Shown here in pieces: positions 1-64,000 of a DNA stretch of 64,000 nucleotides. Position numbers and translations under genes: made by a program. The notes beneath the pieces were generated by a model. The model did not search any database. It was not told the origin of the DNA and worked only from the letters and a program-made list of their open reading frames with translations. The number at the start of each line of letters is the position of its first letter. The stretch's first letter is position 1. The stretch comes from Escherichia coli (GTDB lineage: Bacteria > Pseudomonadota > Gammaproteobacteria > Enterobacterales > Enterobacteriaceae), in NCBI RefSeq assembly GCF_016026235.1, contig NZ_CP065613.1; one strand, written 5' to 3'.

Positions 1-1743
1 GCCACCAGCGGCAGTATTTTTTCCAGCTACACCTTTACTGGCGTGCAACTCGCTTCCGACGATAATATGTTGCCAAACAGCCAGCGCGGATTTGCCCCAA
101 CGGTACGCGGTATCGCAAACAGTAGTGCAATCGTGACTATCAGGCAAAATGGTTATGTGATCTATCAAAGCAACGTGCCAGCGGGTGCCTTTGAAATTAA
201 CGATCTCTACCCCTCTTCCAACAGCGGCGATTTAGAAGTCACGATTGAAGAAAGTGACGGTACGCAACGTCGCTTTATCCAGCCTTATTCTTCATTACCC
301 ATGATGCAGCGACCTGGGCATCTAAAATATAGCGCGACCGCTGGACGCTATCGCGCTGATGCAAACAGTGATAGCAAAGAACCCGAATTTGCTGAAGCCA
401 CGGCAATATATGGTTTGAATAATACTTTTACGCTGTATGGCGGCCTGCTCGGTTCTGAAGATTATTATGCGCTGGGGATCGGTATCGGCGGCACACTTGG
501 CGCACTGGGCGCGTTGTCGATGGATATCAACAGAGCTGACACCCAATTCGATAACCAGCACTCTTTTCATGGCTATCAATGGCGTACGCAGTACATCAAA
601 GATATCCCGGAAACCAACACCAATATCGCTGTCAGCTACTATCGCTATACCAACGATGGCTATTTTAGTTTTGATGAAGCCAATACCCGCAATTGGGACT
701 ATAACAGTCGCCAAAAAAGTGAAATTCAATTCAACATCAGCCAGACAATATTTGATGGGGTAAGTCTGTATGCCTCCGGTTCACAGCAAGACTATTGGGG
801 CAATAACGAGAAAAACAGGAATATCTCTGTTGGGGTTTCCGGCCAGCAATGGGGAATTGGTTACAGCCTGAATTATCAATACAGCCGCTACACTGATCAA
901 AATAATGACCGCGCACTCTCTTTGAATCTCAGTATTCCGTTAGAACGCTGGTTACCGCGTAGCCGGGTTTCCTATCAGATGACCAGCCAGAAAGATCGCC
1001 CAACCCAACATGAAATGCGTCTTGATGGCTCACTGCTGGATGATGGTCGCCTGAGCTATAGCCTGGAACAAAGTCTGGATGACGATAACAACCATAACAG
1101 TAGCCTGAACGCCAGTTACCGTTCACCTTATGGAACCTTCAGTGCCGGATACAGTTACGGTAATGACAGCAGCCAATACAATTACGGCGTTACCGGCGGC
1201 GTGGTTATCCATCCTCATGGCGTGACGCTCTCGCAATATCTGGGCAACGCTTTTGCGCTTATCGATGCTAACGGGGCATCTGGCGTGAGGATACAAAACT
1301 ATCCGGGGATTGCTACCGATCCCTTTGGCTATGCAGTGGTTCCTTATCTCACAACTTATCAGGAAAACCGTCTCTCGGTAGATACTACGCAGCTGCCCGA
1401 TAACGTCGATCTTGAACAAACAACACAGTTTGTGGTGCCCAACAGAGGTGCAATGGTAGCGGCGCGTTTCAACGCCAATATCGGTTATCGCGTACTTGTT
1501 ACAGTCAGCGATCGCAACGGTAAACCGTTGCCCTTTGGCGCTCTTGCCAGCAACGATGATACGGGGCAACAAAGTATCGTCGATGAGGGCGGCATACTAT
1601 ATCTCTCTGGGATATCGAGTAAATCACAAAGCTGGACTGTACGCTGGGGAAATCAGGCAGATCAACAATGTCAGTTTGCTTTTAGTACACCGGGTTCAGA
1701 ACCAACAACCTCTGTATTACAAGGCACAGCGCAGTGCCATTAA
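1..1743 (+). CDS. yraJ: Fimbrial outer-membrane usher, C-terminal part (5' end cut by window edge)
   Basis: Open frame runs from the window edge to the stop at 1743; translation is usher-like and is followed by a fimbrial subunit gene. Symbol assigned from K-12 synteny. Confidence 0.85.
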   Translation, partial: ATSGSIFSSYTFTGVQLASDDNMLPNSQRGFAPTVRGIANSSAIVTIRQNGYVIYQSNVPAGAFEINDLYPSSNSGDLEVTIEESDGTQRRFIQPYSSLPMMQRPGHLKYSATAGRYRADANSDSKEPEFAEATAIYGLNNTFTLYGGLLGSEDYYALGIGIGGTLGALGALSMDINRADTQFDNQHSFHGYQWRTQYIKDIPETNTNIAVSYYRYTNDGYFSFDEANTRNWDYNSRQKSEIQFNISQTIFDGVSLYASGSQQDYWGNNEKNRNISVGVSGQQWGIGYSLNYQYSRYTDQNNDRALSLNLSIPLERWLPRSRVSYQMTSQKDRPTQHEMRLDGSLLDDGRLSYSLEQSLDDDNNHNSSLNASYRSPYGTFSAGYSYGNDSSQYNYGVTGGVVIHPHGVTLSQYLGNAFALIDANGASGVRIQNYPGIATDPFGYAVVPYLTTYQENRLSVDTTQLPDNVDLEQTTQFVVPNRGAMVAARFNANIGYRVLVTVSDRNGKPLPFGALASNDDTGQQSIVDEGGILYLSGISSKSQSWTVRWGNQADQQCQFAFSTPGSEPTTSVLQGTAQCH

Positions 1744-1753
1744 GGATAAAAAA

Positions 1754-2845
1754 ATGAAAAGAGCGCCTCTTATAACAGGACTTTTGTTGATATCCACATC
1801 CTGCGCTTATGCCTCCTCAGGAGGGTGTGGAGCCGACAGCACTAGCGGTGCGACAAATTACAGCAGTGTGGTTGATGATGTTACGGTGAACCAGACAGAT
1901 AACGTGACAGGACGGGAGTTTACCTCTGCAACGCTAAGTAGCACTAACTGGCAATACGCCTGTTCCTGCTCTGCGGGTAAGGCAGTTAAACTTGTCTATA
2001 TGGTCAGCCCCGTACTTACCACCACTGGACATCAGACAGGATATTACAAACTCAATGACAGCCTGGATATTAAAACCACATTACAGGCAAACGACATTCC
2101 AGGACTCACAACCGACCAGGTTGTCTCTGTTAACACCCAATTCACACAGATAAAAAGCAGCACCGTATATTCTGCTGCAACCCAAACGGGTGTTTGCCAG
2201 GGTGACACGTCTCGTTATGGACCCGTTAATATTGGTGCAAATACCACCTTTACCCTGTATGTCACCAAGCCATTTCTCGGCTCGATGACCATTCCGAAAA
2301 CGGATATTGCCGTCATTAAAGGCGCGTGGGTCGATGGAATGGGAAGCCCGTCTACAGGTGACTTCCATGATTTAGTCAAGTTATCGATTCAGGGAAATCT
2401 CACCGCCCCACAGTCGTGCAAAATTAATCAGGGCGATGTTATTAAGGTTAATTTTGGATTCATCAATGGTCAGAAGTTTACCACCCGCAATGCCATGCCA
2501 GACGGTTTTACTCCAGTAGACTTTGATATCACTTATGACTGTGGTGATACTTCAAAGATTAAAAACTCGTTGCAAATGCGCATCGACGGTACAACTGGGG
2601 TAGTAGACCAGTACAACCTGGTCGCCAGGCGAAGAAGTTCAGACAATGTGCCCGATGTCGGTATTCGTATTGAAAATCTCGGCGGCGGAGTTGCAAATAT
2701 TCCTTTTCAGAACGGTATCCTTCCCGTTGATCCTTCCGGGCATGGCACCGTCAATATGCGCGCCTGGCCAGTTAATCTGGTCGGTGGTGAGCTGGAAACA
2801 GGAAAATTTCAGGGCACAGCCACCATTACCGTCATCGTGCGGTAA
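1754..2845 (+). CDS. yraK: Fimbrial adhesin-like subunit
   Basis: ATG at 1754 gives 363 aa with signal peptide MKRAPLITGLLLISTSCAYA, directly downstream of the usher. The ORF-track start at 1496 is rejected because it overlaps the usher. Confidence 0.8.
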   Translation: MKRAPLITGLLLISTSCAYASSGGCGADSTSGATNYSSVVDDVTVNQTDNVTGREFTSATLSSTNWQYACSCSAGKAVKLVYMVSPVLTTTGHQTGYYKLNDSLDIKTTLQANDIPGLTTDQVVSVNTQFTQIKSSTVYSAATQTGVCQGDTSRYGPVNIGANTTFTLYVTKPFLGSMTIPKTDIAVIKGAWVDGMGSPSTGDFHDLVKLSIQGNLTAPQSCKINQGDVIKVNFGFINGQKFTTRNAMPDGFTPVDFDITYDCGDTSKIKNSLQMRIDGTTGVVDQYNLVARRRSSDNVPDVGIRIENLGGGVANIPFQNGILPVDPSGHGTVNMRAWPVNLVGGELETGKFQGTATITVIVR

Positions 2846-2887
2846 AAGAAGACGTTGCGTTTTGATTAACGCAACGCTTCGGCACTG

Positions 2888-3748
2888 TTACTCCTGCTGC
2901 TCCAGCGCATACTTATACAGCGCATTTTTCTTCACGCCGTGAATTTCTGCGGCCAGCGCCGCCGCTTTTTTCAGCGGCAGTTCTGCCTGTAGCAGAGCCA
3001 GCGTGCGCAGGGCATCAGCAGGCAGGTCTTCTTCCTGTGCTTTATGACCTTCGACAATCAGCACCATTTCGCCTTTGCGACGGTTTTCATCTTCCTTTAC
3101 CCACGCCAGCAGCTCGCCAACGGGCGCGCCGTGAATGGTTTCCCAGGTTTTGGTCAGCTCACGCGCCAGAACCACGTAGCGGGATTCGCCTAATACCGCA
3201 ACGATATCTTCCAGGCTATCTAACAGACGGTGGGTAGATTCATAAAAAATCAGCGTGCGCGGCTCCGCTTCAATGGCTTTTAGCGCATCACGGCGGCCTT
3301 TTGATTTGGCAGGTAAAAAGCCTTCGTAACAGAAACGGTCAGAGGGTAAACCCGCGGCGCTTAACGCAGTGATAGCAGCACACGGTCCGGGTAGCGGCAC
3401 CACACGAATCCCCGCTTCACGGCAGGTACGCACCAGATGGTAGCCAGGATCGTTAATTAGCGGCGTTCCGGCATCGGAAACCAGCGCAATGTTTTGCCCC
3501 TCTTGCAGCTTCGCCAGCAACGTTTCGGCTTTTTGTTGTTCGTTATGGTCGTGCAGCGCAAACAACCGGGCATTAATCCCAAAATGTTGCAGCAATAAAC
3601 CGGTGTGACGAGTATCCTCGGCGGCAATCAGATCAACGGCCTGTAATACCTCTAACGCACGCTGGGTGATATCCGCCAGATTGCCGATTGGCGTCGGTAC
3701 AATGTAAAGCTGGCCCTGAGAATTATCCGCCGATTGGTGTTGTTTCAT
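2888..3748 (-). CDS. rsmI: 16S rRNA (cytidine1402-2'-O)-methyltransferase
   Basis: 286 aa; N-terminus [15 protein letters not shown] is typical of the tetrapyrrole-methylase fold of RsmI. Confidence 0.9.
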
Positions 3749-3812
3749 TGTGTCGTCCGTATTGCCGATTTAATATTGAGCATTGCGTAAAAAAAATATC
3801 ACTGGATACATT

Positions 3813-5849
3813 ATGGTACCCTCAACATTTTCTCGTTTGAAAGCCGCGCGTTGTCTGCCTGTTGTTCTGGCAGCCCTGATTTTCGCCGGTTGTGGCACCC
3901 ATACTCCCGATCAGTCCACTGCTTATATGCAGGGCACGGCGCAGGCTGATTCTGCCTTTTATCTTCAGCAGATGCAGCAAAGCTCTGATGATACCAGGAT
4001 CAACTGGCAATTACTCGCCATTCGTGCACTGGTGAAAGAAGGTAAAACCGGGCAGGCGGTTGAGTTGTTTAACCAACTACCGCAAGAACTGAACGATTCT
4101 CAGCGTCGCGAGAAAACACTGCTGGCGGCAGAGATTAAACTGGCGCAGAAAGATTTTGCTGGCGCGCAAAACTTGCTGGCGAAAATCACACCTGCCGATT
4201 TAGAACAAAACCAGCAAGCGCGTTACTGGCAGGCAAAAATCGATGCCAGCCAGGGGCGTCCTTCCATTGATTTACTGCGCGCGTTAATTGCTCAGGAACC
4301 GCTGCTTGGCGCGAAAGAAAAACAGCAGAATATTGATGCCACCTGGCAGGCGCTCTCCTCCATGACTCAGGAACAAGCGAATACGCTGGTGATCAACGCC
4401 GACGAAAATATTCTGCAAGGCTGGCTGGATCTGCAGCGCGTCTGGTTTGATAACCGTAACGATCCCGACATGATGAAAGCCGGGATCGCCGACTGGCAGA
4501 AACGTTATCCGAACAACCCGGGCGCGAAAATGCTGCCAACGCAGTTGGTTAACGTAAAAGCGTTTAAACCAGCCTCGACCAACAAAATCGCCCTGCTGTT
4601 GCCACTGAATGGCCAGGCAGCGGTATTTGGTCGCACTATTCAGCAAGGCTTTGAAGCGGCGAAAAATATCGGCACTCAGCCAGTGGCAGCTCAGGTAGCT
4701 GCCGCACCTGCCGCAGACGTAGCAGAACAACCTCAACCGCAAACCGTGGATGGCGTTGCCAGCCCGGCACAAGCCTCGGTTAGCGATCTGACCGGTGAAC
4801 AGCCTGCAGCCCAGCCGGTGCCTGTAAGCGCCCCGGCGACAAGCTCCGCAGCGGTAATCGCACCCGCAAATCCATCCGCAGAGCTGAAAATCTACGATAC
4901 CTCATCACAACCACTTAGCCAGATCTTAAGCCAGGTTCAGCAGGATGGCGCGAGTATTGTGGTCGGTCCGTTGCTGAAAAATAACGTTGAAGAGTTGCTG
5001 AAGAGCAACACTCCGCTGAACGTACTGGCACTGAACCAGCCGGAGAATATCGAAAATCGCGTCAATATTTGTTACTTCGCGCTTTCACCGGAAGACGAAG
5101 CGCGCGATGCAGCGCGTCATATTCGTGACCAGGGTAAACAAGCGCCGCTGGTGCTGATCCCACGCAGTTCATTGGGCGATCGCGTAGCCAATGCGTTTGC
5201 ACAAGAGTGGCAAAAACTGGGCGGCGGCACCGTTCTGCAACAAAAATTTGGTTCCACCAGCGAATTACGCGCGGGTGTTAACGGCAGTTCTGGTATTGCT
5301 TTAACGGGTAGCCCGATTACTCTCAGAGCGACAACCGACTCCGGCATGACGACCAACAATCCAACACTGCAAACCACGCCAACCGATGACCAGTTCACCA
5401 ATAATGGCGGTCGTGTCGATGCGGTGTACATTGTGGCAACGCCGGGTGAAATCGCTTTTATTAAACCGATGATCGCCATGCGTAACGGTAGCCAGAGCGG
5501 TGCAACGCTGTACGCCAGCTCCCGCAGTGCGCAAGGGACCGCTGGCCCGGATTTCCGACTGGAGATGGAAGGCTTGCAGTACAGCGAAATCCCGATGCTG
5601 GCAGGCGGTAATCTACCGTTAATGCAGCAGGCACTCAGCGCGGTGAATAACGATTATTCACTGGCTCGCATGTATGCGATGGGCGTCGATGCCTGGTCGC
5701 TGGCAAATCATTTCTCACAAATGCGCCAGGTTCAGGGTTTTGAAATCAACGGTAATACCGGAAGCCTGACGGCTAACCCGGATTGCGTGATTAACAGGAA
5801 GTTATCATGGCTACAGTACCAACAAGGTCAGGTAGTCCCCGCCAGTTAA
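3813..5849 (+). CDS. lpoA: Outer-membrane lipoprotein activator of PBP1A
   Basis: 678 aa from ATG 3813; lipoprotein signal with lipobox (ALIFAGC) and a long Ala/Pro/Gln-rich linker. Confidence 0.9.
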
Positions 5850-6202
5850 CCACCAAACAGACCGGCGATGCGTGGGAAGTACAAGCGCGTCGCTGGCTGG
5901 AAGGCAAAGGACTGCGATTTGTCGCCGCTAACGTGAACGAGCGTGGCGGCGAGATCGATCTGATAATGCGTGAAGGCCGGACCACCGTTTTTGTCGAGGT
6001 GCGTTACCGCCGTTCTGCGCTTTATGGCGGCGCGGCAGCCAGTGTGACCCGCAGCAAACAACACAAATTATTACAGACTGCCCGCTTGTGGCTCGCGCGT
6101 CATAATGGGAGTTTTGATACTGTGGATTGCCGGTTCGATGTGGTAGCCTTCACCGGGAATGAGGTTGAGTGGATTAAGGATGCCTTTAATGACCACTCAT
6201 AA
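5807..6202 (+). CDS. yraN: UPF0102 family protein, predicted endonuclease fold
   Basis: 131 aa ORF whose start overlaps the lpoA 3' end by 43 nt; position and size match K-12 yraN. Confidence 0.85.
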
Positions 6203-6221
6203 TTAAGGTTTAAGGATTAGC

Positions 6222-6812
6222 GTGCAAGAAAGAATTAAAGCTTGCTTCACTGAAAGCATTCAAACTCAAATTGCGGCGGCAGAGGCGCTTCCGGATGCCA
6301 TCTCCCGTGCGGCCATGACGCTGGTTCAGTCTCTGCTCAATGGCAACAAAATCCTCTGTTGTGGTAATGGAACTTCCGCTGCCAATGCACAGCATTTTGC
6401 TGCCAGCATGATCAACCGTTTCGAAACGGAGCGGCCCAGCTTACCTGCCATTGCACTAAATACTGATAATGTTGTCTTAACGGCGATTGCCAACGATCGC
6501 TTACATGATGAAGTGTATGCAAAACAGGTGCGGGCGCTGGGTCATGCGGGAGATGTATTGTTAGCCATTTCTACCCGTGGCAACAGCCGCGATATTGTAA
6601 AAGCGGTAGAAGCTGCCGTTACGCGTGATATGACCATTGTGGCATTGACCGGCTATGACGGCGGTGAACTTGCAGGTTTGTTAGGGCCACAGGATGTGGA
6701 GATCCGCATTCCTTCGCATCGTAGTACTCGCATTCAGGAAATGCATATGCTGACGGTAAATTGCCTGTGCGATCTGATCGATAACACGCTTTTCCCTCAC
6801 CAGGATGATTAA
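6222..6812 (+). CDS. diaA: DnaA initiator-associating protein, SIS domain
   Basis: 196 aa with GTG start at 6222; SIS phosphosugar-binding fold motifs ([16 protein letters not shown]). Confidence 0.9.
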
Positions 6813-6821
6813 GGAGAATAC

Positions 6822-7397
6822 ATGAAGGCATTATCGCCAATCGCAGTCCTTATTTCCGCGCTGCTGTTGCAAGGTTGTGTTGCCGCTGCCGTAGTGGGTA
6901 CCGCTGCTGTGGGTACCAAAGCCGCAACTGACCCACGCAGTGTCGGCACCCAGGTGGACGATGGTACCCTGGAAGTGCGCGTGAACAGCGCATTGTCGAA
7001 AGACGAACAGATTAAGAAAGAAGCGCGCATTAATGTAACGGCCTATCAGGGCAAAGTGCTGCTGGTTGGGCAGTCACCAAACGCTGAACTTTCGGCTCGC
7101 GCCAAACAGATTGCTATGGGCGTAGACGGTGCCAACGAAGTGTATAACGAGATTCGTCAGGGCCAGCCGATTGGTCTGGGCGAAGCGTCTAATGATACGT
7201 GGATCACCACCAAAGTGCGTTCGCAGCTCTTAACCAGCGACCTGGTGAAATCGTCCAACGTGAAAGTGACCACCGAAAACGGTGAAGTGTTCCTGATGGG
7301 GCTGGTGACTGAACGTGAAGCGAAAGCGGCGGCAGATATTGCCAGCCGGGTGAGCGGCGTGAAGCGGGTAACTACGGCGTTTACGTTTATTAAATAG
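6822..7397 (+). CDS. dolP: Outer-membrane lipoprotein with two BON domains
   Basis: 191 aa; lipoprotein signal MKALSPIAVLISALLLQGC followed by tandem BON-like repeats. Confidence 0.9.
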   Translation: MKALSPIAVLISALLLQGCVAAAVVGTAAVGTKAATDPRSVGTQVDDGTLEVRVNSALSKDEQIKKEARINVTAYQGKVLLVGQSPNAELSARAKQIAMGVDGANEVYNEIRQGQPIGLGEASNDTWITTKVRSQLLTSDLVKSSNVKVTTENGEVFLMGLVTEREAKAAADIASRVSGVKRVTTAFTFIK

Positions 7398-7411
7398 CAG
7401 CCCCTTGTAAT

Positions 7412-7497
7412 GCCTGATGCGACGCTTGCCGCGTCTTATCAGGCCTACAACGATGCAAACCGTAGGTCGGATAAGGCGTTTACGCCGCATCCGACAT
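7412..7497. repeat. REP/BIME element, two inverted REP units
   Basis: gcctgatgcgacgcttgccgcgtcttatcaggcctac and the inverted copy gtaggtcggataaggcgtttacgccgcatccgacatg lie between the convergent dolP and yraQ. Confidence 0.6.
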
Positions 7498-7510
7498 GTT
7501 TTCCCTCAAA

Positions 7511-8551
7511 TCAGAACAACAGCGCCAGCCCGCCGACAATCACACCAGACACTGCCACCATCGCCCCTGTCAGCCATAAGGCTTTCGCCGGGAACGCTTT
7601 GCGCAGCATAATCAGTGACGGCAAACTCACTGCCGGGAGCGTCATCAACAATGCCAGCGCCGGAGCGGTTCCCATACCTGCCAGCATCATCGTTTGTACA
7701 ATCGGAATTTCTGCTGCCGTGGGAATGACAAACAAGCATCCTGCTACCGCCATCGCCACCACCCACATCAGGCTGTTATCGACAGCACCATCGGCATGGG
7801 GGAATAACCAGACGCGAGCGGCACCCAACACCAGTACTGCAAGGATGTAAACCGGGATCGTACTCCAGAAAAGCGTCCATAGCGCCCTGCCCCAGCGGCT
7901 AAAAAATCCGCCCTGTGCTTCCGGTATGTCAATTTCGACCGGTGCTTGCGTTTGCGGTGTTTCACGCACCCATTTTTGCACCAGCGTCGCAATCAGCAAC
8001 ACCATCACCAGCCCCGCCACCAGACGAATCGCCACAAACCCCCAGCCGAGGACGAACCCCATAAACACCAGCGTCGCCGGGTTTAACAACGGATTGCCCA
8101 TCCAGAATGCCAGCGCACCGCCCATCGACACCTGTTGGCGACGCATTCCCGCCGCGACCGGAGCCGCACAGCAGGTACACATCATGCCCGGCAGCGAAAA
8201 CAGCGTTCCCAGCAGCGTGCCGCGAAAGCGCGATTGCCCAAGCGTACGCAACAACCAGTCACGCGGGATCAGCACCTGAATCAACGAACCGAGGATCACC
8301 CCCAGCACCGCCGCTTTCCATACTGCGAGGAAATAGATCATCGCGTAATCCAACGCCGCTTGCCACGGATTAGCATCCGCCTGCGCAAGGATAGATTTAC
8401 CGATACTGTGGGTTTCGGCAGCAGTAAACGCTTTGCCGTAGTAAGGTTGCCATTTCACATACCAGAGACCGGCAATGACAACGAGAAAGAAAAGCGCGGG
8501 TTTCCACCACTGAATGGGCGTTGCCGCCTGAGATGAAGACTGACCAGTCAT
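7511..8551 (-). CDS. yraQ: Predicted inner-membrane permease
   Basis: 346 aa polytopic hydrophobic protein in the position of K-12 yraQ. Confidence 0.85.
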   Translation of the reverse strand: MTGQSSSQAATPIQWWKPALFFLVVIAGLWYVKWQPYYGKAFTAAETHSIGKSILAQADANPWQAALDYAMIYFLAVWKAAVLGVILGSLIQVLIPRDWLLRTLGQSRFRGTLLGTLFSLPGMMCTCCAAPVAAGMRRQQVSMGGALAFWMGNPLLNPATLVFMGFVLGWGFVAIRLVAGLVMVLLIATLVQKWVRETPQTQAPVEIDIPEAQGGFFSRWGRALWTLFWSTIPVYILAVLVLGAARVWLFPHADGAVDNSLMWVVAMAVAGCLFVIPTAAEIPIVQTMMLAGMGTAPALALLMTLPAVSLPSLIMLRKAFPAKALWLTGAMVAVSGVIVGGLALLF

Positions 8552-8623
8552 AGCATTCCCCAGGAATAAGTTATGATAATTGAGCGCGTGAATATTACGC
8601 TCACTATCAATCCTTGGGAATAA

Positions 8624-9348
<725 letters not shown>

Positions 9349-9349
9349 A

Positions 9350-9884
<535 letters not shown>

Positions 9885-9905
<21 letters not shown>

Positions 9906-10328
9906 GTCGCGTAGCCAAATCATTTTTTTACCAAAGCCCAGCGTGTTGTCGGTGAATTTGATTTCATCGAGCCGGATTTCCCACACCGGGGCCGACAGCA
10001 TTCTGGCAACCGGAAAGCGACGATTGTACGCCTTGCGCGCGAGGTCGCTTTCCTCACCTTCCAGCCTGCGGATCTCACCTTTAAACTGCACACCGCGAAT
10101 TAACGCTACCGTTTTCGGCTGACCGTTTACCGTTCCGGCAACCGCAGCCTGCGGCCCACTCATCTGCGCGTGGCGCGTTTTTTCTTCCGTCAAAATGTAG
10201 AAGGCGACTTTCTGCGCATCAAACAGATAAAAAGCATTAGCGCACCACAGTTCCCCTTCCTGCTGCACACACCAGGTGACAACATGTTGTTTTGCCAACC
10301 AACGGCTGATGGTGATGAGTGTTTCCAT
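9885..10328 (-). CDS. yhbP: Uncharacterised protein (UPF0306)
   Basis: 147 aa ORF convergent with yhbO; the two 3' ends overlap by 21 nt. Confidence 0.8.
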
Positions 10329-10378
10329 TGCTGTTCTCTTTTATACTGTGGGCCTGACCTTAACATGCGACGCAGACG

Positions 10379-10681
10379 ATGACACCCTGGTTTCTTTACT
10401 TGATCCGTACCGCCGACAATAAGCTTTATACCGGGATCACCACGGATGTCGAACGCCGCTATCAGCAGCACCAAAGCGGCAAAGGGGCGAAAGCACTGCG
10501 CGGGAAAGGAGAACTGACGCTGGCGTTTTCTGCGCCAGTGGGCGACCGTTCGCTGGCACTACGGGCGGAATATCGCGTTAAGCAACTGACCAAACGGCAA
10601 AAAGAGCGTCTGGTAGCGGAAGGCGCAGGGTTTGCAGAACTGTTGAGCAGCCTGCAAACCCCGGAGATTAAAAGCGATTGA
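10379..10681 (+). CDS. yhbQ: GIY-YIG domain nuclease-like protein
   Basis: 100 aa; N-terminal [17 protein letters not shown] is a GIY-YIG motif. Confidence 0.85.
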
Positions 10682-11171
10682 AATGCTCGTGATACTCAAC
10701 CAGACCGGTTACGCCATTCAGCGCGTCATCCGCTAAACGATGTACCTGGAAGGCGCTTTCAGTGCCCGGCCAGCGGCAACGCAGATCGTGATGCGCCGCC
10801 AGTTCAAAGCCGAAACGACTGTACAGCGCCGGATCGCCCAGCGTCACCACTGCGGCATAGCCGAACTCATTAAGCGAATCGAGTCCTTCATAGACCAGTT
10901 GGCGTGCCAGCCCCTGTCCACGGTATTTTTCATCAACCGCCAACGGTGCCATGCCGACCCATTGCAGGTCTTCGCCCTGCACATCAACCGGACTAAATGC
11001 CACATAGCCAATGACCTGACCTTCGTCATCTGTCGCCACCAGTCCCAGCGTCAGAAAGCCATCTTCACGCAGATCGTGAACCAGCTTCGCTTCCGCATCA
11101 CTTTCGAATGAGCGACGCAGCAGGGCATCAATACCCGGCGCATCAATGGGAATTTCTACTCGAATTAGCAT
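10668..11171 (-). CDS. yhbS: GNAT family N-acetyltransferase
   Basis: 167 aa; acetyl-CoA-binding segment ([11 protein letters not shown]). Confidence 0.85.
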
Positions 11172-11689
11172 GGTTCACCTACCGATGTCTGTTTGGTTTC
11201 AGGCGCGGTTTTCATTCCCGCCTCAACAAAATCCGCCAGTTGCAGCAGCATCATGCGTAAGGCTTTCGGCATTTGCTCCAGTTCAATGGCGTCCATCAGG
11301 TTTTTCACATACAGCCCCAGCTCCGTATCGCCTTCAATCACCAGCCGACGCTGGAAGAAGAGCGTATCTGGATCTTGTTTACGCGCCGCAATCATCAGCA
11401 GATCGCTGGCGTCGGCACTAAAACTCACATCAGCTTGCGCGTTCTGGCTGACCACCAGTTTGCCATTCACCACCGAGGTAAACCATTGCAGGTCAATATC
11501 ACGCACATGAATACTTAACCAGCGGCCTTCAAGAAACTCCAGCTCGCCATCATCCAGCGCCTGACGGAATTGCCAGCTTAAGACCTGCTCAAGAACCTGG
11601 CGTTTTAGCGCAAATGGCGTCAGTTTTACCGGTACACTCAACAGAGATGGCCCCAAATGCACAATACGGGAACGCAGTTTATCCAACAC
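11165..11689 (-). CDS. ubiT: SCP2-domain lipid-binding accessory factor of O2-independent ubiquinone biosynthesis
   Basis: 174 aa if started at GTG (cac at 11687-11689); the ORF track offers an ATG 8 codons upstream. First gene of the unit that diverges from ubiU. Confidence 0.75.
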   Translation of the reverse strand: MLDKLRSRIVHLGPSLLSVPVKLTPFALKRQVLEQVLSWQFRQALDDGELEFLEGRWLSIHVRDIDLQWFTSVVNGKLVVSQNAQADVSFSADASDLLMIAARKQDPDTLFFQRRLVIEGDTELGLYVKNLMDAIELEQMPKALRMMLLQLADFVEAGMKTAPETKQTSVGEPC

Positions 11690-11897
11690 GAGTTTTACTC
11701 CCTGTTTCAACAATCATCCTATTTTGCCATATCAGAAAAATAACATAGCGGTATAAATCAACAATTCCATATGAAATTGCTGCTACCACCAATACAACTT
11801 TAACTGCCTTAAATCAAAAATTGTCGCAGCAAGGTTAACTAAAATCCCAGTTCGTTAACATTTTTGCGTTTTGATAGCGCAACCTTCAGGAAAAATT

Positions 11898-12893
11898 ATG
11901 GAGCTGCTCTGCCCTGCCGGAAATCTCCCGGCGCTTAAGGCGGCCATCGAAAACGGCGCAGATGCTGTTTATATCGGGCTAAAAGATGATACCAATGCCC
12001 GTCACTTCGCCGGCCTTAACTTTACCGAGAAAAAATTGCAGGAAGCGGTGAGTTTTGTCCATCAACATCGCCGCAAACTTCACATCGCGATTAACACTTT
12101 TGCGCATCCGGACGGTTACGCCCGTTGGCAGCGCGCCGTGGATATGGCGGCGCAGCTGGGTGCCGACGCGCTGATCCTCGCCGACCTCGCCATGCTGGAA
12201 TACGCCGCCGAGCGTTATCCGCATATTGAGCGCCACGTATCGGTGCAGGCTTCGGCGACCAATGAAGAGGCGATTAACTTTTATCATCGCCATTTTGACG
12301 TTGCCCGCGTGGTGCTGCCGCGCGTGTTGTCGATTCATCAGGTGAAACAGCTGGCACGGGTCACACCTGTACCACTGGAAGTGTTTGCTTTCGGCAGCCT
12401 GTGCATTATGTCGGAAGGCCGTTGCTATCTGTCGTCGTATCTGACGGGTGAGTCGCCTAACACCGTGGGCGCGTGTTCTCCGGCCCGTTTCGTGCGCTGG
12501 CAACAAACGCCGCAGGGGCTGGAATCCCGCCTGAACGAAGTGCTGATCGACCGTTATCAGGACGGCGAAAACGCAGGTTATCCGACGCTGTGTAAAGGGC
12601 GTTATCTGGTGGACGGCGAGCGCTATCACGCGCTGGAAGAACCAACCAGTCTCAATACCCTGGAACTGCTGCCGGAGTTAATGGCGGCGAATATTGCTTC
12701 GGTGAAAATTGAAGGCCGCCAGCGTAGCCCGGCGTATGTCAGCCAGGTGGCGAAAGTCTGGCGTCAGGCTATCGACCGTTGTAAGGCCGATCCGCAAAAC
12801 TTCATACCGCAAAGCGCGTGGATGGAGACGCTCGGGTCGATGTCCGAAGGCACGCAGACCACCCTTGGCGCGTATCACCGTAAATGGCAGTGA
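11898..12893 (+). CDS. ubiU: Peptidase U32 family protein UbiU (anaerobic ubiquinone hydroxylation)
   Basis: 331 aa from ATG 11898; U32 family with a conserved Cys cluster (CIMSEGRC...C...C). Confidence 0.85.
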   Translation: MELLCPAGNLPALKAAIENGADAVYIGLKDDTNARHFAGLNFTEKKLQEAVSFVHQHRRKLHIAINTFAHPDGYARWQRAVDMAAQLGADALILADLAMLEYAAERYPHIERHVSVQASATNEEAINFYHRHFDVARVVLPRVLSIHQVKQLARVTPVPLEVFAFGSLCIMSEGRCYLSSYLTGESPNTVGACSPARFVRWQQTPQGLESRLNEVLIDRYQDGENAGYPTLCKGRYLVDGERYHALEEPTSLNTLELLPELMAANIASVKIEGRQRSPAYVSQVAKVWRQAIDRCKADPQNFIPQSAWMETLGSMSEGTQTTLGAYHRKWQ

Positions 12894-12901
12894 GAAGAGC
12901 A

Positions 12902-13780
12902 ATGAAATATTCCTTAGGGCCAGTGCTGTGGTACTGGCCAAAAGAGACGCTGGAAGATTTTTATCAGCAGGCCGCCACCAGCAGCGCCGACGTGATTTAT
13001 CTTGGTGAAGCGGTATGCAGCAAGCGCCGGGCAACCAAAGTTGGCGACTGGCTGGAGATGGCAAAATCGCTCGCAGGAAGTGGCAAGCAGATTGTGCTCT
13101 CCACGCTGGCGCTGGTGCAGGCATCCTCTGAACTGGGCGAACTGAAACGCTATGTTGAGAACGGTGAGTTTCTGATTGAAGCCAGCGATCTCGGCGTGGT
13201 GAATATGTGCGCTGAACGCAAACTGCCGTTCGTCGCCGGGCACGCGCTGAACTGCTACAACGCGGTGACGCTGAAAATATTGCTCAAACAGAGCATGATG
13301 CGCTGGTGTATGCCGGTGGAGCTTTCCCGCGACTGGCTGGTGAATCTGCTTAATCAGTGCGATGAGCTGGGCATTCGCAACCAGTTTGAAGTGGAAGTCC
13401 TGAGCTACGGTCATCTACCGCTGGCCTACTCCGCTCGCTGCTTTACCGCGCGTTCGGAAGACCGCCCGAAAGATGAGTGTGAAACCTGCTGCATTAAGTA
13501 TCCGAACGGGCGCAACGTGCTGTCGCAGGAAAACCAACAAGTGTTTGTACTCAATGGCATTCAGACCATGAGCGGCTACGTTTACAACCTCGGTAACGAG
13601 CTGACATCCATGCAGGGATTGGTTGATGTGGTCCGCCTGTCACCGCAGGGTACTGACACTTTCGCGATGCTCGACGCCTTCCGCGCTAATGAAAATGGCG
13701 CTGCGCCACTATTGTTGACGGCAAACAGCGACTGTAACGGCTACTGGCGGCGGCTGGCAGGACTGGAGCTGCAAGCCTAA
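12902..13780 (+). CDS. ubiV: Peptidase U32 family protein UbiV (partner of UbiU)
   Basis: 292 aa from ATG 12902, starting 9 nt after the ubiU stop; Cys-rich C-terminal motif (CETCC). Confidence 0.85.
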   Translation: MKYSLGPVLWYWPKETLEDFYQQAATSSADVIYLGEAVCSKRRATKVGDWLEMAKSLAGSGKQIVLSTLALVQASSELGELKRYVENGEFLIEASDLGVVNMCAERKLPFVAGHALNCYNAVTLKILLKQSMMRWCMPVELSRDWLVNLLNQCDELGIRNQFEVEVLSYGHLPLAYSARCFTARSEDRPKDECETCCIKYPNGRNVLSQENQQVFVLNGIQTMSGYVYNLGNELTSMQGLVDVVRLSPQGTDTFAMLDAFRANENGAAPLLLTANSDCNGYWRRLAGLELQA

Positions 13781-13785
13781 GTAAA

Positions 13786-13905
13786 TATGCTCGTCATACT
13801 TCAAGTTGCATGTGCTGCATCTGCATTCGTTCACCCCAGTCACTTACTTATGTAAGCTCCTGGGGATTCACTCTCTTGTCGCCTTCCTGCAACTCGAATT
13901 ATTTA
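13786..13905. repeat. ERIC (IRU) element
   Basis: The core 13828-13871, read in reverse complement, is gtgaatccccaggagcttacataagtaagtgactggggtgaacg, which matches the ERIC core consensus with one mismatch. Outer boundaries are approximate. Confidence 0.6.
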
Positions 13906-13985
13906 GAGCACAGCTCACTTTGTTAACAACTTTAACTACTCTTTAATGCAGTATTAAAGATTAATCGGTAACAAAGTGAGCTGTT

Positions 13986-14993
13986 ATGACTGATAAAACC
14001 ATTGCGTTTTCGCTACTCGATCTGGCCCCCATTCCCGAAGGTTCTTCAGCGCGAGAAGCATTCTCCCACTCTCTCGATCTCGCCCGTCTGGCTGAAAAGC
14101 GCGGCTATCATCGCTACTGGCTGGCAGAACACCACAATATGACTGGCATTGCCAGTGCTGCCACGTCGGTATTGATTGGCTATCTGGCGGCGAATACCAC
14201 CACGCTGCATCTGGGGTCTGGCGGCGTGATGTTGCCTAACCACTCACCGTTGGTCATTGCCGAACAGTTCGGCACGCTCAATACACTCTATCCGGGGCGA
14301 ATCGATTTGGGGCTGGGTCGTGCGCCAGGTAGTGACCAACGGACAATGATGGCGCTGCGTCGCCATATGAGCGGCGATATTGATAATTTCCCCCGCGATG
14401 TCGCGGAGCTGGTGGACTGGTTTGACGCCCGCGATCCCAATCCGCATGTGCGCCCGGTACCAGGCTATGGCGAGAAAATCCCCGTGTGGTTGTTAGGCTC
14501 CAGCCTTTACAGCGCGCAACTGGCGGCGCAGCTTGGTCTGCCGTTCGCGTTTGCCTCACACTTCGCGCCGGATATGTTGTTCCAGGCGCTGCATCTTTAT
14601 CGCAGCAACTTCAAACCGTCGGCACGACTGGAAAAACCATACGCGATGGTGTGCATCAATATTATCGCCGCCGACAGCAACCGCGATGCTGAGTTTCTGT
14701 TTACCTCAATGCAGCAAGCCTTTGTGAAGTTGCGCCGTGGCGAAACCGGGCAACTGCCGCCACCGATTCAAAATATGGATCAGTTCTGGTCGCCGTCCGA
14801 ACAGTATGGTGTGCAGCAGGCGCTGAGTATGTCGTTGGTAGGTGATAAAGCGAAAGTGCGTCATGGCTTGCAGTCGATCCTGCGCGAAACCGACGCCGAT
14901 GAGATTATGGTCAACGGGCAGATTTTCGACCACCAGGCGCGGCTGCATTCGTTTGAGCTGGCGATGGATGTTAAGGAAGAGTTGTTGGGATAG
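13986..14993 (+). CDS. yhbW: Luciferase-like (FMN-dependent) monooxygenase family protein
   Basis: 335 aa in the position of K-12 yhbW; family assigned from memory of the K-12 annotation. Confidence 0.85.
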
Positions 14994-15009
14994 TGTGTCT
15001 TAACGCGGG

Positions 15010-15110
15010 AAGCCTTATCCGAGCTGGCAACGCTGTCCTACGTAGACCTGATAAGCGAAGCGCATCAGGCATTGTGTAGGCAGCAGAAATGTCGGATAAG
15101 GCACCGCTGA
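15010..15110. repeat. REP cluster
   Basis: gtagacctgataagcgaagcgcatcaggcattgtg plus flanking partial REP-like units between yhbW and mtr. Confidence 0.5.
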
Positions 15111-16355
15111 TTACTGATACACCGGCAGTAAATTAAAGCTCGATAAAATATGGACCAGTGCGTTGCCAACGCCAAACACCAGAATCAGCGTAATCATCGG
15201 CTTGCCGCCCCAGACGCGGAATTTCGGGCTGCCAAAGCGTTTACGCGATGCGCGGGCTAACAGCGCCGGAACAATTGCCGCCCAGATGGTAGCTGCTAAA
15301 CCAGCATAACCAATGGCGTACAGGAATCCGTTCGGGAACAGTAGACCACCCACAACAGGCGGGGCAAAGGTCAGCAATGCCGTTTTCAAGCGCCCCAGGG
15401 CTGAGTCATCGAAACCAAACAGATCTGCCAGATAGTCAAACAAACCCAGCGTTACGCCAAGGAACGAACTCGCTACCGCAAAGTTTGAGAACACGACCAG
15501 CAGAAGGTCCAGGCTACGGCTGTTCAGCACGCCGCTTAATGCCTGTACCAGCACATCAATATTACCGCCCTTCTCTGCAATACCGATAAACTCCGGACGC
15601 GGGATGTTACCCATCGTCGCCAGCAACCAGATGGTATACAGCGCCAGTGCCATCAGCGTACCGTACACCAGGCATTTCACGATGGTTTTCGGATCTTTGC
15701 CGTAATACTTCATCAGGCTTGGCACGTTACCGTGATAACCAAACGACGCCAGGCAGAACGGCAATGTCATCAGCAGATACGGCGCATAAGATGCATTGCT
15801 TTCTGCAACGTTGAACAATGTCGCAGGCTGCACATGCCCCAACAGGCTGCCAAAGGTGAGGAAGAAGGTAATGACTTTCGCCCCCAGCACAATCGCCGTC
15901 ATGCGGCTGACGGCCTTAGTACTCAACCACACCACAAACGCTACCAGCAGTGCAAAACCAAAACCCGCCGCCCGTGCCGGGACGTTTAGCGACATCTCTG
16001 CGAAGGTGTGATGCAGAATTGAACCACTGGCAGAAATATAGGCATAGGTCAGGATATAGAGCACAAAGGCAATGGAAATACCGTTGACCACGTTCCAGCC
16101 TTTGCCCAGCAAATCTTTGGTGATGGTGTCAAAACTCGAACCGATTCGGTAATTCAGGTTAGCTTCCAGAATCATCAAGCCGGAATGCAGCATACAGAAC
16201 CAGGTAAAGATCAGCGCCGCCATTGACCAGAAAAACCACGCCCCGGACATGACCACTGGCAGAGAAAACATCCCTGCGCCAATAATGGTGCCGCCGATAA
16301 TCACCACGCCGCCAAGCAGCGACGGTGACGTTTGGGTGGTGGTTAGTGTTGCCAT
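15111..16355 (-). CDS. mtr: Tryptophan-specific permease (HAAAP family)
   Basis: 414 aa polytopic transporter in the position of K-12 mtr. Confidence 0.9.
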
Positions 16356-16406
16356 GAGGGCTTCTCTCCAGTGAAAAATAGTGCGACTGCGTTGTTATGC
16401 ATTGCA

Positions 16407-16427
16407 CTGTACCAGTACACGAGTACA
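16407..16427 (-). promoter_or_regulatory. Candidate TrpR operator in the mtr promoter
   Basis: The minus strand reads GTACTCGTGTACTGGTACAG, a degenerate GTACTAGTT-AACTAGTAC-like palindrome, 50-70 nt upstream of the mtr start. Confidence 0.35.
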
Positions 16428-16431
16428 AAAG

Positions 16432-16467
16432 ACAAAAAAAAAGCCCCGATGGTAAAAATCGGGGCTG
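16432..16467 (-). terminator. Rho-independent terminator downstream of deaD
   Basis: Hairpin agccccgat/atcggggct followed on the minus strand by a run of about 9 T. Confidence 0.6.
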
Positions 16468-16483
16468 TATATATTATTTTACA
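16466..16483. promoter_or_regulatory. Candidate TyrR box upstream of mtr
   Basis: TGTATA-N6-TTTACA fits the TGTAAA-N6-TTTACA consensus. Confidence 0.35.
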
Positions 16484-16508
16484 GATTGTGTTCGCTGTTC
16501 AGCGATGA

Positions 16509-18398
16509 TTACGCATCACCACCGAAACGACGACGACCGGTAGAGTCATCACGACGCGGAGCGCGGCCTTCACGACGTTCGCCGCTAAAACGACGACCAT
16601 CACCACGGCCACCTTCACGGCGTTCACCGCTGAAGTTACGACCGCCTTCACGACGTTCGCCACCGAAACCACGACCACCGCCACGACGCTCACCGCCAGT
16701 ATGCGGCTGTGCATCGCCCAGTAACTGCATGTTCATCGGCTTGTTGAGAATGCGAGTGCGCGTAAAGTGTTGCAGCACTTCACCCGGCATACCTTTCGGC
16801 AGTTCGATGGTGGAGTGAGAAGCAAACAGCTTGATGTTACCAATGTAACGGCTGCTGATGTCGCCTTCGTTAGCAATCGCACCAACGATATGACGAACTT
16901 CAACACCATCATCGCGGCCCACTTCAATGCGGTACAGCTGCATATCGCCAACATCACGACGTTCACGACGCGGACGATCTTCACGGTCACCACGCGGGCC
17001 ACGGTCGTTACGATCGCGCGGACCACGGTCATCACGGTCACGGAATTCACGTTTCGGACGCATCGGCGCATCTGGCGGTACGATCAGAGTACGTTCACCC
17101 TGTGCCATTTTCAGCAGTGCCGCAGCCAGAGTTTCGAGATCCAGCTCTTCACCTTCAGCAGTCGGCTGAATTTTGCTCAGCAGTGCGCGGTATTGATCCA
17201 GATCGCTGCTTTCCAGCTGCTGCTGTACTTTAGCGGCGAATTTTTCCAGACGGCGTTTGCCTAGCAGTTCTGCGTTCGGCAGTTCTACTTCCGGAATAGT
17301 CAGCTTCATAGTACGTTCAATGTTGCGCAGCAGACGACGCTCGCGGTTCTCAACGAACAGCAGCGCGCGGCCAGCACGACCCGCACGACCGGTACGACCG
17401 ATACGGTGAACGTAAGACTCAGAATCCATCGGGATATCGTAGTTAACTACCAGGCTGATACGCTCAACGTCCAGGCCACGGGCTGCAACGTCGGTCGCAA
17501 TCAGGATGTCCAGACGACCATCTTTCAGGCGTTCCAGTGTCTGTTCACGCAGCGCCTGGTTCATGTCACCGTTCAGCGCGGCGCTGTTGTAGCCGTTACG
17601 CTCAAGAGCTTCAGCCACTTCCAGAGTCGCGTTTTTGGTACGAACGAAGATAATCGCCGCATCAAAATCTTCCGCTTCCAGGAAACGTACCAGTGCTTCG
17701 TTTTTGCGCATACCCCAGACAGTCCAGTAGCTCTGGCTGATGTCAGGACGGGTAGTCACGCTGGACTGAATGCGCACTTCCTGCGGCTCTTTCATAAAGC
17801 GGCGGGTAATGCGACGAATCGCTTCCGGCATGGTTGCAGAGAACAGAGCGGTCTGATGACCTTCCGGGATCTGCGCCATAATGGTTTCAACGTCTTCGAT
17901 GAAGCCCATGCGCAGCATTTCGTCAGCTTCATCCAGAACCAGACCGCTCAGTTTAGAGAGGTCCAGAGTGCCACGTTTCAGGTGGTCCAGCAGACGGCCC
18001 GGAGTACCGACAACGATCTGCGGCCCCTGACGCAGGGCGCGTAATTGCACGTCATAACGCTGGCCGCCGTACAGAGCAACCACATTTACGCCGCGCATGT
18101 GTTTAGAGAAATCCGTCATTGCTTCAGCAACCTGTACCGCCAGTTCGCGGGTCGGTGCCAGCACCAGAATCTGTGGTGCTTTCAGCTCAGGATCAAGATT
18201 CTGCAACAGAGGTAAAGAGAATGCTGCAGTTTTTCCGCTCCCCGTCTGGGCCATACCCAGAACGTCGCGGCCATTCAGCAGATGTGGAATACACTCTGCC
18301 TGAATTGGAGATGGTTTTTCGTAACCCAGATCGTTAAGGGCTTCAAGGATAGGAGCCTTCAGGCCCAGATCTGCAAAAGTGGTTTCGAATTCAGCCAT
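16509..18398 (-). CDS. deaD: Cold-shock DEAD-box ATP-dependent RNA helicase
   Basis: 629 aa from ATG (cat at 18396-18398); AQTGSGKT and DEAD motifs; RGG/ERREGG-repeat C-terminal tail. Confidence 0.9.
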
Positions 18399-18471
18399 GT
18401 AGTACGTGTGCCTCAAAATTAATGGCGGCCAGTCTACATAACTCATCATGAAATTGATCAGCAATTTTCAT
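18391..18471 (-). CDS. yrbN: Small upstream ORF (26 aa) overlapping the deaD start codon
   Basis: The minus strand translates to [26 protein letters not shown] with a stop overlapping the deaD ATG. This matches my recollection of K-12 yrbN, but the call is unverified. Confidence 0.45.
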
Positions 18472-18577
18472 TGAAAAGTGTGAACCGGCTCAAAGTAGGT
18501 GTATTAACGAACAACAACGCCCTCACCCGTTAAGGTGATGGCAATCAAAAAAGATTACGGGCTGATGTGTACGTCAG

Positions 18578-19462
18578 CTATTGCTGGTCCGATTCTGCCA
18601 GGTCATCTTGGTCCTGGCCCAGGAGCGATAATTCCAACAATGCGTATCGGTGCTCAACAAAGTTATGAACGTTGTTGGCAACCGCCAGTTTGAACAGTGC
18701 CGTGGCGCTGTCCAAATCCCCCAGACTTAGGTAGTACTTACCTAAATAGAAGTTGGTTTCACTGAGATGCTCAGCGAGCGAGGTGTTATCCGTTGCGTCC
18801 GCCTTGAGCCTTTCCATTAACGTTTGTTCGCTAATGTTGCCCAGGTAGAACTCGACAATGTTCCATCCCCACTGTTCCTTATCCGATTTTTCGAAGTGCT
18901 GTTTCAACACTTCTTTAGCCTGCTTCTCATCGAGCTTCTGCTCGGCGAGATAAAGCCACAGACTACGGAAAGGATCATTGGGATCGTCTTGATAAAACGC
19001 CAGCAGATCATCTTGCGCTAACTTGTCACGACCGCCGTAATATAATGCGATCCCGCGATTCAAGTGCGCGTAGTTGTAAGTTGGATCAAGCTCAAGTACA
19101 GAATCAAACGCTTCATAGGCAGCATCAAAATTGCCTGCCTGCGTTAAATATATGCCTAAGTAATTGAATACTTCAGGCATATCCGGTCGGATTGCCAGCG
19201 CTTGCGAAAAATCGTTACGCGCTAATGCCCTCAGACCGAGACTATCATACAACACTCCGCGCTCATATAAAAGCTGTGCGCGTTCGTCATCGGTTAAAGC
19301 CCGACTGGCAAGGATTTGTTCCATACGTGCCAGAATCACTTCCTGCTGTAAAGTCGGTTGCAATGGTACCGCGAGGACTTCACTTTTACGCCAGGAAGTA
19401 TTACTGCATCCTGCAAGCGTAAGTGCTGTCGCAACGAAACACCAGCGCAAAAAAGGCTTCAT
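18578..19462 (-). CDS. nlpI: TPR-repeat outer-membrane lipoprotein
   Basis: 294 aa; lipobox LTLAGC followed by TPR repeats. Confidence 0.9.
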
Positions 19463-19570
19463 TTCCCACTCCCGAAGACCACGGTTGAATGAACGTCCTG
19501 TTCCCGGTTGCTAACAAGGCGTCCTGCCCGGTTAAAAGCCCCCCGCCGCAGCGGAGGGCAAATGGCAACC

Positions 19571-21706
19571 TTACTCGCCCTGTTCAGCAGCCGGAGCTTC
19601 CGGTGCTGCAGCAGGTTGAGACTGCTCAGTCGCTTCTTTAATGCTCAGACGGATACGGCCCTGGCGATCAACTTCCAGAACTTTCACCGGTACTTCCTGA
19701 CCCATCTGCAGGTAATCGGTCACTTTCTCAACGCGTTTGTCAGCGATTTGAGAGATGTGGACCAGACCTTCTTTACCGCCGCCGATGGCAACAAATGCGC
19801 CAAAGTCAACGATACGGGTCACTTTACCAGTGTAGACGCGGCCCACTTCGATTTCTGCAGTGATCTCTTCGATACGACGAATAGCATGTTTCGCTTTCTC
19901 GCCGTCGGTCGCTGCGATCTTCACAGTACCGTCATCTTCGATTTCGATGGTAGTGCCAGTTTCTTCGGTCAGGGCACGGATAACAGAGCCGCCTTTACCG
20001 ATAACGTCTTTGATCTTATCCGGGTTGATCTTGATGGTATGGATACGCGGTGCGAACTCAGAGATATCGCCACGCGGCGCGTTGATCGCCTGTTCCATTA
20101 CGCCCAGGATATGCAGACGCGCACCTTTAGCCTGGTTCAGCGCAACCTGCATGATCTCTTTGGTGATACCTTCAATTTTGATATCCATCTGCAATGCAGA
20201 GATACCCTCGCGGGAACCCGCAACTTTGAAGTCCATATCGCCCAGGTGATCTTCGTCGCCCAAAATGTCAGACAGTACAACGTAGTTGTCGCCTTCTTTC
20301 ACCAGACCCATTGCGATACCCGCAACGGCAGCTTTGATCGGCACACCTGCGTCCATCAGCGCCAGAGACGCGCCGCACACGGAAGCCATAGAAGAGGAAC
20401 CGTTGGATTCAGTGATTTCAGACACAACACGTACGGTGTACGGGAATTTGTCCATATCCGGCATGACTGCCAGCACGCCGCGCTTCGCCAGACGACCGTG
20501 ACCAATTTCACGACGCTTCGGAGAACCGACCATGCCGGTTTCGCCTACGGAGTACGGAGGGAAGTTGTAGTGGAACAGGAAGGTATCGGTACGTTCGCCC
20601 ATCAGTTCATCAAGAACCTGCGCGTCACGAGCAGTACCCAGCGTTGCGGTAACCAGCGCCTGCGTTTCACCACGGGTGAACAGCGCAGAACCGTGAGTAC
20701 GCGGCAGCACGCCAGTACGCACATCCAGACCACGGATCATATCTTTTTCACGACCGTCGATACGCGGTTCGCCTGCCAGTACGCGGCTACGAACAACGTT
20801 TTTCTCGATAGCGTGCAGAATTTCACCCAGTTCGTTTTCGTCCAGGGTTTCGTCTTCAGCAAGCAGCGTCGCGATGGTTTCAGATTTGATGACATCAACC
20901 TGCGCATAACGCTCTTGTTTGTCGGTGATGCGGTAAGCATCGCTCAGGCGAGCTTCAGCCAGTGCAGCAACGCGCGCGTTCAGCGCTTCGTTTACCGGCT
21001 CCGGCTGCCAGTCCCAACGCGGTTTACCGGCTTCTTTCACCAGTTCATTGATGTTCTGAATAACAACCTGCTGTTGTTCATGACCGAACACTACTGCGCC
21101 CAGCATCTGGTCTTCGCTCAGCAGTTCAGCTTCAGATTCAACCATCAGTACAGCGGCTTCAGTACCCGCAACAACCAGATCCAGTTTGCTCTCTTTCAGC
21201 TCGTCCTGAGTCGGGTTCAGTACGTACTGGTCATTGATGTAACCTACGCGGGCAGCACCAATCGGGCCATTGAACGGAATACCAGACAGAGACAGTGCTG
21301 CGGAAGCACCAATCATCGCGACGATATCCGGGTTAACCTGCGGGTTAACAGAAACCACGGTGGCGATAACCTGAACTTCGTTGACGAAGCCTTCCGGGAA
21401 CAGCGGGCGAATCGGGCGGTCAATCAGACGCGCGATCAGGGTTTCGCCTTCGCTTGGACGACCTTCACGACGGAAGAAGCTACCCGGGATACGACCAGCA
21501 GCGTAGGTACGCTCCTGATAGTTAACGGTCAGTGGGAAGAAGTCCTGACCTGGTTTGGCTTTTTTCTGGCCAACAACGGTAACAAATACCGCGGTGTCAT
21601 CCATGCTAACCATAACAGCGGCAGTAGCCTGACGAGCCATCATGCCGGTTTCCAGAGTCACGGTGTGTTGGCCGTACTGGAATTTACGAACGATCGGATT
21701 AAGCAA
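19571..21706 (-). CDS. pnp: Polynucleotide phosphorylase
   Basis: 711 aa from a UUG start (caa at 21704-21706); two RNase PH domains plus KH and S1 domains. Confidence 0.9.
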
Positions 21707-21906
21707 TGTAATATCCTTTCTCTTTCTTAGACAGTACCTTACGGCACTGGTGTTAATACCCGATCTTCTGCGCATCCTCGCGACTAATGACAACCCTAAC
21801 CCAGCTCTATGTGGGTAAAGCCTCTCATTAGCCGCGCGAACCTCTGCAACGGAAGATCATTCATAGCAACAATACATTAGTTTCCAGTGAATTGCTGCCG
21901 TCAGCT

Positions 21907-21936
21907 TGAAAAAAGGGGCCACTCAGGCCCCCTTTT
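21907..21936 (-). terminator. rpsO rho-independent terminator
   Basis: Hairpin aaggggcc/ggcccctt with a T-run on the minus strand, just downstream of rpsO. Confidence 0.6.
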
Positions 21937-21952
21937 CTGAAACTCGCAAGAA

Positions 21953-22318
<366 letters not shown>

Positions 22319-22370
22319 TTAAGCGGCAGTATTCTACTCGTAGCGACCTGTTATCGCAAGACGGTTAACA

Positions 22371-23315
22371 TTACGCCGGGTATTCAACCACCAGGCGACG
22401 AGGCGCAACGCGGCCTTCATCGTCAATTTCGCCCATACCGATAAATTTGCCGTTCTCACCTTCCGTGACGCGAACCAGTCCTTCCAGCGGCGCACCAGAT
22501 GTACGAACCGGGTTACCATTTTTGAAGTAAACAGAAGACGTTAACGGAAGATTCACCACCGGATAGTCCGAAGCTGGACTGTCCATTGGCATCAGTAATG
22601 GATCAAGTAACTCCGCAGCCGGAATATCCTGCTGTTCAGCTTGCTCAACAAGTTCACGCAGGTGCTCCAGGGTCACCATCCGTTCAACCGGATATTTACT
22701 TACCGCCAGACGGCGCAGGTAAATAACATGCGCGCCACAACCGAGTTTTTCACCCAGGTCATCAATGATGGTGCGGATATAAGTGCCTTTTGAGCAGTGA
22801 ATTTCCAGCTCCAGCTCATTGCCTTCATGGCGAATAAACAGCAATTCATAAACGGTAATCGGACGCGCTTCACGCGGAACTTCAATGCCCTGACGCGCAT
22901 ATTCGTACAGTTTTTTGCCCTGGTATTTCAGTGCTGAATACATCGATGGGATCTGTTCGATATCGCCACGGAAAGTATCCAGTGCCACCGCCAGTTGTTC
23001 TGCACTAAAGGTTACCGGACGCTCTTCAACGATTTGTCCGTCGGCGTCAGAAGTATCAGTACGCTGTCCAAGACGCGCAATGACCCGATAGCGTTTGTCG
23101 GAGTCCAGCAGATACTGGGAAAACTTCGTCGCTTCCCCGAGGCAAATCGGCAACATGCCGGTCGCCAGCGGGTCCAGCGCACCGGTATGACCGGCACGGT
23201 TGGCGTTATAAATCCGTTTCACTTTTTGCAGCGCATCGTTGCTGGACATACCCTGAGGTTTATCCAGCAACAAAACGCCGTTAATGTCGCGACCGCGACG
23301 ACGAGGACGACTCAT
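22371..23315 (-). CDS. truB: tRNA pseudouridine-55 synthase
   Basis: 314 aa with the [12 protein letters not shown] catalytic-Asp motif. Confidence 0.95.
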
Positions 23316-23716
23316 TAGTCCTCCTTGCTGTCGTCCGGGTTAACACGACGTTCTTCGTCATGTTTGACCACGCTGGTCACCAGGTTTGACATGCGCATCC
23401 CTTCAACCAGAGAGTTGTCGTAGAAGAAGGTCAGTTCCGGCACGATACGCAGGCGCATCGCTTTCCCCAGCAGGCTGCGGATGAAACCAGAAGCTTCTTG
23501 CAACGCTTTGATGCCCGCTTTAACCGCGTCTTCATCTTTGTCGTTGAGGAACGTCACATATACTTTGGCATACGCCAGGTCGCGAGACATTTCGACACCG
23601 GAAACGGTGGTCATCATGCCCAGACGAGGATCTTTAATTTCACGCTGCAGGATGAGAGCGATCTCTTTTTGCATTTCCTGCGCTACGCGCTGCGGGCGAC
23701 CAAATTCTTTCGCCAT
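23315..23716 (-). CDS. rbfA: Ribosome-binding factor A
   Basis: 133 aa from [20 protein letters not shown]; its stop overlaps the truB start by 1 nt. Confidence 0.9.
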
Positions 23717-23793
23717 AATAAATTCTCCTGACAAAAAAGGGGCTGTTAGCCCCTTTTTAAAAATTAATTTCAGGTGGAAGGGCTGTTCACGTT

Positions 23794-23867
23794 GGCCTGA
23801 TAAGACGCGCCAGCGTCACATCAGGCAATCCATGCCGGATGCGGCGTAAACGCCTTATCCCGCATGG
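23794..23867. repeat. REP/BIME element
   Basis: ggcctgataagacgcgccagcgtcacatcaggc and gccggatgcggcgtaaacgccttatcccgcatg between infB and rbfA. Confidence 0.5.
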
Positions 23868-23880
23868 AACCCTAAAAACC

Positions 23881-26553
23881 TTAAGCGATGGTACGTTGGA
23901 TCTCGATGATTTCGAATACTTCGATCACATCGCCAGTGCGGACGTCGTTGTAGTTCTTAACGCCGATACCACATTCCATACCGTTACGGACTTCGTTAAC
24001 GTCATCTTTGAAGCGGCGCAGGGACTCCAGCTCGCCTTCATAGATAACCACGTTGTCACGCAGAACGCGGATCGGGTTGTGACGTTTAACCACACCTTCG
24101 GTAACCATACAGCCTGCGATGGCACCAAATTTCGGCGATTTGAACACGTCACGAACTTCCGCCAGACCGATAATCTGCTGTTTCAGTTCCGGAGACAGCA
24201 TACCGCTCATCGCCGCTTTCACTTCGTCGATCAGGTTATAGATGACGGAGTAGTAACGCAGATCCAGGCTTTCCGCTTCAATCACTTTACGTGCAGAGGC
24301 ATCAGCACGTACGTTGAAGCCAACCAGGATGGCGTTGGACGCCGCAGCCAGGGTGGCGTCGGTTTCGGTGATACCACCTACGCCAGAACCGATGATCTTC
24401 ACTTTAACTTCGTCAGTAGACAGTTTCAGCAAGGAGTCGGAGATCGCTTCCACAGAACCCTGTACGTCTGCCTTCAGGACGATATTCACTTCGTGAACTT
24501 CGCCTTCGGTCATGTTGGCGAACATGTTCTCGAGTTTAGATTTCTGCTGACGCGCCAGTTTAACTTCGCGGAATTTACCCTGACGATAGAGTGCAACTTC
24601 ACGCGCTTTCTTCTCGTCACGTACAACGGTAACTTCATCACCCGCAGCCGGAACACCGGATAAGCCGAGGATTTCCACCGGAATGGACGGACCCGCTTCC
24701 AGCACTTCCTGACCCAGTTCGTTACGCATCGCACGAACACGACCGTATTCGAAGCCACACAGAACGATATCGCCCTTGTGCAGAGTACCTTCACGTACCA
24801 GAACGGTAGCAACCGGACCACGACCTTTATCGAGGAAGGATTCGATAACCGCACCGCTCGCCATACCTTTACGTACCGCTTTCAGCTCCAGAACTTCCGC
24901 CTGCAGCAGGATAGCGTCCAGCAGTTCATCGATACCGGTACCCGCTTTCGCAGATACGTGTACGAACTGGCTTTCACCGCCCCACTCTTCCGGCAGGATG
25001 CCGTACTGGGAGAGTTCGTTCTTAACGCGATCCGGATCGGCTTCTGGTTTATCGATCTTGTTCACTGCAACCACCACCGGTACCTGCGCCGCTTTCGCGT
25101 GCTGGATTGCTTCGATGGTCTGCGGCATTACGCCGTCGTCGGCAGCAACAACCAGGACTACGATGTCAGTTGCCTGCGCACCACGTGCACGCATTGAAGT
25201 AAACGCAGCGTGCCCCGGGGTGTCCAGGAAGGTGATCATGCCGTTTTCAGTTTCAACGTGGTATGCACCAATGTGCTGGGTAATGCCGCCCGCTTCGCCA
25301 GAGGCCACTTTCGTTGAGCGAATGTAGTCCAGCAGAGAGGTTTTACCGTGGTCAACGTGACCCATGATGGTCACAACCGGCGCGCGCGGTTCAGCCGCAG
25401 CACCCGTGTCACGGTCGCTCATTACCGCCTCTTCCAGCTCGTTTTCACGACGCAGGATAACTTTGTGGCCCATCTCTTCAGCAACCAGCTGTGCGGTTTC
25501 CTGATCGATAACCTGGTTGATGGTTGCCATTGCGCCCAGTTTCATCATCGCTTTGATGACCTGAGAGCCTTTAACCGCCATCTTGTTCGCCAGTTCGCCA
25601 ACGGTGATGGTTTCGCCGATCACAACGTCACGGTTAACGGCCTGAGCTGGCTTCTGGAAGCCTTGCTGCAGGGAAGAACCTTTACGTTTTCCGCCTTTAC
25701 CGCCACGTACTGCTGCGCGTGCTTCTTCACGATCAGCTTTTGATTCAGCGTGTTTGTTGCCTTTCTTCGGACGCGCTGCTTTCGCGTTACGACCACGGCC
25801 ACGGCCGCCTTCGACTTCACGATCGCTTTCGTCTTCTGCCTGGCGAGCATGTTGAGAAGTAGTGACGTGATAATCGCTGGAATCTTCAGTCGGTTCCGCG
25901 TTATCAGTCCATTTGTTTTCTTCCGCCATACGACGTGCTTCTTCAGCAACGCGACGTGCTTCTTCTTCGAGTTTACGACGCGCTTCTTCTTCGGCTTTAC
26001 GCTTGAGCTCTGCAGCTTCCTGCTCACGGCGGGCTTTTTCAGCTTGGGCGTTTTTAGTCATATCGTCTTGTTGATTGCTCACTTTGTCTTTTTCCGCAGC
26101 TTCACGTTTCGCTTGTTCAGCAGCTTCACGCTTAGCTTGTTCTGCGGCCTCACGTTCAGCTTTTTGTTGCGCCTCGCGTTTAGCCGATTCTTCTGCCTCA
26201 CGACGGGCTTGCTCTTCCGCTTCACGCTGCGCTTGCTCTTCCGCTGCAAGGCGTTCAGCCTCTTGCGGATCGCGTTTCACAAAGGTGCGTTTCTTGCGGA
26301 CTTCGATTTGTACCGATTTGCTTTTTCCACCGGTACCAGGAATGTTAAGGGTGCTGCGTGTTTTACGTTGCAGCGTCAATTTGTCCGGGCCTGAATTTTT
26401 CTGATTCAGGTGGTCAATCAAAGTCTGTTTCTCTTGTGCAGACACAGAGTCGTCAGCAGACTTCCGGATACCTGCATCAGCAAATTGCTGTACCAGGCGT
26501 TCCACGGAGGTCTGTCGCTCTGCGGCCAGCGTTTTAATCGTTACATCTGTCAT
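23881..26553 (-). CDS. infB: Translation initiation factor IF-2
   Basis: 890 aa; G-domain motifs ([17 protein letters not shown]); repetitive EAxxQAKREA N-terminal region. Confidence 0.95.
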
Positions 26554-26577
26554 GCTGTTCCTTCCTGCTACAGTTTA

Positions 26578-28065
<1,488 letters not shown>

Positions 28066-28092
28066 CGCGGGCTTTTCACCTCATCCAGACTA

Positions 28093-28545
28093 TTAAAAGT
28101 GGGGAACCAGGTTCGCCTTCTGGATATTACTCAGCGCGAACACTTCATCTTTACCTTCGACGGTAACTGTGATCATTTCACCGTCTACCGCTTTGATAAC
28201 GCCCTGCCATTTACGACGGTTTTGTACCGCCATACGGAGAACCAGAGTCACCTCTTCTCCGACAAAACGGGCGTAGTGTTCAGCCGTGAACAGTGGGCGA
28301 TCGAGACCCGGTGAGGAGACTTCCAGGTTATAAGCAACGGTGATGGGATCTTCAACATCCAGCACAGCACTTACCTGGTGGCTCACATCAGCACAATCAT
28401 CAACATTGATGCCATCTTCACTATCAATATAGATGCGCAGTGTGGATGTGCGACCGCGAATAAATTCGATGCCAACCAGTTCAAAACCCAGGGCCTCAAC
28501 TGGCGCAGTAATCATCTCTGTTAATTTTTGCTCTAATGTGGACAA
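28093..28545 (-). CDS. rimP: Ribosome maturation factor RimP
   Basis: 150 aa if initiated at UUG (caa at 28543-28545); the ORF track offers an ATG 4 codons upstream. Confidence 0.85.
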
Positions 28546-28751
28546 GCCCACCCCCAAGACATAAAAAAAGGGCCTAAAGCCCAGTTATTCTGTAGTCAGA
28601 TAACAAAAAACCCCGATAAATCGGGGCTTTATATAACTGAACCCTATAACCGCAACTGCGGTCTGGAGCACTTTCCAGAAGGATTTTTTCAAATCCCACT
28701 ACGAAGGTCGAAGTCTTCACAGTATATTTGAAAAAGGACTCTAAGGGAAAG

Positions 28752-28828
<77 letters not shown>

Positions 28829-29086
28829 CCTGAAACGTGGCAAATTCTACTCGTTTTGGGTAAAAGATGCAAATACTGCTGGGATTTGGTGTACCGAGAC
28901 GGGACGTAAAATCTGCAGGCATTATAGTGATCCATGCCACATTTTGTCAACGTTTATTGCTAATCACGTGAATGAATATCCAGTTCACTTTCATTTGTTG
29001 AATACTTTTGCCTTCTCCTGCTCTCCCTTAAGCGCATTATTTTACAAAAAACACACTAAACTCTTCCTGTCTCCGATAAAAGATGA

Positions 29087-29125
29087 TTAAATGAAAACTC
29101 ATTTATTTTGCATAAAAATTCAGTG
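29087..29125 (+). promoter_or_regulatory. Candidate tandem ARG boxes (ArgR operator) upstream of argG
   Basis: aaTGAAaactCATTta and tTGCATaaaaATTCAg resemble the TGAAT-N8-ATTCA ARG-box consensus, 50-90 nt upstream of the argG ATG. Confidence 0.35.
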
Positions 29126-29160
29126 AGAGCGGAAATCCAGGCTCATCATCAGTTAATTAA

Positions 29161-30519
<1,359 letters not shown>

Positions 30520-30537
30520 TATCATAGCTTTCGTGCT

Positions 30538-30563
30538 AAAGGCCGCAAATGCGGCCTTTTTTT
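30538..30563 (+). terminator. argG rho-independent terminator
   Basis: Hairpin ggccgca/tgcggcc followed by a run of 7 T. Confidence 0.6.
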
Positions 30564-30702
30564 ACGGCTAAGAGAATGTGACTGCGTTTAGGGGCCACCA
30601 TGTCCGAATTCGGAATTAAAGTAAAAGTTAAATGAAATAAAGTAAATTTCAGCGCATTCTATTTTTGCTTTATGTTTTTATGCTCAGTAAAAGGAATGAC
30701 CG

Positions 30703-31656
30703 ATGAATGGTAAATATTTTGTACGCCTCGCATTACATACTCTGAAATGCACTCAAAAAGATTTAGCAAGCCACTTAGGTGTTTCCTCAACACAAATTAG
30801 CAAGTGGAAAAAAGGGGAACACATGTCCGCTGATATGGAAAAAAAGTTCAGAAATATTACACAAATAGGAGATTATTCTCCTCAACTAGTTGAATGGACA
30901 GGCTCAGTCGCGAATGCTGAGAAATGGGATCGACTTATCCATTTTCTTGCTCGACGAGCTATGGACGATGCTGAAACGGGTTATATAACACAACTTCTTA
31001 CTGACGAAGATGGTTTTTTGGTTGAAGAAACAATTGATGTATTAAAGCGAATAGGTTTTCCTACACCTCTTTCCTTTCCTGAAGGACTTAATATTGACGA
31101 CGATAATGCTGATGAAGAAGAGGCTTTTTGGGAGATATTAGAGAGCAATGCTCATTGTTCTGTAATTAATGATATTTATCATGCTCTGAATGATGTTTAT
31201 GGTTTCTACATAGCATATGTTGATGAGTTGATTCAGGACGACGATTTAGATGTCTATTCAAGCGAAGCCATCAATATTCAGAGTTCATTGATATCACTTG
31301 CTGCATGCAAAATTGAAATTGATACTCCTGTTGCGTCAAACTTTAAAGAATTTCGTTATAGAGTTAAAAAAGACTACGAAAATTGGTTGAATCAACTCAA
31401 GATGATGGCATTCAGGGCGGGAATTCCGTTAAGAGCCGAACTTCTGGAAATGGTTTATAACACCGCTGACCAACTTAGCGTTGCAGCAGAAGCCGAACGT
31501 TTCGATTTCAATAAATCTCGCATTCATCCAGATATATACATGAACGAGATCCTTACTGGCATGAGAATAATTCACCAAGTGCTTCCGGTAATAATGCAAA
31601 AGTTAGAAATTACAGATTTCAAACTAGATGAAACAGATTTATGCCTGGGTAAATAG
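30703..31656 (+). CDS. Uncharacterised 317-aa protein with N-terminal XRE-type HTH and acidic C-terminal domain of unknown function (replaces yhbX of K-12 at this locus)
   Basis: Only long frame in a roughly 1.1-kb AT-rich block; RBS aagga lies 8 nt upstream of the ATG. Residues about 10-45 (LKCTQKDLASHLGVSSTQISKWKKGEH) fit the Cro/C1 HTH pattern. I recognise no motif in the remainder. Confidence 0.6.
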   Translation: MNGKYFVRLALHTLKCTQKDLASHLGVSSTQISKWKKGEHMSADMEKKFRNITQIGDYSPQLVEWTGSVANAEKWDRLIHFLARRAMDDAETGYITQLLTDEDGFLVEETIDVLKRIGFPTPLSFPEGLNIDDDNADEEEAFWEILESNAHCSVINDIYHALNDVYGFYIAYVDELIQDDDLDVYSSEAINIQSSLISLAACKIEIDTPVASNFKEFRYRVKKDYENWLNQLKMMAFRAGIPLRAELLEMVYNTADQLSVAAEAERFDFNKSRIHPDIYMNEILTGMRIIHQVLPVIMQKLEITDFKLDETDLCLGK

Positions 31657-31692
31657 TTATCAAATTAAGAATACTTAACCTGGCTTATAAAA

Positions 31693-31725
31693 CGAAAAAA
31701 GACGCTTTTCAGCGTCTCTTTTCTG
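31693..31725. terminator. Bidirectional rho-independent terminator (tRNA-Leu/secG operon and the islet gene)
   Basis: Hairpin gacgct-tttc-agcgtc flanked by an A-run on one side and a T-rich tract on the other. Confidence 0.55.
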
Positions 31726-31730
31726 GAATT

Positions 31731-31817
31731 TGGTACCGAGGACGGGACTTGAACCCGTAAGCCCTATTGGGCACTACCACCTCAAGGTAGCGTGTCTACC
31801 AATTCCACCACCTCGGC
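31731..31817 (-). tRNA. leuU: tRNA-Leu (anticodon GAG)
   Basis: The reverse complement reads GCCGAGGTGGTGGAATTGGTAGACACGCTACCTTGAGGTGGTAGTGCCCAATAGGGCTTACGGGTTCAAGTCCCGTCCTCGGTACCA, an 87-nt class II tRNA. Confidence 0.9.
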
Positions 31818-31831
31818 ACGGAAACTACTTT

Positions 31832-32164
31832 TTAGTTCGGGATATCGCTGGTCGGCTTAGCCGGAGCAGCTGGCTGAGTTTGTTCGGTTTTCGCCGGCGC
31901 ACTCAGGTTTTCCCATTCGCTACCTTTATTGGTTTTGTTGCTATTGATGTTACCCAGCACCAGACTGATGATGAAGAATAACGTTGCCAGCAACGCCGTC
32001 ATGCGGGTCATGAAGTTACCAGAACCACTTGAACCAAACAGCGTAGCGGAAGCGCCTGCTCCGAAGGAGGCTCCCATATCAGCGCCTTTACCTTGCTGCA
32101 GCATGATCAGACCAACAAGGCCAATTGCCACAATAAGGAAAACTACCAAAAGAGCTTCGTACAT
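31832..32164 (-). CDS. secG: Preprotein translocase subunit SecG
   Basis: 110 aa from MYEALLVVFLIVAIGLVGLIMLQQGKGADMG. Confidence 0.9.
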   Translation of the reverse strand: MYEALLVVFLIVAIGLVGLIMLQQGKGADMGASFGAGASATLFGSSGSGNFMTRMTALLATLFFIISLVLGNINSNKTNKGSEWENLSAPAKTEQTQPAAPAKPTSDIPN

Positions 32165-32391
32165 AATCAACCTGTTCCTTGCGGAGTTGCCGCGTACCAA
32201 TGCTTCAACCAATAAAGCGGGAGTTTTTAATCTTTCCCACTGAAGCGGGTGTGAATACTAACCAAAGCGAATGACCTTCGCAAGGGCAATTTTATCGCAT
32301 TGTATCAACTGCGGAAAAAAACAGCAAAACCGATGTGTTCGCCGAGAAAAAAGGCGACAATCGCCGCCTTTTTAGCCAGTTATCTAACGCT

Positions 32392-33729
32392 TTAAACGGC
32401 TTTTACTGCATCGGCGATGCGGTGTGCAAATTCAGTCACCTGCGCTTCGTCTTCGCCTTCCACCATCACGCGAATTAACGGTTCGGTGCCGGATTTACGC
32501 AACAGCACACGTCCACGGCTACCCAGCGCCGCTTCAACTTCTGCGGTCACGGCTTTAACTGACTCATGCTCAAGCGGATCGCCGCTACCTGCGGTGTAAC
32601 GCACGTTTACCAGGATTTGCGGGAACATTTTCATGCCGCTGCAAAGGTCGTGCAGGCTCATATGGTTACGCGCCATCGCCGCCAGCACCTGCAAACCAGC
32701 AACGATGCCGTCACCGGTAGTGGTTTTATCCAGCAGGATCACATGACCGGAATTCTCTGCACCGATACGCCAGCCTTTCTCCTGCATTTTTTCCAGTACG
32801 TAGCGGTCACCCACTTTCGCGCGCGCAAATGGAATACCTAACTGTTTCAGCGCCAGTTCAAGCCCCATGTTGCTCATCAATGTACCCACAGCGCCACCAC
32901 GCAGCTGGCCCTGACGAAGACCTTCACGCGCGATGATATACATGATCTGATCGCCATCGACTTTATTGCCTTCATGGTCAACCATAATCACGCGATCGCC
33001 GTCGCCGTCGAAGGCAATACCGAGATCCGCTTTTTCAGCCAGCACACGAGCCTGGAGCGCGCGAACGTCGGTAGCCCCCACTTCGGCATTGATGTTTACA
33101 CCGTTTGGCTCACAACCGATAGCGATAACATTCGCTCCCAGTTCGCGCAGCACGTTCGGCGCGATGTGATAAGTCGCACCGTTTGCGCAATCCACCACAA
33201 TCTTCAGTTCACTGAGGCTAAGTTCGTTCGGGAACGTGGCTTTGCAAAACTCGATATAGCGACCCGCAGCATCAACGATACGGCTGGCTTTACCCAGTTC
33301 TGCCGAATCAACACAGCTGATCTCTTTTTCCATTTCCGCTTCGATGGCTTCTTCAACTGCATCCGGCAGCTTAGTACCGTCAATAGAAAAGAATTTAATG
33401 CCATTATCGTAGAACGGGTTATGCGATGCAGATATCACAATTCCGGCCTCTGCGCGGAAGGTACGCGTCAGATAAGCCACGGCCGGTGTTGGCATCGGGC
33501 CAGTGAAGAGTGCGGAAAGGCCCGCAGCCGCCAGCCCCGCTTCCAGTGCTGACTCCAGCATATAGCCAGAAATACGCGTGTCTTTACCAATAATAATCTT
33601 ACGGGAGCCGTGGCGCGCCAGCACTTTACCCGCGGCCCAACCCAGCTTAAGCACAAAATCAGGTGTGATCGGCGCATCCCCTACACGACCACGAATCCCA
33701 TCGGTACCGAAATATTTACGATTACTCAT
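32392..33729 (-). CDS. glmM: Phosphoglucosamine mutase
   Basis: 445 aa; active-site serine loop SASHNP. Confidence 0.95.
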
Positions 33730-34570
33730 AGCGTTTGTTTTCCTTTGCAGACAGAGTGGCTTCCACCACCCGCATCGCTTCTACGGTTTCTTTGACGTCA
33801 TGAACACGAATGATGTGCGCGCCTTGCATTGCGGCAATGACCGCACAGGCCAGACTACCGCTCAGGCGCTCGGACGGCCCCACGTTCAGCAGCTGCCCAA
33901 TCATCGATTTTCGTGACATACCCACCAACAGCGGCAGGTTGAAATGGTGAAATTCAGCCAGGCGCGCCAGTAATGAATAGTTATGGGAGAGATTTTTACC
34001 GAAACCGAATCCGGGGTCGAGCAACAATTTCTCTTTTGCGATACCCGCCTGCTCGCAACGTGCTATTTGCTCAATAAAGTAGCGATTCACTTCTGCAAAG
34101 ACATCGTCATACTTCGGGGCTTCCTGCATGGTTTTTGGATTTCCCTGCATATGCATCAGACAAACCGGTAAACCGGTTTCTGCAGCCGCCTCCAGAGCGC
34201 CAGGTTCGGAAAGGGAGCGGATATCGTTAATAATGTGAGCGCCAACTTTCGCTGACTCACGGATGACTTCTGGTTTGGATGTATCGACCGAGATCCAGAC
34301 TTCGAAGCGTTGAGCAATTGCCTCAACCACAGGAATAACACGTTGCAACTCTTCTTCAACGCTAACTTCCGCCGCCCCTGGGCGCGTGGACTCGCCACCA
34401 ACGTCAATGATCGTCGCGCCAGCGTTGATCATCAGATTCGCATGTTTCACCGCATCTATCAGCGAGTTATGCGTGCCACCATCCGAAAAGGAATCAGGCG
34501 TGACGTTGAGGATCCCCATTACGTGAGGATGGCTAAGGTCCAGTGAAGTGCCCTGGGCAAAGAGTTTCAT
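33722..34570 (-). CDS. folP: Dihydropteroate synthase
   Basis: 282 aa from [32 protein letters not shown]; the 5' end overlaps the glmM start by 8 nt. Confidence 0.9.
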
Positions 34571-34586
34571 GGTGTTATCCCTGGTA

Positions 34587-34616
34587 TGAATTGATAAGAA
34601 AAAACCCCGGAGCACG
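34587..34616 (-). terminator. Rho-independent terminator downstream of ftsH
   Basis: GC-rich hairpin ccccgg/ccgggg followed on the minus strand by a run of 6 T. Confidence 0.5.
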
Positions 34617-34659
34617 CCCCGGGGTTTTCGGTACAAATACAGTCATCTGATGCGGGAAC

Positions 34660-36594
34660 TTACTTGTCGCCTAACTGCTCTGACATGGTGTTACCCGGGT
34701 TCGGCGTACGCGGTTCATCAACCGGACGAGGAGCCTTTGGACTACCATTGTCGCCAGAATTGTTAGAAGCGCCTGGTTCTTCCCAGCCCGCTGGCGGACG
34801 TACATCGCGACGTGCCATCAGGTCATCAATCTGCGGTGCGTCGATAGTCTCATATTTCATGAGAGCATCTTTCATCGCATGCAGAATATCCATATTGTCG
34901 GTCAGAAGCTGACGCGCACGATTATAGTTACGCTCAATCAGTGCTTTCACTTCCTGGTCGATGATACGTGCAGTTTCATCGGACATATGTTTCGCTTTCG
35001 CTACGCTACGGCCGAGGAACACTTCACCTTCTTCTTCCGCGTACAGCAGTGGACCCAATTTCTCAGAGAAGCCCCACTGAGTCACCATGTTACGTGCCAG
35101 GTTGGTCGCAACTTTAATATCGTTGGACGCACCGGTAGAAACATGTTCCGGCCCGTAGATGATCTCTTCTGCCAGACGACCACCGTACAGCGTAGAAATC
35201 TGGCTTTCCAGTTTCTGACGGCTGGCGCTGATTGCGTCGCCCTCAGGCAAGAAGAAAGTCACACCCAGCGCACGACCGCGTGGGATAATCGTCACTTTGT
35301 GCACCGGATCGTGCTCCGGCACCAGGCGACCGATAATCGCATGACCCGCTTCGTGGTAAGCCGTCGATTCTTTCTGCGCTTCCGTCATCACCATGGAGCG
35401 ACGTTCCGCACCCATCATGATTTTGTCTTTCGCTTTCTCGAACTCAACCATCGACACAACGCGTTTGTTGCCACGAGCAGCGAACAGTGCCGCTTCGTTC
35501 ACCAGGTTCGCCAGGTCAGCACCGGAGAAACCAGGAGTACCACGGGCAATGATTGCCGCGTCGATATCGGGTGCCAATGGTACGCGACGCATGTGAACTT
35601 TCAGGATCTGCTCACGACCGCGAACATCTGGCAAGCCGACCACAACCTGACGGTCGAAACGGCCAGGACGCAGCAGGGCTGGGTCGAGAACGTCCGGACG
35701 GTTAGTCGCGGCGATAACGATGATACCTTCGTTACCTTCGAAGCCATCCATCTCAACCAGCATCTGGTTCAGAGTCTGTTCACGTTCATCGTGACCACCG
35801 CCCAGACCTGCGCCACGCTGGCGGCCTACGGCGTCGATTTCATCGATAAAGATGATGCACGGTGCCGCTTTCTTCGCCTGTTCGAACATGTCACGAACAC
35901 GGGATGCACCCACACCGACGAACATTTCTACGAAGTCAGAACCGGAGATAGTAAAGAACGGAACTTTCGCTTCGCCTGCAATCGCTTTCGCCAGCAGCGT
36001 TTTACCGGTACCTGGAGGACCGACCATCAGGACGCCTTTCGGGATCTTACCGCCGAGTTTCTGGAAGCGGCTCGGCTCGCGCAGATACTCAACCAGTTCA
36101 GCAACTTCTTCTTTTGCTTCGTCGCAGCCCGCAACGTCAGCAAAGGTCGTTTTGATCTGATCTTCCGTCAGCATGCGCGCTTTGCTCTTACCAAACGACA
36201 TGGCACCTTTGCCACCGCCGCCCTGCATTTGACGCATGAAGAAGATCCAGACACCAATCAGCAACAGCATCGGGAACCAGGAGATGAAGATAGAAGCCAG
36301 CAGGCTTGGTTCTTCAGGCGGTTCACCGACAACCTTGACGTTCTTGGTCAACAGGTTATCCAGTAATTTCGGATCCTGAACCGGAATGTAAGTGGTATAA
36401 CGGTTACTATCTTTCTTGGTAACGTTGATTTCACGTCCGTTGATACGCGCTTCACGAACCTGGTCGTTATTGACCTCTTGTAGGAAGGTAGAGTAATCCA
36501 CCTTACGGCCATTAGACTCGCTGGGCCCAAAGCTCTGGAATACTGACATCAGCACAACGGCAATGACCAGCCAGAGTATTAGGTTTTTCGCCAT
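34660..36594 (-). CDS. ftsH: ATP-dependent zinc metalloprotease FtsH
   Basis: 644 aa; Walker A (GPPGTGKT), AAA second region of homology and HEAGH zinc motif. Confidence 0.95.
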
Positions 36595-36693
36595 GTCACT
36601 CAAGGGATTAACCTCTTATTACAACTGTGTTAAAAACAGCGTCAGGATACTCTATATCCAGCATCTTTCAAACTTTCGTCTGAAATCTCCCGG

Positions 36694-37323
36694 TTAGGGT
36701 TTACGCCCGGTCGCTACAATATACACTTCCCGCGAACGTGCACGAGAAGAGTCCGGCTTACGAACTTTGACCTTCGTAAACAGGGAGCGAATTTCCCTTA
36801 GATACTCATCGAAACCTTCGCCCTGGAACACCTTCACTACAAAACTGCCACCTGGCGCTAATACATCACGACACATTTCTAGCGCCAGTTCCACCAGATA
36901 CATGGCACGGGGGATATCCACCGCCGGTGTTCCGCTCATGTTTGGTGCCATATCGGACATGACAACCTGGACTTTGCTGTCGCCAACGCGCTCCAGCAGT
37001 GCTTTCATCACCAGTTCATCACGAAAATCGCCCTGAAGAAAGTCCACACCAACGATAGGATCCATAGGTAAAAGATCGCAAGCGATGATGCGGCCTTTGC
37101 CGCCAATTTGGGTGACCACATATTGTGACCAACCACCCGGAGCAGCACCAAGGTCGACAACCGTCATTCCCGGTTTAAAGAGTTTGTCACTTTGCTGTAT
37201 TTCATCAAGTTTAAACCAGGCACGGGAACGTAACCCCTTTTTCTGTGCCTGTTGAACATATTTATCGCTAAAGTGTTCCTGAAGCCAGCGGCTGGAGCTG
37301 GCAGAACGCTTCTTACCTGTCAT
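36694..37323 (-). CDS. rlmE: 23S rRNA (uridine2552-2'-O)-methyltransferase
   Basis: 209 aa; SAM-binding [13 protein letters not shown]. Confidence 0.95.
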
Positions 37324-37448
37324 TTAACTTTCCCATGGGGATAACTCATCGTAACCAATTGCGTAAATTTTTACGCGCCTATTTGGTGATATATGGGAGA
37401 TGGCGGTAGAATGACCCGTTTTCAATCCCAACGTAAGCAAAAAATACG

Positions 37449-37742
37449 ATGAATCTGAGTACTAAACAAAAACAGCACCTGAAAGGTCTGGCACATCCGC
37501 TCAAGCCAGTTGTTCTGCTTGGCAGTAATGGTTTGACCGAAGGGGTGCTGGCCGAGATTGAACAAGCGTTAGAGCACCATGAACTCATCAAGGTGAAAAT
37601 CGCCACCGAAGATCGCGAAACTAAAACCTTGATCGTGGAAGCTATCGTGCGCGAAACCGGCGCCTGTAATGTACAGGTCATCGGTAAAACGCTGGTGCTT
37701 TATCGCCCAACTAAAGAACGTAAAATCTCGCTGCCACGCTAA
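37449..37742 (+). CDS. yhbY: CRS1/YhbY-domain RNA-binding ribosome assembly protein
   Basis: 97 aa, divergent from rlmE. Confidence 0.9.
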   Translation: MNLSTKQKQHLKGLAHPLKPVVLLGSNGLTEGVLAEIEQALEHHELIKVKIATEDRETKTLIVEAIVRETGACNVQVIGKTLVLYRPTKERKISLPR

Positions 37743-37830
37743 GATTATCCTAAAGTTACACACATTTGCTGTGTAAAACGAGGGGTTTTCCGCAGGCAGG
37801 AGAGCAAAATGCCACGCTCTGTTCGTTGAT

Positions 37831-37856
37831 AAAAGGCCGCATAGCGGCCTTTTTCC
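37831..37856. terminator. Bidirectional terminator between convergent yhbY and greA
   Basis: Hairpin ggccgc-atag-gcggcc flanked by aaaa and tttt. Confidence 0.55.
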
Positions 37857-37897
37857 TTTCTTTACAATACATCAACATCTTGAGTATTGGGTAATTC

Positions 37898-38374
<477 letters not shown>

Positions 38375-38621
38375 TTGTTATACCTCTTGAATATTCCTGA
38401 TGGGGCAAGTCTTCACCCACCCCGGCTGTTCGGCCTGCCCGGCATAACTCCTCACCGGGACCAGAAGCAAAAAAATACCGACCCAGGTACAAGTCCCAGG
38501 TCAGCTACAATTCACATTTTGATAGTCATTTTACCCTGAAGTTCCCGAAGGGTCATCGTTTACTTTATAGGGCGTTGCGCCGTAGTATGACGGCTCGATT
38601 CCAGGTTGTTAGCGCGAGATT

Positions 38622-40055
38622 ATGCGATTTTCCAGATTTATCATCGGATTGACCAGCTGTATAGCGTTTAGTGTTCAGGCCGCAAATGTTGATGAGTACA
38701 TTACTCAACTCCCCGCTGGTGCCAACCTTGCCCTGATGGTGCAAAAAGTCGGCGCGTCGGCCCCCGCTATTGATTACCACAGTCAGCAGATGGCGCTGCC
38801 CGCCAGTACGCAGAAAGTGATTACTGCGCTGGCGGCGTTGATTCAACTCGGCCCCGATTTTCGTTTCACCACGACGCTTGAAACCAAAGGCAATGTGGAA
38901 AACGGCGTACTTAAGGGTGACTTAGTGGCGCGATTTGGTGCCGATCCGACGTTAAAACGTCAGGATATTCGCAATATGGTCGCGACTTTGAAAAAATCTG
39001 GCGTCAACCAAATTGATGGCAATGTGTTAATAGATACCTCCATTTTCGCCAGCCACGATAAAGCCCCCGGCTGGCCATGGAATGACATGACACAATGCTT
39101 TAGCGCTCCGCCTGCCGCCGCCATAGTTGACCGCAACTGTTTCTCCGTCTCGCTCTACAGTGCCCCAAAACCTGGTGATATGGCTTTTATACGCGTGGCA
39201 TCTTATTACCCCGTTACGATGTTCAGCCAGGTACGCACCCTCCCCCGTGGTTCTGCCGAAGCGCAATACTGCGAACTGGATGTCGTACCAGGCGACCTGA
39301 ACCGCTTTACGCTAACGGGATGCCTGCCGCAACGTTCTGAGCCGCTCCCGTTGGCTTTTGCCGTGCAGGATGGAGCCAGCTATGCCGGGGCAATTCTGAA
39401 AGATGAGTTAAAACAGGCAGGTATCACCTGGAGCGGAACACTGCTGCGCCAGACTCAGGTTAACGAACCTGGAACGGTAGTTGCCAGTAAACAGTCGGCC
39501 CCGTTGCACGATCTGCTTAAGATTATGCTGAAAAAGTCGGACAACATGATCGCCGATACGGTTTTCCGCATGATAGGCCATGCGCGCTTCAATGTGCCTG
39601 GAACATGGCGGGCCGGGTCGGACGCCGTGCGTCAGATCCTGCGCCAGCAAGCCGGTGTCGATATTGGAAACACCATTATTGCCGATGGTTCAGGGCTTTC
39701 GCGGCATAACCTGATTGCCCCCGCCACCATGATGCAGGTGCTGCAATACATTGCCCAACACGACAATGAACTTAACTTTATCTCCATGCTGCCGCTGGCG
39801 GGCTATGACGGCTCTTTGCAGTACCGTGCAGGTCTGCATCAGGCGGGCGTGGATGGAAAAGTCTCAGCGAAAACCGGTTCGTTGCAGGGGGTATATAACC
39901 TGGCGGGATTCATTACCACAGCGAGCGGGCAACGAATGGCGTTTGTACAATATCTTTCTGGCTATGCAGTAGAACCGGCGGATCAGCGTAATCGCCGTAT
40001 TCCGTTAGTGCGTTTTGAAAGCCGTTTGTATAAAGATATTTATCAGAACAATTAG
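38622..40055 (+). CDS. dacB: D-alanyl-D-alanine carboxypeptidase/endopeptidase PBP4
   Basis: 477 aa with signal peptide and the SxxK active-site motif (STQK). Confidence 0.95.
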   Translation: MRFSRFIIGLTSCIAFSVQAANVDEYITQLPAGANLALMVQKVGASAPAIDYHSQQMALPASTQKVITALAALIQLGPDFRFTTTLETKGNVENGVLKGDLVARFGADPTLKRQDIRNMVATLKKSGVNQIDGNVLIDTSIFASHDKAPGWPWNDMTQCFSAPPAAAIVDRNCFSVSLYSAPKPGDMAFIRVASYYPVTMFSQVRTLPRGSAEAQYCELDVVPGDLNRFTLTGCLPQRSEPLPLAFAVQDGASYAGAILKDELKQAGITWSGTLLRQTQVNEPGTVVASKQSAPLHDLLKIMLKKSDNMIADTVFRMIGHARFNVPGTWRAGSDAVRQILRQQAGVDIGNTIIADGSGLSRHNLIAPATMMQVLQYIAQHDNELNFISMLPLAGYDGSLQYRAGLHQAGVDGKVSAKTGSLQGVYNLAGFITTASGQRMAFVQYLSGYAVEPADQRNRRIPLVRFESRLYKDIYQNN

Positions 40056-40069
40056 TCAAAAAGAAACCC

Positions 40070-40082
40070 CGGCACATGGCCG
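40070..40082. repeat. IS4 target-site duplication, left copy
   Basis: cggcacatggccg, identical to 41508-41520. Confidence 0.85.
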
Positions 40083-40100
40083 TAATGCCAGTCAGTTAAG
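40083..40100. repeat. IS4 terminal inverted repeat, left
   Basis: taatgccagtcagttaag, 16 of 18 matches to the reverse complement of 41490-41507. Confidence 0.85.
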
Positions 40101-41423
40101 CAACTGACTGGCTCTTTTTCGGGGCTGTGGGGTATTTCCAGGGCCTCTCCTTTACCACTCTCGGGAAGGCCCTTCCCCTTCTCGTCGGTAATTTCACAAG
40201 TTGTCCCATACTTGCAAGATCGCGCATCAGCTCCGGTATACGTCCCGGTGAAGCGCCCTGCAATGTCATCAGCATTCTCATCACCATTCCGCATGATTCT
40301 GAGAAACTCAGTTGATTCGGCCAGTAACCTTTCAGATGTTCCGCCATTTTAATCATCTGATATCTCACCAGATTATAAGCCAGTAAGACACCCCACAGCT
40401 CTTGCTCCACAAGCTCCGGCTTTTTACTTCTCAGCGTCAGCCTGCTCAGTTGCATCGTCTGTTTTATCTCCCTGTATCCCAGTTCGATTTCCCAGCGATG
40501 ACTGTACAGATCCGCCATTTCTCCTCCGGGGAAGCGCATGGCGTCCGTCATCGACGTCAGCAGATGGCAGACTTTTCCTTTGCGCGTCACGGTCAGCAGG
40601 CGGGCTGTCACTTCATTTCCCAGTCCCGGCCACTTTTTTCGTGCCTGCGGGCTGGTTTTCAGCTTCACCAGATGATCGCCTTTACCCAGTTTTCTGAGCT
40701 CTTCATATTGCGCTCCCTTTCTGAGAGGTATCATCCAGTGGCGGTGTTCTCCCGCCAGGCTCCAGGCATTTAACAGTCCCAGTGAGTAATAACCTTTATC
40801 CATTAACGTCAGAGTGTTATCGCCGGTTTGTTCTATAAGTTGCTCAGCAAGCTCATTTTCGCTGTTCTTCATCGTGCCGAAGGCTGCAGCCGTCAGCAGA
40901 TGGCTGGTCAGTTCCATCTGGCAGACCATTTTGACCTGCGGGTAGAGCGCCGGGTTCCCGGCATGTGTCTGGCGGGGAAGGCTGCATCGTTCTCTGGTGT
41001 ATCCGGTGTGCGCCAGAACACACCATCGATGGCCAGCAGGGTCAGGCCGCACCAGTGCGGATGCGGCGTGGCGTTATGCCAGAGCTGCGCTGTTTTCGTG
41101 AACACGCGGCGGACAGCCTCACTTCCCAGGCGCTGGCGGGCCTGAATAACGGCACTGGGGGCAACGAAGGGGCGATTGCCCGGCAGCATGATGTCCAGGC
41201 GATTCACAATCTGGTGAAGAGGTTCTTTACGCTCAAGCGCCATGCCAACAATACACCAGACCATCATTTCGAGGGGAAGACGGCGCTTGCGTAGCGTTAC
41301 AGTACCTGATTCGGCAAGGCAACGAGAGATGAGTTCGGGGTCGAGGTAATCCCCCAGAGAAGTCAGTGGGTTACGCAGAGAATCGTAACGGGATACCAGA
41401 TCAAGAGCCTGTCCAATGTGCAT
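40096..41423 (-). pseudogene. insG: IS4 transposase interrupted by a -1 frameshift
   Basis: Two overlapping minus-strand ORFs (40908-41441 and 40096-41052) together encode 150 + 292 = 442 aa of one continuous transposase. The frame changes at a G4 run, 40974-40977. Confidence 0.8.
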
Positions 41424-41489
41424 AAAAAAATCCGGAAACAAGTGAGCGTTTCCGGATTCTTACACAGCCACTGGATCGGTCAACTGATC

Positions 41490-41507
41490 CTTAACTGATC
41501 GGCATTA
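41490..41507. repeat. IS4 terminal inverted repeat, right
   Basis: cttaactgatcggcatta. Confidence 0.85.
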
Positions 41508-41520
41508 CGGCACATGGCCG
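41508..41520. repeat. IS4 target-site duplication, right copy
   Basis: cggcacatggccg. Confidence 0.85.
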
Positions 41521-41532
41521 GGGTTTTGCTGA

Positions 41533-42720
<1,188 letters not shown>

Positions 42721-43686
42721 TCATTCGCCTGCGCGGGGTTGCGATACCACCGTTGTATGCTTACGTAATCCGCCCCAAATACGATGACCAATGGCGGAAT
42801 ACATCGCGCCCGCAACCACGACAAACGCACCGAGATAACCTAAAAGGTTTAACATCGGTCTGGCGAAGAAATCGGGCCAGGCCAGTGATAAAAGATCTGA
42901 AAAAAACAGCGTAAACAGTGGGGTGAGCGTGATGATCGCGCTCACCTGCGCTGCCTGCCAGCGAGCCATCGCTTCCGCCAGGGCGCCATATCCTACCAAG
43001 GTATTCAGTCCGCAAAAAATTAAACATGCGAGCTGCCAGTGGCTAAGCTGCGCTATCACTCCAGGCTTTGCCAGAGGGAAGAGCGCAATTGTACATAAAG
43101 TGTACAGTAAAAACAGGATCTGCGGTGAGGCCAGCCGACGCAATAAAACCTTTTGCGCCACGCCATAACTCACCCAAACCGTCGCCGCACCGACCCCAAA
43201 GATAACTCCCCAGGTGTAATCGGTGAGCTTTGTAAATATCTCGACCAGACTGGTGTTAAAAAACATCACCAGGCCGCTCAGGAGCATCAATGCCCCTACA
43301 ACCTGAGTGCTGCGCATTTTCTCTTTCAGGATAAATACGCTGGCAACCATCATGCCAACTGGCGAGAGTTGCCCAATCACCTGCGAAGCGGTCGGACTCA
43401 GGTATTGCAAGGATGAGCTGAACAGGATGAAGTTCCCAAACAGCCCGGCGGTCGCCACTGCCAACAAAATCAACCAGCGTGGCTTACGAAACACGCGTAA
43501 TGGCGGCAACCTCTTCTTCACCGCAAGAATGGCACCCAGGCCAATACTCGCCATCAAGAAACGGTAAAACACGATTGTCGGAGGTTCCATCACCTCCAGC
43601 ACCTGCTTCATTGCGATTGGCAACGCCCCCCAGCAAATTGCTGTGGTGAGCGCCAAAAGAATGCCAATGCCTGCCTGCTGCTTCAT
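42721..43686 (-). CDS. yhbE: EamA/DMT family inner-membrane transporter
   Basis: 321 aa polytopic hydrophobic protein. Confidence 0.9.
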   Translation of the reverse strand: MKQQAGIGILLALTTAICWGALPIAMKQVLEVMEPPTIVFYRFLMASIGLGAILAVKKRLPPLRVFRKPRWLILLAVATAGLFGNFILFSSSLQYLSPTASQVIGQLSPVGMMVASVFILKEKMRSTQVVGALMLLSGLVMFFNTSLVEIFTKLTDYTWGVIFGVGAATVWVSYGVAQKVLLRRLASPQILFLLYTLCTIALFPLAKPGVIAQLSHWQLACLIFCGLNTLVGYGALAEAMARWQAAQVSAIITLTPLFTLFFSDLLSLAWPDFFARPMLNLLGYLGAFVVVAGAMYSAIGHRIWGGLRKHTTVVSQPRAGE

Positions 43687-43754
43687 ACCGTATTCCCTGC
43701 AAAGCGCATTTGCGGATTAACGTCGCACCATGCGCATTTTTACCGGTTATCGAA

Positions 43755-43787
43755 TGTAAAAAGCCCCGCAACGTGTTGCGGGGCTTT
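43755..43787 (-). terminator. rplU-rpmA operon terminator
   Basis: Hairpin agccccgcaac/gttgcggggct followed on the minus strand by a T-run. Confidence 0.6.
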
Positions 43788-43812
43788 CATCCGTTACCGG
43801 GACGCGAAAAAC

Positions 43813-44438
<626 letters not shown>

Positions 44439-44660
44439 TCAGAGTGCGCTATAAATATTCACAATAGGGCGCGAATATTACGCAAAACGCACGCCTTTGA
44501 CAAGTGCTACAGTCAATACACGAAGAAAAAAAACACAACTTGTACGGTAACGTTTATCTGTGCCATTTTTTCAGTACAATCACCCTATATTCCTAACCAT
44601 AAACCCTAAGTTGCCTTTGTTCACAGTAAGGTAATCGGGGCGAAAAGCCCGGCTTTTGCG

Positions 44661-45632
44661 ATGAATTTAGAAAAAATCAATGAGTTAACCGCGCAAGATA
44701 TGGCGGGTGTTAATGCGGCAATCCTTGAGCAGCTTAATTCCGACGTCCAACTGATCAATCAGTTAGGCTATTACATCGTCAGCGGCGGCGGTAAACGTAT
44801 TCGTCCGATGATTGCTGTACTGGCTTCACGAGCTGTTGGCTATGAGGGAAATGCGCATGTCACCATTGCTGCCCTGATCGAGTTTATCCACACGGCGACT
44901 CTGCTACACGACGACGTTGTGGATGAATCAGATATGCGCAGGGGTAAAGCTACCGCCAACGCTGCATTTGGCAATGCCGCCAGCGTGCTGGTAGGCGATT
45001 TTATTTATACCCGCGCGTTCCAGATGATGACCAGCCTCGGTTCGCTCAAAGTGCTGGAAGTCATGTCAGAAGCCGTAAACGTCATCGCAGAAGGTGAAGT
45101 TCTGCAACTGATGAACGTTAACGATCCGGACATCACTGAAGAAAACTACATGCGCGTTATCTATAGCAAAACCGCGCGTCTGTTTGAGGCTGCCGCGCAG
45201 TGTTCCGGGATTCTGGCTGGCTGTACGCCGGAGGAGGAGAAAGGCCTGCAGGATTATGGGCGCTATCTCGGCACTGCTTTCCAGTTGATCGACGATTTAC
45301 TCGATTACAATGCCGATGACGAACAGTTAGGTAAAAATGTCGGCGACGATCTGAACGAAGGTAAACCGACGCTGCCGCTGCTGCACGCGATGCATCATGG
45401 CACACCAGAACAGGCACAGATGATCCGTACCGCCATCGAACAGGGTAACGGTCGCCATCTTCTGGAACCGGTTCTGGAAGCAATGAACGCTTGTGGATCT
45501 CTTGAATGGACGCGTCAGCGTGCCGAGGAAGAAGCAGACAAAGCCATCGCAGCGTTACAGGTGCTCCCGGACACCCCTTGGCGAGAAGCACTCATCGGCC
45601 TCGCGCACATCGCTGTTCAACGCGATCGTTAA
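44661..45632 (+). CDS. ispB: Octaprenyl diphosphate synthase
   Basis: 323 aa with two Asp-rich motifs (DDVVDES and DDLLDY). Confidence 0.95.
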   Translation: MNLEKINELTAQDMAGVNAAILEQLNSDVQLINQLGYYIVSGGGKRIRPMIAVLASRAVGYEGNAHVTIAALIEFIHTATLLHDDVVDESDMRRGKATANAAFGNAASVLVGDFIYTRAFQMMTSLGSLKVLEVMSEAVNVIAEGEVLQLMNVNDPDITEENYMRVIYSKTARLFEAAAQCSGILAGCTPEEEKGLQDYGRYLGTAFQLIDDLLDYNADDEQLGKNVGDDLNEGKPTLPLLHAMHHGTPEQAQMIRTAIEQGNGRHLLEPVLEAMNACGSLEWTRQRAEEEADKAIAALQVLPDTPWREALIGLAHIAVQRDR

Positions 45633-45859
45633 TCCCCTCCCCTCATCCCGCGCAGCGCGCGGGATGGTTCCAGTAAATTCCATAAAAACACTTATTCAGC
45701 TCTATAACACCCGAAAAACAGGGCTGTGCATCTTTATATATTCTGAATATTCACACTCTTTACAGGAACTTTTTAGAGCAATAGGCCATCAGGAGTATAG
45801 TGATGCTCGACAGAAGAAGTGTTCTGAATGAAAGCGACTAACTTAAGGAGTGAGGAAAG

Positions 45860-46138
45860 ATGGAAAGTAATTTCATTGACTGGCATCCCGCTGACATCAT
45901 TGCGGGTTTGCGCAAGAAGGGAACGTCAATGGCGGCGGAGTCTCGCAGAAATGGTTTGAGTTCCTCAACGCTGGCGAATGCATTATCGCGCCCATGGCCG
46001 AAAGGAGAGATGATTATTGCGAAAGCCCTGGGAACTGACCCCTGGGTTATCTGGCCATCACGCTACCATGATCCGCAGACCCATGAGTTTATCGACAGAA
46101 CGCAGTTGATGCGTAGCTACACTAAACCGAAAAAATGA
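45860..46138 (+). CDS. sfsB: Ner-like DNA-binding regulator (sugar fermentation stimulation protein B)
   Basis: 92 aa, MESNFIDWHPADIIAGLRKKGTSMAAESRRNGLSSSTLANAL. Confidence 0.9.
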   Translation: MESNFIDWHPADIIAGLRKKGTSMAAESRRNGLSSSTLANALSRPWPKGEMIIAKALGTDPWVIWPSRYHDPQTHEFIDRTQLMRSYTKPKK

Positions 46139-46185
46139 GTGGTCTGGCGGTAGCCCCGCGAACGGGGCTGCCAGCTCTCAGACGA

Positions 46186-47445
<1,260 letters not shown>

Positions 47446-47499
47446 TTAGTTTGTTCTCAGTTAACAATTCATATCCGCTACCGGCGAATCGCCCATAGC

Positions 47500-47754
47500 T
47501 CAAAAGCCGTTCAGTTTGCGATCGCGCGCCCACTCCGCAGGGGTATACGCTTTGATCGACACAGCATGAATGCGGTTATCCGCAATATATTCCATCAGCG
47601 GGCCATAGACCGTCTGCTGTTTTTTAACCCGACTCATGCCGTCAAACAACTCACCCACGGCAATAACCTGAAAGTGGCTGCCATCGCCGGAAACGTGGAC
47701 TTCCTGGAGGGAGAGAGCGTTCATCAACACGCTCTGAATTTCATTATTTTCCAT
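47500..47754 (-). CDS. ibaG: BolA-family acid-stress protein
   Basis: 84 aa from [14 protein letters not shown]. Confidence 0.85.
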
Positions 47755-47872
47755 GGGATCTTCAATCATCAGTTAATAAACCAGCGAAACATCTTAGAGC
47801 AAAGTTGCGCTGGCATAAATAAGCAAAAAGCCTCGCTGATAAATCAGACAAGGCTCGACTTGCAGGCAGGTT

Positions 47873-47905
47873 TGCCGGACAGGCGGTTAACGCCATATCC
47901 GGCCT
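47873..47905. repeat. REP-like element
   Basis: tgccggacaggcggttaacgccatatccggcct between ibaG and mlaB. Confidence 0.4.
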
Positions 47906-47913
47906 GAAAAAAT

Positions 47914-48206
47914 TTAACGAGGCAGAACATCAGCAGGCAAATTATACAATTTCGCCAGGGTATACACTTTGTCGTTTACCCCCTGAAGCGTCACATTGTT
48001 GCCCTGCTTTTTCGCCAGATCGATAAGATGGAGCAGCAGTGCCAGTCCCCCCGTATCCACGCGGGACACACGGCTAAGATCGATGCAGGTAATCCCCTTC
48101 ACCGCTTCCTCACGCATTTCCCAAAGCGGTAGCAGAACGTCCTGATCCAACTCTCCGGATAACGCCAGCGTGTCACCCGTCTGCATCCAGCTCAGTGACT
48201 CGCTCA

Positions 48207-48207
<1 letters not shown>
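47914..48207 (-). CDS. mlaB: STAS-domain component of the Mla phospholipid transport system
   Basis: 97 aa from MSESLSWMQTGDTLALSGELD; its ATG overlaps the mlaC stop (ATGA). Confidence 0.85.
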
Positions 48208-48860
<653 letters not shown>

Positions 48861-49412
48861 TTATTTCGTTGTACCCACAGGTTCAGTGGTTTCATTATTA
48901 CCTGGCGCAGCAGCTGGCGCATCGCCACTATTCTTATTGTCATCGCCTTTACTACCGTAAAGGAACTGACCAATGAGATCTTCCAGCACCATCGCAGACT
49001 TGGTGTCCTGAATTGTATCGCCATCCTTCAGGATAGCAGTCCCCAGTTCCGGGTCTTCAAAACCGACGTTTAATGCCAGATATTGTTCTCCCAGCAGGCC
49101 GGAAGTACGAATGCTCAGCGAACTGGTATCAGGAATGTGGTTATAACGTTGTTCAATTTCCAGCGTTACGCGTGGCAGATAGGTTTTCGGGTCCAGCGTA
49201 ATATCCGCCACCCGGCCCACAACAACGCCACCAATACTGACCGGAGAGCGCGCTTTCAGGCCGCCAATGTTATCGAACGTCGCATAAAGCGTGTAGGTCG
49301 GTTCAGTACGTATGGACGTCACGTTCGCCGCCTTCAGGCAAACAAACAGCGCCGCCAGTAGTGCTGCTAATAAAAAGATACCCACCCAAATTTCATTTTT
49401 TTTCGTTTGCAT
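48861..49412 (-). CDS. mlaD: MCE-domain protein MlaD
   Basis: 183 aa from MQTKKNEIWVGIFLLAALLAALFV. Confidence 0.9.
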   Translation of the reverse strand: MQTKKNEIWVGIFLLAALLAALFVCLKAANVTSIRTEPTYTLYATFDNIGGLKARSPVSIGGVVVGRVADITLDPKTYLPRVTLEIEQRYNHIPDTSSLSIRTSGLLGEQYLALNVGFEDPELGTAILKDGDTIQDTKSAMVLEDLIGQFLYGSKGDDNKNSGDAPAAAPGNNETTEPVGTTK

Positions 49413-49416
49413 GAAC

Positions 49417-51016
<1,600 letters not shown>

Positions 51017-51225
51017 AATTCACCCTTCGTCTTGCGTTGATTTTCTAAGCATGGCGCTCAATTTAACCTTGAACCCAACATATTTACAGAATATTACCCG
51101 CCGTGGTTAGCGAAAGCTGGCATTTGTTTTACTTTTTAGCCGCATAAAGTCAAAATTAAGAATCCGTTACGGCTTTCTGAAAATCTTCAGCGGACCGGCG
51201 AGTATACCTGAAGAAAGGACGTTAG

Positions 51226-52203
51226 ATGCTTTTAGCTACGGCACTGTTAATTGTTGGTTTACTTTTGATCGTTTACAGTGCCGACCGCCTGGTTTTTGCC
51301 GCGTCTATTCTTTGCCGAACCTTTGGCATCCCGCCGCTGATCATCGGCATGACGGTGGTCAGTATTGGTACATCGTTACCAGAAATCATCGTCTCGCTTG
51401 CCGCGTCTCTGCACGAACAACGCGATTTAGCCGTTGGTACAGCCCTCGGCTCAAACATTATCAATATATTGCTGATCCTCGGTCTGGCTGCGCTGGTTCG
51501 TCCTTTTACCGTCCATTCTGATGTTCTACGCCGTGAATTACCCTTAATGTTGTTGGTCAGCGTGGTGGCCGGTTCCGTACTCTATGACGGACAACTTAGT
51601 CGCAGCGATGGTATCTTTCTCCTCTTTCTGGCTGTGCTATGGCTGCTGTTCATTGTTAAACTTGCACGTCAGGCTGAACGTCAGGGGACTGACAGCCTGA
51701 CCAGAGAGCAGCTTGCAGAGCTGCCGCGTGACGGCGGATTGCCCGTCGCGTTTTTATGGCTCGGCATTGCGCTTATCATCATGCCAGTGGCCACCCGGAT
51801 GGTGGTTGATAACGCCACGGTGCTGGCGAATTACTTTGCCATCAGCGAGTTGACGATGGGTCTGACGGCAATTGCTATCGGAACCAGCCTGCCGGAACTG
51901 GCAACCGCAATAGCGGGGGTTCGCAAAGGTGAAAACGACATTGCTGTCGGAAATATCATTGGCGCAAACATTTTTAATATTGTCATCGTGTTGGGTTTAC
52001 CCGCGCTGATAACGCCAGGAGAGATTGATCCACTGGCGTACAGTCGTGACTACAGCGTGATGTTGCTGGTGAGCATTATTTTTGCGTTGCTGTGCTGGCG
52101 GCGCTCCCCACAACCGGGCCGTGGTGTAGGGGTATTATTAACTGGCGGATTTATCGTATGGCTGGCGATGTTGTACTGGTTATCGCCAATACTCGTTGAA
52201 TAA
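51226..52203 (+). CDS. yrbG: CaCA-family cation antiporter-like inner-membrane protein
   Basis: 325 aa with two alpha-repeat motifs (GTSLPE). Confidence 0.9.
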   Translation: MLLATALLIVGLLLIVYSADRLVFAASILCRTFGIPPLIIGMTVVSIGTSLPEIIVSLAASLHEQRDLAVGTALGSNIINILLILGLAALVRPFTVHSDVLRRELPLMLLVSVVAGSVLYDGQLSRSDGIFLLFLAVLWLLFIVKLARQAERQGTDSLTREQLAELPRDGGLPVAFLWLGIALIIMPVATRMVVDNATVLANYFAISELTMGLTAIAIGTSLPELATAIAGVRKGENDIAVGNIIGANIFNIVIVLGLPALITPGEIDPLAYSRDYSVMLLVSIIFALLCWRRSPQPGRGVGVLLTGGFIVWLAMLYWLSPILVE

Positions 52204-52216
52204 CTGGAAACGCATT

Positions 52217-53203
52217 ATGTCGCACGTAGAGTTACAACCGGGTTTTGACTTTCAGCAAGCAGGTAAAGAAGTCCTGGCGATTGAACGTGAATGCCTGGCG
52301 GAGCTTGATCAATACATCAATCAGAATTTCACGCTTGCCTGTGAAAAGATGTTCTGGTGTAAAGGGAAAGTTGTCGTCATGGGGATGGGGAAATCGGGGC
52401 ACATCGGGCGCAAAATGGCCGCAACGTTTGCCAGCACCGGTACACCTTCATTTTTCGTCCATCCTGGTGAAGCCGCGCATGGTGATTTAGGCATGGTCAC
52501 CCCACAGGATGTGGTGATTGCTATCTCTAACTCAGGTGAATCCAGCGAAATCACTGCCTTAATTCCAGTGCTTAAGCGTCTTCACGTACCGTTAATCTGC
52601 ATCACCGGTCGCCCGGAGAGCAGCATGGCGCGCGCCGCAGATGTGCATCTGTGTGTTAAAGTAGCGAAAGAAGCCTGTCCGTTAGGGCTGGCACCGACCA
52701 GCAGCACCACCGCCACGCTGGTAATGGGCGATGCCCTCGCTGTCGCGCTGTTAAAAGCACGCAGCTTTACTGCTGAAGATTTTGCGCTCTCACACCCAGG
52801 CGGCGCACTGGGTCGTAAACTTCTGCTGCGCGTAAACGATATTATGCATACGGGCGATGAGATCCCGCATGTTAAGAAAACGGCCAGTCTGCGTGACGCG
52901 TTACTGGAAGTTACCCGCAAAAATCTTGGTATGACTGTCATTTGCGATGACAATATGATGATTGAAGGCATCTTTACCGACGGTGATTTACGCCGTGTCT
53001 TCGATATGGGCGTGGATGTTCGTCAGTTAAGTATTGCCGATGTGATGACGCCGGGGGGAATACGCGTGCGCCCTGGCATTCTGGCCGTTGAGGCACTGAA
53101 CTTAATGCAGTCCCGCCATATCACCTCCGTGATGGTTGCCGATGGCGACCATTTACTCGGTGTGTTACATATGCATGATTTACTGCGTGCAGGCGTAGTG
53201 TAA
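52217..53203 (+). CDS. kdsD: D-arabinose 5-phosphate isomerase
   Basis: 328 aa from MSHVELQPGFDF; SIS domain plus tandem CBS domains. Confidence 0.9.
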   Translation: MSHVELQPGFDFQQAGKEVLAIERECLAELDQYINQNFTLACEKMFWCKGKVVVMGMGKSGHIGRKMAATFASTGTPSFFVHPGEAAHGDLGMVTPQDVVIAISNSGESSEITALIPVLKRLHVPLICITGRPESSMARAADVHLCVKVAKEACPLGLAPTSSTTATLVMGDALAVALLKARSFTAEDFALSHPGGALGRKLLLRVNDIMHTGDEIPHVKKTASLRDALLEVTRKNLGMTVICDDNMMIEGIFTDGDLRRVFDMGVDVRQLSIADVMTPGGIRVRPGILAVEALNLMQSRHITSVMVADGDHLLGVLHMHDLLRAGVV

Positions 53204-53223
53204 AGATTCAAGGATAAACAACA

Positions 53224-53790
53224 ATGAGCAAAGCAGGTGCGTCGCTTGCGACCTGTTACGGCCCTGTCAGCGCCGACGTTATAGCAAAAGCAGAGAACAT
53301 TCGTCTGCTGATCCTCGATGTCGATGGCGTACTGTCAGATGGCCTGATTTATATGGGCAATAATGGCGAAGAGCTGAAAGCGTTCAATGTTCGTGACGGT
53401 TATGGCATTCGTTGTGCGCTCACCTCTGATATTGAAGTCGCTATCATTACTGGGCGAAAGGCTAAACTGGTAGAAGATCGTTGTGCCACATTGGGGATCA
53501 CTCACTTGTATCAGGGGCAGTCAAACAAACTGATCGCCTTTAGCGATCTGCTGGAAAAACTGGCGATTGCCCCGGAAAATGTGGCTTATGTCGGCGATGA
53601 TCTCATCGACTGGCCGGTAATGGAAAAAGTGGGTTTAAGCGTCGCCGTGGCCGATGCGCATCCACTGTTGATCCCGCGCGCCGATTACGTGACGCGCATT
53701 GCTGGCGGTCGTGGCGCAGTGCGCGAAGTTTGCGACTTATTACTCCTGGCGCGGGGCAAACTGGATGAAGCCAAAGGGCAATCGATATGA
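53224..53790 (+). CDS. kdsC: KDO 8-phosphate phosphatase
   Basis: 188 aa; HAD motif LLILDVDGVLSDG. Confidence 0.95.
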   Translation: MSKAGASLATCYGPVSADVIAKAENIRLLILDVDGVLSDGLIYMGNNGEELKAFNVRDGYGIRCALTSDIEVAIITGRKAKLVEDRCATLGITHLYQGQSNKLIAFSDLLEKLAIAPENVAYVGDDLIDWPVMEKVGLSVAVADAHPLLIPRADYVTRIAGGRGAVREVCDLLLLARGKLDEAKGQSI

Positions 53791-54362
53791 GTAAAGCCAG
53801 ACGTTGGGTTATCATTGTGCTATCACTGGCGGTTCTGGTGATGATCGGCATTAATATGGCCGAAAAAGACGATACCGCCCAGGTGGTCGTCAACAACAAT
53901 GATCCCACCTATAAAAGCGAGCATACGGACACGCTCGTCTATAACCCAGAAGGGGCACTAAGCTATCGATTGATTGCTCAACACGTTGAATATTATTCCG
54001 ATCAGGCCGTTTCGTGGTTTACGCAGCCGGTACTTACCACGTTTGATAAGGATAAAATCCCGACATGGTCCGTAAAAGCAGATAAAGCCAAGCTGACCAA
54101 TGACCGGATGCTCTATTTATATGGACACGTTGAAGTCAACGCACTTGTGCCGGACTCTCAACTTCGCAGAATCACGACGGATAACGCGCAGATCAATCTG
54201 GTGACGCAGGATGTTACCTCTGAAGACCTCGTCACGTTATACGGAACAACATTTAACTCCAGCGGTCTGAAAATGCGCGGCAACTTACGCAGCAAGAACG
54301 CCGAGCTGATTGAAAAGGTTAGAACATCCTATGAAATTCAAAACAAACAAACTCAGCCTTAA
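53787..54362 (+). CDS. lptC: LPS export protein LptC
   Basis: 191 aa with an N-terminal transmembrane anchor; its start overlaps the kdsC stop. Confidence 0.95.
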   Translation: MSKARRWVIIVLSLAVLVMIGINMAEKDDTAQVVVNNNDPTYKSEHTDTLVYNPEGALSYRLIAQHVEYYSDQAVSWFTQPVLTTFDKDKIPTWSVKADKAKLTNDRMLYLYGHVEVNALVPDSQLRRITTDNAQINLVTQDVTSEDLVTLYGTTFNSSGLKMRGNLRSKNAELIEKVRTSYEIQNKQTQP

Positions 54363-54888
54363 TCTTGTGCTTGCCAGCTCACTTCTGGCCGCCAGCATTC
54401 CGGCATTTGCCGTAACCGGAGACACTGATCAGCCGATCCACATTGAATCGGACCAGCAATCTCTTGATATGCAAGGCAACGTGGTTACCTTTACCGGTAA
54501 TGTCATCGTCACCCAGGGCACCATCAAAATTAATGCCGACAAAGTGGTCGTTACCCGTCCGGGTGGCGAACAAGGTAAAGAAGTGATTGACGGCTACGGT
54601 AAACCGGCAACGTTCTACCAGATGCAGGACAACGGTAAACCCGTTGAAGGTCACGCTTCCCAGATGCACTACGAACTGGCAAAAGATTTTGTCGTTCTGA
54701 CGGGTAATGCTTATCTGCAGCAGGTCGATAGCAACATTAAGGGCGATAAGATCACTTACCTGGTGAAAGAGCAGAAAATGCAGGCTTTCAGCGACAAAGG
54801 CAAGCGCGTAACCACCGTTCTGGTGCCGTCGCAGCTGCAGGACAAAAACAACAAAGGCCAGACCCCGGCACAGAAGAAGGGTAATTAA
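54331..54888 (+). CDS. lptA: Periplasmic LPS transport protein LptA
   Basis: 185 aa from MKFKTNKLSLNLVLASSLLAASIPAFA; overlaps the lptC 3' end by 32 nt. Confidence 0.9.
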   Translation: MKFKTNKLSLNLVLASSLLAASIPAFAVTGDTDQPIHIESDQQSLDMQGNVVTFTGNVIVTQGTIKINADKVVVTRPGGEQGKEVIDGYGKPATFYQMQDNGKPVEGHASQMHYELAKDFVVLTGNAYLQQVDSNIKGDKITYLVKEQKMQAFSDKGKRVTTVLVPSQLQDKNNKGQTPAQKKGN

Positions 54889-54894
54889 TTCGTT

Positions 54895-55620
54895 ATGGCA
54901 ACATTAACTGCAAAGAACCTTGCAAAAGCCTATAAAGGCCGTCGCGTGGTAGAAGACGTCAGCCTGACCGTCAACTCTGGGGAAATTGTCGGTCTGCTGG
55001 GGCCAAACGGTGCCGGTAAGACCACCACTTTCTATATGGTTGTTGGCATTGTGCCGCGCGATGCGGGCAACATCATTATTGATGATGACGATATCAGTCT
55101 GCTGCCTCTGCATGCACGCGCGCGCCGCGGTATCGGATATCTGCCGCAGGAAGCCTCCATTTTCCGTCGCCTCAGCGTTTACGATAACCTGATGGCGGTA
55201 CTGCAAATTCGTGACGACTTGTCTGCTGAACAACGTGAAGACCGCGCGAACGAGCTGATGGAAGAGTTTCACATTGAGCACCTGCGTGACAGCATGGGGC
55301 AGTCACTCTCCGGGGGTGAACGTCGCCGTGTAGAAATTGCCCGCGCACTGGCTGCGAATCCGAAATTTATTCTGCTCGACGAACCGTTTGCCGGGGTTGA
55401 CCCGATCTCGGTTATCGACATTAAACGCATCATTGAGCACCTGCGCGACAGCGGCCTGGGCGTGCTGATCACTGACCACAACGTGCGTGAAACACTGGCG
55501 GTTTGTGAACGCGCTTATATCGTCAGTCAGGGGCATTTGATCGCCCACGGCACGCCTACAGAAATCTTACAAGACGAACACGTTAAGCGTGTATACCTTG
55601 GGGAAGACTTCAGACTCTGA
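54895..55620 (+). CDS. lptB: LPS export ABC ATPase LptB
   Basis: 241 aa; Walker A (GPNGAGKTT) and ABC signature (LSGGERRR). Confidence 0.95.
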
Positions 55621-55667
55621 TAGGGTAGAAGTTTGCGACGTTTTAGCAGGAGAGTACGATTCTGAAC

Positions 55668-57101
55668 ATGAAGCAAGGTTTGCAACTCAGGCTTAGCCAA
55701 CAACTGGCGATGACGCCACAGCTTCAACAGGCAATTCGTCTGTTGCAGTTGTCGACGCTGGAACTTCAGCAGGAGCTACAGCAGGCGCTGGAGAGTAATC
55801 CGCTGCTTGAGCAAATCGACACTCATGAAGAAATCGACACCCGCAAAACGCAAGACAGTGAAACGCTGGACACCGCCGACGCGCTCGAACAAAAAGAGAT
55901 GCCGGAAGAGCTGCCGCTCGATGCCAGTTGGGACACCATTTACACCGCTGGTACACCATCCGGCACCAGCGGTGACTACATTGACGACGAGCTACCGGTC
56001 TATCAGGGCGAAACGACGCAGACCTTGCAGGATTACCTGATGTGGCAGGTCGAGCTGACACCGTTTTCCGACACTGACCGCGCTATTGCTACCTCTATCG
56101 TCGATGCCGTTGATGACACCGGTTATCTGACTGTCCCGCTGGAAGATATTCTCGAAAGTATGGGCGATGAAGAGATCGACATCGACGAGGTTGAAGCCGT
56201 CCTTAAGCGGATCCAACGGTTTGATCCGGTCGGTGTGGCGGCAAAAGATCTGCGTGACTGCCTGCTGATCCAACTCTCCCAATTCGATAAAACCACGCCG
56301 TGGCTGGAAGAGGCCAGACTGATCATTAGCGATCATCTCGATCTGTTAGCCAATCACGACTTCCGCACTTTAATGCGCATCACGCGTCTGAAAGAAGATG
56401 TGCTGAAAGAAGCCGTCAATCTGATCCAGTCGCTCGATCCGCGCCCCGGGCAGTCGATCCAGACTGGCGAACCTGAGTATGTCATTCCAGATGTGCTGGT
56501 GCGTAAGCATAACGGTCACTGGACGGTAGAACTCAACAGTGACAGCATTCCGCGTCTGCAAATCAACCAGCACTACGCCTCGATGTGCAATAACGCGCGC
56601 AATGATGGTGACAGCCAGTTTATCCGCAGCAATCTGCAGGATGCCAAATGGTTGATCAAGAGTCTGGAAAGCCGTAACGATACGCTACTGCGCGTGAGTC
56701 GCTGTATCGTTGAACAGCAGCAAGCCTTCTTTGAGCAAGGCGAAGAATATATGAAACCGATGGTACTGGCCGATATCGCCCAGGCTGTCGAAATGCATGA
56801 ATCGACGATATCTCGCGTGACCACGCAAAAATACCTGCATAGTCCACGAGGCATTTTTGAACTGAAGTATTTCTTTTCCAGTCACGTCAATACCGAGGGC
56901 GGCGGCGAAGCTTCCTCCACGGCGATTCGTGCGCTGGTGAAGAAATTAATCGCGGCGGAAAACCCAGCGAAACCGTTGAGCGACAGCAAGTTAACCTCTT
57001 TGCTGTCGGAACAAGGTATCATGGTGGCACGCCGCACTGTTGCGAAGTACCGAGAGTCTTTATCCATTCCGCCGTCAAACCAGCGTAAACAGCTCGTTTG
57101 A
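55668..57101 (+). CDS. rpoN: RNA polymerase sigma-54 factor
   Basis: 477 aa with a Gln/Leu-rich N-terminus and the C-terminal RpoN-box region. Confidence 0.95.
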
Positions 57102-57123
57102 CCCAACCGATAAGGAAGACACT

Positions 57124-57411
57124 ATGCAGCTCAACATTACCGGAAATAACGTCGAGATCACCGAGGCACTGCGCGAATTTGTTACAGCCAAATTTGCCAA
57201 ACTTGAGCAATATTTTGACCGAATCAACCAGGTCTATGTTGTTCTGAAAGTGGAGAAAGTCACCCACACCTCAGATGCAACACTGCATGTAAACGGTGGT
57301 GAAATTCATGCCAGCGCGGAAGGTCAGGACATGTACGCTGCCATTGATGGCTTAATTGATAAGCTGGCACGCCAGTTGACCAAACATAAAGATAAACTGA
57401 AACAACACTAA
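57124..57411 (+). CDS. hpf: Ribosome hibernation promoting factor
   Basis: 95 aa from MQLNITGNNVEITEALREFV. Confidence 0.9.
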   Translation: MQLNITGNNVEITEALREFVTAKFAKLEQYFDRINQVYVVLKVEKVTHTSDATLHVNGGEIHASAEGQDMYAAIDGLIDKLARQLTKHKDKLKQH

Positions 57412-57528
57412 TTGTCCGGGCAATTAGCATGTGCATGGCGGCCTGTTGTGCGGCACAACGGGCCATTTGTACGGTTAATGCTCCGAGCCTGTTCCACTGT
57501 TTGAGTGGGCAGGTTCTTAGGTGAAATT

Positions 57529-58020
57529 ATGACAAATAATGATACAACTCTACAGCTTAGCAGTGTTCTTAACAGGGAATGTACGCGAAGCCGCGTCCAC
57601 TGTCAGAGCAAAAAACGCGCCCTGGAAATCATCAGCGAGCTGGCGGCGAAACAACTTAGCCTGCCGCCTCAGGTGGTTTTTGAAGCTATCCTGACGCGGG
57701 AAAAAATGGGCAGTACCGGTATCGGCAATGGTATTGCCATTCCGCATGGCAAACTGGAAGAAGATACTCTGCGTGCCGTTGGCGTTTTCGTTCAGCTCGA
57801 AACGCCTATAGCTTTCGATGCCATCGACAACCAACCGGTGGACTTACTTTTTGCCCTGCTGGTGCCGGCAGACCAAACTAAAACGCACCTGCATACTCTG
57901 TCGCTGGTGGCGAAACGTCTGGCGGACAAAACCATCTGCCGCCGTTTACGCGCAGCCCAGAGCGATGAAGAGCTGTATCAAATCATTACGGATACCGAAG
58001 GTACTCCGGATGAAGCGTAG
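57529..58020 (+). CDS. ptsN: Nitrogen-PTS EIIA-Ntr
   Basis: 163 aa from MTNNDTTLQLSSVL; phosphorylatable His in the GIAIPHG motif. Confidence 0.9.
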   Translation: MTNNDTTLQLSSVLNRECTRSRVHCQSKKRALEIISELAAKQLSLPPQVVFEAILTREKMGSTGIGNGIAIPHGKLEEDTLRAVGVFVQLETPIAFDAIDNQPVDLLFALLVPADQTKTHLHTLSLVAKRLADKTICRRLRAAQSDEELYQIITDTEGTPDEA

Positions 58021-58065
58021 TTATTCGGTAATGTCTCTTTTAGACGTTGTGAGGAGAAACAGTAC

Positions 58066-58920
58066 ATGGTACTGATGATCGTCAGCGGACGTTCAGGTTC
58101 AGGTAAATCTGTCGCCCTGCGTGCGCTGGAAGATATGGGTTTTTACTGCGTGGATAACCTTCCCGTAGTGTTGTTACCCGATCTGGCTCGAACCCTGGCC
58201 GATCGCGAGATTTCTGCCGCCGTCAGCATTGATGTTCGTAATATGCCGGAGTCACCAGAAATATTCGAACAGGCGATGAGTAACCTGCCTGACGCTTTCT
58301 CACCGCAACTCCTGTTCCTGGATGCCGACCGTAATACCTTAATTCGTCGTTACAGTGACACGCGCCGACTGCATCCGCTTTCCAGCAAAAACCTGTCGCT
58401 GGAAAGTGCTATCGACAAAGAAAGCGATCTGCTGGAGCCTCTGCGTTCGCGAGCGGATCTGATTGTCGATACCTCAGAAATGTCCGTTCACGAGCTGGCA
58501 GAAATGCTGCGTACCCGTCTGCTGGGTAAACGTGAACGCGAACTGACCATGGTCTTTGAGTCTTTCGGCTTCAAACACGGTATCCCTATCGATGCAGATT
58601 ACGTCTTTGACGTGCGCTTCTTGCCGAACCCGCACTGGGATCCGAAACTGCGTCCAATGACAGGTCTTGATAAGCCTGTCGCCGCGTTCCTCGACCGCCA
58701 CACAGAAGTACACAATTTTATCTACCAGACGCGAAGCTATCTTGAGCTATGGTTACCTATGCTGGAAACCAACAACCGTAGCTACCTGACGGTCGCCATT
58801 GGTTGTACCGGCGGGAAGCACCGTTCGGTGTATATTGCAGAGCAACTGGCTGACTACTTCCGCTCGCGCGGTAAAAACGTCCAGTCACGCCATCGTACGC
58901 TGGAAAAACGTAAACCATGA
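58066..58920 (+). CDS. rapZ: RNase adaptor protein RapZ
   Basis: 284 aa with an N-terminal Walker A (SGRSGSGKS). Confidence 0.95.
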
Positions 58921-59189
58921 CCGTCAAGCAAACTGTTGAAATCACAAACAAGCTGGGCATGCATGCCCGGCCTGCAATGAAGCTGTTTGAATTAATGCAG
59001 GGTTTTGACGCTGAAGTGCTGTTACGTAATGACGAAGGCACCGAGGCTGAAGCCAACAGCGTTATTGCGCTGCTGATGTTGGATTCTGCCAAAGGGCGGC
59101 AGATTGAAGTTGAAGCGACCGGTCCACAGGAAGAGGAAGCACTGGCCGCCGTTATCGCCCTCTTTAATTCTGGTTTTGATGAAGATTAA
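58917..59189 (+). CDS. npr: Nitrogen-PTS phosphocarrier NPr
   Basis: 90 aa HPr-like protein (GMHARPA); its start overlaps the rapZ stop. Confidence 0.95.
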
Positions 59190-59335
59190 TCTTCATCACT
59201 TTGACATACAACTCCCTTCAAACTCCCCCCGACAATAAGAAAATCACGTACTGAAATCGTTCTCAATCAACGTCAATTGTACATTTCGTGCGCTTTTTAC
59301 TTTCAGAAGAACCTTAAGAAAACCTTAAGAAGCAT

Positions 59336-59352
59336 TGTTTAGGTTTCGTTTA
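59336..59352 (+). promoter_or_regulatory. Candidate PhoP box in the yrbL promoter
   Basis: TGTTTA-ggttt-CGTTTA is a direct hexamer repeat with 5-nt spacing, 12 nt upstream of a -10-like catact and about 50 nt upstream of the yrbL ATG. Confidence 0.5.
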
Positions 59353-59402
59353 AGTTAATCGACCATACTGGAGATCGTCAGAAAATATTTCCAGGAGATG
59401 GC

Positions 59403-60035
59403 ATGATTCGCTTATCTGAACAAAGTCCCCTGGGCACCGGAAGACATCGGAAATGTTATGCGCATCCGGAAGATGCCCAACGCTGTATCAAGATTGTCTA
59501 CCATCGTGGCGATGGTGGCGATAAAGAGATCCGTCGTGAGTTAAAGTACTACGCGCATCTTGGTCGCCGGTTAAAAGACTGGAGTGGAATACCGCGCTAT
59601 CACGGTACCGTTGAGACGGATTGCGGAACCGGTTATGTCTACGATGTGATTGCCGATTTTGACGGCAAGCCCTCCATTACGCTGACCGAATTTGCTGAAC
59701 AATGCCGTTACGAAGAAGACGTTGCACAACTGCGCCAGTTACTGAAACAGCTGAAGCGTTATTTGCAGGATAACCGTATCGTGACGATGTCGCTGAAGCC
59801 GCAGAATATCCTCTGTCACCGCATTAGTGAGTCAGAGGTTATCCCCGTCGTCTGCGACAACATTGGTGAAAGCACATTGATTCCACTGGCGACCTGGTCA
59901 AAGTGGTGTTGTCTGCGTAAGCAAGAGCGGTTGTGGAAACGATTTATCGCCCAACCGGCGCTGGCTATTGCCCTGCAGAAAGATCTGCAACCTCGTGAGA
60001 GCAAAACGCTGGCCCTCGCTTCGCGCGAAGCTTAA
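59403..60035 (+). CDS. yrbL: PhoP-regulon protein YrbL
   Basis: 210 aa, [33 protein letters not shown]. Confidence 0.9.
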
Positions 60036-60760
60036 TCCAGCTGGTGTTGTTGCATAAACGGCTCACCGCCTAACTGATACATCTGCCGTAAAATCCACGC
60101 CTGACGGCTGCGCACGTAGCCCGATGGCGCGGAGACTTTGAAACGAAGTGGATTAGGTAATACAGCTGCCAGTAAGGCAGCTTCCGATCGGGTAAGTTTG
60201 CTCGCGGGTTTGTGGAAATAACGTTGTGCCGCAGCTTCGACGCCAAACACACCGTCGCCAAATTCGGCGATATTCAGGTAAACCGTCAGGATACGCTTTT
60301 TGCTCCAGACAGTTTCTATCCCCAGCGTTAATCCGGCTTCCAGCCCTTTTCGAACCCAGCTACGCCCATCCCATAAAAAGAGATTTTTGGCTGTCTGTTG
60401 AGAAATCGTTGAAGCACCGCGAATACGGTTTTCATTGCGCTCATTGTGCGCCAGGGCTTTCTCAATGGAAGCGACATCAAAGCCCCAGTGCTCAGGAAAT
60501 TTCTGATCTTCTGCGGCAATCACCGCCAGTCCCATCCACGGCGAGATTTGATCCATACTGACCCAGTCAGAATGTGCCACGTAACGAAAATTGCCATGCA
60601 GCCAGGCGCTGACCTGTCGCTCGACCATTACCGCTGAGAAGGGAACAGGCGCAACGCTAAACAACGCGATGCCCCCGCCCCAGTAAACGGCGAGGACAAC
60701 CATTAACCGCAGAAGAAAACGGCGAACAAAACTAAACACCGTTAAGCGGCTTTTACTCAT
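60032..60760 (-). CDS. mtgA: Monofunctional peptidoglycan glycosyltransferase
   Basis: 242 aa; GT51 motifs ([10 protein letters not shown] and RGASTISQQ). Confidence 0.95.
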
Positions 60761-61410
60761 TCAGCCAGAACCAGCACACGGGCAACCAGCTTATCAATGC
60801 CGCTCGCCGCTTCTGCAATGTTCTGCGCCAGCATATATGCTGGGGTGGTGACAATCTTATTGTCTTCATCAACCACGATATCATCGACAGGACACGGCAC
60901 ATGCTCCGCGCCCATCTCTTCCAGCACTTCTGCGGTATCGATATCAGTACCGATGGTCAAACGCAGCGGGAAATCGAAAATTTTCGGCAGCATCGCCGGG
61001 GCAATACACATAAAACCAAGCGGTTTTCCGGCCTGATGCATCGCTTGTGCCAGCGCCTTTAATTCACGGTCAACGGTGCATTCGCGACCAAGACTGGCAA
61101 AATTACTTAAATTCTTTGCCGCGCCAAACCCCCCCGGCACAATCAACGCATCCAGTTCAGCGGCATCGGCCTGGGCCAGAGGACGGATTTCACCGCGCGT
61201 TATTCGTGCCGCTTCAATCAGCACATTGCGCGTATCCGTCATCGCTTCGCCAGTTAAATGATTGATAACATCAACCTGCTGCTTATCAGGTGCAAAGCAG
61301 ACCGCCTGCGCACCGCTGCGTGAAATAGCTAACAACGTCAACACCGCTTCATGAATTTCAGAACCGTCATAGACGCCGCATCCGCTCAGAATTACGCCAA
61401 TTTTCTTCAT
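60757..61410 (-). CDS. elbB: DJ-1/PfpI family glyoxalase ElbB
   Basis: 217 aa from [24 protein letters not shown]. Confidence 0.9.
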
Positions 61411-61526
61411 TGTGATCATCCTTTCGCAATTGACTGAAACACATTAATTTTTTTAATAAAAATGGTACGCATCACACATTTAACTGATTCATGTAACAAA
61501 TCATTTAAGTTTTGCTATCTTAACTG

Positions 61527-61647
61527 CGTGCGGCCTGAAAAACAGTGCTGTGCCCTTGTAACTCATCATAATAATTTACGGCGCAGCCAAGATTTCCCTG
61601 GTGTTGGCGCAGTATTCGCGCACCCCGGTCTAGCCGGGGTCATTTTT
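61527..61647 (+). ncRNA. arcZ: Hfq-dependent small RNA ArcZ
   Basis: GTGCGGCCTGAAAAACAGTGCTGTGCCC...CACCCCGGTCTAGCCGGGGTCATTTTTT matches the ArcZ sequence as I remember it; its terminator overlaps the arcB stop on the opposite strand. Confidence 0.85.
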
Positions 61648-63976
61648 TAGTGGCTTTTGCCACCCACGCTTTCAGCACTTCTACGTCGTGACGCCACTCT
61701 TCTTTCATCTCTTCAATCCATTCACCGACGTTATCTTCCCAGGCAGGAAGGTCAGGAGACTGAATTTGCTGACCCAGCTGTTGCAGATGGCGTAACCCCA
61801 CTGACCCCGCCGCACCTTTAATTTTATGTCCTTCCTCAACAATGCCTTTTTTATCCTGCGCCGTCAGATTCGACTCCAGCACGCTGACATAGCCCGGCAT
61901 CATCTTCTCAAACACCGCTAACCCGTCGGTGATCAGCTTCGGTCCTACAAGTTCGAGATACTGTTCCAGCATGGGAATATCGAGCAATGCTTCTGATTTA
62001 CTGTTCTCTTCTGTCGTCACCGTACTCTCCTCATCATCCTGGGTATCCCAGAATTTCTTGATCATCGCGGTTAGCGCCGGAACAGAAAGCGGCTTACTCA
62101 GCACATCATCCATTCCAGCATTGAGGTACTCTTGTTTGTCTTTCAGCACGTTAGCGGTTAAGGCCACCAGCGGCGGTAAATCCTCTCGCGGATAACGCTT
62201 CGTCAGTTCACGAGAGATATCCAGCCCGGTCATATCTGGCAACTGAATATCCAGTAACACCAGGTCGTATTCGCCCGGTTTAAACATCTCTAGCGCCGCC
62301 TTGCCGGTCATGGCGACATCAACGCTGTTACCTAATTTTTCCAGCACAGAACGCGCGACAATCACGTTCAGTTCAATGTCTTCCACCAGTAGCACATTCA
62401 GCGCCGGTAAAGGCATATCGTCTTCATCAAACGCATCATCGACCTCTTCTGCCACCGACGGTGCGTGGATCGTCAACGTAAAGGTTGAACCTTTGCCCTG
62501 TTCGCTGGTAACCGTAATATCGCCACCCATATTTTTCGCCAGACGACGAGAAACGGCCAGACCAATACCGGTGCCGGTGGCAGGTTTACCGCCATGACTG
62601 TCTTTCACCTGGTAATACATGGCGAAGATTTTATCCAGCTCATCCTGCGGAATGCCGATACCAGAATCTTCCACTTCAAAATGCAGCATATCGCCTTCAT
62701 CGTAGCGCACGCGCACGGTAACCTGGCCTTGCTGGGTGAATTTGACGGCGTTACTGATGAGGTTCCACAGGATCTGCCGTAAACGCGTCCCGTCGGTAAT
62801 GACCTGATGCGGTAATGGCAGCGTAGGCTCCAGGTTAAAGCGCAATCCTTTTTGTTGCGCCTGCAATGCGGAGAGATTTTCCAGATCGGCAAGGAAGCTG
62901 GTGAAATCAACCGGCTGATTATCAAGCTGGACCTTGCGCCGTTCCATCTTATCCATGTCGATAATATCGTTAAAGATATTCCCCAGCGTGACGGCCGAAA
63001 CATGGATAGTTTTGAGATATTTTTCCTGCTCGGCGGTGAGTTCGGTATCCAGCAGAATGCGGCTCAGGCCGACGATACCGTTCAGCGGTGTACGCAATTC
63101 GTGACTGATGGTGGAGATAAACGTCGTTTTGTCGCGGCTGGCCCGTTCAAGCGCATCCTGATACCGCTTACGCTCGGTAATGTCGCGACCAAAGCCCATC
63201 AAACCGTGACGTTTACCCACGCGGTCGTAGTACGGCACTTTACGGATTTCAAAGCAGGCTTTGCGCCCGTCCGGGTAATCCAGCCACTGTTCATAGGTCA
63301 GTGACACATTATGACGGAACACTTTTTCATCGGTTTCAATGACTTTCGCAGCGGCTTCCGGTGAGTAAACATCAGCAGGTTTCAGATGAACCAGTTGTTT
63401 TTCGCTTTTTCCGGTCAGCAGCTCCATCGCGCGGTTACAGCCGGAAAACTCTTTATCTTCGTTACGATAAAAAACCAGGTCGGGTGAAGCATCAAGGAAG
63501 GAACGTAAGAATGAGGATTGCTGCTCGAGCTGAATTTGTGTCTCTTCGCGCTCTTTGATTTCAATTTTCAGTTGGCCGAAGGTTTCCTGCAGTTCTGCTT
63601 CCGCTTTTTCACGAACGGCAATTTCCTGATTTAGCTGGGCAATATTATCTTTTAACTGAACGTTGAGGCTCAAATCGCGCTCGCGCATCTCCTCCAGTTT
63701 TTGCACCAGCCGTGACAGACGTTGTCGTGACTCCTCCAGTTGCTCGACGACCACCGATAGAAAGTAGACCGCCCACGGCGTAATCAGCAAACCAAAGAAG
63801 ATAGAACGAATAACATCAATGCTTTCGACCTGACCATGCAGCACCATGGTTACCGCCATTTGTACCACAATGGCAAGAACGACGAGGGCCAGCGCCAGCA
63901 ACATTGAGAAGCGCACCAGACCTAACTTCATCATCAGGTCAACATAATACTGCGCCAGCAGACGAATTTGCTTCAT
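61640..63976 (-). CDS. arcB: Aerobic respiration control sensor kinase ArcB
   Basis: 778 aa; transmembrane, PAS, HisKA (H-box SHELRTPLN), receiver and HPt domains. Confidence 0.95.
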   Translation of the reverse strand: MKQIRLLAQYYVDLMMKLGLVRFSMLLALALVVLAIVVQMAVTMVLHGQVESIDVIRSIFFGLLITPWAVYFLSVVVEQLEESRQRLSRLVQKLEEMRERDLSLNVQLKDNIAQLNQEIAVREKAEAELQETFGQLKIEIKEREETQIQLEQQSSFLRSFLDASPDLVFYRNEDKEFSGCNRAMELLTGKSEKQLVHLKPADVYSPEAAAKVIETDEKVFRHNVSLTYEQWLDYPDGRKACFEIRKVPYYDRVGKRHGLMGFGRDITERKRYQDALERASRDKTTFISTISHELRTPLNGIVGLSRILLDTELTAEQEKYLKTIHVSAVTLGNIFNDIIDMDKMERRKVQLDNQPVDFTSFLADLENLSALQAQQKGLRFNLEPTLPLPHQVITDGTRLRQILWNLISNAVKFTQQGQVTVRVRYDEGDMLHFEVEDSGIGIPQDELDKIFAMYYQVKDSHGGKPATGTGIGLAVSRRLAKNMGGDITVTSEQGKGSTFTLTIHAPSVAEEVDDAFDEDDMPLPALNVLLVEDIELNVIVARSVLEKLGNSVDVAMTGKAALEMFKPGEYDLVLLDIQLPDMTGLDISRELTKRYPREDLPPLVALTANVLKDKQEYLNAGMDDVLSKPLSVPALTAMIKKFWDTQDDEESTVTTEENSKSEALLDIPMLEQYLELVGPKLITDGLAVFEKMMPGYVSVLESNLTAQDKKGIVEEGHKIKGAAGSVGLRHLQQLGQQIQSPDLPAWEDNVGEWIEEMKEEWRHDVEVLKAWVAKATKK

Positions 63977-64000
63977 TAGGGAATTCCTTCACGACAACCT

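Follow-up and report, generated by a model that had tools for sequence, protein, structure and literature searches.

An IS4 copy at the dacB/obgE terminator of Escherichia coli with its transposase frame split at a shortened cytosine run

A complete IS4 between dacB and obgE

The stretch of DNA analysed here, referred to as the window, comprises 64,000 nucleotides of an Escherichia coli genome. Between dacB and obgE it carries a complete IS4 of 1425 bp, one base pair less than the canonical 1426 bp (Table 1). Full-length megablast matches to this element in 5426 complete E. coli genomes were 99.6-99.9% identical, the best ones being 1426 bp long, and carried the annotation 'IS4-like element IS4 family transposase', in part with the label insG. 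Annotated IS4 copies and the window IS4 are 99.93% identical over the full length. This value, together with the Pfam domains Nterm_IS4 and DDE_Tnp_1 and the YREK motif described below, confirms the identification as IS4 made in the first-pass annotation. The length of 1425 bp that it had reported, one below 1426 bp, is fixed by the inverted repeats and by the alignment with intact IS4. We also searched the window for a second IS4 or any other long repeat for internal comparison, and none was found.

Table 1. Positions of the IS4, its open reading frames, predicted RNA structures and neighbouring genes in the window
Feature	Position	Strand	Remarks
dacB (PBP4), left neighbour	38622..40055	+	IS4 inserted into its terminator hairpin
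Target-site duplication, dacB-side copy CGGCACATGGCCG	40070..40082		perfect 13-bp direct repeat
Complete IS4	40083..41507	-
Right terminal inverted repeat TAATGCCAGTCAGTTAAGC	40083..40101	+	3 mismatches to the left repeat
11-bp hairpin	40087..40112	-	-19 kcal/mol, z = -5.5
Overlapping ORF, downstream	40096..41052	-	from the open reading frame list
Downstream transposase frame	40096..40973	-	InsG residues 151-442, TAA stop
Overlapping ORF, upstream	40908..41441	-	177 aa from TTG at 41441; 171 aa from ATG at 41423
Upstream transposase frame	40908..41423	-	InsG 1-150 plus 21 residues out of frame, TGA stop; 171 aa
Frameshift site, G4 run (C4 on the transposase strand)	40974..40977	-	after codon Pro150
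Hairpin followed by U7	41424..41461	-	terminator-like; -24 kcal/mol, z = -5.5
Left terminal inverted repeat TAATGCCGATCAGTTAAGG	41489..41507	-	5' end on the transposase strand
Target-site duplication, obgE-side copy CGGCACATGGCCG	41508..41520		perfect 13-bp direct repeat
obgE/cgtA, right neighbour	41533..42705	-	convergent with dacB, terminator hairpin common to both

The inverted repeats at the two ends are 19 nt long, and the chance expectation for such matches is 0. Both termini start with TAATGCC, in agreement with the end consensus -AATR- that is given for the IS4 family (PMC2266710, Table 1). Members of this family duplicate about one helical turn of target DNA (10-13 bp), and 13 bp are duplicated here; target duplications at the other IS4 copies examined measured 11-13 bp. 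In other E. coli the uninterrupted site (L013) reads AAACCCCGGC(G/A)CATGGCCGGGGTTTT and contains the 13-mer only once, with one SNP. The direct repeat around the window IS4 is therefore a true target-site duplication.

The window element belongs to the IS4 family, subgroup IS4, and hardly differs from the type element. It shares the terminal repeats, the 13-bp duplication, the domains and the YREK motif with IS4 as listed in ISfinder (InsG of E. coli K-12), and differs from this type element by the loss of one base in a C5 run covering codons 149-151, which splits the ORF. The IS4 copies of the K-12 strains MG1655 and C600 showed a single difference to 90-nt probes around the run. Among the family features the only one lacking in the window copy is the single ORF, and it is missed by one base.

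The dacB/obgE target (window 40058-40082 / 41508-41530) folds at -21.8 kcal/mol. IS4 splits this terminator, and both genes may now read into IS4. Exact duplications of 11-13 bp were seen at 14 of the 21 IS4 copies examined, and most of the targets reconstructed from the IS4 flanks (L001-L031) are GC-rich hairpins preceded by an A-run and followed by a T-run. The insertion targets of IS4 thus look like bidirectional intrinsic terminators. The dacB-obgE spacer itself is variable: in some E. coli (L015 and L017-L022, around 5434-5620) it is 185 bp long instead of 40 bp, probably due to an extra repetitive extragenic element located at this terminator. The junction between dacB and IS4 was found neither in the 5426 complete RefSeq E. 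coli genomes nor among the GTDB species representatives. The protein alleles of DacB and ObgE in the window were very common in exact look-ups.

Two stable RNA structures are predicted on the transposase strand. A perfect hairpin of 11 bp overlaps the stop codon of the transposase gene and the right inverted repeat, and a hairpin of 15 bp is located directly upstream of the transposase ATG. The latter resembles a terminator, and would stop read-through transcription that enters the transposase gene from outside.

The split transposase frame

The two ORFs overlap at positions 40908-41052, exactly the interval highlighted in the first-pass annotation, which had suggested that they represent one transposase of 442 aa interrupted by the loss of a base from the G4 run. 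In order to locate the lesion we compared the window IS4 to the intact 1426-bp IS4 on the chromosome of EIEC strain CFSAN029787 (L001), for which the CDS is annotated as intact. The only difference is the C5 run, which is shortened by one C in the window. On the transposase strand the context of the run is ...GCAGCCTTCCCCGCCAGAC... for the C4 form and ...CCTTCCCCCGCC... for the C5 form. Insertion of one C results in a 442-aa InsG that is identical to the intact protein, composed of the shared prefix of 150 aa and further 292 aa. The alignment and the repaired translation thus bear out the suggested fusion of the two minus-strand ORFs as well as the position of the missing base. While the element as written contains two frames, it contains the single ORF that is typical for the IS4 family as soon as one C is restored. 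The split ORF is a lesion or an error within a member of IS4, and there is no sign of another family.

In the repaired protein, Pfam detects the Nterm_IS4 domain at residues 18-109 and the DDE_Tnp_1 domain at residues 126-352 (E = 8e-32). Residues 307-321 match the Y-(2)-R-(3)-E-(6)-K signature of the IS4 family. D133, D209 and E314 are candidates for the catalytic triad, and their spacings of 76 and 105 are inside the range D(60~110)D(100~150)E published for the IS4 family (PMC2266710). The upstream frame covers the Nterm_IS4 domain and the candidate residue D133, while candidates D209 and E314 and the YREK motif are encoded in the downstream frame, in which the first ATG opens an ORF of 277 aa. 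Since the break after Pro150 parts D133 from D209 and E314, no product of the sequence as written has a complete active site. Both ends of this IS4 are the same as in active copies, and judged from these ends it could in principle be mobilised in trans.

The run in closely related genomes

The closest complete genome is that of E. coli FDAARGOS_943 (99.95% identity), which aligned to 62.5 kb of the window with 34 SNPs and no gap. These 62.5 kb contain 221 homopolymers of at least 5 nt (28 of them G/C), and none of them differs in length from FDAARGOS_943. Only two structural differences were detected: IS4 is confined to the window, and an ISEc60 to FDAARGOS_943. This ISEc60, an IS4-like element, lies between ftsH and folP (L042, 8100-9450) and is missing from the window; the 12 bases at window 34609-34620 flank it on both sides in FDAARGOS_943.

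Rare protein alleles encoded in the window (LpoA and an HTH regulator) are labelled E. coli; this label and the proximity to FDAARGOS_943 led us to reject an origin of the window from Shigella. Through these alleles a sister locus and the lineage of the window were reached. Of this lineage, in which roughly 20 other contigs carry the HTH allele and a chromosome of 5,069,623 bp shares the rare alleles, L061 is the copy compared here. At this sister locus (L061, GCA_031665325.1) IS4 occupies the same site, and its junctions agree with those in the window. The alignment of the two spans 20,954 bases, in which 2 SNPs (window 28708 and 28900) and one gap were counted: the run is G5 in L061 where the window has G4. 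The transposase gene of L061 is intact, with a product of 448 aa. The presence of G5 at the same insertion implies that the intact form is ancestral and that G4 is private to the window sequence. The first-pass annotation had named intact copies of identical sequence as a finding that would speak against its reading. Such copies with an uninterrupted frame do exist, L061 at the same locus among them, but they leave the biological status of the G4 untouched. Calculated from its coordinates, an Illumina draft contig of the same lineage (JTCO01000007.1) seems to break off about 60 bp into IS4. This break suggests that the insertion is common to the lineage and that IS4 is present in several copies there. 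The IS4 insertion is therefore older than the split of these strains.

These observations can be combined as follows. In a recent ancestor of the lineage, a canonical IS4 inserted into the bidirectional terminator hairpin that dacB and obgE share. The G4 at 40974-40977 would represent an error of consensus or assembly in a multi-copy repeat, and the real element would then encode the normal InsG transposase of 442 aa. We consider the chances about even that the missing base is technical and not biological. This origin is slightly favoured over a real mutation because the divergence from the intact sister is tiny when weighed against plausible error rates. With 2 SNPs in 20,954 bases, a private mutation in a homopolymer is unlikely a priori. 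In mutation-accumulation experiments with E. coli, a 5-nt run mutates, as a rough figure, only few-fold faster than a single site. Given such rates and the low divergence, the number of real homopolymer mutations expected between the window and L061 is very small.

Slippage at homopolymers is the commonest natural cause of frameshifts, and a genuine private replication slippage from C5 to C4 after the insertion has a somewhat less than even chance of explaining the window sequence. The copy would then be non-autonomous, a 'dead' IS4, giving rise to the 171-aa N-terminal fragment and possibly to the 277-aa C-terminal one, neither with a complete DDE triad. With its ends intact, an IS4 elsewhere with a functional transposase could still mobilise it in trans. 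The unchanged length of all 221 homopolymers supports slippage and argues against an artefact: there is no other indel in 62.5 kb, hence the assembly is not generally error-prone. In addition, the G5 of L061 could itself be a product of polishing that drew the run to the majority form of IS4. One study, however, describes homopolymer-length errors as the commonest residual errors of long-read assemblies, which persist specifically in repeats after polishing with short reads (PMC8812927). A clean unique flank therefore fails to clear the IS4. Residual homopolymer errors known from long-read or hybrid assemblies resemble the situation in the window, namely a single deletion in a G/C run of a multi-copy IS with clean surroundings, with the difference that we infer the artefact here.

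A dead copy or a sequencing error in a homopolymer were the two explanations put forward by the first-pass annotation, and both of them survive these tests. Neither involves a special mechanism of expression. The window element is already known in kind, as a frameshifted IS4 pseudogene or as an assembly slip, and does not reveal a new mechanism. Its biological weight is very small, as frameshifted IS copies are routine and are flagged as pseudogenes by annotation pipelines. In practice it can be used as a flag for quality control, being the sole indel compared to the sister assembly and located in a repeat with several copies, the kind of sequence in which polishing performs worst.

Shortened runs in public IS4 sequences

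The C4 form was present in at least one IS4 copy of 17 of the 2566 E. coli records with IS4, while more than 99% carry C5. A two-frame organisation is thus not conserved among the relatives of the window element. As a control, probes with exact one-base deletions at four homopolymers of IS4 were searched against the 5426 complete E. coli genomes. Exact matches were obtained in 17 records for C5@531 (position within the element; the site affected in the window), in 3 records for C5@347, in 9 records for G5@153 and in 4 records for A6@869. Such deletions are thus rare, with 3-17 of about 2550 records per site. The run affected in the window is therefore the one most often shortened among the four tested (17 versus 3-9 records).

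The overlap of the two frames resembles the organisation of IS1 (InsAB') and of IS3-family elements such as IS911 (OrfAB), which also have an N-terminal DNA-binding part encoded upstream and a catalytic part downstream in the -1 frame. The C-run could act as a programmed -1 ribosomal frameshift site, as a site of transcriptional slippage or as a reversible switch for phase variation. Some full-length transposase would then still be made, or the N-terminal fragment, which keeps the whole Nterm_IS4 domain, would serve as a regulator. The tRNA-Pro on CCC in the P-site could indeed re-pair in the -1 frame on U-UC-CCC-G, which would restore the exact wild-type sequence, and the preferential shortening of C5@531 also fits to a functional role. 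A run of four bases is, however, too short for efficient transcriptional slippage. The junction GCC UUC CCC GCC lacks a heptamer of the type X XXY YYZ, since the base before UUC is a C, which leaves the CCC codon as the only one able to re-pair in the -1 frame. The RNA downstream is not unusually structured (111 nt spanning and following the site, z = -1.6, 12 of 200 shuffles fold as well). In IS1 and IS911, in contrast, a slippery motif (A6G or A7) is conserved and accompanied by a stimulatory structure, and all copies show the two-frame layout, whereas in the window IS4 this layout is rare and derived, the slippery heptamer is missing and no significant structure is present. The single frame in more than 99% of the E. 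coli IS4 records and in L061 characterises C4 as a rare derived state, not as a design. Furthermore, the absence of frameshifting is part of the definition of the IS4 family (PMC2266710). The statement of the first-pass annotation that this family is not known to use programmed frameshifting thus agrees with the literature, and the tests at the window site were negative as well. Considering the missing heptamer, the lack of unusual RNA structure, the rarity of C4 and the family definition, we rejected programmed frameshifting, and a functional role of the frameshift in any of these forms is highly improbable.

A related idea is that the C5 run is a real hot spot for the silencing of IS4 copies, with the 171-aa fragment inhibiting intact copies in trans. 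By analogy to InsA of IS1 or OrfA of IS911, this would represent a built-in brake on copy number, and a biological cause instead of sequencing error would then explain why C4 is found on at least four haplotypes and at many loci. We regard this as very unlikely, though a little less so than a functional frameshift.

The public records bear in two ways on the choice between slippage and a consensus error. More than 131 public contigs, which belong to Shigella and E. coli and come from several platforms, encode the exact truncated product of 171 aa. The loci with the C4 allele are numerous, with a separate target duplication at each of them, and the allele was seen on four or more SNP backgrounds of IS4. 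RefSeq marks the copy of E. coli 675SK2 (CYU58_RS23930) as 'frameshifted'. In this pseudogene the run is contracted to C4 exactly as in the window copy, from which the pseudogene differs by the insertion site and the SNP background (5 SNPs). The spread over backgrounds, loci and contigs, the pseudogenes in RefSeq and the frequent shortening of C5@531 support genuine slippage. A scan of metagenomes for the C4 41-mer returned one SPAdes contig of low coverage, in which IS4 is decayed and truncated, and which is not decisive. Judged from this contig and from those encoding the 171-aa product, genuine C4 alleles probably exist, which speaks against an artefact.

On the other hand, several of the contigs encoding the 171-aa product carry further frameshifts in IS4, and judging from the accession series and the projects, we take most to be long-read or 454 assemblies. 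They were therefore discounted as proof of a real allele. The same assemblies (FDAARGOS_536, ECO_2_R, ECOD1, 23CRST013, 2452 and 14EC007) also recur across the lists of deletions at the control homopolymers, often with different IS4 copies affected. This recurrence is far above the expectation for independent rare events. Clustering by assembly suggests consensus errors in repeats and weakens the case for slippage, although a mutator background could mimic it. Because one-base deletions in IS4 homopolymers cluster by assembly in public genomes, counts of 'inactivated' IS copies, e.g., for the IS expansion in Shigella and EIEC, need caution unless the reads are checked.

A C4 copy was also detected in 17 of 232 records of Shigella virulence plasmids, and most of these 17 are found in GenBank only. 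At one orthologous IS4 locus of the virulence plasmid the run is C5 in pCP301 and pWR501 and C4 in later records, some of them with additional indels. The records of pCP301 and pWR501 were obtained by Sanger sequencing, and the later C4 records are presumably long-read or draft assemblies; this contrast favours a technical origin of the C4 form. The C4 form on pINV could represent a real mutation specific to a lineage or a systematic error of long-read sequencing. The pINV copies of IS4 located beside ISSfl4/IS66 (L054-L060, L030 and L035-L037) represent this orthologous Shigella locus, and the carriers of C4 on pINV comprise plasmid records of S. flexneri (UK, Australia and a strain of serotype 3a) as well as S. 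boydii assemblies.

Follow-up and report, generated by a model that had tools for sequence, protein, structure and literature searches.

We analyzed a 64,000-nt stretch (the window) of an O157:H7-type Escherichia coli chromosome. The feature of interest lies where the rpoN-hpf-ptsN-rapZ-npr cluster ends, in the 213-bp spacer that separates its final gene, npr, from yrbL. Of 5,426 complete E. coli genomes, 5,425 have this spacer, and in many O157 genomes it is 100% identical. The downstream gene encodes a 210-aa protein-kinase-like protein, an assignment drawn from the ORF list, from the RefSeq annotation of the identical locus, which names the product "PhoP regulatory network protein YrbL", and from a Pfam match (PF10707, E = 1e-67). 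The features of the spacer and gene are as follows, with negative positions counted from the inferred transcription start:

59275-59296, plus strand: 22-bp upstream block aaTTGTACATTTcGTGCgCTTT (= TTGTACATTTcGTGCgCTTT), about -96 to -75
59310-59331, no strand assigned: perfect 22-bp tandem duplication of the 11-bp unit AACCTTAAGAA (units 59310-59320 and 59321-59331)
59313-59329, minus strand: predicted BasR/PmrA box CTTAAG-GTTTT-CTTAAG (half 1, 59329 to 59324; half 2, 59318 to 59313), centered at about -50 and facing away from yrbL
59336-59352, plus strand: PhoP box TGTTTAggtttCGTTTA, that is, TGTTTA-ggttt-CGTTTA (half-sites 59336-59341 and 59347-59352), at about -35 to -19, where it replaces the -35 element
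59364-59369, plus strand: -10 hexamer CATACT, 11 nt 3' of the PhoP box
~59371, plus strand: approximate yrbL transcription start, placed by homology
59393-59397, plus strand: yrbL Shine-Dalgarno sequence AGGAG
59403-60035, plus strand: yrbL coding sequence, with the ATG at 59403

For transcription of yrbL we identified no sigma-70 -35/-10 pair in 59100-59500, which fits an activator-dependent promoter. The start was placed by transferring the 32-nt leader mapped by S1 in Salmonella to the ATG at 59403. It would lie at ~59371, and a position a few nucleotides further downstream is possible. No intrinsic terminator was detected in 59100-59500 of this strain, or between npr and yrbL in K-12, so transcription of the rpoN operon may be able to continue into yrbL in E. 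coli. In Siccibacter and Pluralibacter the npr-yrbL spacer has a clear stem-loop followed by a T-run (compare window positions 59190-59275), and those of cryptic Escherichia clades have a GC stem-loop that lacks the T-run.

Two other kinds of content were considered for the spacer and rejected. An RNA element is not indicated: a search of Rfam at E <= 1 returned one meaningless snoRNA match only, and the RNA fold of the spacer has z = +0.47. A small ORF running from TTG at 59277 to TAG at 59340-59342 would cross both the upstream block and the repeat, and in the alignment a stop interrupts its frame in Citrobacter. Two methylation sites occur near the start of the gene. A Dcm site, CCAGG (59391-59395), shares bases with the yrbL Shine-Dalgarno sequence. 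Just past the -10 is a Dam site, GATC (59373-59376), which is not conserved outside E. coli. In a dcm deletion yrbL is among the five most significantly up-regulated genes (+0.83 log2; preprint, PMC11741368).

The original prediction placed a PhoP direct repeat at 59336-59352, and these coordinates are exact. Half 1 is perfect, and the C at 59347 in half 2 is the sole mismatch to the strict consensus (T/G)GTTTA-N5-(T/G)GTTTA. When one mismatch to this consensus is allowed, 14 of 100 shuffles yield at least as many matches as the window. With the relaxed half-site (C/G/T)GTTTA the PhoP box is the sole match in the window, and 9 of 100 shuffles give at least one. The box is thus not significant on sequence match alone, and its credibility comes from position, conservation, and published experiments. 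With regard to position, it is in direct orientation, replaces the -35, and ends 11 nt before the -10, the same distance as published for Salmonella yrbL. The promoter position originally predicted is correct, and the predicted distance of about 12 nt to a -10-like element becomes 11 nt when measured to CATACT. With regard to conservation, the position of the box is kept in orthologous promoters of 15-17 genomes. Its position relative to the ATG is -67/-68 in an E. hormaechei copy as well as in 14 genomes of Escherichia, Citrobacter, and Salmonella, and the boxes of Siccibacter and Erwinia sp. are weaker.

The published experiments were done on close relatives. In Salmonella, yrbL has one DNase-footprinted PhoP box, TCGTTTAGGTTTTGTTTAA, in direct orientation and 11 nt before a -10 CATACT, and a single PhoP- and low-Mg2+-dependent start (S1) with a 32-nt leader; the promoter is assigned to architecture I, with class II activation predicted (PMC3335776). 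The same work names (C/T/G)GTTTA as a PhoP-box subclass, and this includes CGTTTA, half 2 in the window (PMC3335776). In Shigella, PhoP-P shifts a near-identical, K-12-type yrbL promoter (EMSA on tTGTTTAggtttTGTTTAa), and in a phoPQ deletion yrbL falls to 0.02x, a 50-fold drop (PMC5775216). In both K-12 and Shigella, half 2 of the yrbL box is a perfect TGTTTA. The box of Shigella yoaE, which has the TGTTTA/CGTTTA combination seen in the window, is also shifted by PhoP-P (PMC5775216). Dependence on phoP and Mg2+ and protection of the site by PhoP had been named as tests of the original prediction, and in these relatives the outcomes are in effect positive. By analogy with them, the box is the PhoP site of yrbL, already published in Salmonella and Shigella, and PhoP is predicted to bind the C variant of O157 as well.

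The neighboring repeat had been described as accttaagaa-a-accttaagaa at 59311-59331. This is exact, and the full unit, AACCTTAAGAA in two copies, occupies 59310-59331. TRF finds the repeat independently (59305-59332, period 11). No other perfect 11+11 duplication occurs in the window, and local shuffling produces one in 1.5% of windows. The original prediction attached meaning to its helical-turn periodicity, rightly, as an 11-bp period is the half-site spacing of OmpR/PhoB-family dimers.

One such regulator is BasR/PmrA. A PmrA box is defined by half-sites CTTAAG / NTTAAT, 5 bp apart, that are bound head to tail by a response-regulator dimer (PMC3973317). The yrbL repeat alone is a perfect match to YTTAAK-N5-YTTAAK in the 64-kb window, where 0.08 matches are expected. 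Together with its flanks (59329 to 59310), the minus-strand repeat is CTTAAGGTT-TT-CTTAAGGTT, and overall it reads CTTAAGGTTTTCTTAAGGTT. The boxes of K-12 BasR-activated promoters, in direct orientation, are CTTAAGGTTGGCTTAAT at eptA, CTTAAGGTTCACTTAAT at pmrR, and CTTAAGGTTAAGTTAAT at arnB. The 9-nt extended half-site CTTAAGGTT is common to the yrbL minus strand and to half 1 of all three (9/9). Upstream of K-12 eptA (4638-4673 of the piece fetched), an inverted extra copy precedes the BasR box and forms the palindrome AACCTTAAG-AA-CTTAAGGTT, which suggests a second, oppositely oriented BasR half-site at the eptA promoter.

In E. coli the two hexamers are the palindrome CTTAAG and give no direction by themselves, and we therefore read the orientation of the box from the flanking GGTT and from orthologues. 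The plus-strand distal hexamer is ATTAAG in E. albertii, Citrobacter, Salmonella, and Pluralibacter, so that the minus strand reads CTTAAG-GTTTT-CTTAAT, the canonical order of half 1 and half 2. From this evidence we infer, with considerable confidence, that the repeat is the BasR/PmrA box of yrbL; we equate it with the published PmrA site on the basis of its sequence and the reported distance of ~24 bp. On this assignment the perfect duplication is two identical BasR half-sites with their flanks, and is an Escherichia-specific state. Of the earlier suggestion that the repeat could be an additional binding site, the part that survives is protein binding; an extra PhoP site gives way to a BasR/PmrA box. 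The sequence of a BasR site at yrbL was not found in the papers searched, and a literature search with the literal sequence returned the Shigella PhoP box only.

The assignment can be followed across genera. We aligned 13 promoters (E. coli O157 and K-12, two divergent "E. coli" lineages, three cryptic Escherichia, E. albertii, four Citrobacter, and S. enterica arizonae), and six further loci fetched via YrbL homologues brought the number of promoters examined to 19. In the 13-promoter alignment the spacer is scrambled save for four islands, namely the upstream block, the BasR box with its AAAAC spacer, the PhoP box, and the invariant CATACT. The block, BasR box, PhoP box, and -10 are at -125, -90, -67, and -39 from the ATG, and the 14 genomes of Escherichia, Citrobacter, and Salmonella depart from these positions by at most 1 nt and Siccibacter by at most 3 nt. 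The BasR box was identified in 18 of the 19 promoters, and its proximal half, AAAACCTTAA, is invariant in all 13 that were aligned. In Cedecea and Erwinia sp. the box is present, flipped to the plus strand, and the upstream block is absent. Occurrence of the hexamer pair in Escherichia, Salmonella, Siccibacter, Pluralibacter, Cedecea, and Erwinia sp. indicates that the pair is ancient.

Control of yrbL by PmrA is consistent with prior reports. Both PhoP and PmrA have binding sites in the E. coli yrbL promoter, and the two boxes are ~24 bp apart in Salmonella (PMC2681069); in the window the BasR and PhoP boxes are 23 bp apart, start to start. Papers from the Groisman laboratory describe PmrA as a direct repressor of the E. 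coli yrbL promoter, and repression is given in three papers (PMC3335776 and PMC2681069 among them). An independent transcriptome of E. coli B lines adapted to Fe(III) shows strong up-regulation of basR, eptA, and the arn operon, with yrbL repeatedly among the most down-regulated genes (PMC13405929). The sign of BasR regulation comes from review-type statements in one laboratory's later papers and from one correlative transcriptome.

In Salmonella, yrbL is the earliest-induced yet lowest-expressed PhoP target, and in an E. coli optogenetic study it saturates early. Both observations fit a strong PhoP site that is held down by a second regulator.

The layout of the box can be compared with that of activating sites, which face the gene and end 10-13 nt from the -10. 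At yrbL the BasR box is inverted and lies at about -50, and the PhoP box intervenes between it and the -10. An inverted box at this position fits the published repressor role, and not activation.

Putting these lines of evidence together, we consider it very likely that the yrbL promoter core integrates two OmpR/PhoB-family regulators, with PhoP activating and BasR repressing at the repeat. At low Mg2+, PhoP-P would bind TGTTTA-N5-CGTTTA in the place of the -35 and activate transcription in class II fashion, as extrapolated to this strain from its close relatives. BasR-P, formed in response to Fe3+ or mild acid via BasS, would bind CTTAAG-N5-CTTAAG, with the regulation taken from the literature. 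PhoP-induced PmrD may contribute to this step; the PmrD link between PhoP and BasR is weaker in E. coli, and disputed. Bound on the opposite strand at about -50, BasR would lower yrbL transcription. A box that does not lie 10-13 nt before the -10 implies that BasR cannot be a class II activator at yrbL, and the inverted orientation and -50 position would explain why BasR does not activate this gene, unlike eptA, arnB, and pmrR.

How repression might be exerted is suggested by the spacing of the sites. The four hexamers are in helical register, starting at 59313, 59324, 59336, and 59347 (spacing 11, 12, and 11 bp), followed by 11 nt and then CATACT. The BasR and PhoP hexamers are 6 bp apart, with all half-sites on one helix face. 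Given this gap and shared face, BasR most likely hinders PhoP binding or the contacts between PhoP and RNA polymerase. Alternatively, BasR could block upstream (alpha-CTD) contacts of the polymerase. This route is less likely because the alpha-CTD is dispensable at mgtA, the model architecture-I promoter (PMC3335776). The PhoP box is in addition a one-mismatch BasR-type match (TTTAGG-N5-TTTAAG, 59338-59354). This might allow direct competition between BasR and PhoP, a weak possibility to which we attach little weight. The predicted outcome is an early, low-amplitude PhoP response that would be shut down once BasR is active.

The opposite sign of regulation was also weighed. The box could be a BasR activation site, either driving a divergent transcript antisense to npr or activating yrbL itself. 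Read on the minus strand, it is in direct orientation, like the boxes of eptA, arnB, and pmrR, and one regulator table lists "BasR, PhoP" for yrbL without a sign, in a study in which yrbL rises in iron-poor serum (PMC4145685). However, there is no conserved -10-like hexamer on the minus strand 10-13 nt downstream of the box, where 59298-59309 is the most variable part of the promoter, and there is no gene to express in the divergent direction. A divergent BasR-activated promoter was rejected as the main function of the box, as it has no conserved -10 in the right place. Activation of yrbL itself is made unlikely by the decrease of yrbL when the BasR regulon is up (PMC13405929) and by the three statements of PmrA repression. 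We regard BasR activation, in either form, as improbable.

Slightly less probable again is that the repeat tunes PhoP-dependent transcription as a protein-independent architectural element, either through intrinsic curvature or as an UP-like element. Its 11-bp period, A/T-rich composition, and location at about -60 to -40, where alpha-CTD contacts occur, would suit such a role. However, it holds a single A4 tract and no phased A-tracts, and on the same grounds the original suggestion that it could contribute to DNA bending is a poor explanation. The alpha-CTD is not required at mgtA (PMC3335776). Moreover, conservation across genera falls precisely on the TTAAG hexamers and the 5 bp between them, with the distal hexamer drifting only to the allowed CTTAAT, and the 9/9 match is to known BasR boxes of the same genome.

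We give hardly any credence to a second upstream PhoP site, which has precedent in the two-box promoters of architecture II but would contain no GTTTA and would differ from Salmonella yrbL, for which a single PhoP box is listed (PMC3335776), or to a recent functionless slippage duplication, given that unit copy number does change by slippage but the hexamer pair is ancient (Escherichia to Erwinia sp.) and two copies occur in essentially all of ~5,400 E. coli genomes.

Returning to the predicted arrangement of PhoP activation and BasR repression, we examined how its sites vary within E. coli. The 73-nt core (59300-59372) was found in 5,409 of 5,426 complete genomes, with an exact match to the window in 603; coverage was truncated in a single record, and a single record matched at 80-90% identity. 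The main variants, given relative to the window, are:

59331, A>G: K-12 type; the duplication is then 21/22 rather than perfect
59343, G>A: B2 strains such as E2348/69; in the PhoP spacer
59347, C>T: K-12 type (Shigella also has TGTTTA); O157 and B2 have CGTTTA

All three spare every BasR hexamer and the GTTTA cores. In an evenly spaced sample, the approximate allele shares are ~57% for the K-12 type, ~27% for the B2 type (59347 C with 59343 G>A), and ~11% for the core of the window.

Copy number of the 11-bp unit was surveyed with synthetic 1-copy and 3-copy queries, and each had one full-length, single-piece match among the matches listed. The 1-copy allele is in the ST131 strain 4993 (NZ_CP103557.1), in which exactly one unit is lost, leaving a single half-site. 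The 3-copy allele is in the O157:H7 strain 493/89 (NZ_CP038412.1), where three half-sites are in register. All other matches listed, from ~5,400 E. coli genomes, spanned 86 nt of the 2-copy form, a count that could miss variants on other haplotypes. The repeat slips but stays at two copies, which is what a site for a dimer would predict.

Further upstream, the block at 59275-59296 is a conserved element in its own right. Its 22 bp are invariant in the 13 aligned Escherichia, Citrobacter, and Salmonella promoters, with scrambled flanks, and its sequence is unique in the window; the K-12 counterpart lies at chromosome coordinates of about 3,348,324-3,348,345. A core, TnTAC-N5-GTGC, is present at a fixed distance in Siccibacter, in Pluralibacter, and in the diverged E. 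hormaechei yrbL copy. Across at least six genera the block keeps a distance of ~35 nt to the BasR box and of ~58 nt to the PhoP box, and Pluralibacter retains the 35-nt distance. The E. hormaechei copy lies in AT-rich DNA and has no npr upstream; the block, PhoP box, and -10 are retained there despite a decayed BasR box. The block thus appears to belong to the yrbL promoter module.

The block gave no Rfam match, RNA structure, conserved ORF, or recognizable promoter. It had no match among the motifs tested, and no mention of it was found in the literature searched. We compared the block with the usual consensus sequences of several regulators, and it is not known to match any of them over its full length. 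An RstA box fits only the first 10 nt, and a MlrA half-site does not fit along the whole length. A sigma-54 -24/-12 element would require GG where the block has TG. No whole-length fit was obtained for CRP, FNR, TyrR, or a marbox. Tentatively, and with somewhat less than even confidence, we suggest that the block may be a third yrbL cis-element, the site of another regulator, centered at about -85, and that the 1-copy and 3-copy alleles may be natural variants with loss and gain of BasR control. With such a site in the block, yrbL would integrate three inputs rather than two.

The arrangement in the window resembles several known promoters. At yrbL of K-12, Shigella, and Salmonella the locus and elements are the same: a direct PhoP box, 11 nt, CATACT, and a PmrA site just upstream. 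Relative to K-12, the window differs in having CGTTTA as half 2 (59347) and A rather than G at 59331. Salmonella pmrD has the same logic and layout, with an architecture-I PhoP box, a PmrA box upstream, activation by PhoP, and repression by PmrA, and its authors describe a bi-fan motif common to pmrD and yrbL (PMC3335776, PMC2681069). The distance between PmrA and PhoP boxes at pmrD is ~38 bp, versus ~23-24 bp at yrbL (PMC2681069). The targets also differ in that the pmrD product is the connector protein itself, closing a feedback loop, whereas yrbL encodes a kinase-like protein.

Promoters that respond to only one of the two regulators show what is shared and what is not. The recognition sequence CTTAAGGTT-NN-(C/G)TTAA(T/G) is common to yrbL and eptA (pmrC), arnB (pmrH), and pmrR. 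In these three, by our own reading, the box points toward the gene, with 10-13 nt between its end and a -10-like hexamer, which is an activating position. At yrbL, in contrast, the box is inverted and one dimer-length further upstream, and the PhoP box holds the activating position. The architecture-I promoters of mgtA, phoP, and slyB likewise have a single direct PhoP box over a poor -35, one turn from the -10 (PMC3335776). The yrbL promoter differs from them in having 11 nt instead of 12, an adjoining box for a second regulator, and the conserved upstream block.

As a discovery this carries little weight. yrbL is already known as a reference PhoP promoter, with dual PhoP/PmrA control in the literature since 2003-2005; the promoter was reportedly described by the Groisman and Utsumi laboratories (Minagawa 2003; Zwir et al. 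2005, PNAS), and later in PMC3335776 (Zwir 2012). The present analysis gives the repeat a specific predicted regulator, strand, and sign in place of a vague reading. In addition, the natural alleles (1, 2, or 3 copies of the unit, and T or C in the PhoP box) and the upstream block could be used for promoter dissection.

Finally, some observations concern the protein itself. Two contigs from gut metagenomes encode YrbL-family proteins of ~50% identity downstream of dnaE. Their neighbors include a Kdo/WaaP-type LPS kinase gene (PF06293), a second YrbL paralogue, and an O-antigen-ligase-type gene (Wzy_C, PF04932). This context hints that the YrbL kinase-like family may act on the cell envelope or LPS. 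Point mutations in YrbL recur under cationic-peptide selection (PMC11842939), and an envelope or LPS role would fit both these mutations and control by PhoP and BasR. A 420-bp contig labelled Tannerella forsythia ATCC 43037 (NZ_JUET01000135.1) codes for YrbL residues 1-129, 98% identical to the E. coli protein, and is almost certainly E. coli contamination in that assembly.

Follow-up and report, generated by a model that had tools for sequence, protein, structure and literature searches.

ArcZ and Its Convergent Junction with arcB in Escherichia coli: A One-Way Terminator and a Probable arcB Read-Through

The window examined here, which is the whole 64,000-nucleotide stretch of DNA that was analysed, is E. 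coli chromosome and carries the small RNA gene arcZ, convergent with arcB. We consider it highly probable (about 90%) that arcZ is the gene of an Hfq-dependent, trans-acting sRNA with a promoter of its own and a one-way terminator, and that read-through transcription of arcB most likely supplies an antisense substrate for this sRNA. According to this model, transcription would start at position 61528 from a conserved promoter in the elbB-arcB intergenic region, and would end at an intrinsic terminator with a stem at 61622-61640 and a U-tail that runs to 61648. RNase E would release a fragment of 61593-61648, in which a single-stranded, invariant core (61594-61626) would pair with the targets. 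Since arcB has no terminator of its own here, its transcription most likely proceeds antisense through arcZ, and such read-through would give arcB a 3' UTR fully complementary to ArcZ. This extended complementarity, rather than the nine bases that the two genes share, would be a plausible substrate for the reported destabilisation of arcB mRNA; the repression that ArcB/ArcA exert on arcZ is, according to reports, mainly a promoter effect, which does not depend on the overlap.

In enterobacteria, ArcZ connects the sensing of oxygen by ArcB/ArcA to RpoS, the sigma factor of the general stress response, as well as to motility, mutagenesis and virulence, and a correct annotation of ArcZ in any E. 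coli window is therefore useful. Earlier publications already cover the gene, the way it overlaps arcB and the idea of a feedback between the two. Our additions are modest: the exact geometry of the junction, with an overlap by the U-tail only and a terminator that works in one direction; a species tally, in which an overlap of 9-11 nt is found in 82% of the listed species and has disappeared chiefly from Pantoea, Morganella and Pluralibacter; and the consideration that antisense regulation of any kind has to depend on arcB read-through, not on nine shared bases.

Results

ArcZ Gene and Its Neighbors in the Window

A 501-bp query around the locus found a match in 5416 of 5426 complete genomes of E. 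coli, almost always with an identity of ≥99%, and elbB and arcB were annotated under the match. In a full Rfam scan of the window, ArcZ (RF00081) was found at 61528-61635 on the plus strand, spanning the full model (1-106 of 106) with 120.8 bits, where the gathering score is 66 (E = 4.1e-27). The arcZ gene of K-12 MG1655 (b4450, 121 nt, at 3350577..3350697 on the plus strand of NC_000913.3, where arcB occupies 3350689..3353025 on the minus strand) matched positions 61528-61648 of the window exactly. Differences between the window and K-12 were present at 30 of 3550 flanking positions and at none within arcZ. An earlier note, made from the sequence alone, had proposed a 121-nt ArcZ on the plus strand at 61527-61647 and had named a covariance-model search as a check. 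The score, far over the gathering score, and the exact K-12 match bear out the presence, strand and length of the gene; the proposed position lay one base too far to the left. That we are dealing with a chance or degenerate ArcZ-like sequence and no functional gene has a practically negligible probability and is refuted by the Rfam score and the match to K-12: an E-value of 4e-27 over the full-length model and identity to an experimentally studied gene speak against it, as does the conservation of promoter, core and terminator described below.

The neighbors are those of K-12 as well. In both the window and the K-12 annotation, arcZ lies between elbB and arcB, with arcB convergent. The arcB gene, which encodes a hybrid sensor histidine kinase of 778 aa, occupies 61640..63976 on the minus strand according to the open reading frame list, the NCBIfam model NF008302 and the RefSeq annotation; its reading frame matched this ArcB equivalog over the full length with 1483 bits (cutoff 838), and the protein ends in ...AKATKK before the stop. 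Upstream of arcZ, and on the opposite strand to it, elbB occupies 60757..61410 (minus strand; ElbB equivalog of NCBIfam, 355 bits, and K-12 annotation). The window thus holds arcZ in its usual setting, as an sRNA gene that is already annotated and has been studied in depth.

A mechanically listed reading frame of 62 aa runs across arcZ on the plus strand (61462-61650); it begins 66 nt upstream of the ArcZ 5' end and was rejected as a gene. Other Rfam matches above the gathering score in the same window were the SraG sRNA, the S15 leader, naRNA4, the rimP leader, two tRNAs and the greA leader, located at 21765-21936 (+), 22166-22280 (-), 23794-23864 (-), 28563-28663 (-), 28755-28828 (-), 31734-31817 (-) and 38470-38591 (-). 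All of these are expected for this region of E. coli.

Terminator and Nine-Base Junction with arcB

The terminator scan returned the ArcZ hairpin as the sole terminator-like site in 61300-61800. This Rho-independent stem-loop, ACCCCGGU-CUA-GCCGGGGU, lies at 61622..61640 on the plus strand with its G+C stem at 61623-61639, and consists of an 8-bp stem, a 3-nt loop and the U-tail UCAUUUUUU; it was recovered by the minimum free energy (MFE) fold as well. The hairpin quoted in the earlier note, ccccggtctagccgggg, equals CCCCGGTCTAGCCGGGG at 61623-61639 and is followed by TCATTTTTT. Among the listed species loci, three of the eight stem pairs showed compensatory changes, and the five outer pairs were invariant.

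The stretch shared by the two genes is 61640..61648, which reads as the ArcZ tail on the plus strand and as AAA AAA TGA on the minus strand. Here TCA (61640-61642) is the complement of the arcB stop codon TGA, and TTTTTT (61643-61648) is the complement of the AAA AAA codons for Lys777 and Lys778. The overlap of 9 nt is therefore solely the U-rich tail of ArcZ (UCA-UUUUUU), with A/U bases only, save for the C of the triplet. No part of the G+C stem falls within the arcB coding sequence; of the extended stem, just the weak A-U pair that closes it (61622/61640) reaches the last base of the arcB stop codon. Convergent orientation and an overlap with the arcB 3' end, as the earlier note had described them, agree with the reading frame and the K-12 coordinates. 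It had further placed the terminator over the end of arcB, which is right for the U-tail, covering the last codons and the stop, and wrong for the G+C stem.

Beyond the hairpin, the minus strand continues with UGCGCGAAUACUG instead of a U-tract. Because this flank is antisense to the ArcZ core, which is invariant, no U-tract can ever follow the hairpin in the arcB direction, and none was present on that side in any listed species. The hairpin is a one-way terminator that serves the arcZ direction only. A bidirectional intrinsic terminator was considered and rejected, as the U-tract is absent from the arcB side and no terminator was called on the minus strand.

RNA Anatomy and Processing

In the Rfam consensus structure, the precursor carries a 5' stem-loop at 61547..61587 (plus strand), with a stem formed by GCUGUGCC (61547-61554) and GGCGCAGC (61580-61587). 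It is here that members of the family vary, the 5' portion being divergent between genera; a small 3' hairpin is also placed in ArcZ by the Rfam alignment. RNase E is reported to cut the 121-nt precursor into an active 3' fragment of 56 nt (PMC11331407, PMC4152358). The counterpart of this processed form in the window is 61593..61648 on the plus strand, assigned from the literature and identical to K-12, and GA|UUU at 61591-61595 would, judged by its sequence, be compatible with the reported RNase E cleavage motif. ArcZ depends on Hfq and has targets such as rpoS, flhDC, mutS, sdaC and tpx (PMC11331407).

The seed region UUCCCUGGUGUUGGCGCAGUAUUCGCGCACCCC (ArcZ nt 67-99; 61594..61626, plus strand) was identical in the 119 listed loci and contains a small GCGC/GCGC hairpin (61607-61610/61618-61621). 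When the seed was compared with the K-12 rpoS leader (-200..+3) using RNAduplex, 282 of 500 and 517 of 1000 shuffled ArcZ sequences reached energies as good; the method allows huge internal loops and cannot discriminate. Since the ArcZ of the window is identical to that of K-12, this comparison was unnecessary.

Conservation of the Junction in Enterobacterales

Species-representative genomes were scanned with a 20-mer from the ArcZ core, which gave at least 120 loci. One of them, L039 2319-2338 in a Woeseiaceae MAG, matched the 20-mer exactly and was rejected as a chance match, having no flank similarity, no ArcB and no Rfam match; by our own estimate, about 0.5 chance matches to the 20-mer are expected in roughly 300 Gb. 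Its exclusion left 119 listed ArcZ loci. The earlier note had also regarded the conserved 3' processed core as a requirement for ArcZ, and nt 67-99 were kept, identical to K-12, in 119/119 listed loci from about 35 genera, which extends 13 nt past the search pattern.

Among the matches listed, 116 loci, one per species, were analysable for junction geometry, and in all 116 the ArcB C-terminus was encoded directly beyond the ArcZ terminator on the other strand, so that the two genes converge. In 95 of these 116 listed species (82%), from about 30 genera, the complement of the stop codon (TCA or TTA) directly adjoined the final G of the stem. In the abutting loci listed, the overlap was 9 nt (n = 13), 10 nt (n = 41) or 11 nt (n = 41), and ArcB ended in Lys-Lys. 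The geometry deviated in the remaining 21/116, with an overlap of 0-2 nt (n = 9), a gap of 4-76 nt (n = 11) or an overlap of 23 nt (n = 1); among the matches listed, these exceptions were mainly from Pantoea (12/16), Morganella (3/3) and Pluralibacter (2/2), plus single cases in Mixta, Chimaeribacter and Kluyvera. A 2024 review states that ArcZ "usually overlaps ... by ten bases" and does not do so in Pectobacterium (PMC11331407). Our survey of the listed species agrees with this statement and quantifies it.

Several loci deserve a separate mention. In L024 (Pantoea sp. 1.19), the arcB frame enters the ArcZ terminator stem by 13 nt, giving the overlap of 23 nt. In L106 (Kluyvera genomosp. 3), an arcB-like frame comes to its end 86 nt short of the stem, its C-terminus (RRGGIT) is unrelated, and this odd junction may be due to a frameshift or a rearrangement. 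The Rfam threshold of 66 bits misses the ArcZ of Proteus, Providencia, Xenorhabdus, Yersinia aldovae, Photorhabdus and Morganella; with E-value reporting, these loci (L016, L064, L041, L002, L018 and L072) scored 53.6-65.9 bits at E-values of 2e-9 or lower. As the scores lie below the gathering score, their membership in the ArcZ family rests on the invariant core and synteny. Their 5' halves diverge, and the curated threshold is therefore narrow for this family.

These data bear on another explanation, in which ArcZ and arcB simply have a compact 3' junction in common, inherited as a matter of packing and without regulatory function, and all coupling of ArcB/ArcA and ArcZ works through the arcZ promoter and the trans-acting seed of ArcZ. 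The shared bases are merely UCAUUUUUU, and the overlap is lost in 21/116 listed species with ArcZ core and terminator intact; L042 (72.7 bits) and L106 (86.1 bits), both non-overlapping, exceed the Rfam gathering score. Furthermore, the U(C/U)A triplet and the U-run 3' of the stem are kept even where the arcB stop has shifted 6-22 nt away (L012, L014, L021, L023, L026, L030, L042, L051, L055, L062, L063, L068, L072, L086, L096, L097, L104 and L119). The triplet is therefore not conserved solely as the arcB stop, and the needs of ArcZ itself can explain its conservation. Against mere packing stands the recurrence of the abutment at the very same base in 82% of the listed species across some 30 genera. 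This explanation, for which further evidence is given below, is a serious possibility that we nevertheless tend to doubt.

The abutment of the arcB stop on the ArcZ stem could itself be selected. A ribosome that terminates there might occupy or melt the mirror-image hairpin of the arcB mRNA together with its A-tract, which would make both ArcZ pairing and arcB decay dependent on translation. The same-base abutment in 95/116 listed species forces ArcB to end in Lys-Lys. If this idea were true, the termination of arcB translation would be coupled to cis-antisense control, but we regard it as a long shot.

The arcZ Promoter and Its Regulation

A candidate sigma-70 promoter of arcZ lies at 61493..61521 on the plus strand, placed relative to the annotated 5' end from sequence and conservation. 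It would comprise a -35 element GTAACA (61493-61498), a spacer of 17 bp and an extended -10 element TGcTATCTT (61513-61521), and it scores under the 9-of-12 threshold of the promoter tool, hence no call by that tool. In an alignment of 50 Enterobacteriaceae upstream regions, TTTGCTATCTTA (61510-61521) was essentially invariant. Further upstream, and including the -35 element, the block TCACACATTTaACTGATTCATGTAACAA / TCACACATTTnACTGATTCATGTAACAAA (61472..61499, plus strand) consisted of near-invariant columns in the 50 Enterobacteriaceae. This block contains TCACA (61472-61476), which has been put forward as a CRP half-site in work on Klebsiella. Mutation of TCACA in K. pneumoniae lowered ArcZ, and CRP was proposed as an activator, with data from a -41 truncation as well (10.1101/2024.06.23.600155). 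The left half of a canonical CRP site was not conserved in the 61472-61499 alignment.

ArcA sites are known to be degenerate, and the ArcA box consensus GTTAATTAAATGTTA (direct repeats) had no match at ≤3 mismatches in the whole window. The action of ArcB/ArcA on arcZ is described as repression by ArcA-P at the arcZ promoter, with an antisense part of arcB mRNA only "speculated" (PMC11331407). ArcA ChIP-seq showed no site upstream of arcZ (PMC3798270), and ArcZ of K. pneumoniae was reported to show no response to deletion of arcA or arcB (10.1101/2024.06.23.600155). Since there is no ChIP-seq site, no consensus box and no arcA/arcB effect in K. pneumoniae, the promoter arm itself is not fully settled.

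arcB Read-Through and Antisense Pairing

No terminator-like site was found by the terminator scan on the minus strand from 61640 to 60270. Because the ArcZ hairpin works one way only and no minus-strand terminator follows it, we infer that arcB is read antisense through arcZ toward elbB. The putative 3' UTR or read-through zone of arcB would extend over 61411..61639 on the minus strand, antisense to all of ArcZ and its promoter, up to the start of elbB. In the annotated transcripts, complementarity amounts to the nine A/U bases, and any longer stretch depends on arcB read-through; with so short a literal overlap, antisense regulation needs the read-through. Consistent with a longer duplex, the p19-captured dsRNA cluster S-273 (U00096.2 3,348,440-3,348,771; 5,449 RPM), an abundant dsRNA of RNase III type, covers arcZ and was seen in two other datasets too (PMC7373196 Table 1). 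By approximate coordinate conversion, it corresponds to about 61369-61700 of the window.

In secondary sources, ArcZ is said to reduce the level of arcB mRNA through cis-antisense pairing to its 3' UTR (PMC4152358, PMC3937726, PMC4281340), by a mechanism that "remains to be determined" (PMC4281340). In Erwinia, an arcB translational fusion was unresponsive to ArcZ, which counts against an important antisense arm, although the fusion lacks the 3' UTR; the short A/U overlap, the 21/116 listed species that keep ArcZ with another geometry and the K. pneumoniae report count against it too. The secondary reports of arcB mRNA destabilisation by ArcZ and of a contribution of arcB mRNA to ArcZ repression, and the dsRNA cluster over arcZ (PMC7373196), also speak against the packing explanation. 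In favor of packing is the missing arcA/arcB effect on ArcZ in K. pneumoniae; those relatives in Klebsiella and Raoultella that were sampled have retained the 9-nt geometry.

A different kind of coupling would arise if polymerases coming from arcB crossed arcZ and its promoter, causing occlusion or collision, with a reciprocal effect from arcZ and no RNA-RNA pairing. Such transcriptional interference would be helped by the want of a minus-strand terminator-like site between the arcB stop and elbB, by a hairpin with no U-tract arcB-ward in every listed species, and by the location of the arcZ promoter about 120-150 bp downstream of the arcB stop. However, the ArcZ terminator halts arcZ polymerases at the arcB stop, so that little arcZ transcription should enter arcB. 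Plasmid-borne ArcZ lowers arcB mRNA in trans, which counts against interference. In addition, the dsRNA reads indicate that the two RNAs are both present and form a duplex (PMC7373196). We regard interference as improbable, and prefer the pairing of ArcZ with an arcB read-through transcript.

Discussion

The earlier note had called the overlap the physical basis of the reciprocal regulation of ArcB and ArcZ. For the arm from ArcZ to arcB this holds in part, in that antisense pairing is a plausible mechanism, by way of read-through rather than the 9 nt; for the arm from ArcB/ArcA to arcZ it does not hold, as promoter repression is independent of the overlap. Given that ArcZ persists in 21/116 listed species with a different geometry, and given the K. 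pneumoniae result, ArcZ does not require the overlap, and the overlap is not evidently enough to bring about the feedback.

Among known systems, the closest is ArcZ of K-12 itself (SraH/RyhA, RF00081, b4450), with the same 121 nt, the same neighbors elbB and arcB and the same 9-nt overlap with arcB; no difference was found inside arcZ. The junction resembles bidirectional intrinsic terminators in having a single palindromic G+C hairpin between convergent genes, and differs from them in that the ArcZ hairpin has a U-tract on the arcZ side only and UGCGCGAAUACUG on the arcB side. GadY-gadX offers another likeness, since there too the sRNA gene converges on a protein gene to whose 3' UTR the sRNA is complementary, a complementarity that for ArcZ would depend on arcB read-through; dsRNA was found at both the arcZ and the GadY-gadX loci in the p19 study (PMC7373196). 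In contrast to GadY, ArcZ is mainly a trans-acting Hfq sRNA with many distant targets. Moreover, GadY stabilises gadX (PMC4281340), whereas the reported effect of ArcZ on arcB is destabilising.
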